64,000 nucleotides of DNA from an uncultured delta proteobacterium (GCA_963843145.1 CAWJJC010000017.1:171594-235593), one strand, 5' to 3'; shown: positions 1 through 64,000, numbered from the stretch's first letter. The notes: generated by a model not told the origin, from the letters alone. Numbers and translations are program-made.

Positions 1-399
1 AAAGCATCCAACCTAAAAACTCGGGGTTACCACATTGGGATTTGGGCGAAGCACCTGAATGAAGTTGGAAACAGTCATGCCGGGTAAGTCTTCGTGATAA
101 AACCAATACGACCCACCGGCTGGTCTGGTCCGCCGCCTGATCGCTCTACCAGCAGAGTCACCTTTCTGAAGGCCAAAAGTTTTTGCCTTTTCGGGCGTGA
201 AGTAGCGAGTGGCTATATTGCTGAAGTCGAGCGCGCCGCTATTGGTGAAGTTGGTTGAACGTAGAACGGAGACGGCATATCTCACCTTCATCTGCGCCCC
301 AATCTCCCGAAAACTGCTTCTCCAAAAGCGTTCGAAGCGGTTTTGGCCGCCAGTCAGCCGGAATATCGCCAATAATGGTGTCGTGCGATGGGTCAGCAT
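1..399 (-). CDS. hsdS: Type I restriction-modification specificity subunit, N-terminal part (frameshifted, runs off window)
   Basis: Starts overlapping the hsdM stop; TRD-like segments (GDWG...VSVLRSTNFT...LQKGD...SNFIQVLRPN) are spread over shifted frames. Confidence 0.75.
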
Positions 400-2590
400 T
401 GAGAGGCCTCCATTTGAGCTGAGGCCATTTCCTTAAGAATATTTCTGCAATGCTTCCTGCGCTTTACTGGCTGCGCTTGCGGCTGTATTACGAGATTTGT
501 CAATGCCTCATCCAACGGCACCACCTTCTCCGGCTCAAAGGTGTCCACATACCGCGGCAGATTGAGGTTGAATTCGTTCTCCTCGATCTCGGCCTTGTCC
601 ACCACGGCGAAGTAGCGGCGCGCCTCGTCTGGGTCGGCGAAGATACGGCCCAGATCGGCGGCGGCTTCCCGCAGGTGGGCGATCTCCCGCTCGGCAGCCA
701 TTTTTATCTCCTGCTCGCGGCCGTCGCGCTCCTCCTGGAGTTTTTTCAGCTCCTTCACGGCCCTGTTCACCTGCTTAGTGCGCTCCTTGAGGGCGGCGAT
801 GAGCTTCTTGCGGGCATCTTCGAAGGCCTTTTTCGGTTGGACGAGCTTAGCTTTCAGCGCCGACTTCTCTCTGCGTCCGGCGGCGTTGATCTCGGCCTGC
901 ACCTGATCCAGCTCAGCTTTGAGGGGAAATAACGGATGAAAGTAGGGGTGTTCGGGGCTAATGGCCTCGTCAACCGCCTTCACCTTCATATCCAGCGCAT
1001 CGAGGGTGGTCTGTTCTTCCTCCAGTCTCGCCAGCGGGGCCAGCACTGGGCCGAAGGCGTCTTCAATATCTGCCAGGCGCTCGTCGCGCTGTCCCTCCAC
1101 CTCGCGGATCAGATGCGCCTCGTGTTCGGCGACCAGCACCTTGGCCTTGTCGAGATCCCCGAAGGCGTGCCAGGGGACCAGGATGCGCATCAGGTCCGAG
1201 GGGCGCAGCAGGTTCTGCGGGTTAGTCTTCTGAAAGTGGCGCGAGGCCCAGATCATCAGGGTCTTGCCCTTGCGCTCTTCAGGTTTATTTTTATTGAACA
1301 GCAGCAGGCAGGCGGGCACGCCGTTGCCGTAGAAGAGCTTGGAGGGGAGCACCACGATGCATTCGATAAGGTCAGCCTCCACGAAGCCGCGCCGGATCAG
1401 ATACTCGGCATCGGCCTTCTGGTTCTGGCCGTCCTCCTCCTCGGTCTGTTCGGGCTGGCCGCGGAACAGCACTCCCTGGGACATGACCACCATGCCCTTG
1501 CCGGATTCGCCTGTTTCCGGGTTGAATTCCTTGAGCGACGCGATGATCTGCAGCAGCCAGGCCCAGTCGCCATTGGAGGTGGGCGGCAGGCCGAAGGACA
1601 TGCGGCCGAATTTGTCGCCGGCGGCCACGGTATCGTGTCCCCAGTCCTCCAGCGAGAAGGGAGGATTCATGATGATGCGGTCGAACTGTTTCAGCCGATG
1701 GGCTGCCGAGAGATGGCGTGGGTCGCGGAGGCTGTCACCCTGTTTGTGGTCCCACACCGGCACGCCGTGCAGGATCATGTTGATGCGCGAAATGTTGTAG
1801 GTGACGACGTTGGACTCCTGCCCGTGCAGGAAGAGCTGGCGTACGTCTCCCCCGTGTTTCTTCACAAAGCGGAGGCACTGCAGCAGCAGACCTCCGGAGC
1901 CGCTGGCCCAGTCGCAGATGCTCATGCCCGGCCTGGGCTCCAGCATTTCGGCCATGAGAAACCGACCTCGGCCGGAGTGTAGAATTCGCCGCTGGACTTG
2001 CCCGCCTTGCTGGCAAAGTTGCGGATCAGATACTCGTAGGCGTTGCCGAACAGGTCGTCGGAAACGTGAGCGCGGTCGAATTTCTGGCTGCCGAAGTGGT
2101 TGATCAGGTTGACCAGTTTGTCGCGTGGAAGTTCGTCCTGCTTGTTGAAATCGATCTTGCCGGTAAGGATGCCGTCGAAATTGTTCTGCCGGTGGGCGTT
2201 GGCCCGCTCGATGGCCAGCATGGCATCGTTCAGGGCCTGACCGAGCTGACCCTTGGCGGTGCGGGCGACCTTGTCCCAAGCGGCTTCTTCAGGTACGGTG
2301 AAATGATGCAATTCCTTTTGGCGGGCGAGATATTCGGCTTGCTCATCCTTCAATCCCGAAATAGTCAATTTCGAGGCGTGTAGACGCACATCTTCCTCAA
2401 AACAGTCGTTGATCCGCTTGTAGAAAAGCAGAGCAAACACGTAGCCGCGAAACTCGGAATGATCGGCGTTGCCGCGGAGGATGTCCGCGGCCTTGTCGAG
2501 ATAGTTCTCCAACTCGGCCTTGGTCATGCGCCGCGTCGGGCGAACGATAATCGGCCTATCGAGCGTGGCGAGGAGTTCGTTCAGATCCAT
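393..2590 (-). CDS. hsdM: Type I RM N6-adenine methyltransferase (frameshift near 1960 joins ORFs 1922..2716 and 393..2279)
   Basis: N-terminal AADILRG...[19 protein letters not shown] (motif I), NPPF (motif IV), [10 protein letters not shown]-terminus. Confidence 0.92.
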
Positions 2591-2603
2591 GAATCTTCCA
2601 TTC

Positions 2604-2816
2604 CTATAAATTGAGGCTCGGCCCGATGTGCTTTTCTTTACAGAGCTGATCGAACTGCCGTCGGGCCAGCTTCGAGGGCACGGTCTTGCCGTTCTCCCAG
2701 CGATTAACTGTGGCAAAACTCACCCCCAAGGCATGAGCGAGTTCCTCCTGAGACAACCCTAATTGTCGTCGGACATCTTTTACCAGTTCAGTAAAGTTCT
2801 CAGATGGTCGGTTCAT
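2604..2816 (-). CDS. XRE/Cro-family HTH regulator (controller-like) upstream of hsdM
   Basis: [26 protein letters not shown]. Confidence 0.85.
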
Positions 2817-3068
2817 TATTTTGAGTATCTTTCACTTGGGTTTAAGCAGGGCTACGCCGGGTACCTTTTTGCCATTTCATTCCATTGGAAAAATATAACA
2901 TATGCTATGCCTTCTGCAAGAAAAAAAGGGAATTTACAGATTTGTCGATGATGTCACATATGGATTTGCGTCAGAAAAGACGCCGGCTACCAGACAAGAC
3001 GCGGGGAGCGAGGGGAGAATTGTGTTAATTTTACGATTGGTTAGAAGCTGATGCGCATCATTCCAGGT

Positions 3069-3170
3069 TCAGAAGTGCTCAGTCGCAAAAGTTCGTCCTG
3101 GATGAGATTTCAGATAATGAAAAGTACTCAAGGGAGTGGCTTCCCACGGCGTGGTTCGAAACGCATCCTG
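3069..3170 (-). pseudogene. Remnant of a small GIY-YIG nuclease gene
   Basis: Minus-strand YLKSHPGRTFATEHF* resembles the usual C-terminus (YLKSxSGRAFAKKHF); preceded by a GCCACGGCATAGCC...GGCGAAGCCGGG palindromic repeat. Confidence 0.5.
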
Positions 3171-3410
3171 GTGTTTTTGTGGAAAAGATGCCCGGCTTCG
3201 CCCGATGGGCTATGCCGTGGCAGTCTTTGTCCTCCACAGCGTTCCGAACGAAGCCAGTGGGGCGATGTCCATCACATTCTCGGAAAATCATGCCGGAATA
3301 ATTACGTTTTTCAATAAATGTTTTTCAACGATACCCTCAAAAATACCCCCCATATAGCAACCGCCGATCCGCAAATTAAACATTCTGAAATTTTAATAAT
3401 ATAGACACAA

Positions 3411-3435
3411 AAAAGGGACGGTAGAAACCGTCCCC
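3411..3435 (-). terminator. Intrinsic terminator after the HicA-like gene
   Basis: Minus strand GGGACGGTTTCTACCGTCCC hairpin followed by a T run. Confidence 0.6.
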
Positions 3436-3463
3436 AGAGGGTTGCATATTTTAATTAAAAATC

Positions 3464-3787
3464 TCACCTTTGCGAATTTAGATCCGAAACATCTCTTTCT
3501 TTTAGTTTTTTATAATATTCGGGTCCAGTAAGACTACAATCAACTAATTCATTAAAATCGTTATCTTCCAACATTAACGCCTCCGCAATCCATTTGCTTT
3601 TGGAGGATCTCATTATTCTATCGTGTTCATTCGGAATCTTTACCTTTGTGATTAGAACTCCATCGATGTAAATATACCCTTTTTCATGGTCATTTCTACC
3701 TCGTAAAATTATTGGTTGAACTTTTTTCTTGATGCTGTGCCTTATTTCCTTCTCGGTAAAATTCTTAATTGCCACTTTTTTTGACAA
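3464..3787 (-). CDS. HicA-like toxin (probable GTG start at 3775)
   Basis: RGRNDH (catalytic His position), beta-strands YIYIDGVLITKVKIP, C-terminal ALMLEDNDFNELVDCSLT..Y..L; overlaps the upstream gene. Confidence 0.65.
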   Translation of the reverse strand: MSKKVAIKNFTEKEIRHSIKKKVQPIILRGRNDHEKGYIYIDGVLITKVKIPNEHDRIMRSSKSKWIAEALMLEDNDFNELVDCSLTGPEYYKKLKERDVSDLNSQR

Positions 3788-4253
3788 GTGAACAGAGGAT
3801 TTTTAACCAGGCACGTGGTTTTCCCCCCAATTTTTTTTTGGGGATGGATTGCAAATACTCATACAAGTCGAGTAATTCACCTTCCAAATCGGTCAAAGCT
3901 GAAATTTCATCGCTACCTTCGCCATAAAGTTCCAAGTCGGCTCTAATAGCGAGGACCTCGTCTTTGTACCTTTCAACTGTTGCTTCAATCAGTGTTTTTG
4001 CAGCATATCGCTTGTCAATGAAATCGCAAATAAATGCTTCCATTGAAACAGGTTCATCCAATGCGTCAATCGTTGAGCGGTCCCCTAGGGGGTGAAGGTA
4101 CTTTAAAATGTTCTCAACCCCGGACGTGCCGGTTTGCGGCCTTACCCTAGTGGAAGTAACGGTCGCTGTAAAAGGATGATAATCGATTAGAAATTGATAA
4201 GCTCCCCGGGTATCGCAAGATGGAATTGACTGCCAATCCTCAACGTTTTTCAT
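3765..4253 (-). CDS. HicB-like antitoxin with ~85-aa N-terminal extension
   Basis: C-terminal half IEATVERYKDEVLAIRADLELYGEGSDEISALTDLEGELLDLYEYL fits the HicB partial RNase H fold. Confidence 0.65.
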   Translation of the reverse strand: MKNVEDWQSIPSCDTRGAYQFLIDYHPFTATVTSTRVRPQTGTSGVENILKYLHPLGDRSTIDALDEPVSMEAFICDFIDKRYAAKTLIEATVERYKDEVLAIRADLELYGEGSDEISALTDLEGELLDLYEYLQSIPKKKLGGKPRAWLKILCSLVKKSGN

Positions 4254-4632
4254 GACTTATCTTTTCTTTCTTGTCGATGATTTTATCCAACTTCTTTATT
4301 CTATCATCGAGCCAATTCCTCAGTATTTTGGCGGTTTCTAAGTTCATCACGATACCGGCTTCGATTTCACGGACAATACCTTGCTTTCCTACGCGCTTTA
4401 GCTCTTTTCCCAATCGTCCTTCGGGACCAACTTCATGTTCAATTATTTGAGGAGTAACTTGCCTTTGAAGGAAAAGATCCATATAAATCATTAAGTTGGG
4501 TGTTACCCCACCGAAAATGCCGTCCACATAATAACTCCGGTAGCCGGCGGTTTTAATGTAGTTAACATCAACAGTTTTTGGAGGACTTTGAACGTCCACT
4601 CTGGCATTTTCTTTTTTCTTGGAAGAAGTCAT
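4240..4632 (-). CDS. Hypothetical protein, DUF3467-like
   Basis: YRSYYVDGIFGGVTP...IYMDLF...REIEAGIVMNLETAKILRNWLDDRI pattern; first gene of a coupled three-gene operon. Confidence 0.55.
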   Translation of the reverse strand: MTSSKKKENARVDVQSPPKTVDVNYIKTAGYRSYYVDGIFGGVTPNLMIYMDLFLQRQVTPQIIEHEVGPEGRLGKELKRVGKQGIVREIEAGIVMNLETAKILRNWLDDRIKKLDKIIDKKEKISHEKR

Positions 4633-4831
4633 TGTTTACCTTGAAGTATATATTGAGTAATTCCAGATACCATATCTCAAAATAGCCGTCAACATTTTTT
4701 TGGGGTATTTTTCGGGCAGAATCATACCCTTACAATAGGCTAAGATGATGGCCCCCTCGGACAAAGGACAATAAAAAACCCGCTTTTTACTGCGGGTTAT
4801 GTCCTTCTTTGGTTTATGTTGGATTGCCTTC

Positions 4832-5182
4832 TGGTGGAGGCGGCGGGAGTCGAACCCGCGTCCGAAAATAGGTCACTTAGGCCTCTACATACTTGTCCTG
4901 GTTTTTATTTGTTCGCCGACCCGTTTTCCACCAGGCGGGAATTCCGGCCAGCTATCCTATTTAAAGTTTCACCTTTTCGGCAACAGGCAACCCGATCCGG
5001 CTATCCTGCTAATCGACACCTCTGGTCCCTCCGCAGGCTGAAAAACCGAGGTGTTAGCCTATTAAGCGGCTAAGGCGTAGTTGTAGTCGTCTGCGACTAT
5101 GTTTTCCTACCAAGTTTACGAGTTGATAGGAACTCGGTATGCCACCCAAGCTAAGTATCCCCGTCGAAACCGTTTCGCCCCC
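4832..5182 (-). ncRNA. ssrA: tmRNA; tag peptide (A)ADDYNYALAA
   Basis: 5' GGGGGCGAAACGGTTTCGACGGGG, 3' GGTTCGACTCCCGCCGCCTCCACCA, tag ORF at ~5062-5094, adjacent to smpB. Confidence 0.97.
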
Positions 5183-5243
5183 TTTCTTATTATTATATTT
5201 TATTATAAGGTATTTTTATTAAAAAGTCAATGCCCCACCGGCG

Positions 5244-5702
5244 TTACTTTTTACTACGCAGGTTGCGCTGCATCTCCCGCTGCTCATCCCTTTCCCGGAT
5301 GGTTTCCCGCTTATCGTACAGTTTCTTCCCCTTGGCCAGAGCGACCTCCACCTTGGCCTTTCCACTCCGGAAATAAAGTTTCAGCGGGATGAGGGTCAAC
5401 CCCTTGCCCTGGATTTTCCCCATGATGCGCTTGATTTCATGGCGGTGCAGCAACAGCTTTCGGACCCGGGTGGGGTCCTGTTCGCCGGCCGGCGCATTTT
5501 CATAGGGACTGATATGGGCCTGGAGAAGCCAGATTTCCCCGCCCTTGATCTGGGCATAACTATCCTTCAGATTGGCCCGGCCCAGGCGTAAAGACTTCAC
5601 TTCCGGCCCGCTCAAAGCCAATCCCGCCTCCAGGGCCTCCAGGATCTGATAATCATGATGGGCCTTCCGATTTTGGCAGATAATCTTAATGGTTTCAGCC
5701 AT
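5244..5702 (-). CDS. smpB: SsrA-binding protein
   Basis: NRKAHHDY, EVKSLR, RKLLLH, KGKKLYDKR. Confidence 0.98.
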   Translation of the reverse strand: MAETIKIICQNRKAHHDYQILEALEAGLALSGPEVKSLRLGRANLKDSYAQIKGGEIWLLQAHISPYENAPAGEQDPTRVRKLLLHRHEIKRIMGKIQGKGLTLIPLKLYFRSGKAKVEVALAKGKKLYDKRETIRERDEQREMQRNLRSKK

Positions 5703-5758
5703 GGTCGTTCAGTCTTTTACATCTTTAAAATTTGAACCAAAAATTCAAAAATTTTTGG

Positions 5759-7546
5759 TTAGGAATAGAGTAAGTTGCCGTTCGGCCCGAATAAATCCGG
5801 GAATCGCTTGGCCATCTCATGGCGCACGTACCGGTTAATCTGCCCGACGGTGGTCAAGGTCAGCACTTCCTCGACAACCCGTCGGGATTCCTGGTAGGAG
5901 ATCAGGCGGATGACCTGCTTCACCCGGGGGATGGTAACGGGATTCATGCTCAACTCGTCCAATCCCAACCCCAGCAGGATGGGTATATAGAGCGGGTCGC
6001 CGGCCATCTCGCCGCACATGGCCACCGGGATATCCGCCCGATGACCGGCCTCGATGGTCTGATGAATCAGCCGCAAAATAGCCGGATGCAGGGGCTGATA
6101 CATGTGGGCCACGTGTTCGTTGACCCGGTCGATGGCCAGGGTGTATTGGATCAGATCATTCGTACCGATGCTGAAGAAATCGACCTCCCGGGCCAGCAGA
6201 TCGGCCGTAGCCACCGCTGAGGGTATTTCGATCATGATCCCGATCGGGATCTTGGGATCAAAGCGAATCCCCTCGGACCGCAACTCGGCCTCCACTTCCC
6301 GCAAGATGGCCTTGGCCTGCAATACTTCATCAACATCTGAAATCATGGGGAACAAAATTTTCAAACGGCCGTAGAGACTGGCCCGCAAAATGGCCCGAAG
6401 TTGGCGTTTGAAAATATGCACCTCCTTGAGGCAAAAACGTATGGCCCGAAGTCCCAAGGCCGGATTCATTTCCTCGGCCAATTCCATTTGAGAGACGAAC
6501 TTATCCCCCCCGATATCCAGGGTTCGGATGGTTACCGGGACCGGAGCGATCCGACGGGCCACCTCCTTAAAGTTTTCATATAGGGTTTCTTCCTTGGGCA
6601 GTTCTTTTTGGCTTAAATAGAAAAATTCGGTACGAAAAAGGCCGATTCCCTCCGCCCCGCTGTCCACCACCGCCCCCAACTCTTCCATGAATTCTATGTT
6701 GGCTCGGACCTTCACGGCGTGTCCGTCCAAGGTTACGGCCGGCAAATGACTGTAGCGGGCTATTTCCGCTCGAAATTTTTCGTAGTTTTCCTTTCTGTCC
6801 GAGTAATCCTGGACCGTTTTCTGATCCGGATTGATGATCACCCCTCCGTTGGTGCCGTCCAGGATGATCAGACTGCCGCTGCTGAATTCCTGAGTAATCC
6901 GCTCCAGACCCACCACCGCCGGTATTTCCAGGGATTGGGCAATAATCGCCGTGTGGGAAGTTTTCCCCCCCATATCGGTGGCAAACCCCAGGACCCGGTC
7001 CAGGCGCATCTGGCTGGTATCCGCCGGGGAGAGGTCATGGGCGACGATAATCACCGGTTCGCGGACCTCGGACAGGCTCTCCACCTTTTTCCCGGTTAAG
7101 TTCCGGAGGATCCGTTCGGAAACATCCTCCACGTCTTTGAACCGGGAGCGGATATACTCATCCTTGATCTTGGCAAAGGCCTCCTGGGCCTTTTCCACGG
7201 ACTTTTTTATGGCCCATTCGGCATTGATCTGTTCGGATCTAATCTGCTCCAGGGTATGATCAAAGAGCAGTTTATCCCGCAGGATCAGGCGATGGGAGTC
7301 GAAAATGCCGGCCTGGTCCTTGATTTCCTCCGGCATCTCCTCCTGGATCTGTCGTAGTTGTTCCTCCGCCCGATCCACGGCCTGACGGAAGCGCTCGATT
7401 TCCTCCACGACTTTATTATCGTCCAGGAGATACTGGTAGATCACCTTGACCCGACTGCGGTCAACCAGGTAGGCCCGCCCGATGGCTACTCCGGCCGAGG
7501 CCCCGATGCCCTTTAAAAACCGCATTGTATTCTTTTTTTGGGTCAT
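5759..7546 (-). CDS. ptsI: PEP-protein phosphotransferase (enzyme I)
   Basis: GGKTSHTAI phospho-His motif, GIGLFRTEF, SIGTNDLIQY. Confidence 0.97.
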   Translation of the reverse strand: MTQKKNTMRFLKGIGASAGVAIGRAYLVDRSRVKVIYQYLLDDNKVVEEIERFRQAVDRAEEQLRQIQEEMPEEIKDQAGIFDSHRLILRDKLLFDHTLEQIRSEQINAEWAIKKSVEKAQEAFAKIKDEYIRSRFKDVEDVSERILRNLTGKKVESLSEVREPVIIVAHDLSPADTSQMRLDRVLGFATDMGGKTSHTAIIAQSLEIPAVVGLERITQEFSSGSLIILDGTNGGVIINPDQKTVQDYSDRKENYEKFRAEIARYSHLPAVTLDGHAVKVRANIEFMEELGAVVDSGAEGIGLFRTEFFYLSQKELPKEETLYENFKEVARRIAPVPVTIRTLDIGGDKFVSQMELAEEMNPALGLRAIRFCLKEVHIFKRQLRAILRASLYGRLKILFPMISDVDEVLQAKAILREVEAELRSEGIRFDPKIPIGIMIEIPSAVATADLLAREVDFFSIGTNDLIQYTLAIDRVNEHVAHMYQPLHPAILRLIHQTIEAGHRADIPVAMCGEMAGDPLYIPILLGLGLDELSMNPVTIPRVKQVIRLISYQESRRVVEEVLTLTTVGQINRYVRHEMAKRFPDLFGPNGNLLYS

Positions 7547-7550
7547 GGTC

Positions 7551-7814
7551 TCAGTCTTCCCCAAACTTATCTTCAATGAGGGTCTCCACGGCCGCCATCA
7601 GCGCTTCCGCCTGTTCCCCTTCCGTGCGGACCGTAATCTTGGAACCAAAAGGACAGGCCAGGATCAATAAATTCAAAATGCTTTTCCCGTCCACTTCCTG
7701 GCCGTCAAAGCGGATAAAGAGGTCGGCCTGAAAAGGTTGGCTGATTTGAACCAATTTGGCTGAAGACCGGGCATGGAGCCCCAGTTGATTCTTGATGATA
7801 AATTGTCGTTCCAT
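7551..7814 (-). CDS. ptsH: Phosphocarrier HPr
   Basis: GLHAR and DGKSIL motifs. Confidence 0.95.
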   Translation of the reverse strand: MERQFIIKNQLGLHARSSAKLVQISQPFQADLFIRFDGQEVDGKSILNLLILACPFGSKITVRTEGEQAEALMAAVETLIEDKFGED

Positions 7815-7821
7815 GGCTTTA

Positions 7822-8532
7822 TCAAGGAGTTTTTCCTTCGGAAGGGGCCAGGATAAGCGTTATTTCCCCCAAAACTTCTTTGTCTCCGAGGCCTTGGAGC
7901 ACCTGGCTTACCGTTCCAGAAAGCAATTCTTCGTGTATTTTAGTCAACTCCCGGGTCAAAAAGACATCGATGTCTCCCAGCAAATCTCTTATTTCCGCCA
8001 ATAACTTCTTAATCCGGTAGGGGGATTCATAAAGCACTACCGTTCGGCCCTGGGCGGCCATTTCCTCGAGGATTCTCCTCCTCCGGCTCTTGCGTCTGGG
8101 CAGAAACCCCAAAAAAACGAAGGCCCCCCCTTCCATCCCCGAGACGCTAAGGGCGCAGGCCACAGCGGAGGGACCCGGAATAGGCACTACCGGGATCCCG
8201 GACTCCCGAGCCTGGCGGACCAATTCCTGACCGGGATCACTGATCCCCGGAGTACCCCCGTCGGTCACCAGGCCGACCTGCTCCCCTCGGAGCAAACGCT
8301 CTATCAGCACCCGGGATTTGCCCTGTTTATTGTACTCATGGTAGCTGGTCAGGGGCACATGGAGATCATACGCGGCCAGCAATTTCTGAGTTCTCCGGGT
8401 GTCTTCAGCGGCAATCAGGTTGGAGGTCTTCAGCACCTCCAGGGCCCTCAGGGTGATATCCTTAAGGTTTCCCAGGGGAGTCGCCACCACATAAAGGGTT
8501 CCCGGTTCGCCGGCTGCCCCGGTCCGTTCCAT
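7822..8532 (-). CDS. rsmI: 16S rRNA C1402 2'-O-methyltransferase
   Basis: LYVVATPLGNL, AAEDTR, GTPGISDPG, RELTKIHEE. Confidence 0.96.
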   Translation of the reverse strand: MERTGAAGEPGTLYVVATPLGNLKDITLRALEVLKTSNLIAAEDTRRTQKLLAAYDLHVPLTSYHEYNKQGKSRVLIERLLRGEQVGLVTDGGTPGISDPGQELVRQARESGIPVVPIPGPSAVACALSVSGMEGGAFVFLGFLPRRKSRRRRILEEMAAQGRTVVLYESPYRIKKLLAEIRDLLGDIDVFLTRELTKIHEELLSGTVSQVLQGLGDKEVLGEITLILAPSEGKTP

Positions 8533-8921
8533 TATCCTACCAGATCGAAGGCATTGCGAAACAATTCAATCCGCTCCCCCTGGCGCTCCAGATCGACCGC
8601 CACCACATCAAACCGGGCCGGGCGGTCCTTCCAGGCCTTCAAATTCAAATAATACAAGGCCAACCGCGACAGCTTCATTTGCTTCTTTCGATCTACCGCC
8701 CACTTGGCCGATCCAAAGGAGGTCGACTCTCGGGTCTTAACCTCCACGAAAACCAAGGTCTGACCTTCGCGGGCGACAATATCGATTTCTCCGATGGGGG
8801 TCTTGAAATTCCGCTCGATTATTTTATAGCCCTTCTCTTTCAATAGCGTACAGGCCAGCGCTTCTCCCCGAGCCCCCAGGTTAGGCAAAGCCCGGTCGGC
8901 AACTCCGGCGCTATTCTCCAT
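8532..8921 (-). CDS. yraN: YraN/UPF0102 family protein
   Basis: GEIDIVA, LVFVEVKTR, RFDVVAV. Confidence 0.93.
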   Translation of the reverse strand: MENSAGVADRALPNLGARGEALACTLLKEKGYKIIERNFKTPIGEIDIVAREGQTLVFVEVKTRESTSFGSAKWAVDRKKQMKLSRLALYYLNLKAWKDRPARFDVVAVDLERQGERIELFRNAFDLVG

Positions 8922-9549
8922 CGCGGGCCACCCCCCTGAAGCTCCGCCGATGAAGGGGGCAAGGGCCGTAGCGACGCAAAGCCTCCAGGTGTTCCCGCGT
9001 CCCATACCCCTTGTTGCCGGGAAAATTATATTCAGGGAAGCGGATATGGCAGGATTCCATCATCTTGTCCCGAATGACTTTGGCCACGATGGAGGCCGCC
9101 CCGATCGTCAGGCTGCGGGCATCTCCCCGGATCAGGCACTGTTGGGGGACCGCAAGATCAAGCGCCCGGTTACCGTCCACCAGCAGAAGGTCCGGAGCAA
9201 TCGGCAACCGCAGGACGGCCGTTTTCATGGCCTTCAAGGCCGCTTGAAGAATATTGATCCGATCCACCTCTCCGGCATCCACGGACCCTAACCCAATGGC
9301 CAGGGCCTTTTCCCGGATGAGGGGGAAAAGGGCTTCCCTTTGTTTGGCCGTTAATTTTTTGGAATCGGTGATACCCGGGATGAGCACCGCAGTGGGGAAG
9401 ATCACCGCGGCGGCAAGAACCGGTCCGGCCAACGGTCCCCGGCCGACTTCATCTACACCGGCAATACATAGCGATTCGAGGGATCGAAGGGAAAACTCAT
9501 AATAGACTGGGGCGCTCTGTCGGTTTGCTCGACGGCCCATTTGATTCAA
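8911..9549 (-). CDS. rnhB: Ribonuclease HII
   Basis: GVDEVGRGPLAGPV, DSKKL, AASIVAKV, HRRSF. Confidence 0.96.
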   Translation of the reverse strand: MNQMGRRANRQSAPVYYEFSLRSLESLCIAGVDEVGRGPLAGPVLAAAVIFPTAVLIPGITDSKKLTAKQREALFPLIREKALAIGLGSVDAGEVDRINILQAALKAMKTAVLRLPIAPDLLLVDGNRALDLAVPQQCLIRGDARSLTIGAASIVAKVIRDKMMESCHIRFPEYNFPGNKGYGTREHLEALRRYGPCPLHRRSFRGVARDGE

Positions 9550-9634
9550 ATTCGAAATCCGAATACCCTGCCTTAGGCGGGGAACAAATTCAAACGATCA
9601 TATCTCAAAATAGAGCGGCGGAAGAGCCAACTCC

Positions 9635-9994
9635 TCAGGCGGGTTTTTGAAAGGTCCTTTTCTCTTTTATACGCGCCGCCCGGCCTTTTAGACCCCTTAA
9701 ATAATAAAGCCTGGCCCGCCGCACCTTTCCTCGGCTGATAATATCGATCCGGTCGATCGACGGGGAGTGAGTGGGGAAGATACGTTCCACTCCCACGCCG
9801 TAAGAAACTTTCCGCACCGTAAAAGTCGCCCCGGTATTCCCTTTCCGATTGCGGATGACCACGCCCTCGAAAACCTGGATCCGTTCTTTTTCGCCTTCTT
9901 TTATTTTCACATGGACTCGAATCTGATCACCGGTCCGAATGTCGGGCAAATCGGCACGCATTTGTTCTTTTTCCAACAAGGTTAAGACATCCAC
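9635..9994 (-). CDS. rplS: 50S ribosomal protein L19
   Basis: [26 protein letters not shown]. Confidence 0.98.
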
Positions 9995-10017
9995 GGCTTT
10001 ACTCCTCTATAGATAAT

Positions 10018-10788
10018 TTAATGTTTCCGTTTCCGGTGGTCCGGCTTCGTTTTGACGGCCTCCTGGGCTAAGGCCAAAAACTCCAAATCCTCGGTTTTCA
10101 ATGGCGCTTTAGCTAACAGTTCCGGCCGGACGGCCATGGTCCCGGCCAGCGATTCTTCGCGTCGCCAACGGCGAATCTGGGCATGGTTCCCGGTCAAGAG
10201 CATCTCGGGAACCTTATGGTTTTCAAAATTTCCGGGGCGGGTGTATTGGGGGTACTCCAACAGGTGGTCCTCGTAGGATTCCTGATCGATAGACTCCGAA
10301 CTCCCCAAAACCTCCGGTATCAGTCGCACCACCCCGTCCAGCATCACCAGGGCCGCCGGTTCCCCTCCGCTCAAGACGTAATCGCCGACGGAAATCTGGT
10401 CCTGGCAGTAATGGGCCCCTACCCGTTCATCCACCCCTTCATAACGGCCGCAGATCAAAACCAGTCGTCCTTGCGCCGCGATTTTTTTCAAAATCCCTTG
10501 ATCCAGGGGCCGCCCCCGAGGCGTCAACAGAATACTGTACGGCCGGCCGGGAGGAATCCCCTGGAGAAAAGTCAGGGCCCGCACGATCGGTTCCGGTTTC
10601 AAAACCATCCCCGGCCCACCCCCGAAAGGCCGATCATCCACGGTGCGATGTCGGTCGAGGGTAAACTCACGCAGATTAAAAATTCTGACCTGGACCAGAC
10701 CCTTTTCAATTCCCCGGTGGATCATCCCCTCCTGGAGGGGGGAGGCAAAATAACTCGGAGAAAGGGTCAGGATGTCAATGACCATCAA
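10018..10788 (-). CDS. trmD: tRNA m1G37 methyltransferase
   Basis: VDDRPFGGGPGM, CGRYEGVDER, GDYVLSGGE, YPQYTRP. Confidence 0.98.
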   Translation of the reverse strand: MMVIDILTLSPSYFASPLQEGMIHRGIEKGLVQVRIFNLREFTLDRHRTVDDRPFGGGPGMVLKPEPIVRALTFLQGIPPGRPYSILLTPRGRPLDQGILKKIAAQGRLVLICGRYEGVDERVGAHYCQDQISVGDYVLSGGEPAALVMLDGVVRLIPEVLGSSESIDQESYEDHLLEYPQYTRPGNFENHKVPEMLLTGNHAQIRRWRREESLAGTMAVRPELLAKAPLKTEDLEFLALAQEAVKTKPDHRKRKH

Positions 10789-11296
10789 CCTCCCACAATC
10801 CCTGTAGCGTCCGAACTTTTATCTCTCCCTCCCCTTGATCCACGGAAAGGATCACCTCGGCTACAGCCGGTATTAAATATTCTCTTCCCGGGGTCCTGGC
10901 CACCCAGACATCGTGAGCCGGCGTGGAGATCACCTCCTCCAAGCGGCCCAAAAACCGCCCTTCCTCGCTGACCACGCGCAAGCCGATCAATTGGTACCAG
11001 TAATACTCCCCCTCCGGGAGTTTCCCCAGGCTTTCTTCCCGCACATAAAGTGACCTCCCTACCAAGGCCTCCGCTGCCTGACGGTCTTCCACCCCTGTGA
11101 AACGAAGGATAAAATGGTGGTCGCCGGCCTTAGACTCGGAAATCACATAATCTGTCTGTTCTTCATCCTGCCGGACATAAATCCGGGCACCGGGCTTAAA
11201 ACTTTCCCCTGAAGCCGGATCGGCCTGAACCTTCAAATGTCCCCTCAGGCCGTGAGGTTTAGTGATCGCTCCGATCCAAAGAAACCCAGACCCCAT
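10775..11296 (-). CDS. rimM: Ribosome maturation factor
   Basis: KPHGLRG, EYYWYQLIG, LIPAV; gene order. Confidence 0.95.
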   Translation of the reverse strand: MGSGFLWIGAITKPHGLRGHLKVQADPASGESFKPGARIYVRQDEEQTDYVISESKAGDHHFILRFTGVEDRQAAEALVGRSLYVREESLGKLPEGEYYWYQLIGLRVVSEEGRFLGRLEEVISTPAHDVWVARTPGREYLIPAVAEVILSVDQGEGEIKVRTLQGLWEVDGH

Positions 11297-11309
11297 GGGG
11301 ATTAGAACA

Positions 11310-11540
11310 TCACTCGAGGATTTCCAACACGGAACGTTTCTTAATTTTGGTGGAAGCCGCACTTAGAATGGTTCGGATGGCCCGAGCGGTCCGCCCTTGC
11401 TTGCCGATGATTTTGCCCAGGTCTTCCTTGGCCACTTTCAATTCGAGGACCGAAGTCTGTTCCCCTTCAATCTCGTGAACTTCCACTTGATCCGGATTGT
11501 CAACCAAAGCCTTCGCAATATACTTTACCAGCTCTTTCAT
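11310..11540 (-). CDS. khpA: KH-domain RNA-binding protein
   Basis: [15 protein letters not shown]; lies between rpsP and rimM. Confidence 0.93.
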
Positions 11541-11625
11541 GCCGCTACCTCCCGCAAGTGAATAAATCCTCCAGTCGCCAAATCCCGTTGCCGGATCTCC
11601 GGATTCAGAGCCCCTGGGCTTTGAT

Positions 11626-11880
11626 TTAAAGGGCTTCCTTTAGGACTCCAGACGACCGAATCAAGTTTTCCACGGTGGTACTGGGGCGGGCCCCTACGGA
11701 GAGCCATTTTTTCAAGCTCTCCGGTTTCCAGGAAATCTGGGCCGGATCGCTATTGGGATTATAAGTCCCCAGGATTTCAATAAACTTCCCGTCCCGCGGG
11801 GACTCGGCACTAGCCACCACCATGCGATAAAAGGGCTTCTTCTTAGCCCCCATGCGCGTTAACCGTATCCTTACCGCCAT
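11626..11880 (-). CDS. rpsP: 30S ribosomal protein S16
   Basis: [26 protein letters not shown]. Confidence 0.98.
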
Positions 11881-11930
11881 ATCCGTTTCTCCTTCCCTTA
11901 TTTGCTCTCTATTGATTATATCGAATTCCA

Positions 11931-13262
11931 CTAAAAAGGCAAGAAACCTCTTTTCAGGCTCTTTTTGCCTCCCTTGGTAAATTGTTTAATCATCTTTTGT
12001 ACTTGTTCAAAATTCTTTATCAGTTTATTTACATCCTGGACCGTAGTACCGCTCCCTCGGGCAATCCGCCTTCGGCGGCTGCCGTTGAGCAGGTGATAAT
12101 TTTTGCGCTCCTCCGGGGTCATGGAATTGATCATGGCCTCGGTGAGGACCAATTCCTTCTCGTCGGGCTGAGCATCTTTCAAGGCCTTGACCCGATTAAA
12201 ACCGGGAATCATCTGCATGATCTGGTCCATAGACCCTATTTTCTTGATCTGGCGAAGCTGGTCCTTGAAATCCTCTAAGGTAAAACTCTCCTTCCGGATT
12301 TTCCGGGCCAGTTCATCGGCCTGTTTTTGATCGAACTGGGATTGCGCTTTTTCGATCAGCGAAAGCATGTCGCCCATACCCAGGATTCGGGAAGCCATGC
12401 GGTCCGGGTAAAAAGGCTCTAAGGCGTCTAATTTCTCCCCCACGCCGATAAACTTGATCGGTTTTTCGATGACCGCCTTGATGGACAGGGCGGCGCCTCC
12501 CCGGGCATCGCCCTCCATTTTGGTCAGGATGACCCCGGTCACCTCCAGGATTTCGTTGAACTTTTGGGCAACGTTGACGGCATCCTGGCCCGTCATGGCA
12601 TCGGCCACCAAAAGGATTTCATTGGGCCGGATCCGCTCTTTGATCCGCCTCAATTCATCCATCAGCCCCTGGTCGATATGCAACCGACCGGCGGTATCCA
12701 TAATCAGGGGATTCAAACCTTGCTGGCGAGCCCACTCCCAGGCTTGGGAACACAAATCCACCGGGTCCAGCTCCCGATGGGCAGGAAAAATCTCCACGCC
12801 GGCCATTTCCGCGACTTTCTGAAGCTGCTCCATCGCCGCCGGACGGTAGACATCGGCGGAGACCAGGGCCGGTCGAAAATTCTTCTGTTTTAACCACAGG
12901 GCCAGCTTGCCGGCGCTGGTGGTCTTTCCGGAGCCTTGCAGACCGACCAGCAGGATGGGAATCGGCGGGCGGCCGGCCAAATTCAAGTCCTGGCGCATCC
13001 CGCCCATTAAAACGGTCAATTCCTCCTGGACGATCTTGATGACCTGCTGAGCCGGGGTCAGGCTGCCGAGGACTTCCTGCCCCAGGGACCGTTGGCGGAC
13101 TTTTTCAATAAAATCCTTGGCGACCTTGTAATGGACGTCAGCCTCCAGCAAGGCCAGACGCACTTCCCGCAGGCCCTCTTTCATGTTGGCTTCAGTCAGC
13201 TTGCCCTGGCCCTTTAATTTCTTAAAGGTCAAGTTCAGCCGGTCACTAAGGGATTCGAACAT
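11931..13262 (-). CDS. ffh: Signal recognition particle protein
   Basis: GLQGSGKTT, DTAGR, RRIARGSG. Confidence 0.98.
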   Translation of the reverse strand: MFESLSDRLNLTFKKLKGQGKLTEANMKEGLREVRLALLEADVHYKVAKDFIEKVRQRSLGQEVLGSLTPAQQVIKIVQEELTVLMGGMRQDLNLAGRPPIPILLVGLQGSGKTTSAGKLALWLKQKNFRPALVSADVYRPAAMEQLQKVAEMAGVEIFPAHRELDPVDLCSQAWEWARQQGLNPLIMDTAGRLHIDQGLMDELRRIKERIRPNEILLVADAMTGQDAVNVAQKFNEILEVTGVILTKMEGDARGGAALSIKAVIEKPIKFIGVGEKLDALEPFYPDRMASRILGMGDMLSLIEKAQSQFDQKQADELARKIRKESFTLEDFKDQLRQIKKIGSMDQIMQMIPGFNRVKALKDAQPDEKELVLTEAMINSMTPEERKNYHLLNGSRRRRIARGSGTTVQDVNKLIKNFEQVQKMIKQFTKGGKKSLKRGFLPF

Positions 13263-13402
13263 GGTCTTACCTGAAAAATTAAAAATTTTAAATTTATTCT
13301 TATCTACTAATAATGTCAATAACTTTTTTTTAATCGCTCGCCGATCAATAAACAAATATCTTGACAAAAAAAATCCGGAAAGTTATTTTAATCATTTTCT
13401 CG

Positions 13403-13478
13403 GGGCCGTTAACTCAGGAGGTAGAGTATCTGCCTTTTAAGCAGAGAGTCGTTGGTTCGAATCCAACACGGCCCACCA
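13403..13478 (+). tRNA. tRNA-Lys(TTT)
   Basis: Cloverleaf GGGCCGT...ACGGCCC ACCA, anticodon loop CTTTTAA. Confidence 0.96.
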
Positions 13479-13485
13479 AGGAGAC

Positions 13486-13563
13486 GTCCCCATCGTCTAG
13501 CCTGGCCCAGGACACCGGCCTTTCACGCCGGCAACACGGGTTCAAATCCCGTTGGGGACGCCA
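13486..13563 (+). tRNA. tRNA-Glu(TTC)
   Basis: GTCCCCA...TGGGGAC GCCA, anticodon loop CTTTCAC. Confidence 0.96.
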
Positions 13564-13575
13564 AGAACTTTCCAG

Positions 13576-13606
13576 GGGTTGGCCTGCCGGGCCGACCCTT
13601 TTTTTT
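13576..13606 (+). terminator. Intrinsic terminator of the tRNA operon
   Basis: GGGTTGGCC-TGCCG-GGCCGACCC followed by a T run. Confidence 0.8.
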
Positions 13607-13698
13607 CCTTTTCCCTATATATGCTTTTACTGATATAGAGAAAAATGATATTGCCACGACCTTCCGGGTTGGATTCACAGCCCCGGGATTGGACCCCT

Positions 13699-14409
13699 AT
13701 GAAGCATCCAGGCCTCACGGTCACCTTCATCATAACGATCCTCTTGGCGGGTTTCAGCCACTCCCCGGCGAGTGAACCGCCCGAGACGAAGGTTCCTCGC
13801 CCCGAGAGAAGCCTCCTTTTCAGTCTCCAATACGGATGGCCGGCCCGGTATTTCTCGGACAAATTGTATTCCAACTTCAATACCTTCAGTTTCAATGCGG
13901 CCTTCGAAAAGGAATGCGGAGTCATCATTTTCCCGGCAGGTGGTCCTCTTTCGGAATCCCTGCTGCTGGAATTCAGGCTCTTGAAGATCTGGGGGAACGC
14001 TATCCCCCTTAATGACGATCAGGTTTCCGGCGAAAAACTAGCCCGGGCCAAACAGCAGGGACATGAGCCTACCGTCAACTGGGACACCTATCAGCTAGGC
14101 CTGACCCCTTTCTATCGGATCTATTACCCGATTACCAAGAACTTCAGGCCCTATTTCGAATTAGGGGCCGGGTTAACCTGGTTGCTGGAGGGGTTGATTG
14201 AAAATGGCACCCGCTGGAATTTTTCACTCTATTCCGGCCTGGGCACCGAATTCAGATGGGGAGGCCTCCCCCTTCACGCCTTTTTACGCCTGGAACATTT
14301 CAGCAACGGAATGAAGTATTGGCATCAGATGGGCCTGTCGGACCAAAGGTTGATCGGCCCGGAAACCCTGGTCCTGGGGCTGGGAATCCGTTATCCGTTG
14401 GATATATGA
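13699..14409 (+). CDS. Acyloxyacyl hydrolase / PagL-like outer-membrane beta-barrel
   Basis: Signal peptide, RPYFELGAG, RLEHFSNG (HxSN catalytic motif). Confidence 0.75.
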   Translation: MKHPGLTVTFIITILLAGFSHSPASEPPETKVPRPERSLLFSLQYGWPARYFSDKLYSNFNTFSFNAAFEKECGVIIFPAGGPLSESLLLEFRLLKIWGNAIPLNDDQVSGEKLARAKQQGHEPTVNWDTYQLGLTPFYRIYYPITKNFRPYFELGAGLTWLLEGLIENGTRWNFSLYSGLGTEFRWGGLPLHAFLRLEHFSNGMKYWHQMGLSDQRLIGPETLVLGLGIRYPLDI

Positions 14410-14458
14410 TGCTCCCCGGCCGCTGGAACTCTACTGAAAGGGCCCCTTCCCTCTCCCC

Positions 14459-15172
14459 ATGAACCGATTTCTGCTTCACCTGGTCTTATCCTTTCCGCTG
14501 TTGCTAGCCCTCCTCGCCCCCGGGCAAGGCTGGTGCGTCTCCAGGGAACTCGACGAATCGAGTCTGAAGGGGAAAAGCCTCTTGGTCCAATTCCAGTCCG
14601 GCTGGCCGGTTCAGTTGGTCTCTGACATCCTCTATGAAAACACCCGGGTGAACAGCCTGAGCATTGGTTTGGAGAATGAACTGGCCTCCTGGGTGTTCCT
14701 AAGAAAAATCAGACTGATCGGATCCTTGTTGACCGAACTGCGCCTCTCCAAAATCTACGGTCGGGAGGTGCCTCTCTCCCGGGATCAGGTCTCAGCCCAG
14801 GAATGGCTCCAGGCCCAAAAAGAGGGCCGCCGGCCGACCACGAATTGGGACCTGTTTCAGATCGGACTTACACCCGTTTATCGCGTCTATCTTCCCCTGT
14901 CTAAAGATCTTCGCCCCTTTCTGGAAGCCGGCATCGGGTTCACCTACCTGCAGGATGTCCTGATCAAAGAAGGGACGTCCTGGAATTTTCTGCTGCTCCT
15001 GGGGATTGGTTCGGACTTGAAATTATGTGATTGTCTGCCGGTCAGTGTCACTTTGCGCCTGGAGCATTTCAGCAATGGCGGGAAAATCGGGGGAGATTGG
15101 GGTATTACCGACAAACGGGTCATCGGCCCGGAAACGATGGCCCTGGGATTGGGGGTCCGGATCCCGTTCTAA
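14459..15172 (+). CDS. Acyloxyacyl hydrolase / PagL-like paralog
   Basis: RPFLEAGIG, RLEHFSNGG, C-terminal Phe; clearly similar to the upstream gene. Confidence 0.75.
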   Translation: MNRFLLHLVLSFPLLLALLAPGQGWCVSRELDESSLKGKSLLVQFQSGWPVQLVSDILYENTRVNSLSIGLENELASWVFLRKIRLIGSLLTELRLSKIYGREVPLSRDQVSAQEWLQAQKEGRRPTTNWDLFQIGLTPVYRVYLPLSKDLRPFLEAGIGFTYLQDVLIKEGTSWNFLLLLGIGSDLKLCDCLPVSVTLRLEHFSNGGKIGGDWGITDKRVIGPETMALGLGVRIPF

Positions 15173-15280
15173 ATGAAACGCCTCCTCCCCGGAGGCGGAC
15201 AGGAATTTACATCAATCACCGATGACCACGGCGTCGTTGATGTAGTCAGGTAATAAATGAGGACGGAAAGGAGAAAAGAT

Positions 15281-16129
15281 ATGAGTGGACGACTAATGGG
15301 GAAGACGGCGATTATTACCGGAGGGACGAGCGGCATCGGACGGCGAAGCGTTGAAATTTTTGCCCGGGAGGGGGCCTCCGTTCTCATCGCTGCCCGGCGG
15401 GAAAAGGAAGGAAGAGAACTGGCGGAGGCTTTGGGCCCCCGGGTAGATTTCCTGAAGACCGACGTTTCCAGGGAGGCCGAGGTAAAGGCCATGATCGATT
15501 TCGCCGTGAAGCGCTTCGGGCGTTTGGACTGCCTCTTCAATAACGCCGGTTGTCCGGCCCCGGTGGGGGGAATCGCCACCATCCCTTTGGACAAGTATGA
15601 GGCTGCCCTGTCGGTCCTTCTGGGCGGGGTCATGCTGGGAATGAAACATGCCGCGCCGGTCATGCGAGCCCAGGGTTCAGGCAGCATCATTAATAACGGC
15701 AGCGTCGCCGGTGTCCTGGCCGGATATTCCTCGTCGATGATTTACTCGGCGGCCAAGGCGGCCGTTATCCATCTGACGAAATGCGTAGCCATGGAGCTGG
15801 GAGAGAGAAACATCCGGGTCAACTGCATCTCACCCGGAGGCATTGCCACCGGCATTTTCGGCAAAGCCCTTGGCTTGCCGACAGAGGAAGCCGAGCAAAA
15901 CGTCGAAGCCATCCAACAGGCCTTGGCGGCCATGCAGCCCATTCGTCGTGCCGGTCTACCGGAGGATATCGCTCTGGCAGCCGTTTTTCTCGCTTCGGAC
16001 GAATCAACCTTTGTCAACGGCCATAACCTGGTAGTGGACGGCGGTCTGATCGGAGGACGGCACTGGTCGGTGCAACAACAAGGATTGAATCTAATGCGGG
16101 CGGGCTTTGGTATAAAGGTCGAAAGCTGA
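15281..16129 (+). CDS. SDR family oxidoreductase
   Basis: TGGTSGIG, NNAG, YSAAK. Confidence 0.93.
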   Translation: MSGRLMGKTAIITGGTSGIGRRSVEIFAREGASVLIAARREKEGRELAEALGPRVDFLKTDVSREAEVKAMIDFAVKRFGRLDCLFNNAGCPAPVGGIATIPLDKYEAALSVLLGGVMLGMKHAAPVMRAQGSGSIINNGSVAGVLAGYSSSMIYSAAKAAVIHLTKCVAMELGERNIRVNCISPGGIATGIFGKALGLPTEEAEQNVEAIQQALAAMQPIRRAGLPEDIALAAVFLASDESTFVNGHNLVVDGGLIGGRHWSVQQQGLNLMRAGFGIKVES

Positions 16130-16146
16130 TCTGTTTTCCCCTTCCC

Positions 16147-18024
16147 TTAACCCAAAATCAGTTGATACCGGACGGTATACCGGGCCAGGATTTCGGCCAC
16201 CTTTTCCCTGATGGTCTCTTCCGACACCCCGGCCGCAGGGGTAATGGTTATTGTGGCCAGGGATCCATGGACCTTGTCCTCGGCCACTTTGACTACGGTA
16301 TGGTCTGCCAGTCCCTGCAGGGTGGAAAGTTGCTCCGCGTACACCTTTCGGATACTCTCCCAGCGAAGTGCCGGCTTAAAAATCTTGCCCACCGGAGTGA
16401 GGGGAATCTGGGGGACCACAAAGACTTGCTTAGGTATGGCTGCCCGTTCACCCATCTCCTTACGGAGATATTCCAATATTTCGCCTTCGGTGATAGTCGC
16501 TCCATCCTTGAGTTCCACGAAGGCTACCGGGATTTCGCCGGCGTGGGGATCGGGGCTGCCCACCGCCGCAGCCATCTTCACCTCGGGAAGTCGATACAGG
16601 GGTTCTTCAATAACCGCCGGATCGATATTGTGCCCCCCCCGGATGATAAGTTCTTTTCTGCGCCCGGTCAGCCAGAAATAGCCGTCCTGGTCCTGCCTTC
16701 CCAGGTCCCCGGTATTGAACCATTCCGGAAGGGGCCAGATGCGGCGGTTCTGGGCCTCATCCAGATAGCCCCGGAATACATTCGGGCCCTTAAGGCAAAC
16801 GCCGCCGATCTCATCGGCCTCGGCCTCTCTCACAAACGTTCCTTCTTCATCCACGATCAAGACCTTCATCTCCTGATAGGGAAGCCTCAGGCCGATGGAA
16901 CCGATCTTCCGCTCCCCATGAAAGGGGTTCACGGATGAAACACAGGTCCCTTCGGTAAGGCCGTAGCCCTCGATGATCTTCATGCCGCTGTGGGCCTCAA
17001 ATCGCCTGAAGAGCTCCACGGATAGCGGGGCCGCCCCGCAGACCAGATAGCGAAGGGAAGATATGTCCGAATCCCCCTTGGGTATATCGAGAAGCACCGA
17101 CAGAATCGTCGGCACGGCCGAGAAGGAAACCGCCCGGTAGTGTTCGACAATCTTGTAGAAGTTTTTTATAACCGCCGGGTCTCGATAGCCGCGCGGCCCA
17201 AGGATCACCACATGGGCCCCGATGGAGAAAGGGAACGATCCGGTCACGGTGGTGCCGTTGACATGGAAAAGGGGCAGCCCGCACAGGGTCACCTCCCCGG
17301 CGTACAGTTCGGCTCCCAGGGCTACCATCAAGGGCATGACCGCTTCATTATAATGGGTGTGGGGAGCCAGCTTCGGGGTGCCGGTGGTCCCCCCGGTGTG
17401 ATACATGGAGGCGATGTCCTCGGGGTTAATCAGGCGATCGGAATCCAGTCCATCCTCCCGGTAACGGGGGAGAAGCTCTTCAAAGCTATAAATCCCTTCC
17501 TTTTCATCCCCGGGCCCCATGATCCGGACCACAGCCTTGAGTCCCGGGAGGTCCTTCCGGATTAAGGAGACCTTCTGCCAGATGTCCGCTCCCGGAAACT
17601 CGCCCAGGGCCACCAGGACCTTGGTATTGGCCGCTTGACAGATTTCACGAATGGTAAAGGGCTCCAGCAGGGAATTGATCGGGTTGACGATCCCGGCGGC
17701 CTCTCCCCCCCAAAGCACAAAATGGGTCTCCGGCAGGTTGGGAAGGAGATAGGAGATAACGTCCCCCGAACGGATCCCCAGGTCGTGAAAGAGGTTGGCT
17801 GCCTGGGTCACCCTGGAGATTAATTCCCGGTAATTGATCTGCCGGGGAGAAGCATAGTCTTCCCCTTTGGAGAAAAAGCTGATGGCCGGGGCTTCCGGAT
17901 TGATCCCTGCGCCCTGCTTCAGCAGATCATAGGTATTGGTGGCCTTGATCCTTTCCTTTAGGGGGGTCTTCTCAATGGCCCCAAGGTCTGCGATTGTTCG
18001 CACCCTAATTTTTTCTATCGACAT
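16147..18024 (-). CDS. Acyl-CoA synthetase (AMP-binding)
   Basis: HTGGTTGTPK, EGYGLTE, TGDLG, GKIFKP. Confidence 0.93.
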   Translation of the reverse strand: MSIEKIRVRTIADLGAIEKTPLKERIKATNTYDLLKQGAGINPEAPAISFFSKGEDYASPRQINYRELISRVTQAANLFHDLGIRSGDVISYLLPNLPETHFVLWGGEAAGIVNPINSLLEPFTIREICQAANTKVLVALGEFPGADIWQKVSLIRKDLPGLKAVVRIMGPGDEKEGIYSFEELLPRYREDGLDSDRLINPEDIASMYHTGGTTGTPKLAPHTHYNEAVMPLMVALGAELYAGEVTLCGLPLFHVNGTTVTGSFPFSIGAHVVILGPRGYRDPAVIKNFYKIVEHYRAVSFSAVPTILSVLLDIPKGDSDISSLRYLVCGAAPLSVELFRRFEAHSGMKIIEGYGLTEGTCVSSVNPFHGERKIGSIGLRLPYQEMKVLIVDEEGTFVREAEADEIGGVCLKGPNVFRGYLDEAQNRRIWPLPEWFNTGDLGRQDQDGYFWLTGRRKELIIRGGHNIDPAVIEEPLYRLPEVKMAAAVGSPDPHAGEIPVAFVELKDGATITEGEILEYLRKEMGERAAIPKQVFVVPQIPLTPVGKIFKPALRWESIRKVYAEQLSTLQGLADHTVVKVAEDKVHGSLATITITPAAGVSEETIREKVAEILARYTVRYQLILG

Positions 18025-18174
18025 GTTCAAATTTCTCCAAAAAGGGAAAAGGCTATTTGCCCGGGAAAAGGTCTCCGGGATTATCCACTATCATGGTTTT
18101 GATCAGAAAACCTGGTCACTTGGGCTGCCTCCGCGATAACCGTCCTTGACCAGTGGATTGACTTTTTACGGAAA

Positions 18175-18402
18175 TATACGGAAGACAAAACGCTGCTCAT
18201 GGTCGAGCACGACATGAGCGTGGTCTTTGATCTGGCGGATCGCATTTCGGTGCTGGTCTATGGGGAACTGGTGGCCACGGATACCCCCGGTAACATTCGC
18301 AGCAACGTCCAGGTTCAAGAAGCCTATCTGGAAAAGGAGCTGGCCTAAACGCTGGAGATAAAAGACCTGCACGCCTATTACGGCCGCAGCCACATTCTTC
18401 AA
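18175..18402 (+). pseudogene. Relic of a branched-chain amino-acid ABC ATPase junction (LivG C-terminus + LivF N-terminus)
   Basis: Reads TLLMVEHDMSVVFDLADRISVLVYG...VQEAYLEKELA* then LEIKDLHAYYGRSHILQ. Confidence 0.8.
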
Positions 18403-18408
18403 GTGGAA

Positions 18409-18801
18409 TTATGGGGTGGGGTCGGGTTTGCTTTTGGTGCCCAGGCGATCGACCACTTTTTCAAAGTAGACCTGGTCCTCTTCAAACTGCGGAGAAACCT
18501 TGCGCATCATGTTCAGCTTCATGATCATGAAATTGAGCCGCTTCATCTGCTTGTATTTCTCTTCCACATCCTCAATTCCCCGGAGCATTTCTTCCAGCCG
18601 GACGATGTCCTTTTTCAGTTCCAGTTCCGGGGGGAGGCAGTCGGCATTCTTCAGGATTTTATAGGCCAACCGCAATTCCTCCGGGACCTGGCTGTCGTCT
18701 TCCAGTTGCAAGGGCCGGCCCTTACCGGGGAGGTTGTCCAACTCCCCCCTGCGCAGGGCCTCCTGAATTTTACGTTCGGCGATGAAATTAGGCAGAATCA
18801 T
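18409..18801 (-). CDS. DUF1992 / DnaJ-C28-like protein
   Basis: IAERKIQEA..RGELDNLPGKGRPL, LAYKILKNA. Confidence 0.85.
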   Translation of the reverse strand: MILPNFIAERKIQEALRRGELDNLPGKGRPLQLEDDSQVPEELRLAYKILKNADCLPPELELKKDIVRLEEMLRGIEDVEEKYKQMKRLNFMIMKLNMMRKVSPQFEEDQVYFEKVVDRLGTKSKPDPTP

Positions 18802-18904
18802 AATGAACGAAGATCGCTAAACACGAGAATGAAGCGGATTTTACCAGCGTTTCTCGGAAAAATCAATACCGATTCACCACTACGAATCATGAAAAATGAT
18901 TTCT

Positions 18905-18937
18905 CGTCATCCCCGAAGGCCTTTATCGGGGATCCAG
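18905..18937. repeat. GTC-tagged palindromic REP-like repeat
   Basis: CGTCATCCCCGAAGGCCTTTATCGGGGATCCAG; related units at 40074, 40260, 47301, 47633, 49495, 52200. Confidence 0.7.
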
Positions 18938-18960
18938 TGTTCCTTAAGAGTGGTTAGATT

Positions 18961-19947
18961 CTAACCGCCGATTTTGGACATCTGCCGCTGGCAGCGGCCG
19001 GGAACCGAGGCGGTCTGATGGGGATGTTCTTTCGGCTTACGGGCGATGGCTTGTTGAATGATGTTTTCCAACTGCGCGTCGGAGGCCCCCTGCCGCAGGG
19101 ATTCCCGGAGATCGGTCTCGTCGTCGGAAAAAATACAGGTTCGGAGCTTTCCATCGGCGGTCAGGCGCAACCGATTGCAGGACGGGCAGAAATGATGACT
19201 GATGGGGCTGATCAGCCCGATTTCGCCTCGGGCCCCGGAATACTTCCAGCGTCGGGCGGGACCATCCAACCCGTGGCCGTTCAAGGGCTCCAACGCGCCC
19301 TGGGTTTGAAGGCGGTCCAGGATTTGATCTCCCGGCAGGAATCGCTCCGTCTGGCAGCCGGTCTCCGGTCCCACGGGCATAAACTCAATGAAACGGATAT
19401 GATACGGTTTTTCCCGGGAGAGGCGGCCAAAGGCCGGGATCTCGTCGTCGTTGATTCCTTTCAAAGCGACCACGTTGATCTTGATCGGCTGGAAACCGAC
19501 GGCTTCGGCGGCCAGGATCCCCTGCCAGACCTGGTGGAAAAAGTCCTGTCGGGTAATTCGGGCGTACCGGCGGGGATCGAGGGAATCGAGGCTGATATTG
19601 ACCCGGCGGATCCCGGCCTCCCAGATGGCCTGGGCCTGTTCGGCCAGCAGGACCCCATTGGTGGTCAGGCTGATGTCCTTTATCCCCGGGATCCGGGCCA
19701 GTTCCGCGATAAAAGGGATCACGCCCCTACGGGCCAAAGGTTCTCCGCCGGTCAGGCGGATCTTTTCGATGCCCAGGCGGACGCTTAACCGGGCCAAACG
19801 CAGGAACTCTTCGTAGCTGAGGATATCCTCGTGGGCCAGCTTGGGCACTCCCCCCTCCGGCATGCAATAGAGACAGCGCAGGTTGCACCGGTCGGTGAGG
19901 GAGAGGCGTAGATAATTGATACGGCGATTAAAGGGATCTAATAGCAT
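18961..19947 (-). CDS. moaA: GTP 3',8-cyclase
   Basis: CNLRCLYC, CPSCNRLR, C-terminal MSKIGG. Confidence 0.97.
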   Translation of the reverse strand: MLLDPFNRRINYLRLSLTDRCNLRCLYCMPEGGVPKLAHEDILSYEEFLRLARLSVRLGIEKIRLTGGEPLARRGVIPFIAELARIPGIKDISLTTNGVLLAEQAQAIWEAGIRRVNISLDSLDPRRYARITRQDFFHQVWQGILAAEAVGFQPIKINVVALKGINDDEIPAFGRLSREKPYHIRFIEFMPVGPETGCQTERFLPGDQILDRLQTQGALEPLNGHGLDGPARRWKYSGARGEIGLISPISHHFCPSCNRLRLTADGKLRTCIFSDDETDLRESLRQGASDAQLENIIQQAIARKPKEHPHQTASVPGRCQRQMSKIGG

Positions 19948-20057
19948 AGGCGCTTATTGGTTGCATAAATATGTCTTTTTTTACATAATATCCATTTATA
20001 GAAACTCTGTCAACCGCTGTTGCTGGTTTCGCGGATCTAGAGGAAACGGAACAAACC

Positions 20058-21284
20058 ATGAAACCCTTTTTTAAAGTAAAAACCCCCGAAGAAATCTTTG
20101 AAATGTTGGAAATCTTCCCGACCTTGGGCCGGGAAACCCTGCCCTTGGGAAAGGCGCTGAACCGGGTGCTGGCTGAAGAGGTATCCTCCCCCGAAGACCT
20201 GCCCCATTTCGCCCGGGCGACCATGGATGGCTACGCGGTTCGAGCCCGGGATACCTTCGGGGCTTCCGAGGCCATACCGGCCTTATTGACGGTCAGCGGG
20301 GAAATCACTATGGGCCGGGAGGCCACCGTCCCGATTCGACCCGGCCAATGCGCACGCATCGCCACCGGAGGCATGCTCTCTCCCGGGGCCGACGCGGTGG
20401 TTATGATCGAGCAGACCCAGGGGTTGGATGACCAAACCATCGAGGTCTTCAAATCGGTTTCTCCTCTGGACCACGTCATCCAAATCGGGGACGATCTCCG
20501 GCGGGGACGGACGGTCCTCCAGGCGGGTCGACGCCTTCGCCCCCAGGATCTGGGTCTTTTAGCCGGCCTCGGGGTGCAGCAGGTCCCGGTAGTTCAACAA
20601 CCCCGAGTGGCGGTCATTTCCACCGGCGACGAGATCGTCCCCTTCGATCAGCAGCCGCCCCCGGGAAAGGTCCGGGACATCAACGCCTTTACCTTACCGG
20701 CCCTGGTCCGGGAGGCCGGCGGGATCCCGGAATTTTTAGGTTTATCCCAGGATAACTTCGAAGATCTCCGGGGAAAATGCCGACAGGCCCTGGAGCATTT
20801 CGATGTGGTCCTGATTTCCGGCGGAAGTTCCGTGGGCACCCGGGACTTTTCCCTGGAGGTCATCGGCTCATTTCCGGGAGCGGAAATCCTGGCCCACGGC
20901 ATTTCCATCAGCCCTGGAAAACCCACCATCCTGGCCCGTGTCGGGCCCAAGGTCCTCTGGGGCCTGCCGGGACACACCGCCTCGGCCATGGTGGTCTTTT
21001 CCATTTTTGTCAAGCCCTGTCTGACCCGCCTGGAAGGGGAACTCCCCTCTTCGATCAAACCCGGCCTGAAGGCCCGCCTGACCCGCAACCTGGCCTCGGC
21101 CCAGGGCCGGGATGATTATATCCGGGTCGCCCTGCGACTCGGCCCCGAAGGCTGGGAAGCCGAACCGATCCTGGGAAAATCCGGGCTCATTTCCACCCTG
21201 GTCCGCTCCGATGGGTTGATCCGCATCGACCGTTTCACGGAAGGAAAAGAAAAGGGAGAATGGGTGGAAGTGCTGTTGTTTTAG
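20058..21284 (+). CDS. moeA: Molybdopterin molybdotransferase
   Basis: MDGYAV, STGDE, SGGSSVG, PGKPT, LPG. Confidence 0.94.
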   Translation: MKPFFKVKTPEEIFEMLEIFPTLGRETLPLGKALNRVLAEEVSSPEDLPHFARATMDGYAVRARDTFGASEAIPALLTVSGEITMGREATVPIRPGQCARIATGGMLSPGADAVVMIEQTQGLDDQTIEVFKSVSPLDHVIQIGDDLRRGRTVLQAGRRLRPQDLGLLAGLGVQQVPVVQQPRVAVISTGDEIVPFDQQPPPGKVRDINAFTLPALVREAGGIPEFLGLSQDNFEDLRGKCRQALEHFDVVLISGGSSVGTRDFSLEVIGSFPGAEILAHGISISPGKPTILARVGPKVLWGLPGHTASAMVVFSIFVKPCLTRLEGELPSSIKPGLKARLTRNLASAQGRDDYIRVALRLGPEGWEAEPILGKSGLISTLVRSDGLIRIDRFTEGKEKGEWVEVLLF

Positions 21285-21403
21285 TCTGAGAATAAAAGCG
21301 AATATGGAATAACGAGATGGTCTTTCGTAGGAGGGGCGACCCCGGGCCTGATCCAGAATGACGGCCTTTTTCCAAACCAAATTAACATTTACGAGGGTAA
21401 TAA

Positions 21404-23326
21404 ATGAAACGGAAAATCTACTTCGAAATGAAATCACTGGCGGAGGCCCGGAACATTTTTTTTAACTGTCTCGATTACCCTTCCCTGTTGGGGGATGAAG
21501 AAATTCCCACGACGGAAGCCCTCGGGCGCGTCCTGGCCGGACCGGTCTTTGCCCGTTTTTCCTCTCCCAATTTCCATGCCGCCGCCATGGATGGGATCGC
21601 CGTCTGGGCGGAACAAACCTTCGGAGCCAGCATTGAGCGGCCCAAAGAGCTGACGGTTGGAAAAGAAGCTTTCTGGATCAATACCGGCCATCCCCTGCCC
21701 CTCCAAACCAACGCTGTGATCATGGTGGAAAACCTCAATCCGCTGGGTGATGACCGTCTCGAAATCCAGGCCTCCGCCTATCCCTGGCAAAACGTCCGCA
21801 AGCTGGGCGAAGATATGGTGGCCACCGAACTCCTCTTGCCCCAGGGGCACCGGATCAACGCCTACGATCTGGGGGCGCTGGTCGCCGGGGGCATATTTAT
21901 GGTTTCCGTAAAAAAACGCCCCAAAGTGATCCTGATCCCAACCGGTTCCGAACTCCTGGATTGGTCTGACCTGCAGGATAAGCCTCTTCCCCCCGGGAAG
22001 GTACCCGAATTCAATACCCTGATCCTAAGCGGCCTGATTAAGGAATGCGGGGGATGCCCTGAACGCCGGGGGATCATCGCCGACCAGCCCGATAAAATTC
22101 AGTCCGTCCTGGCGGAAGCCGCAGCCTCAGACTGTCAGATGGTGATTCTGAACGCGGGGTCTTCATCGGGCAGCGAGGATTACACTTTTTCGGCCGTTCA
22201 AGCCCAGGGACAAGTCCTGGTCCACGGGGTGACTATCATGCCCGGCAAGCCAACCATTCTGGGAATCGTTCAGGGAAAACCGGTAATCGGAAATCCCGGA
22301 TATCCGGTTTCAGCCACGATTTCCTTTGAACAGTTCGCCCGCCCGGTTCTATTTCAGATGCAGGGCCTGCTCCCCCCGGAGCGCAAAAAAATGACGGTTT
22401 TCCCGGCCCGTTCTTTTCCCTCCAAGCTGGGGCAGGAGGAATTTCTGCGAGTCAATCTTGGGCAGGTGGGGGAGAAAGTGATTGCCAACCCACTGCCCCG
22501 CGGGGCCGGCACCATTACCTCCTTAACCCGGGCCGATGGGATCATCCGCATCCCGGAAAACACCGAAGGACTTAACCTGAGCGAGCCGATCTCGGCTGAA
22601 CTGTTGCGGGAGGAACAGGTCATCGCCCGGACGGTGGTCATCGTCGGCAGCCACGACAATACCCTGGACCTGCTGGGGAATTTCTTTACCCTCTCCTTCC
22701 CCCGTTTTCGTCTGACCTCCAGCAACGTGGGCAGCACCGGTGGTCTCATGGCCCTCAAGCGCGGGATTGCCCATCTGGCCGGCTCCCATCTGTTGGACCC
22801 GGAAAGCGGAGAATACAATATCCCCGATATCCGGCGCTTGATCCCGGACCTTCGGGTCAAAGGGGTCAATCTGGTTTATCGCCAGCAAGGCCTGATCTTG
22901 CCTAAGGGGAATGCCAAGGGGATTAAAGGCCTGGAGGATTTAACGCGCCCGGACATCGTTCTGATCAATCGTCAGGCTGGCTCCGGGACCCGGATTCTGC
23001 TTGATTTCCGTTTGAAGGCCTTGGGGATCGATCCGACGGTCATTCGGGGTTACCAGGACGAAGAGTTCACCCACATGGCCGTGGCCGTCAATATTCTCAG
23101 CGGTCGGGCCGACGTCGGGATGGGCATATACGCGGCCGCCAAAGCCCTGGACCTGGATTTCATCCCCGTGGTCCAGGAACGCTACGACCTGATCGTTGCG
23201 GAGAGGTTTTGGGAGGAAGAAAAGATTCAGGCCCTGCTGTCGGTCATCCGGTCGCAGGAATTTCAGGAAGCCGTCCGGCGATTGGGGGGGTATGAATTGA
23301 CCCAGACGGGGGAGGTTTTGTTTTAA
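21404..23326 (+). CDS. MoeA fused to a C-terminal periplasmic-binding (molybdate/tungstate) domain
   Basis: MoeA motifs plus GSHD, NVGSTGGL, NRQAGSGTR, ERYDL. Confidence 0.92.
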   Translation: MKRKIYFEMKSLAEARNIFFNCLDYPSLLGDEEIPTTEALGRVLAGPVFARFSSPNFHAAAMDGIAVWAEQTFGASIERPKELTVGKEAFWINTGHPLPLQTNAVIMVENLNPLGDDRLEIQASAYPWQNVRKLGEDMVATELLLPQGHRINAYDLGALVAGGIFMVSVKKRPKVILIPTGSELLDWSDLQDKPLPPGKVPEFNTLILSGLIKECGGCPERRGIIADQPDKIQSVLAEAAASDCQMVILNAGSSSGSEDYTFSAVQAQGQVLVHGVTIMPGKPTILGIVQGKPVIGNPGYPVSATISFEQFARPVLFQMQGLLPPERKKMTVFPARSFPSKLGQEEFLRVNLGQVGEKVIANPLPRGAGTITSLTRADGIIRIPENTEGLNLSEPISAELLREEQVIARTVVIVGSHDNTLDLLGNFFTLSFPRFRLTSSNVGSTGGLMALKRGIAHLAGSHLLDPESGEYNIPDIRRLIPDLRVKGVNLVYRQQGLILPKGNAKGIKGLEDLTRPDIVLINRQAGSGTRILLDFRLKALGIDPTVIRGYQDEEFTHMAVAVNILSGRADVGMGIYAAAKALDLDFIPVVQERYDLIVAERFWEEEKIQALLSVIRSQEFQEAVRRLGGYELTQTGEVLF

Positions 23327-23459
23327 TGAATTGACCAGAGACGGTTTCTAAAAAATCAATCAGCCGGTTATTGTCATTCTGATCGCAATCTCAGTTGGGT
23401 TTCGCCTGATTCTACCCCCCCTGTCTTTCTCTTCCATCTCCCATCTTCCCTCTTCAAGC

Positions 23460-23924
23460 TTATCTCTGATGATAGGCCGGATGCCCCGGCTTCACGGCAA
23501 AGAAGGTCCCCCGGCAGGTGGCCGTTACCTCGCCCCGGTAGGACAGGGTGGCTTCGATCACGGCTTTGCTTTTGGTGGATTCCACCACCGTGGCCGACAA
23601 TTCCACTGCGTCATCGATCGGGGTGGGCTTCAGCAGCTTGACGGCGAATTCCCCGGTGACCGTGCAGGGCGGCTGGTCCAGGCCGTTCTTAACCATCAGA
23701 TGCCAGGCCGAGGTCCAGTTGGAATGGCAGTCCAGAAGCGTCCCGATGATCCCACCGCAGAGCACCCCCTCAAAGGCCTGGTGGTGCGGCTCCGCCTTCC
23801 AGCGGGCCACCACCTTGTCCCCATCCACGTAGCTTTTGATTTTCAAACCCTTTTCATTGATCGGCCCGCAGCCGAAGCAGATGCCCCGGGCGTAATACTT
23901 ATCCTGAATATTCCATTTTTCCAT
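23460..23924 (-). CDS. PaaI-family thioesterase
   Basis: CFGCG..N..GL, GGIIGTLLD. Confidence 0.88.
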   Translation of the reverse strand: MEKWNIQDKYYARGICFGCGPINEKGLKIKSYVDGDKVVARWKAEPHHQAFEGVLCGGIIGTLLDCHSNWTSAWHLMVKNGLDQPPCTVTGEFAVKLLKPTPIDDAVELSATVVESTKSKAVIEATLSYRGEVTATCRGTFFAVKPGHPAYHQR

Positions 23925-23960
23925 ATCGTTGCTCCACCCTTCTCCGGTTTTGATTAGTTA

Positions 23961-24092
23961 TAGATTCATACATCCCTTGTTCTGAGAATTTGTCTCTAAC
24001 AATGGATGTATGAATCTAAAAAAAGACAATCTTTAAATCTGTTGCCGTGGTTTTTATTACAGCCAAAAATATTTCAAATATTCTTGGCTAGG
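23961..24092. repeat. ~130-bp AT-rich two-hairpin repeat, copy 1
   Basis: Similar to 39103-39236. Confidence 0.8.
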
Positions 24093-24520
24093 TCTTGAAC
24101 AATCCCTTCTCCCTGGGCGGCTGCCATTAAACGTCGATCAAAAGTCAATAGTTTCAATTCGGGCAGATCCTCCCGGAGGCTTTTAGCGGCAGCCAGGTGC
24201 CAGAGGTCGGCTCCCCGCAGGGGATAGCGGCCGGACAACTGCCGCAAGTCCTCCTGCCGGGGGATCCCCTGCCAGGATCTCCAAGGGCCGGTTTCCAGGC
24301 TTTCCTCAGCAGCCTTTACCAGCACTTCCGCCAGCAGCCTCTCCCGGGCTATACGCCGCAATACGGCCGACACCTCCGCGTAGGCCAGGGTGGAAAGGAA
24401 ATGGTATCCCGACCGAATCGCCCATCGATGGGCCTCCCGGCTGTGGTCGTCTTTCAGGAGGGCGGACAGCACGGCCGAGGCGTCCCAATAGAGAACCGCC
24501 GACTTTTCTTCCGTCTTCAT
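24074..24520 (-). CDS. vapC: VapC PIN-domain toxin
   Basis: YWDASA, LRGADLWHLAAA, TFDRRL. Confidence 0.9.
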   Translation of the reverse strand: MKTEEKSAVLYWDASAVLSALLKDDHSREAHRWAIRSGYHFLSTLAYAEVSAVLRRIARERLLAEVLVKAAEESLETGPWRSWQGIPRQEDLRQLSGRYPLRGADLWHLAAAKSLREDLPELKLLTFDRRLMAAAQGEGIVQDLAKNI

Positions 24521-24831
24521 CGATTTCGGTCCTCCTGCAAGAAGCCTTGAGCCGCTCCCTCCGGAGCCGGCAGCGGCGGCGGCAAGGGTCTCCGGTTTCT
24601 TTTCGAGACAGGACGAAGAAGCCCCTGCCCTTCCAAACGGCGGACCCTCTCTTCCAGGGGCAGGTTCTCCGATTCCAAGGGAACGATCTTGGCGATCGGG
24701 TGTCCCCGATCGGTGATGACCACCTCCCGGCCGCTTTTTACCCTCTTAAGGATCTTACTCAAGTCGATCTTGGCCTCGCGAATACCGACGCTGTTTAAAA
24801 CCATAGCCATTCCCCCATAAATCATACTCAT
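24517..24831 (-). CDS. Phd/YefM antitoxin
   Basis: VGIREAK..LS.IL..V..G.EVVITDRG.PIAKIVP. Confidence 0.9.
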   Translation of the reverse strand: MSMIYGGMAMVLNSVGIREAKIDLSKILKRVKSGREVVITDRGHPIAKIVPLESENLPLEERVRRLEGQGLLRPVSKRNRRPLPPPLPAPEGAAQGFLQEDRNR

Positions 24832-25043
24832 TGTAATTCTTTTTTAGATGTAGTCTGACAAAGCACAAATGTCAAGCTGAAAAGGGAAACCGGCATTCAA
24901 TTCCGATGCGACACCCGCCGGGACTTTCAAAATTTCGCCCGATCCTTAACCGAACGCCCTTCTTGACAAACAACCGGTTCTTTAGTTATCGTGACCAATG
25001 TTGAATCGTTCCTGGTAACAAGAAATGGTTGCGGAGAGGAACC

Positions 25044-26080
<1,037 letters not shown>

Positions 26081-26142
26081 AATGCTGCCTTTAGAAGGCC
26101 GGCCCCCTATCGCAAACTTATAAACGATCTCAGAACCAGTCC

Positions 26143-26971
26143 TTATCTCCAGGTAATTTTCGGCGCCCGGCGCTCGGGCAGACGAAAATATTTCGGCTTC
26201 GCGATATCCCAACATCATGGGGTAATGGTGCGTATGGCCCTTCGGTATCCCTATAACTTCTTTGAACTCCGCCGAGGACCGCAGCGCCCCCTGAACCAAC
26301 CCCGCCCAGCAGGTCCCCAGGCCCAGGGGGACGGCCGCCAGCTCCAAATAGGACAGGGCCAGGGTCACGTCCACCATGCCCGCTGGCATCCTCTTTCGGG
26401 GCGGAAGCCACCAGCAGGACCGGGGCCTCCCGGAGCACCACATCGTAACCGGCATCCCAGGCAGCAACGATCATGGGCAGATAAGCGGCCTGGGCGGGGA
26501 GAGGACTCAATTGGAGTACCGACCGCATCCAGTCCACCGTCATTCCTGCATATTCCTTAATCTTAGCCCGGTCGGTAAATACCAGCCATTCCACTACCTG
26601 GGCATTGCTGGCGGTGGGGGCATACCGGGCGACGCTCGATTAATTCTTGGATGATTTCTTTTTCCACCGGCCGGTCCTTGAAAAAACGAACGGAGCGGCG
26701 CGAGCGGAGAAACTGAACGGCCTGCTCCTCGTTGATCAACAGGTCCTTCCGGACCGGTTGACAGCTTTCCAAAAGAACCCGAGCGTGACTGAGCGCCCCG
26801 TGCGGGCAGACGGCCACGCAATGGCCGCATTGGATGCAAAGGTTCTCCCCGCCCGGAACCAATTCCGGAAAACTCTCCTTATCCTTAAGACGGATGATGG
26901 CCGTCGGGCATTCCTTGGCGCACAATCCGTCTCTTTTGCATTTTTCTCTGGTCAACAATTAGAAGTCCCAT
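26143..26971 (-). CDS. 4Fe-4S/nitroreductase fusion protein (frameshifted)
   Basis: CKRDGLCAKECP, CIQCGHCVAVCP, RRSVR, GLGTCWAG over several frames. Confidence 0.85.
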
Positions 26972-26998
26972 TTATACCTTTCTTTAACTCCGGACGCT

Positions 26999-27940
26999 TT
27001 ACCTGCCGGTTAATTCTGAACCACTCCCCGGTAAGGGTGTTCTATTCAAAAGATCAGTAACTACCTGAGCAAAGGCTTCGCCCCGGTCTTCCTGGAGGAA
27101 GTGGCCGCCCCCTTGGACGATCGTATGGGGCTGCCCCTGTGCGCCGGGTACCTTCTTCTGAAAAATTTGCTCGCCGCCCCGGGTGATGGGATCTCCGTCG
27201 CTGAAAGCGGTCAGAAAGGGCTTTTCGAAACGGGAAAGGACTCCCCAGGCCTGGCGATTGCCCGGGGCCGCCGGATCGTCCGGGGTTATGGGAACCAGGG
27301 AAGGAAAAACCCGCGCCCCTTCCTTGTAGGTTTCGTCCGGGAAGGGAGCATTGTAGGCCCTCAGTACTTCCTCCGGAAGGTCGGAGAGGGTGCCCATATT
27401 GACGATCGCGCCCACGTTGAATTCCTCAACCTCGACGGAAAACGTGCGCCACCGGAGAAAGGCCTTACTGATGGGAAATTCCCCGGTGGGCAGACCGGTA
27501 TTGGCCACCACGGCCCGGGCGAATCGTTCCGGGTGGGCCGCCAGGAGCCGCAGGCCGACCAGGCCTCCCCAATCCTGGCAGACCAGGGTGATGCGTTTCA
27601 GGTCCACCTGTTCCAGCCAGGCCTTCATCCACTCCACGTGGCGGTTGTAGGTGTAGTCCCTGCGGTCGGCCGGTTTATCCGAACGACCGAACCCGACCAG
27701 GTCCGGGGCTACCGCCCGCTTCCCGGCCTCCAGAAAAATGGGGATCATTTTTCGGTAGAGGAATGACCAGGACGGCTCTCCATGCATCATCAGGACCGGT
27801 TCGGCATCCTTTGGTCCTTCATCCAGATAATGAATCCGCAAGCGGCCGCCTTCCCCGTCCGGTACCATGAGGTAGTTGGGTTCATAAGGAAAGTCCGGGA
27901 GTCCGGCGAAACGTTCATCGGGGGTGCGCAGCACTTTCAT
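26999..27940 (-). CDS. Haloalkane dehalogenase (DhlA/DhmA-like)
   Basis: HGEPSWS, QDWGG nucleophile, GHFLQED. Confidence 0.9.
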   Translation of the reverse strand: MKVLRTPDERFAGLPDFPYEPNYLMVPDGEGGRLRIHYLDEGPKDAEPVLMMHGEPSWSFLYRKMIPIFLEAGKRAVAPDLVGFGRSDKPADRRDYTYNRHVEWMKAWLEQVDLKRITLVCQDWGGLVGLRLLAAHPERFARAVVANTGLPTGEFPISKAFLRWRTFSVEVEEFNVGAIVNMGTLSDLPEEVLRAYNAPFPDETYKEGARVFPSLVPITPDDPAAPGNRQAWGVLSRFEKPFLTAFSDGDPITRGGEQIFQKKVPGAQGQPHTIVQGGGHFLQEDRGEAFAQVVTDLLNRTPLPGSGSELTGR

Positions 27941-27962
27941 ATGGGAATCCTTTTCTTTATCT

Positions 27963-29033
27963 TTATTGGATTAATCCCCTGGTTTGCAACAGACGCATCA
28001 TCTGCTCGGCGCTGGAAGCCGGCGGTACGCGCAGTTGGTTCTCGGCCTTCGGGGTCAGTTTCATCGCTCCCGAAGGGCAGGTGGTCACGCAGAGACCGCA
28101 GCCGATGCACCGGTCGAGATTCACCTGGGCCAAGCCTTCATCGTTTAGACTCAAGGCGTTCATCTGGCAACGGTCCAGGCAGGTGGAGCAACCCAGACAC
28201 TCGGAGCCGTCCACTACCGCCTGATAATTGGAAAAGGCGATTTCGGCCGGCTTAGGGTGCTTGTTGAGCGCCCGGAGCACCCCGCAGCAATCCCCACAGC
28301 AGTTGCACATGCCGGAGGGATTCTGGGAGGTAGCCGGTTGAGTGACCAGCCCGGCATCCTGGCATCGGGTCAGAATGGCAATCGCCTCCTCCACCTCGAT
28401 CTTCCTTCCCATGTCCCGGTCGAGATAGTACTGTCCCATCGAACCGAACATGAAGCAGGCCTCCAGCGGTTTTCCGCAGGACTTATCCACGGTCTCGGTC
28501 CTCTTGCGGCAGATGCAGTCGGTAACCACGATCAGGTCCTTTTCCCGCAGTAGGTTTACGGCATCTTCATAGGCGGCGATATGCTGGGTGGTATCCACGG
28601 AACGTTGAATGGGGATGGTGCGCAGGAAATAGCCGCCGCTGTCCTGCATGGCCCGCTCAAAGCCTTCGTTTTCATATTGCTCCACCATGAGGGCCAGGTC
28701 CTTCGAAAGGTTCTTGACCTGGAATTCAAACACCCCGTGGACAAAAGGGATGGCGCCGTATTTGACCGTGCCCTTTTTTCCCAAACGGAACAACAACCCG
28801 CGGAGCGCCATATCCTCCAAGTGAGCGGCCACTTTTTCTACCGGCAACTCCAGTCGGGCGGCCACCGATTCCGAAGTCTCCAGCATGGGCGTCAGGGTTA
28901 AAAACAAGGCGGCATCGGCCTCAGAAAACAAACTTTTCAGGATCTTGATCTCAATCCCCGACTCGGTGGCCGGAAAACCCATAGAGTATTGATCCAGCCT
29001 TTTCTGCAAGTTTCGAAAAATATCCTCAGACAT
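27963..29033 (-). CDS. 4Fe-4S binding protein
   Basis: CICR, CNCCGDCC, two C-terminal CxxCxxCxxxC. Confidence 0.88.
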   Translation of the reverse strand: MSEDIFRNLQKRLDQYSMGFPATESGIEIKILKSLFSEADAALFLTLTPMLETSESVAARLELPVEKVAAHLEDMALRGLLFRLGKKGTVKYGAIPFVHGVFEFQVKNLSKDLALMVEQYENEGFERAMQDSGGYFLRTIPIQRSVDTTQHIAAYEDAVNLLREKDLIVVTDCICRKRTETVDKSCGKPLEACFMFGSMGQYYLDRDMGRKIEVEEAIAILTRCQDAGLVTQPATSQNPSGMCNCCGDCCGVLRALNKHPKPAEIAFSNYQAVVDGSECLGCSTCLDRCQMNALSLNDEGLAQVNLDRCIGCGLCVTTCPSGAMKLTPKAENQLRVPPASSAEQMMRLLQTRGLIQ

Positions 29034-29099
29034 AAAACTTCCTCCTTCGATTGAATAAACCCAATGAAAAGCTTTCCGGGTTGGACGCCCGCAAAGCCT

Positions 29100-29185
29100 G
29101 AAAATGGTTTCCTCCGAACCTTAAACCTTGGACCCTGAACCTGATACCGTGTACCTTGCGCCTTGCGCCTTGGACCCTATTTATC
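29100..29185. repeat. Heptamer tandem-repeat cassette
   Basis: ACCTTAA/ACCTTGG/ACCCTGA/CCTTGCG units; related to 30545-30600, 39935-39980 and 59278-59300. Confidence 0.65.
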
Positions 29186-29191
29186 TACTAA

Positions 29192-30283
29192 TCACGCGGC
29201 AGCACGACTGGCCTTGATGGCCTCCCCCAGGGCCTTTCCATTCTTCGGGGTTTCGGGGAAGCCCGTTCTGCAGACCATGGAGATCGCCTCCGACGGGCAC
29301 CCGGTCGCGCAGACGGCACAACCGAAACAGCGGTCGAGATCCACCCGGGGAGGACCCTCCTCCCCGACCAGGGAAAGGGCCTCAGCCGGGCACCGTTCCA
29401 GACAAGTCCCGCAGGCCACGCAGCTTTCCGCAGCAAAGTCCGGCTCGAAGCCGGAGTAAAAATACAGGGCGGGTTTGGGCTTGGCCAGGGCCTGTTTTAC
29501 CGACACGCAGTGCCAACGGTCGCAATTGCAGATGAAGCCCACGTCTTCAGCCGTGTTCATGCTCATGTGGATCAGACCGGCTTCCTCCGCCTGGTTCAAG
29601 ACTTCCCGGGCCTCCTCCTTGGTCACCTTCCGCCCGCCCAGCCTTTCAATGGCGAACTGGGCGCCCAGGCCGAACTGCATGCAGACATCCAGGGGCATCC
29701 CGTGAATGTCTTCGTCGCGCAGGGCAGCGGCATGACGGCAGTAGCAAGTGGTGACCGCGATGGGCTCGTACTGATCGATATAGCTCTGCACCTGGTCGTA
29801 GGTATGGACCTGATTCCCGTCCGCCACAGACCGGTCCACGGTGATAACCCGAGTTGGGGGGAAGCCGACTGCCGCCATGTCGGTTTTCTGGTCACAGGCC
29901 TTTTTATAGGCCTGGATGAGCCGGGCGAGTTTTTTATGCCGTTCGGTCGTTTTTCCCGGCATGAATTGGAATTCCAGTATGCCGGGCATGAACCGGGCGC
30001 CGCGGTAAAATTGGACCCCATTCCTCTTGACGGCTACGCAGAGTCCTTTATCGGCCATGGACTCCAAGATCCTTTCCAGTTCCGCCTCCTCCCGGCCCAC
30101 TTCCCGGGCCAGGTCCTTGGCCGTGAAAGGTCCCTTGGGCATGGCATTGTTGACCTCGGACTCCTCGGGGGTGAAGAGTTCTTCCGCCATGGCGTAGAAT
30201 TCCGGGATATCCATTCCCGAATAGCCGCCCCCGCGCTTTTTCATCACTGCCAGTAATTGCTGGTACACCTCGTGGTGGGTCAT
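29192..30283 (-). CDS. 4Fe-4S binding protein (paralog of 27963..29033)
   Basis: CYCRH, ICNCDRWHC, two C-terminal ferredoxin motifs. Confidence 0.88.
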   Translation of the reverse strand: MTHHEVYQQLLAVMKKRGGGYSGMDIPEFYAMAEELFTPEESEVNNAMPKGPFTAKDLAREVGREEAELERILESMADKGLCVAVKRNGVQFYRGARFMPGILEFQFMPGKTTERHKKLARLIQAYKKACDQKTDMAAVGFPPTRVITVDRSVADGNQVHTYDQVQSYIDQYEPIAVTTCYCRHAAALRDEDIHGMPLDVCMQFGLGAQFAIERLGGRKVTKEEAREVLNQAEEAGLIHMSMNTAEDVGFICNCDRWHCVSVKQALAKPKPALYFYSGFEPDFAAESCVACGTCLERCPAEALSLVGEEGPPRVDLDRCFGCAVCATGCPSEAISMVCRTGFPETPKNGKALGEAIKASRAAA

Positions 30284-30302
30284 GACAATCTCCTTAATCG
30301 TT

Positions 30303-30612
30303 TATTTTCGTATTTAACCCACATGCCCGGGGGCAGGTATCCCAAGGCATAAAAAGGACAGTTTCCACTGTCATTGCGAGAAGCGAAGCGACGAAGCAAT
30401 CCCCCAGTTAGTTTAGAACGATCCCGAAGCTCAATCGGGAGATTGCTTCGCTTCGCTCGCAAGGACAGAAGGATGTGGCGCTATTTTCGTACCATACCCC
30501 ATGGCACCTACGGCCACCCGCGAAGCGTGAAAATAGATTTCTCCGAACCTTGAACCTTACACCTTATACCGTGTGCCCTGCACCCGAACCCTGGACCCTA
30601 TTTTCGTATTAA
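30303..30612 (-). repeat. Composite repeat array bounded by TA(A/G)TA(C/T)GAAAAT units
   Basis: Same architecture as 39920-40400, in inverted orientation. Confidence 0.7.
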
Positions 30613-31586
30613 CCCACCGGCCCCAACAACCGGTTCAGCCGTTCCCGCACCTCCAGGGCCTCATCCATGGTCCGCTTGATGAAATCGGCGACGGTAGGAA
30701 TGTCGGTGATGCGGCCGATGACTTGGCCGGCCGGATAGATTCCCTCATTGAGGTTGCCGTCCGCCCAGCCGTGGCGGCTCAATTGTCCGGTGATCATGGG
30801 AATCAGTTCCTCCAATGTGGCGCCCTGGTGTTCCATTTCGATGATTTTTTCCGACCAGGGGGTTTTCAGAACTCGGGCGGGGTGCTGCAAGGATTCCATC
30901 ACCAGCACGGTTTCCGCTTCATGCGCGGCTACGATCTTTTCCTTGAAGGCCTGGTGGGCCGGGCATTCCTGGGTGGCAATGAACCGGGTGCCCATGTTCA
31001 CGCCGTCGGCGCCGAGCGCCAGGGCCGCGACCAGCGAACGGCCGTCCGAAAAGCCTCCGCCGGCAATGAGCGGCACATCGACCTGGTCCACGGCCTTGGG
31101 AATCAGGACCAGGGAAGTCACTTTTTCCATACTGGGGTGTCCGCCGCATTCGATCCCCACGACGGAGACGGCGTCCACCCCGAGGCGGGCCACTTTGGCC
31201 GCGTCCCGCACCCGGGCGCACTTATGGAAATGAATCAAACCGGCCTCGGAAATCTGCTGCCGATGGGGTTCCGGGTTGCGGCCGGCTGTCTCCAGGATCT
31301 TCACCCCGGAATCGATCACCGTCTGGATCAACTCCTCCGGCGGCCGGGGCATGAGCGCCGGGAAAAGCGAGACGTTCACCCCGAACGGTTTATCGGTCAA
31401 ATCCCGGGTCCGGTTGATCTCATCGAGCAACTCCTCCCGGGTGGCAAAGGTGGCCGCCGGCAGGCAGGCCAGCGCTCCGGCATTGGCCACCGCCGCCACC
31501 AGTTCGGCCCGACTCAACACCTGCATGGTGCCACACTGAATCGGCACTTCGATCCCGAACAACTCAGTCATTCTGGTCTTGAACAT
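30609..31586 (-). CDS. Nitronate monooxygenase / FabK-like flavin oxidoreductase
   Basis: KPFGVN, GIECGGH, AGGF, MGTRF, AGQ. Confidence 0.9.
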   Translation of the reverse strand: MFKTRMTELFGIEVPIQCGTMQVLSRAELVAAVANAGALACLPAATFATREELLDEINRTRDLTDKPFGVNVSLFPALMPRPPEELIQTVIDSGVKILETAGRNPEPHRQQISEAGLIHFHKCARVRDAAKVARLGVDAVSVVGIECGGHPSMEKVTSLVLIPKAVDQVDVPLIAGGGFSDGRSLVAALALGADGVNMGTRFIATQECPAHQAFKEKIVAAHEAETVLVMESLQHPARVLKTPWSEKIIEMEHQGATLEELIPMITGQLSRHGWADGNLNEGIYPAGQVIGRITDIPTVADFIKRTMDEALEVRERLNRLLGPVG

Positions 31587-31619
31587 GCTCCCTCCTTTAG
31601 TATGTAAATAGAAACGAAA

Positions 31620-31936
31620 TTGTATCTACACGGGGTGTTCTTTTTAGCTCTCGCCCGCTTCGCTCGAGTACGCCGAGGGCGCAGAGAAAGACGAATCTAT
31701 TTTTTGAAAAATCGCTGAGACGCCGATTTTTTAAAAGGACTCACGCCTCCGGCGGGGTCTTGTTCGCGGAGCGGGAGATTTTTTTTGATTGCCGCCCCGC
31801 ATTAGGCGGGGTCAGCGGCAATCAAAAATTAACTATTCTCTGCGATCTCTGTGTGCTCTGTGAGAGATCGTCTTTGTCTTTGGTTGTGACTGGGCGGTGT
31901 TAAGGAACCCTGTCAATATTATTTTGAGACCGTTAA
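31620..31936. mobile_element. MITE-like element (~315 bp; left end decayed)
   Basis: Closely similar to 43846-44158; right end TTTTGAGACCGTTAA. Confidence 0.75.
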
Positions 31937-31938
31937 TA

Positions 31939-32517
31939 TCACGACGGTCGCAAGAGCCGCTCAAAGATCATCCGGTCAAAAATCTCGTGCGGCCCGGTGC
32001 TTTTGGCCACCTTCATCTGCACCAGAGCCCCCTGCCAACTGGTGATGATAAAACCAGCCGTCTCCACCGGATCAATAGATTCAGGTATTTCCCCTCCCCG
32101 CCTGGCCTCCTCCAATTGGGCGGCCAGATTTTTTTTCATCTCCTGAAACACCCGGTTCAATTTCTTCCGGAACGCAGGGTTTCGGTCTCCCATTTCCAGG
32201 GACAGATTACCGATCGGGCAACCGCCCATGAAATCGTTTTTGCGAAAAAGTTCCGTCTGCCAACGGAAGACCGCGCGGATCCGTTCCAGGTGCGGCAGGC
32301 TTTCGTCCCGGTAGGCCTTTTCCTGCCCGGCCTTCAAAACCTCGGCAAAAGAATCGATGAGCTGCAGGCCAAAATCTTCCTTGTTTTTAAAATGGAAATA
32401 GAAAGACCCTTTGGGGACTTTGGCCGCCTCCAGAACTTCCGCCAGACCGGTATCGCAGAAGCCTTTTTCCAGAACAATCCGGGCGCCGGCCTTCAGAATT
32501 CGAGTTTTGGCGTCCAT
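31939..32517 (-). CDS. TetR/NemR-like regulator
   Basis: VPKGSFYFHFKNKE, GCPIGNL. Confidence 0.92.
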   Translation of the reverse strand: MDAKTRILKAGARIVLEKGFCDTGLAEVLEAAKVPKGSFYFHFKNKEDFGLQLIDSFAEVLKAGQEKAYRDESLPHLERIRAVFRWQTELFRKNDFMGGCPIGNLSLEMGDRNPAFRKKLNRVFQEMKKNLAAQLEEARRGGEIPESIDPVETAGFIITSWQGALVQMKVAKSTGPHEIFDRMIFERLLRPS

Positions 32518-32527
32518 AGGCAACTCC

Positions 32528-33245
32528 TTACCGGGGGAAATTCTCTTTGAGCGCATCGAGGTAGGCCGGATCCTCGGTTTCCATGACCCGCAGGATATTT
32601 TTGAAGGTTACGGCTTTCATGGTCCTCAGGATTTCCCGGGTCTTATTCTGGAACTTGGCAAAGGCCAGGGCCTCGGGGAACAGGTCTTTGACCGGACAGG
32701 CTTTGACGACGACTCGCTGGACCTCCAGTTCCAAGGCGGTGTACCGCTTGCCGGTCAATTGGGCTTCCAGGACCATCGGGGCGGGCAGGGTTTTCTTCAG
32801 GATGGCGTCCATGCCCGGCAAAATGGTAATCCCCAGGTCCACTCCCGGAAAACAGAAATACCCTCGATCGGTTCGCATGAAGCGGAAGTCAAAGGCGCAG
32901 GCCATGATGGCTCCCCCGGCAAAGGCGTGCCCGTTGATGGCGGCGATGGTGATCAGGGGAAAGGTCAACAGCCGCCGCAGAAACCGTTCCAGGCGGTCGG
33001 AGATACGAGAAGCCGCTTCCGGGTCCCGGGCCGACTCGGATTTCAGCCATTCCAGGTCCAGCCCGTTGGACCAGATCTTCTCGTGGGCGCTCTCAACCAG
33101 CAGCGCCGTGGCGCTTGGTCCGGGTTTCGATCTCATCCAATAGGCCCTCGAAGTCTTCCAGAAATTCGGGATTGAAGCGGTTTTCCCCGTTCTTCATGGT
33201 CACCACCGCTACCTGTTCCTCCAACCGGTACTCAATCAGAGACAT
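32528..33245 (-). CDS. Enoyl-CoA hydratase/isomerase (frameshift near 33140)
   Basis: WSNGLDL, INGHAFAGG; N-terminus MSLIEYRLEE in another frame. Confidence 0.88.
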
Positions 33246-33320
33246 TCCTTACCCTCTCTCTCTATCCCGGACTGCTCCTGGTTGGCGCCTCGAACCGGAC
33301 CCGGGGGTTTCTAGGGAGGC

Positions 33321-33349
33321 ATAGTAGACCAGTCTACTACTATTGTCAA
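33321..33349 (-). promoter_or_regulatory. sigma70 promoter with overlapping TetR/NemR-type operator
   Basis: TTGACA on the minus strand followed by palindrome TAGTAGAC-N2-GTCTACTA upstream of the ECH-TetR operon. Confidence 0.7.
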
Positions 33350-33394
33350 GTCCTATCGCCTTCGGGTATTCTGCCTCAACCATTGCTCCGCCGG

Positions 33395-34111
33395 CTAGCG
33401 GGCGAAGCCTCCCTTCAGCGATTGAAGATAGGCGGGATCGTCGGTTTCCATAACCCGCAGAATATTCTTAAAGGCCACGGCTTTCATAGTTTTCAGGATT
33501 TCCCGGCCTTTGTTCATGCTTTTGGCAAAGGCCAGGGCCTCGTTCAGCAGATCGCCCAGCGGACAGGCCTTGACGACGACCCGCTGGACCTCCAGTTCCG
33601 CGGCCGTGTAACGTTTGCCGGTCAACTGCGCCTCCAGGACCAGCGAGGTGGGCAGGGCTTTCTTCAGGATGGCATCCATGCCCGGCATAAAAGGGATCTG
33701 GATGTCCACCTCCGGAAAACAGAAATAACCTCGATCGTTGCGCATGAAGCGGAAGTCGAAGGCGCAGGCCATGATCGCCCCGCCGGCAAAGGCGTGTCCG
33801 TTGATGGCGGCAATGGTGATCAGGGGATAGGTCAACAGGCGCCGCAGGAACTGCATCAAAAGCGAAGGAAACCGGGTGCCCGCCTCCGGGTCCCGGCCCA
33901 CCTCAGCCAGCAGCCATTCCAGATCGATGCCGTTGGACCATATTTTTTCATGGCCACTCTTGACCAACAACACGGTGGCTTTGGTTCGGTGTTCGATCTC
34001 CTCCAGAAGGTCTTCGAAGGCCTTCAAAAAATGGGAGGTGAACCGATTTTCTCCGTTAGTCATATTTACCAAAGCCACATGGTCATCCAATTGGTATTCG
34101 AATAAGGCCAT
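33395..34111 (-). CDS. Enoyl-CoA hydratase/isomerase (tandem paralog)
   Basis: WSNGIDL, INGHAFAGG, FPEVD; similar at DNA level to 32528..33245. Confidence 0.9.
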   Translation of the reverse strand: MALFEYQLDDHVALVNMTNGENRFTSHFLKAFEDLLEEIEHRTKATVLLVKSGHEKIWSNGIDLEWLLAEVGRDPEAGTRFPSLLMQFLRRLLTYPLITIAAINGHAFAGGAIMACAFDFRFMRNDRGYFCFPEVDIQIPFMPGMDAILKKALPTSLVLEAQLTGKRYTAAELEVQRVVVKACPLGDLLNEALAFAKSMNKGREILKTMKAVAFKNILRVMETDDPAYLQSLKGGFAR

Positions 34112-34160
34112 AGCGTTTTTTCCTTTCTCGTCGGTTAATGCCTGAAGCTGTCGTCCAAAA

Positions 34161-35036
34161 TCAGCTTTCTGAAAAAGGCGACCGGTCACCCAGGGACAGA
34201 CTGGAAGCCAAGGCCCTGGCGGTCAGCGGGTTGGCCGCGAAGGGCGGCAACCCCAACTCTCCAATCACCTGACGGCATAACTCCATCAAATCTTCCTTTC
34301 CCGACTTCCTGGCCTTCAGCACCGCTTCGTGAATTTTCTGAAGGTAGGAAACGGCCTCTTCATATCTTCGCGTTATATTTTCGGCGCCCTTTACCGGGTC
34401 TTCCCAGGACGAACAGAGCGTTTCCACTTTCTCGATCTTTCTTAATTTGTTGATCGAAGAAACGCAATCCTCCAGGTTCTCATAAATTGGAAGATCCCCG
34501 GGAAGCGGCACGGCATCTCCAGAAAAAAGCACTTTTTCCTTTTCAAAAAATAGGGCGATCGATCCTTGAGAATGCCCGGGTGTATGAATAACCCGGCAAG
34601 GCACATCTTCTAAGGTCAGGGGCTGTCCATCCGCCAGCAGCCGATCGACGGTAACCGGTCCACCCACCAGGGTTGAAAATCCGGGTACCGGCCTCTCCTC
34701 CCTTTGTCGCTCCGTATCCTCAATCCAATGTTTTTCGGCTTCATGGGCCAAGACGACGCATCCGCTGCGTTCCTGTATCGCCCTGGCCCCGCCCAGGTGA
34801 TCCGGATGGGAATGGGAAAGAATCAGGGTGGAAATTTCCCTCGGGTCTCTTCCTGCTTTTTTGAGGTAATCAAAAATCAGGCTGCCCGATCCCAAAACCC
34901 CGCTGTCGATCAGGGTGATCTTTTCCCCAAAAATTAAAAAGACATAGACGAACCTGTCTAAAGTTTTATCCGCTGCAATTGGAATCTTAAAAGGAATTTT
35001 CAAGGCGTGCAGCCGTTCGCTGACTTCCATCTTCAT
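34161..35036 (-). CDS. MBL-fold metallo-hydrolase
   Basis: SHSHPDHLGG, TPGHS, SGD. Confidence 0.9.
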   Translation of the reverse strand: MKMEVSERLHALKIPFKIPIAADKTLDRFVYVFLIFGEKITLIDSGVLGSGSLIFDYLKKAGRDPREISTLILSHSHPDHLGGARAIQERSGCVVLAHEAEKHWIEDTERQREERPVPGFSTLVGGPVTVDRLLADGQPLTLEDVPCRVIHTPGHSQGSIALFFEKEKVLFSGDAVPLPGDLPIYENLEDCVSSINKLRKIEKVETLCSSWEDPVKGAENITRRYEEAVSYLQKIHEAVLKARKSGKEDLMELCRQVIGELGLPPFAANPLTARALASSLSLGDRSPFSES

Positions 35037-35059
35037 CCTCCTGAGTGTATTTCTTTATT

Positions 35060-35671
35060 TTAACCCAAAAGCCTCCAACCTTCCTTAATAAGGGAAAAGG
35101 CGAAAACCGCCAACAGGGCTCCCAGGATAAAAAGGATGCCCCGGTAAACCCTTCCGCTCAGCCATTGTCTGGACCTTCCGGTTATCCAGGCGGTCAGTAT
35201 CTTAGCGCCGACGAGGCAGGTGAAAAAGGCAGGCAAAAATGCCAGGGAGCCCGCCGGGCTTACCGACCAGCCTCGGACGATAACCGGTCCTCCTACCGTC
35301 AGCCAGAACAGATAGGGATGGGGGCTCAGGGCATTGGCGGCGACCCCTTTGGCCAATGACTGGGGAGCGACCCGGTCGGCCTCTTCCGGCAGCCGGGGAG
35401 CCCGAAAATTTCCATAGGCCAAGTAGGCTACGAATACTCCGCCGACAATGGATATCACTCCCAGGACCGGTTGGAATTCTGTCAGTCGGGTGAGGACCAG
35501 CAGCGAGATGAGAATGATCGGCAGATCGGTGATCAGGGGGGCCATCGCCACCTTGGCCCCTTCCCGGGTGCCGTGCTTCAGCGTCTGGGTAATGACCAAG
35601 GCCATGAGCGGTCCGGGCGAAAAACCCGCCGACAAACCATACACCAGACCGGCACTTATGGATGCAATCAT
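35060..35671 (-). CDS. LysE family translocator
   Basis: SPGP, hydrophobic helices, NALSPHPYLFW. Confidence 0.88.
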   Translation of the reverse strand: MIASISAGLVYGLSAGFSPGPLMALVITQTLKHGTREGAKVAMAPLITDLPIILISLLVLTRLTEFQPVLGVISIVGGVFVAYLAYGNFRAPRLPEEADRVAPQSLAKGVAANALSPHPYLFWLTVGGPVIVRGWSVSPAGSLAFLPAFFTCLVGAKILTAWITGRSRQWLSGRVYRGILFILGALLAVFAFSLIKEGWRLLG

Positions 35672-35802
35672 CTATTCAACCCACCCCTAAAGTCCCCCAA
35701 TCCGAAAAATTCGAAAAAGACTTTTCCCGCAGACCAAGGCGGAATCTTGCTTGCATTTGAACAGCTTATCAGGTAGCGGTTAACTCCAACTATCATAGGG
35801 TG

Positions 35803-35920
35803 GTCATTGCGAGGAGCGAAGCGACGAAGCAATCCCCAATAATCAGCTTGTTGCCAAGGGGGGATTGCTTCGCTACGCTCGCAATGACAAGTTATTCGAC
35901 TTTTTGGGAGGTCATCAATT
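35803..35920. repeat. GTCATTGCGAG...GCAATGAC REP-like dimer plus GACTTTTT-type MITE end
   Basis: Inverted arms; similar unit at 30369-30467. Confidence 0.75.
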
Positions 35921-35921
35921 C

Positions 35922-36932
35922 CTAATTCCTCCCGAGGCCCGGAGCCCAGAGATAATAAAATCCCGGCTGAAAGGTGGGAAACAGATCGGTCAGTGGCAGA
36001 TCGATTAGCGACGGTTTCGCCGTGCCTTCACCTTGTCCCGGAGAGGCCACGCTGTAGATATTCTCGTCCGCCGAAGCGCTGCGGCGGTAAATGACGACTT
36101 TGGCATTCCCCGCCAGTCCGGCCTGCTTTTTGGCCTCCATCAGGGCTTCGGGCAGATAGCCGATTTTATCGATCAGCTTCAAAGCCAGGGCCTCTTCGGC
36201 CAGGTAAATCCGGGCCGAGGCTACTTCCGACAACTGAGGCTGTTCAATTTTCCGATGTTGGGAGACCAGGGTTAGAAACCGTTTCCCCATTTTGTCGATC
36301 AATCCGGCAAAGATCTCCTTCTCGTCCGGACTGGTCGCCCGGAAGGGTGAGCCCATATCTTTATTCTTTCCGGTCTTGTTGACCTCGACCGTCACCCCGA
36401 TCTTATCCATGAGGGCGGTGACCGTGGGCCGCAAGAAAATGACCCCGATGGACCCGGTAATGGTGGTGGGATGGGCATAGATGACGTCGGCCGGCAGGGA
36501 AACATAATAACCGCCGGAGGCGGCTGTGTCCATCATCATGACGATGATCTTGACTTTTTTCCGTTCTTTGAAGGCCATGATTTCATGATAAAGGAGGTCA
36601 CTGGCCGTGACCGTTCCCCCCGGGGAGGCCACTTTCAAAAGGACGGCTTTTACTTCCGGGTCCTTTTCGGCCAATCGAAGCTGGGCAACCACTTCCTGGA
36701 CCAGGCTTGGCTCTTTGACGATCAGTTCCTTGCGGGGGGATTCGGAAATAAACCCCGTTATGGGAATGATCGCCACCTTCCCCTCCCCTTTTCCCTCCAG
36801 CACCCGCTCTTTCAGCGGTTTGTTCCGATCCGGCCAGAGATTGAAGTTGACGCCTCCGCAACCGGGAAGCAGTACGGCTATTAGAAAACAAAGCAACAGG
36901 CCTTTTATTCCGGGGCTGACCTTTTTCCACAT
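35922..36932 (-). CDS. sppA: Signal peptide peptidase SppA (lipoprotein)
   Basis: SPGG, AASGGYY, TGSIGV, KDMGSP. Confidence 0.92.
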   Translation of the reverse strand: MWKKVSPGIKGLLLCFLIAVLLPGCGGVNFNLWPDRNKPLKERVLEGKGEGKVAIIPITGFISESPRKELIVKEPSLVQEVVAQLRLAEKDPEVKAVLLKVASPGGTVTASDLLYHEIMAFKERKKVKIIVMMMDTAASGGYYVSLPADVIYAHPTTITGSIGVIFLRPTVTALMDKIGVTVEVNKTGKNKDMGSPFRATSPDEKEIFAGLIDKMGKRFLTLVSQHRKIEQPQLSEVASARIYLAEEALALKLIDKIGYLPEALMEAKKQAGLAGNAKVVIYRRSASADENIYSVASPGQGEGTAKPSLIDLPLTDLFPTFQPGFYYLWAPGLGRN

Positions 36933-36973
36933 AAACCCTCCCAATTTCTTATTCGGATTTTAAAATTTGATCA

Positions 36974-37786
36974 TCAGTGAATCAAGCGCCGGCGCATCAG
37001 GCGCAGGGCCAGGGGCAGCGTGACCAGCGAGAATCCGGCCAGGTAAATCAGGTTCCAGAGTTGGCCGGCCCGATAAATCCCCAGGGCCGCCGGCCGGCAT
37101 AATTCCACCACGTGGGTGAGGGGAAAAAAATAAGCCAGCACCCGGGCCCAGGAAGGGAGCTGTTCGAGGGGAAAAAAAGTTCCGGAAAAAAGAAACATGG
37201 GCGTGATAAACAGGAAAATGGGCAGGTTGAAAATCTCGATCGTTGGCACAATGGCCGTAAAGCACATACCGATGGAGCCGAAGGCCAATCCCCCCAGAAG
37301 CGCGATGGGGAGAATCTGCAGGACGGAAGGATAGGACAGGATCCCAAATCCGGTGAGGACCATCATCATGACCACCGTGGCCATGAAAGAACGGGTCGCC
37401 CCCCAGACGATTTCCCCTAAAATGACTTCCTCCAAATTCAAGGGTGTGGCCAGAATGGCGTCAAAGGTTTTCTGGTAATACATGCGCACGTAGGAAGCGT
37501 AAGTCGTCTCGAAAAAGCTGTTCTGCATGATATTCACGGCCAGAAGCCCGGGGGCGATAAAAACAGCATAGCTCACCGTTTTCCCCTCCCAGGTGATCGA
37601 ACCCACCAGATAGCCCAAACCGGCGCCAAAAGCCAGCAGGTAAAGGATAGGCTCCAGGATCGGGGGGATGAAATTAATCTTCCAGGTCCTGAGGTACACG
37701 TCCCAATTACGCTGCCAGACCCGGATAAAGCGCCAGGAAATCGTTTTCGCCATTGAAGAAAGGGAGGAGGGATTGGACGGATTCAT
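36974..37786 (-). CDS. ABC-2 exporter permease (NodJ-like)
   Basis: EPILYL, PMFLFSGTFFP. Confidence 0.9.
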   Translation of the reverse strand: MNPSNPSSLSSMAKTISWRFIRVWQRNWDVYLRTWKINFIPPILEPILYLLAFGAGLGYLVGSITWEGKTVSYAVFIAPGLLAVNIMQNSFFETTYASYVRMYYQKTFDAILATPLNLEEVILGEIVWGATRSFMATVVMMMVLTGFGILSYPSVLQILPIALLGGLAFGSIGMCFTAIVPTIEIFNLPIFLFITPMFLFSGTFFPLEQLPSWARVLAYFFPLTHVVELCRPAALGIYRAGQLWNLIYLAGFSLVTLPLALRLMRRRLIH

Positions 37787-38721
37787 TCCCGCAATCCCCG
37801 GCCGGTCAGTTTCAAAAACACATCTTCCAGGGTGGCCAGGCGCAGCGTGCAGACACCGGCGCAGAACTCCTGGGAAATCCGGCGGAAGAGCCCTTCCCCA
37901 TCCATCGTATAGACAAAGATGCGGTTGAGTTCCTGCTCATAATTGATTTGTTCCCCTTTTAAGAGGTCCAATAGACCCGGAGCCGGATCTTCCACCTCGA
38001 TGACATTGCCTCCGATATATTGACGGACCAGATCCCTGGGCGCCCCTTCCACCAGGACCCGGCCCTGATCCATGATCACCAGGCGGTCGCACATCTGGGC
38101 CGCTTCATCCATATAGTGGGTGGTCAACAGAATACATAACCCCTGGGCCTTTAATTGGCGCATCTTTTCCCAGAGTTGATGACGGGATTGGGGGTCTAAT
38201 CCGGTGGTGGGTTCATCCAGAATCAACAGGGTCGGCGCGTTGATCAGTGCCCGGGCGATCACCAGACGGCGCAGTAACCCCCCCGACAGTTCCGGAATGC
38301 GGGCCTCCCGCTTAGGGGTCAGGCCGAAAAAATCCAGGAGTTCGGCCGCCCTTTTACTGGCCTCGTCCCGGTTCAAATTGAAATAGCGGGCGAAGACCAG
38401 CAGATTTTCCCAGACCGTCAGGTCAGGATCCAGGTTGTTATCCTGCTGGCAAACCCCGATCCGGGCCTTAATCTCCCGCCAGTGGCTGTGCATATCCTGA
38501 CCGAAAACCTTGAGCTCACCCCCGCCCATGGGCGAAAAACCATAAATCAGTCGGACGGTGGTGGTCTTGCCTGCCCCGTTGGGTCCCAGGATACCAAAGC
38601 ACTCGCCCGGGTAGAGGGTAAATGAGACCTGGTCCACGGCCAGGAAGTCCCCAAATTTCCTGGTCAAATTTTTGGCTTCAACAACCGGGTTCAATAGTAT
38701 TCCTTTTTGATGTGTTCGCAA
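37783..38721 (-). CDS. ABC exporter ATP-binding subunit (NodI-like)
   Basis: GPNGAGKT, LSGG, LDEPTTGLD. Confidence 0.92.
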   Translation of the reverse strand: MRTHQKGILLNPVVEAKNLTRKFGDFLAVDQVSFTLYPGECFGILGPNGAGKTTTVRLIYGFSPMGGGELKVFGQDMHSHWREIKARIGVCQQDNNLDPDLTVWENLLVFARYFNLNRDEASKRAAELLDFFGLTPKREARIPELSGGLLRRLVIARALINAPTLLILDEPTTGLDPQSRHQLWEKMRQLKAQGLCILLTTHYMDEAAQMCDRLVIMDQGRVLVEGAPRDLVRQYIGGNVIEVEDPAPGLLDLLKGEQINYEQELNRIFVYTMDGEGLFRRISQEFCAGVCTLRLATLEDVFLKLTGRGLRE

Positions 38722-38910
38722 AAAAGTCCGTCAAAGAGTGCTTGTCATTCTGAGTCCCGCGATAACGTGGGACGAAGAATCTCGTTTTTTTAATAGGTTG
38801 CAAGATCCTCCGCGGAATTTACCCTGAGCCAAAGACCGAGACCCTTCGCTTCGCTCAGGGTGACAGGCGAGAGGCTCAGGGTGTCAGTTTGGGACTTTTG
38901 GGGAGAATAT
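38708..38910. mobile_element. MITE-like frame (GATG..TCGCAAAAAGTC / GACTTTT) carrying nested GTC/CTGAG palindromes
   Basis: Inverted ends; related frame at 40982-41140. Confidence 0.6.
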
Positions 38911-39102
38911 GACTATTATAAAATCAAAAATATTTTTACCTTACCAGTCGCCGAAAGAGCCTGTCAAGAATTGAGGTTTCAACCCCAGGGGAACTCAGCC
39001 CAAGGGTACTTCAACCAAATTATAGATTTACTTAGATTTTAATTAAATAATAACTAGTTATAAGAATAATCTTAATTAAAAAATTATCTCCAGCCTACTG
39101 GT

Positions 39103-39236
39103 TAGATTCTTATATCCATTGTTCTGAGAATTTATCTCTAACAATGGATTTAAAAATCTAAATTAAAAGACGTTATCTTTAAATCTGTTAAGTGGTTTTT
39201 ATTGCCCCCAAAATATTTCAAATATTTTTGGCTAGG
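39103..39236. repeat. ~130-bp AT-rich two-hairpin repeat, copy 2
   Basis: Similar to 23961-24092. Confidence 0.8.
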
Positions 39237-39249
39237 GTTAAGTGGAAGA

Positions 39250-39870
39250 TCAGTCGTTAAATTTTTTCCTTAGCCATTTCCAAGGGAAAAACATGGAAAC
39301 CTTCTGCTGATAATCTCGATAGACCTGCCCATAAATACGCATTAACTTTCGTTCTTCGAGCAGGGCCCCGACGATGAAATAGACCGAGAGGATCACCGAC
39401 ATAATTAGAATGGGACGGTCCATTTTTTGGGCCCAAACCAGCAACATCCCGCCGCCGTACCAGGGATGTCGAACCATCCCCAGAATGCCCGACGATTTTA
39501 AAGCTCCCTGGGCCGACAAGAGACTGGTGGCCCGGGAATCCTTAATCTGCCGTAACCCCAGGAAGAACGGCAAGTCATAGGCCCGACCGCCGGCGACCAT
39601 GGCCGCCAATCCCAGCAGGGCCATAAGGACCTGGACCAGGTAATAGGGCCAGGGCCAGAGTGCGCCTGTGATTCTGGACAGGGATTTGGTATAGACCCAC
39701 AAGGGAAGCAGGGTCAGCAGGCTGAAGAGGTTATACCCCAAACGGTAATAAGCAAAATATCTCCCCCAACGGTTCTGGATTCTTCCGGTAACCACCGGGG
39801 TAATCAGGAGGCTGTGCAAGGTGCACCATCCCACCCAGAGTATTCCTAATAAAGCCAATCGAGAATTCAT
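39250..39870 (-). CDS. NnrU / isoprenylcysteine-methyltransferase-like membrane protein
   Basis: HSLL, YRLGYN, VRHPWY, EERKL, YRDYQ. Confidence 0.82.
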   Translation of the reverse strand: MNSRLALLGILWVGWCTLHSLLITPVVTGRIQNRWGRYFAYYRLGYNLFSLLTLLPLWVYTKSLSRITGALWPWPYYLVQVLMALLGLAAMVAGGRAYDLPFFLGLRQIKDSRATSLLSAQGALKSSGILGMVRHPWYGGGMLLVWAQKMDRPILIMSVILSVYFIVGALLEERKLMRIYGQVYRDYQQKVSMFFPWKWLRKKFND

Positions 39871-39919
39871 GCTCCTAACAATAAGACATCGCACCCGATA
39901 TTAAAAGTGGGGCGCCTGT

Positions 39920-40400
39920 TTAATACGAAAATAGGGTTCAGGGCGCAAGGTGCACGGTATAAGGTATAAGGTTCCTGGTTCAGAGATAGCTATTTTCATA
40001 CCTCGGGGTGCCCGCCCCGGGCATGGGGGTTAGTATGAAAATGGACTCTATCACCGCATTTTAGGCTTTTATTCGTCATACCGGACTTGATCCGGTATCC
40101 AGGACCTCCAGAGCTTATCCTAGGCTGGATTCCGGATCGCGCTCCGCTTGTCCGGAATGACGAATCTTAGTCAATCTTATTTTCATGCTTCGCGGGTGCC
40201 CCGCAGGGCATGGGGGTTTAATACGAAAATAGATTTGATCGTGGCCTCCAAGCGTTTTTCGTCATGCCGGACCTGATCCGGCATCTAGGCATTTAAAGCT
40301 TGATTGATTCCGGATTCCGGCTTTCAGCGGAATGACAACCTACTGGCTAACAAAATTTCCCGTGCTTCGCGGACTCCCCCCCGGCCAAGGGGGTTTGACA
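39920..40400 (+). repeat. Composite repeat array (frame repeats alternating with heptamer and REP cassettes)
   Basis: Frame copies at ~39990-40042, 40178-40232 and (decayed) 40353-40398. Confidence 0.75.
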
Positions 40401-40548
40401 AGATAGGACAAAGGACGAAAACTGGAATTCCGGTTGTAGGAAAAAAGTTAAAGTTTTCAAAAATAATTCCGATACGTTTTGAGGCGCCACCTCCGGAAGT
40501 TCCTATTGAAAAGCAGGTCAGTCTACCAGGTGAATCTCAGGAAGGAAC

Positions 40549-40740
40549 ATGAAAAGAATAAGAATCCTGCATATCGATCCCGACTACCAAGGACATTTTG
40601 TCAGTATCCGAAATGGCAAATTATCTCAATTGCCCCTCCCCATGGATAAAACGCTGGCCATGGTTAAAAAGGTGAAGTTCGACCTGATCCTTTCCGAACC
40701 CCAACAACTGGCCATTATGCCTCCGAAAAAAACCCGGTAA
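40549..40740 (+). CDS. Small protein resembling the N-terminal half of a receiver domain
   Basis: SD AGGAAGGA; RILHIDPD...FDLILSE. Confidence 0.5.
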   Translation: MKRIRILHIDPDYQGHFVSIRNGKLSQLPLPMDKTLAMVKKVKFDLILSEPQQLAIMPPKKTR

Positions 40741-41155
40741 CGGCTATTGGTTCCCGAGCCTGGGATCGAGGATTCAAATGTTTTCTGTGAGCGTGAACTG
40801 TGCCCGGTTGGTGCGGAAGAGATTCCCCCCCTTACATCATTCCCTGCACCCTACACCCGACCCCCTCAACCCCTCTTTTCGGTTATTTTCGTATTAAGAC
40901 TTGCCTTCCCGTCTAATCGCTGGTAGGGATTAGATCGGTCTATTTTTCTATTTTTCGCTTTATCTTTCCCCAGGGAATTAAATGACGGACTCGCCTTAAG
41001 TCCGTCAGCAGCCCGAGCGCGATTAAGCGGCGGGTGGGAGTGAGGGTGGTACCATTTGAATTCACTTCAAATGGCGGGGGAGGGGAAGCCCTTCCCCGCC
41101 GAGCAGAAAGTCTTCTTTTGACTTTTTGCGAGGTTATCAACGGAATAGCCTTTCC

Positions 41156-42391
41156 ATGCCAGCGTTAAAAGACGCCTTTCAGGTCTACGGCAACCGGCGC
41201 ATGCTCTGCCTGCTGGGACTGGGTTTCTCCTCCGGCCTCCCCTTGGCCCTGACCTCGGGGACCCTCCAGGCCTGGATGACCGTCGAAAAAGTCGATCTGA
41301 CCTTGATCGGTATTTTTTCCCTGGTCGGTCTGCCCTATACCCTGAAGATCCTCTGGGCCCCGATCATGGACCGTTTTTCCCCGCCCTGGCTGGGCCGCCG
41401 CCGCGGCTGGATCCTGCTGGCCCAACTCCTCCTGGCCCTGGGGATCGGGCTGTTAGGTATGACCCAACCCGCCGCCTTTCCTTGGATGGTGGCCTTTATG
41501 GCCTTTATGGTGGCCTTTTTCAGCTCCAGCCAGGATATCGTGGTCGACGCCTACCGCGCGGAGGTGCTGCCGAAAAAAGAACTGGGCGCCGGGGCGGCGG
41601 CCTCGGTCATCGGCTATCGACTGGCCATGCTGGTTTCGGGCGCCCTGGCCCTGATCCTTTCCGATCACCTGCCGTGGTCGACCGTCTACGGTTTCATGGC
41701 GGCGCTGATGATTATGTCCGGAGCGGTTACCTTCTGGGCCCCGGAACCGCAGGAAAAGGTGATCCCCCCGAAAAGCCTGAAGGAAGCCGTCTGGGAACCG
41801 CTGGCCTCCTACTTTAAACGGTCGGGGGCCGTGGAAATGTTGTTTTTCATCATGGTCTTCAAGCTGGGGGATGCCATCGCCGGGGCCATGACCACCCCCT
41901 TTCTGCTGGATATCGGCTTCAGCCGCACCGACGTGGGCACGGTCAATAAAGGCTTCGGGCTGGTCAGCACCATCATCGGGACCCTGGCCGGCGGCAGCCT
42001 CATAGCTAAAATGGGGATCAACCGTTCCCTCTGGGTCTTCGGCTTTTTACAGGCCCTTTCCAACCTGACCTTTACCGTGGTGGCCCTCCTGGGGAAGAAC
42101 TACCCGGCCATGATCGCCGCCATCGGCATCGAAAACATCTGCGGCGGCCTGGGCACCGCGGCCTTCGTGGCCTTCCTGATGAGCCTCTGCGACAAACGTT
42201 TCACCGCCACCCAGTACGCCCTGCTCTCCAGCCTGATGGCCATGAGCCGGGTCCTGGCCGGCGTTCCCACCGGCTTTATGGCCAAAAGCCTGGGTTGGCC
42301 CATGTTCTTCACCGTCAGCATCCTGGGGGCCGTCCCGGGGATCTGGCTCCTGACCCGGTTTGCACCTTGGGGGAAGGCCAGTCAGGAGTAG
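41156..42391 (+). CDS. ampG: AmpG muropeptide MFS permease
   Basis: LGFSSGLP, GRRRGW, QDIVVDAYR, TATQYALLSS. Confidence 0.95.
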   Translation: MPALKDAFQVYGNRRMLCLLGLGFSSGLPLALTSGTLQAWMTVEKVDLTLIGIFSLVGLPYTLKILWAPIMDRFSPPWLGRRRGWILLAQLLLALGIGLLGMTQPAAFPWMVAFMAFMVAFFSSSQDIVVDAYRAEVLPKKELGAGAAASVIGYRLAMLVSGALALILSDHLPWSTVYGFMAALMIMSGAVTFWAPEPQEKVIPPKSLKEAVWEPLASYFKRSGAVEMLFFIMVFKLGDAIAGAMTTPFLLDIGFSRTDVGTVNKGFGLVSTIIGTLAGGSLIAKMGINRSLWVFGFLQALSNLTFTVVALLGKNYPAMIAAIGIENICGGLGTAAFVAFLMSLCDKRFTATQYALLSSLMAMSRVLAGVPTGFMAKSLGWPMFFTVSILGAVPGIWLLTRFAPWGKASQE

Positions 42392-42597
42392 GCGTGAGGG
42401 CTGGCCCCTGGGCCCGGTTTGGTCATGGCTACCTCGCAGCATCGCCCAGTCCTTCCCGGATTTGGTTTCTCTCCACTTCTTCTTTCGAGATTCGAGATGA
42501 TCCTGTCCAGTAACGGAAGGCACAAATTCAGGCCCACCTTGGCTTGCCAGGCTTCACCTGTTTGGCTATACTTTGGATATCCGTAGGAGGTATCGAC

Positions 42598-42846
42598 ATG
42601 ATAACCAAAATCCAAAAATGGGGAAACAGCCAGGGGTTACGTCTTGCGAAGCAGTTGCTCGAAGACGCGCATATTTCGATGGATGAGGAGGTCGACGTTA
42701 CCGCGCGGGACGGACTAATCGTGGTAACGCCGGCCAGACGGGTTCGCGGCAAACGAAGCCTCAAAGAACTTGTGGCGCGCATTCCCAAGAACTACAAGAC
42801 CGAAGAAAAGGATTGGGGTGAGCCCGTAGGCGTAGAGGTTTGGTAG
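42598..42846 (+). CDS. mazE: MazE/AbrB antitoxin
   Basis: KWGNSQGLRL, DWGEPVGVEVW. Confidence 0.93.
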   Translation: MITKIQKWGNSQGLRLAKQLLEDAHISMDEEVDVTARDGLIVVTPARRVRGKRSLKELVARIPKNYKTEEKDWGEPVGVEVW

Positions 42847-43182
42847 GTGAAAACGTATATTCCCCATAAGGGGGACTTTATCGCCGTTACCTTTGACCCC
42901 CAGTCCGGTCATGAGCAAAAAGGGCGTCGTCCCACCCTCGTCGTCAGCAATACCCTATTCAACGAACAAACCGGTCTCACCATAGTCTGCCCCTTGACCT
43001 CCACGGACCGAGGTTACCCTTTTCATGTAGCGGTTACCGAGAACCCACAAGTAAAGGGATTTGTGATGGTAGAACAGGTCAAATCCCTTGATTACCGTAC
43101 CCGTCAGGCTAAGGTCATCGGAAAGGCATCGGATGATCTACTGGACGAGGTCCTATCGATACTGGATGCCTGTATCTATTGA
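42847..43182 (+). CDS. mazF: MazF/PemK toxin
   Basis: FDPQSGHEQKGRRP.LVVS, CPLT, EQVKSLD. Confidence 0.93.
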   Translation: MKTYIPHKGDFIAVTFDPQSGHEQKGRRPTLVVSNTLFNEQTGLTIVCPLTSTDRGYPFHVAVTENPQVKGFVMVEQVKSLDYRTRQAKVIGKASDDLLDEVLSILDACIY

Positions 43183-43310
43183 AGGCCGACCAATTTGGAC
43201 GCACCCCCAAGGGAATAGGGGTCAAATCTTTATTATTTATATGCTGCTAATATCCTATCGCTTCAGCGAAGATGTCAATTTAGGGAGATCGTCGTGAAAG
43301 GATGGTGAGG

Positions 43311-43781
43311 TTAAGAAGCTTCGCAAGGCGGGACCCGTTCCTTCAGCTCGGCTTTCCGGGCCAGGGTCAGCTTGGGCTCCAGCTTCCAGGACTCCGAGGC
43401 GAAGTCATCTTTTTTCTTGATCAGGAGCCATTCGTTGCCCCGGCCCCGGCCCTTGAGCCGGACCAGGGCAAATTCCCCCCGCAGGATCTCGCCTTTTAAG
43501 TTGAAGACAATGCGGTCTTCCTTTTGTTCCAGGAGTTCGAAGGTCCCGGCGTCCCAGACCAGGACCGGTCCGGCGCCGGCCATCCCCTTGGGGATGATGC
43601 CCTCGAAATCGATATACTCCAGAGGGTGATCTTCCACCCTAATGGCCAGGCGTTTTTCCGCCGGGTTCAGGGAGGGACCTTTGGGCACGGCCCAGGAACG
43701 CAGTACCCCTTCCATTTCCAGCCGAAAGTCGAAATGGAGATGGGTGGCATGATGTTCGTGGACGACGAAGCGGGATTTCAT
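43311..43781 (-). CDS. Stand-alone LigD 3'-phosphoesterase domain
   Basis: FVVHEHHATHLHFDFRLE, SWAVPKGP, EDHPLEY. Confidence 0.92.
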   Translation of the reverse strand: MKSRFVVHEHHATHLHFDFRLEMEGVLRSWAVPKGPSLNPAEKRLAIRVEDHPLEYIDFEGIIPKGMAGAGPVLVWDAGTFELLEQKEDRIVFNLKGEILRGEFALVRLKGRGRGNEWLLIKKKDDFASESWKLEPKLTLARKAELKERVPPCEAS

Positions 43782-43845
43782 AATGGTTTTTTTTGCATCA
43801 ATGGCAGATAGATATTATAAATAACGAAACAGGCTCTTTCAATTA

Positions 43846-44158
43846 TTAACAGTCTCATAATCGAATTTACATGGGGTGTTCTTTCTATTTCTCGCCCGCT
43901 TCGCTCGAGTACTCAGAGGGCGCAGAGAAAGATGATATTGTTCTTTGAAAAATCGTTGAGACGCCGATTTTTCAAAAAAACTCACGCCTCCGGCGGGGTT
44001 TTATCCGGCGGAGCAGGAGATTTTTTTTGATTGCCGGCCTCTCAGCGGCAATCAAAGATTATGTATTCTCTGCAATCTCTGCGTGCTCTGTGAGAGATCG
44101 TCTTTTGTCTTTGGTGCGGCGATAAGGGATCCTGTCAATAGTATTTTGAGACCATTAA
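43846..44158. mobile_element. MITE-like element with TTAAC(A/G)GTCTCA(T/A)AA terminal inverted repeats
   Basis: Both ends visible; second copy at 31620-31936; same frame at 52156-52321. Confidence 0.8.
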
Positions 44159-44210
44159 CAAGTTAACGGCATTGGTTCCGACGCCAATGAAACCCTAAAC
44201 ATGTTTATTG

Positions 44211-44792
44211 CTAATCCAATCCCCGCTTCGGCTTCGGGGGACAATAATACACTCCGGGACCGGTGCCCCATTCGGGGTGAAGCCGAAAAACCTCCCCGGA
44301 GGAAACGATCTTGGCTACCCGGCTTTCAGGTTCCCGGAGGTCCCCGAAATGCAGGGCCTGGCCCTCGCAGCAGATGACACAGAAGGGTTCCAGACCCTGG
44401 TCGATGCGGTGAGCACAAAGGTTGCATTTCTCCACCCGGTTGTTGCGGGGGCTGAACCGCAGGGCCTCGAAGGGGCAGGCGGCGATGCAGCCCTGGCAGC
44501 CGTCGCACTTTCCCGGATCGAGCACCACCAGACCGTCCTCCCGCCGGACCAGGGCCTCCAGGGGACAGGCCTCCACACAGGGAGGCTCCTCGCAGTGGTT
44601 GCAGAGCCGGGGCAGAAAATCCATGGTCAGGTTCGGAAACCGGCCCACGGGCGCGTCCGAATGATCGGACCCCCGGGTCTCCACCCGGATGGCGCCCTGC
44701 TCGAAACCGTTTTCAATCCGGCAGGCCACGGTGCAGGCCTGGCACCCGATACAGCGCTCCTGGTCGACAACCAGACCCAGCCGCTTGCTCAT
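44211..44792 (-). CDS. 4Fe-4S subunit (DmsB/NrfC-like)
   Basis: CIGCQAC, CNHCEEPPC, KCNLC. Confidence 0.92.
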   Translation of the reverse strand: MSKRLGLVVDQERCIGCQACTVACRIENGFEQGAIRVETRGSDHSDAPVGRFPNLTMDFLPRLCNHCEEPPCVEACPLEALVRREDGLVVLDPGKCDGCQGCIAACPFEALRFSPRNNRVEKCNLCAHRIDQGLEPFCVICCEGQALHFGDLREPESRVAKIVSSGEVFRLHPEWGTGPGVYYCPPKPKRGLD

Positions 44793-47061
44793 TTCGCTTC
44801 CTCCCGCACCCGCTCCACTTCCACGGCCACGTCATTCATGTGCATGTTGGGTTCGTACACCACGGCCTGGACAGGGTTCACGACGTCATGGGTCAGGTGG
44901 TTGACACTGCCTTCCCGAAATTGATCGATCCACCAACCCTGGGTGATCTGGACCACCCGAGGCCCAACCGCATCCGTCACCCGGGCCCGGAGGGTGACCC
45001 GCCCCCGGTCATTGAAAACGGCCACCAGGTCGCCATCGCTGATCCGTCTTTCCCCGGCATCCTCCGGATTGATCTCCACCAGCGGTTCGGGATTTAAGTC
45101 CAATAGAGAGGGAACATTGGCGAACATGGAATGGGTGCGGAACCGGCTGTGCCCCTGGATGAAGGCTAGCGGGTAGCGGGTCTCGACAGGTCCCAGGGGC
45201 GTTTCCAGGGGTTCCAGGTACACGGGCAAGGCTTGCCCGTACTCGCGCAAAGACTCGCTATAGATTTCAATCTTCTTCGACGGGGTGGAAAAGGGGATGT
45301 CCATCTCCTGGCCTGTGTCCGGGATGTTATACAAGGCCTGAGGCCCCTCCCGGAGTTTTTCCCGGGTAATCCCCTGAACGGAAATGTGGCCGGAATTCAG
45401 GATCAAGTCGATAAACCCCTCTTCTCCGCCGTCAAAATAATCCCCGAACCCCAGCCGCCGGGCCAGACCGGAGGCAATGTCCACGTCGGAGCGCGATTCG
45501 TACAGGGGATCGATGACCTTCTGCTGGAGTTGAACATACGGATAGGGGAAAGGGATCAGGTCCGAGAACTCCAGGTAGGTGCAGACCGGGAGCACGATGT
45601 CCGCGTAGCGGGCCGTGGGAGTCATAAAGAGTTCCGTGGCGACGATGAATTCCAGCCCGGGGATCAGCTCCCGGATGATCTTGCCGCTGTGGGCGCACTG
45701 GTTGACGAAGTTGATGAAAGAAAGCCAGAGGGCCTTCACCGGATAGGGTTTCCCGGAAATGACCGCCTCGTACAGGGGCAAAATCCCCAGACGGGAATAG
45801 GCCGGCTTGGGGGTGTCGGGCTTGAGGAAGGGGTCCCAGTTGAGCACGGCCGGCAAGTGCCCGCCGCGGAAGGTGGCCTGGACGTTCCCGGTTACGGCGG
45901 CCAGCGTTCCCAGGGCCCGCAGGGAAATGTCCCCGTGATAGGTCCGGGTGAAGCCCATGTGGGTGACGAAGGTGACGGACCCGGCCGAGCCGATCCGCTC
46001 GGCCAGTTTCACGATGTCTCCCGCCGCTAGACCGGTGATGTCCGCGGCCCGGGCCGGCGGGTAGGCGGCGGCCAGTTCCCGCAGGAGTTCAAAGGACGGG
46101 CGGCAGGATAGCCCATTGACGGTATAGGTTCCGGTCAGGGCCGCTTCCCCCCCTTAACCTTTCGTTCCCGGGGCGCCTGGGCGTCCCGGTCCCAGACCAC
46201 ATAGTCTTTGCTGCCTTCCAGTCCCATATCCGCGCCGCGGAGGAAGGCGCCGTTGTCGTCCCGCACCAGGTACGGCCCGACCGTGTATTTCCGCAGGAAG
46301 TGCCGGTTTTCCAAACCCTTATCAAAGATCACCTGCATCAGCGCCAGGGCCAGGGCCGTATCCGTTCCGGGCCGCAGACCCAGATAGGCGTCCGCCTTGG
46401 AGGCGGTCACCGTGAAGCGCGGGTCGATGACCACCAGCCGCGCGCCCCGGCCCTTGGCGTCCATGATCGGACGCATCAGGTTCAGGGGCTGGGACTCGCC
46501 CGGGTTGGCCCCCCAGACCACCAGCAGCTCCGGGGTGGTTTTACCTGAGAACAGGGAGCCGAAGAGCAGGGCATAGGGAAACTGGGCGCCGAACAGGACC
46601 TTGCTGCCGCAGGGCAGGCCCGCGTCCCCGTAACCCCAGGCGCTGACCCGGGTAGAGCGGGTCAGGCCGGCCAGGCGGAGATAGGCCCCAAACTTGGTGG
46701 TGCCGGCGCCCGGACCGCCCAGGACCCAGCCGATGGCCGGCCAGCCGTATTGCTCCCCGACCTCCTTGAAGCGTTCGGCAATGGTATCCAGGGCCTCGTC
46801 CCAGGTGATCCGCTCAAATTTCCCCTCGCCCCGCGCGCCCAACCGTTTCAGGGGATGCTGCAGCCGATCGGGGTGGTAGGTGATCTCCAGGCTGGAGAGC
46901 CCGCGCAGACAGATCCGGCGGTACCGGGGATCCGGAAAATCCGCCGGCTCCACCTTGACGACCCGTTTCTCCCTGACATGGGCCAGGATCCCGCAGGCGT
47001 CGATCCCGCAGTGGGCCGGGCAGACGGTCCTGATAATCTGGGTTTCTGTTTTCAGGGACAT
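44789..47061 (-). CDS. Molybdopterin oxidoreductase catalytic subunit (frameshift near 46150)
   Basis: CPAHCGIDAC...C, WGYGD, WGANP, THSMF; no Tat signal. Confidence 0.9.
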
Positions 47062-47331
47062 TACTGAGTATCCTTAGCGCTTGATTCTTTGCTAGAGTAA
47101 TGGAGTATTGTCTATTAAGACCATCTTTCCATTACTATGATTGAAAACTGAACGTCAGCATGCACTATACCTACTGAATCGGCCTCAGGGCAAGGGGTTT
47201 ATCATCCCAGACGCCGCTGCTCAACTGCCTGAAATCCTTAACGCCCCCCCTCCCTAGACGGGAGGGGGTTGGGGGGCATAAGCGCTAACTTAGAAAGATT
47301 GTCATTCCGGCGAAAGCCGGAATCCAGTTCT

Positions 47332-47622
47332 TTAGACTATACTATTATACAGATCCTCCCAATTTCGATTCGTCTTTTCAATTAATTCCAGTTTCCATTT
47401 GCGTTTCCATTCTTTTATCTGCTTTTCCCGATTAATAGCGGCTTCCATGCTCTCGTGCAGTTCATACCAAACCAGTCGATGGACTCCATAGCGTTTGGTA
47501 AACCCTTCGACTAGGTTGTTCTTATGTTCCCAAATCCTTTTAACAAGGTCTGAAGTTACACCAACATACAGGGTCCCATTTCTTTGGCTTGCCAGAACGT
47601 ATACCGCAGGGTGATTATCCAG
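47332..47622 (-). CDS. GIY-YIG nuclease (96 aa, CTG start; absent from the ORF track)
   Basis: PAVYVLASQRNGTLYVGVTSDLVKRIWEHK...REKQIKEWKRKWKLELIE; SD GGAGG upstream. Confidence 0.88.
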   Translation of the reverse strand: MDNHPAVYVLASQRNGTLYVGVTSDLVKRIWEHKNNLVEGFTKRYGVHRLVWYELHESMEAAINREKQIKEWKRKWKLELIEKTNRNWEDLYNSIV

Positions 47623-47753
47623 TGGTGCCTCCCTGGATTCCGGCTTTCGCCGGAATCTGGAGTTTGGACTTTTTATGTCGGTATGTTATTAATTTAGTTG
47701 ACATACATATTTAAAGATGATATCCTCCCGGAAACAATCCGAAGGAGGGCATC

Positions 47754-48092
47754 ATGAACGAATCCCAGGTCCAGGACGTCATTTTTGAAGCGATTGAAAC
47801 CAGCTTGGAAGCCCAATTGCGAGCCGTCCGGCGATTGCGATCCGGTAAAGAAACAGCTCCCCAGCGTAAAATCAGAAAAGGTATGTCCCAGGTAGACATG
47901 GCTTTCGACATACTTTCAAGAACCGAGGGGCCGCTGCATATCAGCGAGATCATCCGTCGGATGGCCGAAGTCCATAATCGCCAAGTCGACCGGGAATCGC
48001 TGGTCTCGTCGCTGGTGAAAAAGGTCCAGCGAGGCGATCGTTTCGTGCGTACCGACAAAAATGTTTTTGGGTTGTTAAAAAAGGCTCGGTAG
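47754..48092 (+). CDS. Winged-helix (HARE-HTH-like) accessory protein inside the IS
   Basis: MAFDILSRTEGPLHISEII...FVRTDKNVFGL; SD GGAGG. Confidence 0.7.
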   Translation: MNESQVQDVIFEAIETSLEAQLRAVRRLRSGKETAPQRKIRKGMSQVDMAFDILSRTEGPLHISEIIRRMAEVHNRQVDRESLVSSLVKKVQRGDRFVRTDKNVFGLLKKAR

Positions 48093-48094
48093 CC

Positions 48095-49471
48095 ATGTTG
48101 CTCCAAACCTTCACCTCGCTGATGGCTGAAGGCTGGCGCCCGGTCTTTGCTCAACAGCGGACCCGGGAACGGGCCGTAGGACAGGCCTTGAGTCTGCCCT
48201 TGGTTCTGGGTCGGCGTACCATTTCCCGAAGTCTGTGCGCCCTGGATCGAGCGGATCGGGATTGGAGCGCGGACTACAAGTTGTTCTCCCGGAGCCCTTG
48301 GAAGGCGGCGGACTTGTTTGATCCCGTTTTGGACGCCTATCTGGGGCGCTATGACCGGGGTCCGGTGACGGTAGCCTTGGATGACAGTTTGTATCCGAAA
48401 ACCGGGAAGAAGATCCCAGGAGCGCGATGGCACAAGGACCCGCTGTCTCCCCCGTTTCGAGTCAACTTGCGTTTTGGTTTGCGGTTTTTGCAGGCCAGTC
48501 TGCTTTTTCCTCTGCATCAGGAGGGTCCCTTTGCGGCGCGGGCTATTCCGATGGCGTTCGACCAGGCCCCCACCGTGAAGAAGCCCGGCAAGCGGGCTAC
48601 CGACGAAGAGTGGCAGGCCTACCGTCGCTTGAAGAAGGAAATCAATCTGTCGTGTTCGGCCGTCCAGCAATTGGAGCGGTTGCGAAAAAGGCTGGACGAT
48701 ACCGGAGCCACCCATCGACGGCTGTGGGCCGTTCTGGACGGTAGTTTTTGTAATCGGACTTTGTTTCGGGCCTCCTGGGATCGGGTGATCCTCCTGGCCC
48801 GCTGTCGCAAAGATGCCCGCTTGTGCTACCCGGCGGCGGGGCCCGGTAAGCGGCGCTACGAGGCCCAGTTGTTTACTCCGGAATCGGTTCGGGCCGATTC
48901 CGGAGTGGTTTGGAAACGAGTCCGGATCTATTACGCGAATCGTCGACGTTGGATCCGAGTGAAAGAACGGAAGAACCTCTTGTGGCGCCGTGGGGCCGGC
49001 ACCCAACTCCTGCGGTTGATCGTGATTGCCCCCCAACCGTATAAAAACTCCAAAAAAGGGCGCACCTACTATCGGGATCCGGCTTATCTGTTGACCACCG
49101 ATGTGACCGCTTCTTTGAAACGACTGGTACAGGCCTATTTTGATCGTTGGCAGATCGAGGTCAATCATCGTGATCAAAAATCCTTGCTCGGGGTAGGTCA
49201 GGCTCAAGTGCATTCCCCAAAGTCCGTCCCCCGGCATCCCGCTTTATCGGTAGCTTCGTATAGTTTGTTGTTAGTGGCTGGCCTCCAAACGTATGGTCCG
49301 GGCCGTTCCCAGGCCCTCGCCCCTCTGCCTAAGTGGAGAAAGCAGCCGCCCCACCGTTTCTCTACGTTGGATCTGTTTACGCAACTGCGTCGTGAAATCA
49401 ACGAAACGTCAGTTTCTCCATTCCCAACACAAAATATATCGAAAAATCTCATGATTTATGCTTATACCTGA
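48095..49471 (+). CDS. DDE transposase
   Basis: VALDDS, VLDGSF, YFDRWQIEVNHRDQK (YREK-like). Confidence 0.9.
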   Translation: MLLQTFTSLMAEGWRPVFAQQRTRERAVGQALSLPLVLGRRTISRSLCALDRADRDWSADYKLFSRSPWKAADLFDPVLDAYLGRYDRGPVTVALDDSLYPKTGKKIPGARWHKDPLSPPFRVNLRFGLRFLQASLLFPLHQEGPFAARAIPMAFDQAPTVKKPGKRATDEEWQAYRRLKKEINLSCSAVQQLERLRKRLDDTGATHRRLWAVLDGSFCNRTLFRASWDRVILLARCRKDARLCYPAAGPGKRRYEAQLFTPESVRADSGVVWKRVRIYYANRRRWIRVKERKNLLWRRGAGTQLLRLIVIAPQPYKNSKKGRTYYRDPAYLLTTDVTASLKRLVQAYFDRWQIEVNHRDQKSLLGVGQAQVHSPKSVPRHPALSVASYSLLLVAGLQTYGPGRSQALAPLPKWRKQPPHRFSTLDLFTQLRREINETSVSPFPTQNISKNLMIYAYT

Positions 49472-49813
49472 CCTGAAAAAGGTCCAAACTCCAGATTCCG
49501 GCTTTCGCCGGAATGACAACATAGAAATCGTCACCTTTTAAGTTAACGCGTATGGGGTTGGGGGGTGGGTGGATCCCCAGATCTTCGACGAATCCGGCCT
49601 CACTCCATTCCTAACTGACTCCATTGTCGGGTCGGGCTAAGCCAATTCTCTCCCCTCAGTCCGGAGATTTTGGAATAATACCCAGAAAGAAAAAGAAAAT
49701 CGGCCTGATGAATTGGTTATTGACAATTCTGGTTTTCAAATGGAACTCTTCTTTGAGGAAAGCCGATGCTGCAGGTCTCTGACGAGTTCTGACGCATTCA
49801 TGTCGAATGAACC

Positions 49814-50866
49814 CTATTTTTCATATTCCTGGAGCGCCGTTACAAAAGCTTCGATATTTTTAATTTTTGCGGGCGGGTAGACATCCGCAGGGGGGCACAC
49901 CGTCGTAAAGCCCAGATCGAGGCAGCGATGGACCTTATCGGTAATCTCTGCCGGCGTCGCTTTGGCCAGCATGTCGAAGCTGCCGCATTCCCCGAAAAGC
50001 GGTATCGCCTCGGGTATCAGCCCCCTGGTCTTTTCGATGTTGCACTCCTTGTCGAGGAGGATGCCATCGGGGTCACAGGCCAGCATGAATTCGATAATTT
50101 CCCTGGAGTTGCCGAAAAAAAAGGTGACTTGGGGCATCTTTTTGGGTTTTAGAATTTCCTGCATGGAGGGCAATAACAGTTTGCGGAAGGTTTTCGGTGC
50201 GATGGATGCACCGCCCCCCTCCACGACAATCATGAAATCAGCACCTGCACGAATGTAAAGATCGATCAATTGATTGATAAAAGTGGTGAGCTGCCCGAAA
50301 AGCCTCAGGGTTTTTTCCGGTTGCTTCAATAGCATCAGGTAAAGCGCATCCATATCCAGCACCTGACCCGCCAGGGTAAAGGGACCGGGGATGAATACCC
50401 CAACCGCCCCTTTATCCCGTGCGCGTTCCTTGAGGGTGCCAATGGTCTTCAATATGGCCGGCATTCGACCTTTTTCAGCCAGGGCATCTGGAATTTCAAT
50501 ATCGTCTTCCGGGGTGAAGGGTTTATCGGCGATGGTCGGGTATACCGGATTCCCATCGAACCCGTCGTGGTATCGGACCCGGGCACCGAGCATTTCCGCT
50601 TCCACATTCAGATCAAAGGGCAGCACCGTCGATTCAAAACCGAACTCAAAGCTCATGAGAGCGGCCTCCGTCATGGCTTGGGAGTCCCTCAGGGTATCAT
50701 TGAACGGCAACCCCCTTTCCTTGAGGCGGGCCAGAGGCAGAAAGGGTCCCATAAGGGTAACCGGCCTGGTTCCCTTCTGAAATTTTTTGATTAAGCGGAC
50801 AAGCGGGTTGCTCTCTTCCATCTTCTCGATTATGCGTTCTGCTCCTTTTTGACGGTGTTTTTCCAT
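49814..50866 (-). CDS. Uroporphyrinogen-decarboxylase-fold methyltransferase (MtaA/CmuA-like)
   Basis: LPFDLNVEAEMLG, PGPFTLA, NIEAF. Confidence 0.8.
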   Translation of the reverse strand: MEKHRQKGAERIIEKMEESNPLVRLIKKFQKGTRPVTLMGPFLPLARLKERGLPFNDTLRDSQAMTEAALMSFEFGFESTVLPFDLNVEAEMLGARVRYHDGFDGNPVYPTIADKPFTPEDDIEIPDALAEKGRMPAILKTIGTLKERARDKGAVGVFIPGPFTLAGQVLDMDALYLMLLKQPEKTLRLFGQLTTFINQLIDLYIRAGADFMIVVEGGGASIAPKTFRKLLLPSMQEILKPKKMPQVTFFFGNSREIIEFMLACDPDGILLDKECNIEKTRGLIPEAIPLFGECGSFDMLAKATPAEITDKVHRCLDLGFTTVCPPADVYPPAKIKNIEAFVTALQEYEK

Positions 50867-51463
50867 CGATTCCGGTCCAGAGCTTCTAGGAGAACATTTT
50901 TCAGGCCATCGACGCCTATTTCTTTACGATCGAGAATTGGGAGACCGGTAAGGTCCACGATCTCATCGATCCTCGACTGGTAATCGTCCAAATCACCCAT
51001 GGCATCCAAAAGAATGATACCATCGAGCATGCTGAACATTTTCACGGGTTCGTTCTTTTGTTTTTCCCCTTATTTTCTCCGAAAATTGGATAAACGCTGG
51101 ATTCAAAAACAGATATTTATGATCCGGGTCCATTTCAAGAAGATTTCCTTGGCCTCCGAGCAGGCAGTCGATGCAGTTCAATCCATCGACCTTGACCGCA
51201 TCGTATTTGTCCATCAGCGTTTTCATTTCACCGTTAAACCCCAGACAGACATCGCCGTAGACGACGATGATGCCTTGCGATCGCAGCTCTGAATACTTTT
51301 TGAGGGCTTCGTTTAGCCCACGATCCAGCAGATTGTAATCCATGTGCAACCGTTCACTCAGGAAATGGACCTCTACATCAATATCGCCTTTTTCCAGGAG
51401 GTGTTCAATTTCTTTTCGCAAAATACCGCAGGAAATCACACAAGGTTTTTCAGGGCGTTTCAT
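50830..51463 (-). CDS. DUF1638 family protein (frameshift near 51045)
   Basis: VISCGIL, LHMD, VYGDVC, NCIDCLLGG. Confidence 0.8.
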
Positions 51464-51486
51464 CTCATACTCCTGAATTCATATTA

Positions 51487-52110
51487 CTATTCCCAACCAA
51501 CAACATCACCGTATTGTGCTGTCTTGATCAATGCACGAACAAAACATCCCACCATGAAAGCAAGACATTCAAATTCCAAGAATTGAAGAGCTGTTTTATC
51601 CAGCATGATTTGTATATCGACCGGAAATTCATCATCAGCTTCATAAAAAATAATCTTCAATGGGATTTTTGGAAGAACCCCAAATCTCCACAGATGTTTG
51701 CCCCCTTTAGACTCCTCTTCTATTCCACCAAGTTTTACCGCCGCTTCGCTAAATTTAACGTAGTCGTTACCAAAATATCGTTCCAAAGGAGTATTCATCA
51801 ACCGGCTTTGTGCATTTAGACCGCTGATCATTCTTACCATACTCTCAAATAAAACGTAGGAGTTCTCAGGGTCTCCCTGACCTTTGGACAGAAGATAATA
51901 GAGAAGAACACTGCGGTTATTTACATTGGCCGGTTGGCCGTCCAGAGTCTCAACCCCACCTAAGGTAATACGATATTCCCTCTTCAAAAGACATACTTGA
52001 ATCCCACCATCCACATATTCAAGACCAAGGCGGTCAGCCGCTTCCTGAAAATCACATCCAGAAAGTTTGGCGATTAATTCGAGGAAGATTGACTCATGGC
52101 CTTCTCCCAC
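51487..52110 (-). CDS. DUF3786 family protein
   Basis: VLLYYL, LPKIPL..IFYEADDEFP. Confidence 0.82.
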   Translation of the reverse strand: MGEGHESIFLELIAKLSGCDFQEAADRLGLEYVDGGIQVCLLKREYRITLGGVETLDGQPANVNNRSVLLYYLLSKGQGDPENSYVLFESMVRMISGLNAQSRLMNTPLERYFGNDYVKFSEAAVKLGGIEEESKGGKHLWRFGVLPKIPLKIIFYEADDEFPVDIQIMLDKTALQFLEFECLAFMVGCFVRALIKTAQYGDVVGWE

Positions 52111-52155
52111 AAAACCCTCCTTGATTCAAATTCCTCTTCAGTAACCGTAAACTTA

Positions 52156-52321
52156 TTAACGGTCTCATAATAGAACCGACTATCTCGATGTTCTCTTATC
52201 GTCATTCCCGCAGCGCTTCTGGGCGGGAATCCAGCCCCGGTCTGGTACGATTTTGGATCCCCGACAAAGGCACTCGGGGATGACGGTCGGTGTTATGTAG
52301 AGACAATTATGAGAACCTTAA
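52156..52321. mobile_element. Short MITE (same frame as 43846-44158) carrying a GTC-REP dimer
   Basis: TTAACGGTCTCATAA ... TTATGAGAACCTTAA. Confidence 0.72.
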
Positions 52322-52366
52322 TAATGGTGCCTTGGACCTACACTGCGGCCATCCTTTTCCGGCGGC

Positions 52367-53353
52367 TTACTTCGGCGGCGTCCGCATCATACCGGGCACA
52401 ACCCGAACTATTTTATGCGGATTTCTTTTGACCCGGGCTTCCGCTTTGGAGCCGGCCAGGACATATACCGGTTCCTGCCGGTCCCGAAGGGGTTTTAGTA
52501 TTCTTTCGACATGATCCTTCTTATTTTCCCAATAACCGGGCCTGACCTCTTCGCCGGCCGGGCAGACGGCCATGCAATAGCTGCAGCGATAGCTCATGCG
52601 AAACATCAGGGATTGCCACATGAAGGCGGTTTCTCGGTTATTAAAATGGGTACCGTATTCGGCCATGTTTTGGGAGGTAACCATGGCCTCCACCCAATCC
52701 TGGAATCCGGTCATGTTGTCCCGATAGGTATGGGTAATGCAGGACACAAAATCGAAGGGTTGTCCTTTGGTGATGGCGCCGGTGGGGCAAACCACGGCAC
52801 AGAGATTACAGTGGATGCAGGGGCTCTCCGTTAGAGGCTGGTCGTATTGATCCACCACCCCATTGATCAGAATACTATCCAACTGGATGGCACTGCCGAA
52901 TTTCGGATGAAGGACCAGCCGGTTCAGGCCCATATGACCGAGACCGGCCTCCACGGCCATGATCTTGTGGCTCACATCCCAGATCTTTCCCGGATACTGA
53001 TCCAGATTCATGGGCCAACTCTTGTTGACCACCACCCCCCGGATGCCGATCCGGTTTAAGCGGCGCAAAATCTCTCTCGCCAACCCGGAGGTTTTATCTC
53101 CCGTGTGATGGTATTCTTCATTGGCCACATAGCGGGCCGGGCTTTGAAGGTTTTCCCGATTGTTGGTCACAATGATGGAAATGACACTGCGCGCCAGGGA
53201 ATATACCTGTGAGATGCCCTCCCGCTCTTTCTCCAGGGACCCCCGATCGATATCCACCAGACCTGCATCGTCGGCCCCGGCCTCAAGACAGATCTTCTTG
53301 ATCTCCTCCGCGGAATAAAGCATTTTCTCCTGTCCCTTCGGTGATGTTTTCAT
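52367..53353 (-). CDS. QueG/reductive-dehalogenase-like 4Fe-4S protein
   Basis: SHK..AVEAGLG.MG, HPKFG, CIHCNLCAVVCP, CSYCMAVCP. Confidence 0.8.
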   Translation of the reverse strand: MKTSPKGQEKMLYSAEEIKKICLEAGADDAGLVDIDRGSLEKEREGISQVYSLARSVISIIVTNNRENLQSPARYVANEEYHHTGDKTSGLAREILRRLNRIGIRGVVVNKSWPMNLDQYPGKIWDVSHKIMAVEAGLGHMGLNRLVLHPKFGSAIQLDSILINGVVDQYDQPLTESPCIHCNLCAVVCPTGAITKGQPFDFVSCITHTYRDNMTGFQDWVEAMVTSQNMAEYGTHFNNRETAFMWQSLMFRMSYRCSYCMAVCPAGEEVRPGYWENKKDHVERILKPLRDRQEPVYVLAGSKAEARVKRNPHKIVRVVPGMMRTPPK

Positions 53354-53362
53354 TCCCGCTCC

Positions 53363-54484
53363 TTAGACTTTTTCCACCCCTTTTTCTTTTTCCTTCTTCT
53401 CCACCACGCAATAAAGCCCTTCACCACCCATGATGGTGCGGAAACATTGGTTGTCGGACAGGCAAGAAGCCGGACGCCGGTCTCCGGCCCGCCAGCGTTG
53501 AATCAATTCCGGTTCTCGAATAAACGGTCGGCTCATGGAGATATAGTCCGCCACTCCCTGATCGATGATCCTTTCCGCGACCGAAAAGGACCGAACCCCG
53601 CCCACCAGCAGGAGAGGGAGGCTCACTTTCTTTTTGAAGGCCCGGGCTTCTTCCGAGAAGTAAGCCTCTTTCTCTTCGCTGGTTATGCCCGTTCGGGAAG
53701 GGCTTAAATTTTTCGAGATTAAAACGCCGCCGCTCAGCTCGATGGCGTCCAGGCCGTCTTCCTGGAGCCGGGCCCCGATTTGCAGGGAATCCTCCAGGGT
53801 CAGTCCTCCCTCCAGGAAATCTTGGGAGTTGAGCTTGATCAAGATCGGGAAGTCAGGGCCGACAACGGCCCGTATTTTCTTTACCACCTCTCCTAGTGCC
53901 CTGTACCTGTTTTCCACCGTCCCCCCATACTCATCGAGACGCCGGTTCAAAAGCGGAGAGATGAACTGGCTCAACAGATAGCCATGGGCGGCATGAATCT
54001 CCACGCCGTCAAACCCCGCCGTCCTGGCCCTCTGGGCCGCCAGGCCAAAGGCCTCCACCATTTCCTGGATATCCGCCAAGGTCATTTCCCGGGGTGGGGT
54101 TTTATAGAATCCTTCCGGCGCCGAGGGCGCCAGCGCCGTTCGCCCGGTCAGCTTGGGATTGGCAAACCCGCCGGAATGGGCCAGTTGCATGACGATCTTG
54201 CCTCCCGCTTCATGTACGGCACAGGTCAGCTCCCGGAGACCGGGGACCAGGGCATCCGCGTAAACCCCCAATTGCCGGGGGCCGGCCTGGCCTTCCGGTT
54301 TTATGTAGGCGTGGCTGGAAATGATCAGTCCTACCCCTCCCCGGGCCAGCCGGATCAATAGATCGACCAGGGCCGGGGTTACCGAACCGTCATCGCCGGC
54401 CATTCCCTCAAAAGTGGCCGACCGGACGAACCGGTTGGCTAGTTTCATTCCCTTGATTTCTGTGGTTTCAAATAATTTGGACAT
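53363..54484 (-). CDS. NADH:flavin oxidoreductase (Old Yellow Enzyme family)
   Basis: NRFVRSAT, EIHAAHGYLLSQF, N.R.DEYGG. Confidence 0.93.
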   Translation of the reverse strand: MSKLFETTEIKGMKLANRFVRSATFEGMAGDDGSVTPALVDLLIRLARGGVGLIISSHAYIKPEGQAGPRQLGVYADALVPGLRELTCAVHEAGGKIVMQLAHSGGFANPKLTGRTALAPSAPEGFYKTPPREMTLADIQEMVEAFGLAAQRARTAGFDGVEIHAAHGYLLSQFISPLLNRRLDEYGGTVENRYRALGEVVKKIRAVVGPDFPILIKLNSQDFLEGGLTLEDSLQIGARLQEDGLDAIELSGGVLISKNLSPSRTGITSEEKEAYFSEEARAFKKKVSLPLLLVGGVRSFSVAERIIDQGVADYISMSRPFIREPELIQRWRAGDRRPASCLSDNQCFRTIMGGEGLYCVVEKKEKEKGVEKV

Positions 54485-54505
54485 CGTTTCTCTCCTTTTC
54501 TATTT

Positions 54506-56740
54506 TCATTGTGCTTCCACCCGGCAGGGCACATAGCGGTGCAGGGGCGTCCCCAGAAAATCCCGGTGGGTGTTTTTCGTCAGGCGATTCACATTGACCC
54601 CATGGGCTTTACCGTCATAGACCAGTCCGAACCCATGGGGAATGGCCACATGTCCCTGGCGGGCCGTTTCGGTAACTTCCAATTCGATCTCGACAGACCC
54701 GGCTTCGGTAGTCACCCGCACCTGCTGACCGTCCATCAGCTTCAGGGTTTCGGCGTCGGCCGGGTGCATGGCCAGGGTGCAGGCCCTTTTGCCGGCGTTC
54801 CAGGCCGGGTCGCGCATGAGGGTGTTGGCGTTCATGGAGGTGTGGCGTCCGGCCATGAGAATCAACGGGTATTGGGGATCGGGTCTCAGGGCCGCTTCTT
54901 CCTGTTCGGCATCGATCCCCAGGACCGTATCCCTAAGCTCCGGGATATGAAGATTGATCCGGCCGTCCCCGGTTTGAAGGTGCTCAAAGTTTTTGTCCGG
55001 GTCCACCCGGCCGATCCAGATGCCTTCCGGATGATCGAGGATCTTTTGAAAAATCTCTTCCCCAAGTCCCGGTCCCGGGGTAAAGCCCACCCGGGCGGCG
55101 TTTTCCTGAAAGGACTGGGGTGTCGTCTGCAGGATTCCCCAGAGCGTCGCCAAATGAGCGGACCCCAGGGCTTTCCCCAGGGTTTTGCCGAGAATAAAGG
55201 GCAGGACCTTCAGGGCCGTTGGTTCTTTCTGCACATAGGCCATCAGGGCCGCACCAAAGGCGGCCCGGTTACCTTCCGCCGCCTGATAGAGACTTTCGGG
55301 GATGGAAGGGATCAGGCCCAAGCGGTCGGCCAGACGAAGCTGGATCTCTCCGGCTTCCAACGGCTCTCCCTCGGGTTCGATGATGGGCCGCCGCATCTGG
55401 AAGAAGATGCCGGGATAGGTCAGGGCAAAAAAGATCCCGTCCCAGGATTCATAACCGGACCGGGCCGGAAGCACATAGTGGGACAATACGGCCGTTTCCG
55501 TCATGGCCAGCTCCGAAGTCACCAGCAGATCCAGACGCTTGAAGGCCTGTTCATAGGCCGTGGTATCGGCATAGGAGCGCAAGGGATTGGAGGCGGAAAC
55601 CAGGACCGCCCGCAGACGCTCCGGATGATCGGAGAGGATCTCCTCGGGCATGACGTTGGGTGGAAAGGTGGCCGAGACCGGAAATATATTGGTGGCCATG
55701 GTCCGCCAGGTCTTGGGATTCCGCTCATCGGAATGGGCGCCGGTAGGCATCAAATGCCCGGGGAAAATGTTGCCCCCGGGCCTGCAGATCCGTCCGCAAA
55801 TGGTCTCGAGGGTCGCGGCCAGGTAGGAGGAAGCGGCGCTGTGGCGGTTCATAAACAGGCCCAGGTCGTAACGCAGACAGGATTTGCGGGTGGCGAAGAG
55901 GCGGCTGATTTCCCGGACCTGATCGAAATCGAGGCCGCAGGTCTGGACGGCCGCCGGGGCATCAAATTCCATAAACAACGATTTTGCATTTTCAAATCCG
56001 GAAGTGTGGTCGGCGATATACTCTTTATTCTCCCAACCTTCCTGGAGGATGATGGCGATCATGGCCCGAAGGAGCAGGGCATCCGTTCCGGGACGGATGG
56101 ACAGATGCCTGTCGGCGATCTTGGCCGTTTCGGACAGGCGGGGATCGACGACGATGAGGAGTTTGTTCGGATCCTTGGCAATTCGCTGCAGGTGCCGGGG
56201 GGCCTGGGGGATCTGATGGCTCTGCATGCCGTTCCAGCCTAAGATCAGAAAGAGATCCGTTTCGGCCACATCGGGGGCGCCGTGTAAGTATTGTCGGCCG
56301 AACATACGACCGTGCACCCAGAACATGCCGGAAAATTCCTGGGCCAGGGCACTGTAGTGATAATGAGAACCGAGCCCCCGCAAAAGGCGCACCCCAAAGG
56401 CGGCCTCAAAATGACAGGCCTGACCGCCGCCGCCCATGTAGGCCAAGGAACGGGGGCCGTACTGATCGACGATGCCTTTGAGTTTGGCCGCTATTTCATC
56501 CAGGGCCTGATCCCAGGAAATCCGTTCGAAGCGATCCCCTACCCGTTTCAAAGGATATTTGAGACGATCGGCATGATGCTGGTGATAAGCGACATTCATC
56601 CCTTTCCGGCAGACATAGCCCCGGCTGCGAAGATTGTCCTTGTCCCCTTTGACCTTGACCAGACGGTTGTTTTCGACTTCTACCTCCAACCCGCAGTTCT
56701 GGGCGCAAAGGACACAGCTTGTTTTGTGGGTTGTTCCCAT
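54506..56740 (-). CDS. Molybdopterin-dependent oxidoreductase
   Basis: CVLCAQNCG...C, RPGTD, NTLMR, PHGFG. Confidence 0.92.
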   Translation of the reverse strand: MGTTHKTSCVLCAQNCGLEVEVENNRLVKVKGDKDNLRSRGYVCRKGMNVAYHQHHADRLKYPLKRVGDRFERISWDQALDEIAAKLKGIVDQYGPRSLAYMGGGGQACHFEAAFGVRLLRGLGSHYHYSALAQEFSGMFWVHGRMFGRQYLHGAPDVAETDLFLILGWNGMQSHQIPQAPRHLQRIAKDPNKLLIVVDPRLSETAKIADRHLSIRPGTDALLLRAMIAIILQEGWENKEYIADHTSGFENAKSLFMEFDAPAAVQTCGLDFDQVREISRLFATRKSCLRYDLGLFMNRHSAASSYLAATLETICGRICRPGGNIFPGHLMPTGAHSDERNPKTWRTMATNIFPVSATFPPNVMPEEILSDHPERLRAVLVSASNPLRSYADTTAYEQAFKRLDLLVTSELAMTETAVLSHYVLPARSGYESWDGIFFALTYPGIFFQMRRPIIEPEGEPLEAGEIQLRLADRLGLIPSIPESLYQAAEGNRAAFGAALMAYVQKEPTALKVLPFILGKTLGKALGSAHLATLWGILQTTPQSFQENAARVGFTPGPGLGEEIFQKILDHPEGIWIGRVDPDKNFEHLQTGDGRINLHIPELRDTVLGIDAEQEEAALRPDPQYPLILMAGRHTSMNANTLMRDPAWNAGKRACTLAMHPADAETLKLMDGQQVRVTTEAGSVEIELEVTETARQGHVAIPHGFGLVYDGKAHGVNVNRLTKNTHRDFLGTPLHRYVPCRVEAQ

Positions 56741-56798
56741 AATTCCTCCTGTTTTCATCTTACCTATCAATAAGATAGGCGAAATAAGACAAAAAAAA

Positions 56799-57371
56799 TC
56801 AAGAACAGGTCAGACGCATTATCTCATTCATGGCCGAATCAAAACAGGCTGGGGTCGTCGCGCGAACATTTTGAATGGCCCCTTGAAGGCCGCAGGAGAT
56901 TAAGATAGCGTGATCCTTTGGGAGGCCGGCGAATTTAAATTCACCTTTCTTCCTACCCTCTGATAGAAGATTTTCCAGCCAGCGATGCATGGTAGAAATA
57001 AACAGGCGGGTTTCTTTTTGCATCTCTGGCGGGAGGGTCTTAAAATCGGTTTCCAGCGCTCCGCCCAAACAAATCTGTTGCCCGTGATCAACAAATTTCT
57101 TAAATATCAGGCAATAGTTGGTCAATTGATCCGCGTAGCGAATTTCTTCACTCTCCATCAAACGGGCCCACTTCTCAAATCTTTTGGTGGCGCGCTGAAT
57201 AATGGCCAGGCCAAGATCGGTTTTTTGAGGGAAGTGATAATGTATCGAGGCATTTTTGATGTTTAGCGCCCGAGAAATATCCCGGTAGCTAAAACCATTA
57301 TACCCCCGATCGAGGAGAAGATTTTCCGCGGTGTCAAGAATCTGTTTTTTGGTATCTATTGGCATTCTCAT
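56799..57371 (-). CDS. TetR family regulator
   Basis: GYNGFSYRDI, ASIHYHFPQK. Confidence 0.92.
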   Translation of the reverse strand: MRMPIDTKKQILDTAENLLLDRGYNGFSYRDISRALNIKNASIHYHFPQKTDLGLAIIQRATKRFEKWARLMESEEIRYADQLTNYCLIFKKFVDHGQQICLGGALETDFKTLPPEMQKETRLFISTMHRWLENLLSEGRKKGEFKFAGLPKDHAILISCGLQGAIQNVRATTPACFDSAMNEIMRLTCS

Positions 57372-57391
57372 ATCGATTCGTTACCCGATTT

Positions 57392-57467
57392 TGGAGGCGG
57401 CAACCGGATTCGACCCAGTGAGCAACGGTGTTGCCGACCGCAGCCTTAACCACCTGGCCATTTCGCC
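57392..57467 (-). pseudogene. Degenerate tRNA-Cys(GCA)-like sequence
   Basis: GGCGAAATGGCCAGGTGGTTAAGGC...GCA...GGGTCGAATCCGGTTGCCGCCTCCA; mismatches in the acceptor stem, anticodon loop and T-arm. Confidence 0.75.
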
Positions 57468-57486
57468 AGACAAAAATATGGGGGAT

Positions 57487-57515
57487 ATGTTACCTACTAG
57501 TAGGTAGGTTGTCAA
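57487..57515 (-). promoter_or_regulatory. sigma70 promoter with TetR operator in the spacer
   Basis: TTGACA-17nt-TAACAT containing the palindrome TACCTACTAGTAGGTA. Confidence 0.78.
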
Positions 57516-57549
57516 GAAAAATATATAGGGGATCTTTAGAAATCCTATT

Positions 57550-57716
57550 CACCACAGAGACATCGAGAGCGCGGAGAACTACAATTTTGCCTTTGGCGGG
57601 AGATACGACCAAAGGCAACCAGCTCGTCGCTTCGCGAACCCTTAACTCGCCGAAGGCGGCTGAATCTTTCATAAAATCGGTATCTATCGATTTTATGAAA
57701 AATAAATTCCTCTGCG
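57550..57716. repeat. CACAGAG/CTCTGCG-type palindromic repeat truncated by the ampG fragment
   Basis: Internal hairpins TTGCCTTTGG..CCAAAGGCAA and TTTCATAAAATCG..CGATTTTATGAAA; related to the cargo of the 31620/43846 elements. Confidence 0.6.
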
Positions 57717-57954
57717 ACAAATGCTTCACCGCCACCCAGTACGCCCTGCTTTCCCGCCTCATGGCCATGAGCCGCGTCCTGGCCGGCGTCCCCACCGACT
57801 TTATGGCCAAAAGCCTCGGCTGGCCCACCTTCTCCGCCGTGAGCGTCCTGGGGACCGTTCCAGAGATTTGGCTGCTGACCCGCTTCGCTCCCTAGCGAAG
57901 GGCCAGTCAGGAGTAGGTGGGTCCTTGTTAGCCGGTACCTTTCGGTCCTTTTAT
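57709..57954 (+). pseudogene. Duplicated 3' end of ampG (copy 2)
   Basis: Near-identical to 42184-42392; LCDKCFTATQYALLSRL...FAP*. Confidence 0.9.
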
Positions 57955-59145
57955 TCAGACCCACGAGCCGCCCTCTCGACTGACGACTTTTGAGCCCATT
58001 CGGCTCTGCAGGTACAGTAAAAATCCCCGAATATTGGTGGAAAAAAATTCCCCGCTTTCTGCCGGGTGAATCGTTCGGGATATCAAGATCTTCATGGGCT
58101 TTCCGATCAAGGCCGACGCTTTTTGCAGCCTTTCCATATCGGCCTTTCCCGGTGAGGCGGTTAATTTTACCTCCACGGCAAAGGTAGTGCCGGCCAGGGT
58201 AAAGATGAGATCGATTTCATAGCCGTCATTGGTTCGCAGGTAATAAGGCCCGTCGTATTGGAGGCCCTCCGCGTTCAGGTAGATAAGTATTTGTTCGACC
58301 ACCCAGCCCTCCCAACTGTTACCCACCCAGGGCTGAACCAGGAGTTCCTCCCACCGACTTATTTTCAGCAGACTGTGATGTAGACCGCTGTCGCGGAAGT
58401 AGATTTTGGGACTTTTAACGAACCTTTTTTTGATATTGATAAAATAGGGCTGAAGCTTCCTGATCAGATAGGCCTGATCGAGATAATCCAGGTATGAATT
58501 GACCGTGTGGTAGGTTATTCCCAGGCTCTTTCCGATCTGGCTGGCATTCCAGATAGTGCCATGGGCAATAGCCAGCATTTGGAAAAACCTTTTAGTAACT
58601 TGAGGACGGGCTGCCAGACCCCAGGCCGGCAAATCCCTCATGGCCAACAGATCCAGGTAATTGGTTTGCCAAACAGGGAAATTTCCCTTTTTCCGGATTC
58701 CACCATCCGGATATCCCCCCCTGAGCCAGAGCGCCTCCTCCTGGCCCTGCCGGAGTTCGAGAATGGAAAAGGGGGACAATTCACAAATGGCCAGGCGGCC
58801 GGTGAGAAATTCGGAGACTTCCCTCATTAAACCGGGGGAAACCGACCCCAGGATTAAGAAACGGCCCATCCGGCTCCGTTCTTGATCGATGGCGCTGCGC
58901 ATCCGAGGAAACAGTTCCGGGAAATTTTGGGCTTCGTCGAGGACGATCAGTTCCTTAGACCGGATTAATTCATCCCATTGGATATCCAGCTTAAGCCGTT
59001 CCTCCTCCAATTCCAAGTCGAAATAGGTGGATGAAAAAGTCCGGGCCAGGGTGGTTTTTCCCACCTGACGGGGACCCAGCAAGGCGACGGCCGGGAAGGC
59101 CCGAAGTCTGGATGCGATCGTCTTCTCGATGATTCGTTTTATCAT
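57955..59145 (-). CDS. AAA+ ATPase with DUF4143 (PD-(D/E)xK-like) C-terminus
   Basis: GPRQVGKT, LDEAQ, KSPKIYFRDSG, EIDL...VEVK. Confidence 0.9.
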   Translation of the reverse strand: MIKRIIEKTIASRLRAFPAVALLGPRQVGKTTLARTFSSTYFDLELEEERLKLDIQWDELIRSKELIVLDEAQNFPELFPRMRSAIDQERSRMGRFLILGSVSPGLMREVSEFLTGRLAICELSPFSILELRQGQEEALWLRGGYPDGGIRKKGNFPVWQTNYLDLLAMRDLPAWGLAARPQVTKRFFQMLAIAHGTIWNASQIGKSLGITYHTVNSYLDYLDQAYLIRKLQPYFINIKKRFVKSPKIYFRDSGLHHSLLKISRWEELLVQPWVGNSWEGWVVEQILIYLNAEGLQYDGPYYLRTNDGYEIDLIFTLAGTTFAVEVKLTASPGKADMERLQKASALIGKPMKILISRTIHPAESGEFFSTNIRGFLLYLQSRMGSKVVSREGGSWV

Positions 59146-59455
59146 ATTTTACATTTTAGAAGTTATTTTCTATTTTGCAAGAAGATTATTTCAACTAATT
59201 TGTGGAAGCCGATAAACTACCGAAGCGTGTAGGCTTGCCAACGGACACCCGTAACTGAAGGAGAGAAACTCCTTTTCGCCTTCGCGCCTTACGCCTTACG
59301 ATAATCAGCCCTGCGATCCTCCTAGGGCCTGATGCCTTACGTTCCAATGCGATAAGAAGTGATCGGTTTACAGTAATTCAACGAACTCAAAAACATGCCT
59401 AAGGTCTCTTTGTTCTGTCACTTGACAAGCGTCACCTGACAGATCATGATTGGGC

Positions 59456-59682
59456 ATGATAAAGACGTTCGCGGATAGGGAAACTCAGGTCCTGTACATT
59501 ACGGGCCAGTCGAAACGGTTCCCGCCACTGAAACGAGGTGTACCATGGCCGTATTAAACACAGAGCCGATCGGGAATTCACCGGAGTTCTGGCTGAACGC
59601 TCAACGCGCAGTGGACCTTTGGGATGCCGCCCAAGCTCTCGAATCGGATTTGGAGCGGATCCAACCCCTGCATGCGGCTTAA
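59456..59682 (+). pseudogene. Internally deleted higB-higA toxin-antitoxin relic
   Basis: MIKTFADRETQVLYITGQSKRFP (HigB N-terminus); GNSPEFWLNAQRAVDLW..IQPL (HigA C-terminus). Confidence 0.8.
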
Positions 59683-59858
59683 CGGATAAGGGGCCATCAG
59701 ATCCGGCCAATGGATCAACAAGAGGAAGAGACCGGCCTGATCAAAATAGACTGCTGGCAAATATCTCGTAGCCGTCATTTTCGCCCCCTCCCTTCACTGA
59801 AAATCTCAATATTAAAGAATTGAAACCCCTATCCGCCGAAAATGAGATTTTTGGTTTC

Positions 59859-60105
59859 CCTCTGCGACAAGCGCTTCACCGCCACCCAGTACGCCCTGCT
59901 TTCCAGCCTCATGGCCATGAGCCGGGTCCTGGCCGGCGTCCCCACCGGCTTTATGGCCAAAAGCCTCAGATTGGCCCACGTTCTCCGCCGTGAGCGTCCT
60001 GGGGGCCGTGCCGGGGATCTGGCTTTTGACCCGCTTCGATCCTTCGCGAAAGGAAGGTCAGGAGTAGGCGGAGTCCGGGGTGGCCGGCATTTTCGGTCCT
60101 TTTAT
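59859..60105 (+). pseudogene. Duplicated 3' end of ampG (copy 3, frameshifted)
   Basis: Near-identical to 42184-42392; shares an extra downstream ~40 bp with copy 2. Confidence 0.9.
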
Positions 60106-60125
60106 CTTCGTTATTTTCGATAACT

Positions 60126-60432
60126 TTGTATGATATACTACATAAGGTCTGGATTGATGAAGGATTGGCAAAAAGGAATCCTTCCCGTGAAGATCGTTGG
60201 ACGGAAAGCCTGCCGGTGGGCGGAGAAGCGTTTGTTAATGAAATTCGGGAGGCATTAGAGGTTCGGACCATTGGCCGTTCAATAATCGAGGATGGTGAAC
60301 AGCAGCAGCTACGGGAGGCGCAACAGCCTTATAACGGCCATTTTGACTCCAAAAGGACCGTTTAAGACAAAATATTCCCTTGAAATGGAACGTTTTCCTT
60401 GATAGTCAAGGGAGATGGCCTTATCCGACCCC
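60126..60432 (+). pseudogene. C-terminal remnant of a REP-associated (Y1/HUH) transposase with terminal TCCGACCCC motif
   Basis: REDRWTESLPVGGEAFV...LREAQQPY resembles the C-termini of such transposases. Confidence 0.55.
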
Positions 60433-60450
60433 AATTTCCCTTAACTTAGG

Positions 60451-63400
60451 GTGATGAACAAAATGGATTCGATAACCACCTTCGACTCAAGCTATAAGTT
60501 TATCGAGCTCCACAGGGCCTTCCATGAGCTGTCGAAACATAACATAGAAAACGACGACGTAGATATCAGCCGGGCATTCCATTTTAGCGAGCACCTCCGC
60601 TGGCCTAACCTCATCAAAGAGTACCGCCTGATCATTTTATCCGAGGCCGGCTCGGGCAAAACTGCCGAAATCCGCAACGTCACACGCACGCTTAGGGAGC
60701 AGGGAAAGCCTGCATTTTTTCTTCGGCTGGAACATATCCCCAGAGATTTCGAGGATGCCTTTGAGGTGGGAACCTGCGAGGTCTTTGAAGAATGGCTATC
60801 GTCCGGAGAGGAGGGATGGCTTCTCCTGGACTCGGTGGATGAAGCGCGTCTCCGAAATCCCGGTGACTTTGAACTAGCGATCCGCAAGCTGAGCAGGCGG
60901 ATCAGTAGCCAAAGAACGAACGCATATCGTCATAACCGGTCGAACGACAGCATGGCGGCCCAAGACGGATCTTGCCTATTGTACTGCTCATCTGCCTTAT
61001 GCGGCGGTTGCTACATCGGAACGTGATCCGCAGGCTGAGGATAGTGGCCCTCAAGGAAGCTTGCAGATCGAAACCGAAACGCAGGGCGATGCCCAATCGG
61101 TTTTCAAGATCGTTGCGCTCGATGATCTCACGTCTGATCAGATTGCTGTGTTCGTCAAAGCCCGAGGAATCGAGGACAGCAAAGCTTTCCTCGACGCTGT
61201 GGAACGCGCAGACGCCTGGTCGTTCACATCGCGCCCTCAGGACCTGGAGGAGCTTACCGAATTCTGGATCGACAAAGATCGGATTGGAACCCGCCTTGAG
61301 CTCATGCGAAACAGCATCGTCCGAAGGCTGGCGGAGCGTGATCAAGATCGCGCCGATGCCCGCCCACTTTCGGCAGAGCGCGCCCGTCAGGGATCAAGGC
61401 TCCTGGCGGCAGCCGCTACGTTGGCTCAGGACCCGACAATCATGGTTCCCGATGGAGTGGAGAACTCCAAAGGGATCGCCGTCAATCCGTGCTTCCCGAT
61501 TGGGACGATAAGGATCAGTCAACTTTGCTTTCGCGACCCATATTCGACGAGGCGATTTATGGCGCGGTACGCTTCCACCATCGCTCAGTACGGGAGTACC
61601 TAACCGCCGAGTGGTTCGCCGAACTCTTCAAGCGTCAAACATCACGCCGAACCATCGAATCGCTATTCTTTCGCAAGCAGTACGGGTTGGATATTGTTGT
61701 ACCTACGTTGCGTCCGATCTTACCATGGTTGGCAATTCTGGATGAGAAGATCAGGGAGCGTGTCCGCAAAATCGCCCCTGAGATTATTTTTGAAGGTGGC
61801 GACCCTAGCCAGTTGCCTATTGAGGATCGTCGCTATATCCTGCGCGAAGTTTGTGAACAAATGGCGGACGGTGCAACTGGCCGCTCGATGCGCGACTACG
61901 CGGCGGTCCAGCGTTTCGCAAACCCTGACCTGACCGATGAAGTTCGCGCGTTGATCCAACAGTATGCGGACAATGAAGATCTGGCGGCATTCCTGCTCCG
62001 AATGGTATGGCTCGGGCAGCTTTCCGATGCACTTCCCGAAGCCATGGGCGTTGCGCTAACGCCAGATGCTGAACAGTACTCCCGCATAACGGCTTTCAGG
62101 GCCATCAAGGCGATTGGTTCCAATGAGGATCAAGAACATGTCCGTCAGAGCTTTCTGGCCGAGGCATCTGAACTTAAGCGTGAGTGGCTTGCGGAACTTC
62201 TTGAGGGTGTACAGCCGACAGAACAGACCTTCGTTTGGCTTTTCGCGTGTTTGGAAAAGAGCGAACCTAAAGAGCCCAATACCGTTGATCATCTAAGGGA
62301 CGGCGTAAAGGAATTTGTTGGCACCGCTGACATTGATCTGCTTCCGCAGCTTATTACCGGCTTGAACACGCTTCTTAGCCTTCAGCCGATAATAGAACAC
62401 CGGTATTGCGAAGTATCTGATAAATTTCAGTGGTTGATCGCGCCGGCATCCAGAGCTGTCGAGCGACTGGTCTTGGCTCGTCATCCCGCATCGCTCGAAA
62501 CAGATGCGCTTGCAACCCTGCACAAATTATCAGCTATGCGTAGATACGGGAGGGATGAACTCACCGAAGTCAAGGACGAATTCTCAAAGCTCGTTCCTGC
62601 ATGGAAGGAACTGAACCGGGCATTGTTCTGGTTTGAAGTACAAAGGGCGAGGGAGACCGTTGACAAGAAGCGTGGAGAGCGGCTGACCGACTTCTGGCGG
62701 GCCTCGTTTTTCGGATCGTTTTGGCGGTTCGAAGAAGGCGATTTTGAGTATGTTGCTGAGGAGATTTCTCGCCAAACGCTTCTGGACGACAGATTGGTCG
62801 CCCTGTCGCTGGCCTTCAATATCTACAGAGCGGCTAATCGGCCTCGCGCATGGCGTGAGCAACTGAAGAAGTTGGTCGCAGGTAACGATGAACTGTCTGA
62901 GAGCCTTGCCACCTATCTGAGGCCGTCCGCTCAAAATCGGGATTTATACCGTCGGAAGCAGCAGGAAGCCAAATGGAAAAGGCGCGACGAAGAGAATCGA
63001 AAGAAACAAGAGAACTACCTTACGGACTGGAAGAAATATTTCAACGACAATCTTGAAAAGGCCCGAGCGGCGCTTCACGAAAAGCCTGGGACTATCACAA
63101 ACGTCTTGATCTATCTCTATGATCGGACTCGGGCCAATAAGAAAACAACGGGGCGATGGACCCAGTATAACTGGAAATCTCTGATACCGGAGTACGGCGA
63201 GGAAGTCGCTCGTTTCTATAGGGATAGCACAGTTTCATTTTGGCGATATCATAAGCCAAAATTGCGGTCGGAAGGTGCTCCATTCAACCAAACGAGCTAT
63301 GCGGTTATCATCGGGCTCACAGGCCTTGAGATCGAGGCCATTGAAACCAGAAACTGGCCGAAGAATCTGAGCGCTGCGGAAGTCGAACTCGCATGCAAAT

Positions 63401-64000
63401 ACGCGTCCTTTGAACTGAACGGCTTTCCCACCTGGTTCCCTAAGCTTTTTGAGACGTACCCGAAAATTGTATCAAGTTTTCATGCGAGAAGTCCTGTATG
63501 AGCTGTCGATAGACAAGCCAGAGACAGAAACAAACTACGTCATAAGCGACGTGAGCTGGTCAGGCCAGTGGGCTTGGGATCACATTGCGCCTAAGATCTT
63601 CGAGCTCCTGAAGGCAACAAAGCCGAAGACCTATACCAACCTGGATGAGCTGCTGAAGATTCTTCAGGGATCAACCTTTCCGGATGACCTGATTGAAGAG
63701 CTGGCGTCCCAAAAAAGCCACGTTCTAAAGAAGTTGGATCATTTGGCTCGCTGGTTTGCCGTATGGACCGGTGTCTTGCTCCCGAAGCCGCAATTGGATC
63801 TCTAAAAGCCCGAATTGGAAAGATAGCTGACCCGAAGAAGCGAACTTTGTTCGCGATGACCTTCGTGACCCATCTTTTGGGTGGTCGCAGAGATGACGGG
63901 TCTGCTGCGTGCGAAGCCTTCAAAAAGCCGGAGTACCTAAAGTCGTTATATCTGCTAATGCACGAGCACATCCGGCGCGAAGAAGACATCAACCGTTCCG
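60451..64000 (+). CDS. Large STAND/NACHT-like NTPase (>1150 aa, several frameshifts, runs off window)
   Basis: Walker A SEAGSGKT, Walker B LLLDSVDEAR, ITGR..AW, RPQDL, RFHHRSVREYL, then a long helical region. Confidence 0.75.

Follow-up and report, generated by a model that had tools for sequence, protein, structure and literature searches.

Tripartite toxin-antitoxin (TA) systems are few, and in the best-studied type, the toxin-antitoxin-chaperone (TAC) systems, the third protein senses phage. In other systems, such as omega-epsilon-zeta and PaaR-PaaA-ParE, the genes follow the order regulator, antitoxin, toxin, and it is the first gene (omega, PaaR) that supplies repression. As for the toxins themselves, the HicA and MazF families are RNases, and HicA has its catalytic histidine, which is conserved, where the sheet begins.

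Among the HicBA modules, those of Class 8 (Gerdes, mBio 2024, PMC10865869) are particularly relevant for the locus described here. In the parts of that paper that deal with this class, HicA is a protein of about 95 aa in which an alpha-beta-beta-beta-alpha core is followed by two extra small C-terminal helices, and HicB is encoded by 331-356 codons and has three domains, of which the C-terminal one has the HicB fold. The same parts describe the HicA and HicB proteins of Classes 7 and 8 as having no recognisable DNA-binding domain, and present their regulation as unexplained.

The window analysed in this work (the whole stretch of DNA, 64,000 nucleotides long) contains a cassette of three genes, which we call A, B and C, whose core resembles published Class 8 hicBA and whose three-gene form, with a DUF3467-like first gene, is apparently new. 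As in Class 8, to the extent that PMC10865869 outlines it, the model of C has the HicA form with two extra C-terminal helices, the antitoxin precedes the toxin, the HicB fold is C-terminal and neither protein has a recognisable DNA-binding domain. By contrast with the Class 8 proteins outlined there, the antitoxin of the window has only 162 aa, part of which form an extension that looks unstructured, and it is preceded by a separate gene, the DUF3467-like one. A full-text literature search found no three-gene hicBA with a DUF3467-like gene, although the supplements of PMC10865869 could list such loci, and no paper that ties the DUF3467-like family to TA systems or discusses its function.

The cassette is also comparable to TAC systems, as these are portrayed in the relevant sections of PMC5105189, PMC6377645 and bioRxiv 10.1101/2024.02.24.581848: there are three genes, the accessory family has housekeeping relatives and accompanies several TA families that are not related to one another, and the antitoxins bear an added, poorly conserved extension. 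However, A is not detectably SecB-like, the extension of B is N-terminal and its C-terminus is the conserved domain, whereas TAC antitoxins have a C-terminal ChAD, and the accessory gene is the first of the window's cassette but the last in TAC. With omega-epsilon-zeta and PaaR-PaaA-ParE, the locus shares the order first gene, antitoxin, toxin and an antitoxin without a DNA-binding domain, but neither a ribbon-helix-helix nor a helix-turn-helix can be recognised in A.

Organization of the locus and its insertion at the tmRNA gene

Genes A, B and C are ORFs that lie head-to-tail on the minus strand, in the order A-B-C, and overlap each other (Table 1). The ATG of B (4253) sits 14 nt ahead of the end of the A stop codon (4240), and the stop codon of B (3765-3767) is overlapped by the start of C, by 11 nt if the GTG is used or by 23 nt if it is the TTG. 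Of the two possible products of C, the shorter is likelier, since the GTG is where the homologues have their start.

Table 1. Features of the A-B-C cassette and its surroundings (positions in the window)
Feature	Position	Strand	Description
Gene A	4240-4632	-	ORF, 130 aa; Lys-rich N-terminal tail, five beta-strands, long C-terminal helix
Gene B	3765-4253	-	ORF, 162 aa
B residues 1-74	4032-4253	-	N-terminal extension; non-conserved, Ser/Thr-rich (19%)
B residues 75-162	3765-4031	-	HicB-like domain (by profile) and conserved C-terminal helix, LG..P..W motif
Gene C	3464-3787	-	107 aa from TTG 3787, or 103 aa from GTG 3775; predicted long-form HicA fold with two extra C-terminal helices (model and structure search)
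Intrinsic-terminator-like hairpin 3' of C	3414-3435	-	9-pair stem, 6 GC, T-run
Second terminator-like hairpin, after the tmRNA gene	4798-4777		Hairpin scan
tmRNA gene	4832-5182	-	ARAGORN; cassette inserted at its 3' end
Insertion relative to G336	3256-4830		blastn and G+C drop; 1,575 bp

The G+C content is 33-44% across positions 3300-4800 and about 55-62% in the flanks. The insertion was mapped by blastn of positions 1-9000 of the window against a genome of the same genus, G336 (G336:C29:20700-29100), whose tmRNA is 99% identical to that of the window and in which positions 517-2942 are kept at 92%. In G336, the 3' end of the tmRNA directly meets a 79%-identity homologue of positions 3136-3255 and, consequently, the DNA that separates both elements in the window is an insertion. 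Its cargo consists of A, B and C only, with no integrase, and the XRE-type gene and the type I hsdM found beside the cassette are common to G336 and lie outside the insertion. The ORFs, the G+C content and the comparison with G336 agree in this regard with the initial annotation, which described three AT-rich genes with overlapping stop and start codons, one terminator and no other cargo at tmRNA. Overall, we regard the cassette as a three-gene variant of the HicBA module that is both conserved and mobile.

No direct repeat of the tmRNA 3' end of at least 14 nt was found. At the distal junction, a degenerate copy of the last 10-12 nt of the tmRNA can be seen by eye. A sigma-70 scan of the 144-nt gap upstream of A called no site.

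The toxin candidate

C is predicted to have the HicA fold, an assignment made by fold and not by Pfam threshold. In its AlphaFold model (pLDDT 88, pTM 0.81; 25-sequence alignment), a helix, three strands and a second helix (H12-23, E26-29, E35-41, E44-51 and H61-70) are followed by two further helices. In a VIA-wide structure search, in which 48,161 PDB representatives were aligned without pre-filtering, the best five chains were all HicA, covered over their whole length. These were 1whz (Z 6.6, rmsd 2.6, 70/70 aligned), which we take to be a HicA-family protein and whose PDB title reads only "hypothetical protein", 6g26_E (Z 5.6, rmsd 2.2, 61/61 aligned), 4p78_D (Z 5.2), 5yrz_D (Z 4.5) and 6hpb_C (Z 3.2), all of them with Z values that are middling by the tool's own caution. 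The sixth match, at Z 3.1, was unrelated, and a Foldseek search with the same model agrees on HicA.

At the sequence level, C itself has no Pfam match at E<=1, PF07927 (HicA_toxin) included, and no match in NCBIfam or among PDB sequences. Its family is small (9 clusters in a set of 5.8 billion proteins), and a search of 1.84 billion proteins with the C profile returned 137 representatives (E<=1e-3). PF07927 was matched by 18 of these 137 at E<=0.01, two of them above the gathering score (27 bits), and no other family recurs. All 18 are more distant members of the family, none being among the closest 25 relatives of C, and the C homologue of one A-B-C locus (L042) matched PF07927 with an E of 0.04. 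The structural matches and, more indirectly, these distant relatives support the initial annotation, in which C was a HicA-like toxin. The same genome has eight canonical HicA loci, C not among them, and the alignment of the C profile with these eight HicAs by hhalign was not significant. H34, G37, P52, N53 and H55 are invariant in 25 C sequences; H34 lies opposite the conserved histidine of canonical HicAs, a position that it takes only in that non-significant alignment. C also gave an E of 0.011 with PDC-M63A.

It is very improbable that the dsRBD-like fold of C serves something non-toxic and that the operon has some other function altogether. Such a reading would be compatible with the failure of C to match the Pfam HicA model and with the middling Z values, but it would have to be reconciled with five best structural matches that are all HicA toxins, with the sequence bridge to PF07927 and with the HicB-like domain of the partner protein. 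Additionally, TA cassettes typically show such gene sizes, overlaps, patchy distribution and insertion at tmRNA, and Class 8 hicBA, in its description in PMC10865869, shares this HicA form.

The antitoxin candidate and its N-terminal extension

B appears to have a HicB-like C-terminal domain, which is assigned by profile and not by Pfam threshold. An alignment of 18 B sequences has no conserved columns before residue ~75 and a clear domain after it, and tblastn of the related loci showed that each C homologue is preceded by a gene in which the C-terminal ~85 residues of B are conserved. Close homologues of similar length are only two. When compared by hhalign, the B family aligned both with the genome's own short canonical HicBs (65%, E 6e-5, B 89-133, 45 columns) and with Class-8-like long HicBs (39%, E 3e-4, B 82-160, 79 columns). 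Weak matches to PF12910 (PHD_like, an antitoxin family) were observed in 10 of the 18 family members. B itself has no Pfam match, PF15919 included, and its best PDB profile match was 3k6q_A, with an E of 0.23.

The initial annotation had presented B as a HicB-like protein with an N-terminal extension of ~85 aa and no C-terminal DNA-binding domain. The extension is there, but it is shorter, as about 74 residues precede the conserved domain when the length is measured against the profile of this domain. The second point holds as well: at the C-terminus of B, a conserved helix follows immediately after the HicB-like domain, and no DNA-binding family was detected at E<=1 in B or in the 18 members of its family.

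The first gene

By profile, A is a distant relative of DUF3467 (PF11950), and it is not a member by Pfam's rule. The protein of the window matches this family with an E of 0.15 (12.6 bits, for a cut-off of 25) and through residues 89-114 only, while, among the 22 members of the A family, 7 matched it weakly (E 8.5e-4 at best). In the nearest named Atlas cluster, PF11950 is found on 31% of the members. The search for homologues of A itself found five. Compared with Pfam DUF3467, the A family is longer and has an inserted hairpin. Consequently, the DUF3467-like label that A had received in the initial annotation can be kept for a distant relationship, as seen in those 7 relatives, but not at the Pfam threshold.

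The AlphaFold model of A (pLDDT 81, pTM 0.53) starts with a disordered Lys-rich tail, which is followed by a five-stranded meander and a 30-residue helix; the tails are Lys-rich at both the N- and the C-terminus. Foldseek returned nothing at E<=0.001 for this model against the PDB. In the VIA-wide search, the best PDB matches were COMM domains (Z 5.0-5.5) and the nucleic-acid binders Pur-alpha/PC4 reached Z 3.4-4.1, in both cases under the tool's noise level. Among the BFVD models, one uncharacterised siphovirus protein was matched (E 4e-6). No DNA-binding family was detected in A or in the 22 members of its family.

A was initially annotated as a non-SecB protein and, in fact, no likeness to SecB was detected. 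There is no SecB match by Pfam in A or in the 22 family members and none among PDB sequences, and no SecB chain appears among the best 50 VIA-wide rows or the listed Foldseek matches, where its absence does not exclude a SecB likeness of A. With a HicA-fold C, a HicB-like B and a DUF3467-like A, the operon is the three-gene TA-type operon that had been proposed.

Recurrence of the cassette and alternative first genes

The survey of gene neighbourhoods called for by the initial annotation showed that the A-B-C linkage is conserved elsewhere and that A also precedes other TA pairs. The order A-B-C, with genes that overlap or abut, occurs at 13 distinct loci from several phyla: the window, L001, L004, L006, L008, L009, L010, L011 (=L017), L014, L016, L021, L042 (=L080) and L085. 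A pattern scan of metagenomes with C yielded 15 loci. Eight of them have A-B-C (L001, L004, L006, L008-L011 and L014), and four have B-C behind another tightly coupled first gene, which codes for a 234-aa protein of no known family (L005), a 99-aa protein (L007), a DUF6941 protein (L012) or a ClpP-like SDH protease (L013); two are cut upstream (L002 and L003) and one is a degraded fragment (L015). Despite a likeness by eye, a relationship of the 99-aa protein to A was not supported (hhalign 0.4%, no Pfam match). Among the 10 loci found by scanning species genomes with A, B-C stands behind A in three (L016 and L017, from Omnitrophota MAGs, and L021, from Planctomycetota), a 90-aa protein and a PemK/MazF do so in one (L018), and the other six have other two-gene sets.

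Within the phylum of the window, 35 of 401 genomes are matched by the A profile and 14 by the C profile, and this search added the A-B-C loci L042 (=L080) and L085. The distribution is patchy, as A is found in 0/13 genomes of the same family and C in 1/13. An A-family gene directly precedes a PemK/MazF pair at three loci (L018, L043 and L045) and another conserved pair at L023, L040 and L041. For the middle protein of the latter pair, there is a match to the PADLOC candidate PDC-M32A, over the C-terminal part of this candidate (E about 1e-6). The PADLOC models themselves matched none of 12 A, 10 B and 13 C-type proteins, one chance-level match to DruD (E 0.006) aside. A search of NCBIfam gave no matches, and the searches of PDB sequences with single A, B and C proteins and with their profiles gave nothing below an E of 0.2.

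More distant homologues of C were found with B and no first gene (six loci), or behind other first genes, which code for a short 106-aa protein (L083) or a DUF6941 protein (L090). At L089, L091 and L093, they lie alongside one long HicB of 353-361 aa. The latter proteins match the Class 8 architecture, as this is summarised in PMC10865869, and their C-terminal domain aligns with residues 82-160 of B. Since A does not resemble these long proteins (hhalign 0.1%), the idea that it is a split-off piece of such a protein was ruled out.

Three or more TA pairs with no relation to one another have, as their first gene, a member of a family of no known function, and their antitoxins are N-extended and lack a DNA-binding domain. 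In these three types, about 50-100 residues at the N-terminus of the middle protein lack any detectable domain, and the searches revealed no DNA-binding domain in any of them (by Pfam, 0/3 in the MazF-linked middle proteins). For the MazF-linked pairs and the pair of L023, L040 and L041, this stretch has about 60-100 residues, with no Pfam domain. In the HicB-like proteins, the extension has 45-83 residues when A is upstream (13 loci), 46-75 when there is another first gene (6 loci) and 29-53 when no first gene is tightly linked (6 loci). The length of the extension would, thus, tend to track the presence of a first gene, a pattern that is to be read as a tendency and not as a test because the ranges overlap, the samples are small and the sequences are related. 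On the whole, these sequence comparisons do no more than fit a functional tie between A and the N-extended antitoxins.

Possible roles of the first gene

The explanation that we find best, and that we propose tentatively, is that of a horizontally acquired three-gene type II TA cassette in which A acts through the N-terminal extension of B. In such a cassette, C would be a divergent long-form HicA, presumably a toxic RNase, which the C-terminal HicB-like domain of B would neutralise by direct binding. A, translated first from the same message, would be a dedicated accessory of the antitoxin, acting via the variable and probably unfolded extension. By holding or stabilising this extension, A would keep B competent; if A were lost, titrated or outcompeted, B would fail and C would be freed. 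The idea that A binds or stabilises the extension is that of the initial annotation, in which A would also act as the sensor of a mirror-image arrangement ("reverse TAC"). We infer the toxicity of C, its neutralisation by B, the contact between A and B, the direction of the effect of A and any link to phages. When two copies of A were co-folded with residues 1-90 of B, the score was 0.00 and the mark 0.32, in a run without controls and with an uncertain fold of the partner, so that this result speaks neither for nor against a contact. Several observations count against this explanation: the first gene is replaceable by unrelated genes, the wider A family is mostly found in non-TA contexts, C has no Pfam HicA match and no significant profile alignment with canonical HicAs, and the weak fold matches and Lys-rich tails of A would suit a regulator as well.

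A more ambitious version of this explanation, which we consider rather unlikely, is that long DUF3467-like proteins constitute a second, non-SecB class of antitoxin-dedicated holders or adaptors for grafted, unfolded N-terminal extensions, and that their titration, for instance by a phage protein, would free the toxin. The antitoxins concerned (HicB-like and MazE-like ones and those of a third type) would otherwise be unrelated and, with similar reserve, one may imagine the whole as a mirror image of TAC that arose by convergence. It would also follow, as a comparably doubtful corollary, that the alternative first genes, such as those of DUF6941 and of the ClpP-like protease, are interchangeable triggers acting on the same extension.

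The main rival of the dedicated accessory is a regulator, an explanation that is equally simple and that we call about equally open, even if, taken by itself, we would regard it as possible rather than probable. Here, A would be the separate DNA-binding autoregulator of the operon, and B-C an ordinary HicBA whose antitoxin has lost its DNA-binding domain; the extension of B might dock on A in co-repression, or might be no more than a degron or a linker. The gene order is that of omega-epsilon-zeta and PaaR-PaaA-ParE, and the lack of a detected DNA-binding domain in B and in the MazF-linked middle proteins would leave room for such a regulator, a role to which the Lys-rich tails of A and its weak likeness to Pur-alpha/PC4 also lean. 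The Class 7 and 8 modules, whose control is presented as unexplained where PMC10865869 discusses their lack of a DNA-binding domain, point in the same direction. However, no DNA-binding family was detected in A, and its fold matches lie under the noise level of the tool. Moreover, the 144-nt gap upstream of A contains no inverted repeat except for the tmRNA terminator, and an operator search found no palindrome in common among 17 upstream regions. It should also be considered that many short HicBs of the same genome lack both a DNA-binding domain and a third gene, and that A has relatives located upstream of housekeeping genes.

The wider A family bears on a further explanation. Among the 29 A-family loci that were retrieved from the phylum sample, TA-like pairs were found at six (L040-L043, L045 and L058), and the others have miaB-like genes (in one genus), DUF3108, NFACT-R or unrelated neighbours. 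In these non-TA contexts, the A-family gene lies upstream of the miaB-like, DUF3108 or NFACT-R gene. A-family sequences have one core motif pattern in common and, in a tree of 51 of them, those linked to TA pairs are dispersed, as the HicBA label needs at least two changes and the MazF-linked members fall in three places. Such a scatter points, therefore, to a generic and not a TA-specific activity, which TA modules have taken up repeatedly.

If this is so, A could have a generic activity (e.g., one related to RNA or translation) and be merely co-transcribed with B and C, as a passenger or as a modulator of the RNase substrate, with no action on the antitoxin. We consider this improbable, although it would account for the low proportion of TA-linked loci in the phylum sample, for neighbours related to tRNA modification (miaB-like) or RNA binding (NFACT-R), as well as DUF3108, and for the RNase nature that family knowledge assigns to the two toxin types identified behind A (HicA and MazF). 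Against it, A always stands first, in close overlap, at the 13 A-B-C loci from different phyla, its link to N-extended middle proteins is seen again in three unrelated TA types, and the 1.6-kb insertion moved A, B and C as a unit.

Whether A acts as an accessory of the antitoxin or as a regulator, either role, if true, would be the first function for DUF3467-like proteins, contained in a tiny cassette of 1.6 kb and three genes. Either would also answer how the Class 7 and 8 hicBA modules described, in the sections of PMC10865869 concerned with them, as lacking a DNA-binding domain are controlled. Regarding carriage by phages, a search of IMG/VR gave no match to C and one weak match to A, and the only match of C among the PHROGs was phrog_4676, with an E of 0.005.

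Other gene partners of A and of the B-C pair

In the cassette, the DUF3467-like first gene (A) precedes the HicB-like antitoxin (B) and the HicA-fold toxin (C); members of its family also precede other pairs of genes in loci from other genomes (see the table). In three of them, the A-family gene is directly followed by a protein of 90-99 aa without a Pfam domain and then by a PemK/MazF toxin, which is the A-B-C layout with another toxin. In three others, two unknown proteins come after it that form a conserved pair, the first ~185-205 aa and the second ~146-168 aa long; in its C-terminal domain, the middle protein matches the PADLOC defence candidate PDC-M32A (E about 1e-6), and no family match was found for the third protein. 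Conversely, the B-C pair is also found in four loci after tightly coupled first genes other than A.

Three-gene loci with exchanged partners, and genes next to the cassette
Locus	Positions	Strand	Feature	Match
L018	3995-4976		A-family, protein without Pfam domain, PemK/MazF	PemK/MazF, E 1e-19
L043	873-1854		same layout	PemK/MazF, E 7e-10
L045	831-1848		same layout	PemK/MazF, E 1.5e-15
L023	4001-5449		A-family, unknown pair
L040	1456-2844		same layout
L041	1444-2853		same layout
L012	5-1165		first gene, B-C	DUF6941, E 2e-17
L090	517-1608		first gene, B-C	looks similar to DUF6941 gene of L012
L013	353-2067		first gene, B-C	ClpP-like SDH-type protease
L005	872-2362		first gene, B-C	234-aa unknown protein
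Window	393-2716	-	hsdM, split across two overlapping frames	Pfam domains
Window	1922-2716	-	hsdM, first piece	HsdM_N, beginning of N6_Mtase
Window	393-2279	-	hsdM, second piece	remainder of methylase
Window	2604-2816		overlaps hsdM start	XRE-type HTH

More distant A-family genes also occur outside toxin-antitoxin pairs. In one genus (g68), miaB-like radical-SAM genes lie directly downstream of them (L055, L056, L059, L060, L062-L064), and other immediate downstream neighbours are DUF3108 genes and NFACT-R RNA-binding-domain genes (L047, L049, L050; L067, L068). These three kinds of neighbour are possible clues to the basic activity of the family.

Regarding the toxin, the window's genome has eight canonical HicA loci on contigs C4, C12, C17, C23, C27 and C28 (L026-L036), and in several of them the upstream HicB is short (63-82 aa) and likewise has no DNA-binding domain.

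Surroundings of the insertion

At the distal end of the 1.6-kb insertion that holds the cassette, the junction (3251-3262) has what, judged by eye, is a degenerate copy of the final 10-12 bases of tmRNA (4831-4842). This copy fits site-specific integration, despite which there is no integrase gene within the insertion. The tmRNA-flanking sequence of the same-genus genome without the insertion has two copies in that genome (L077, 7491-7569 and 7888-8006) and one in the window (3136-3255), with 73-79% identity, and appears to be a short intergenic repeat.

Next to the cassette lies hsdM, a type I restriction-modification methylase gene, whose split comes from either a frameshift or an error in sequencing.
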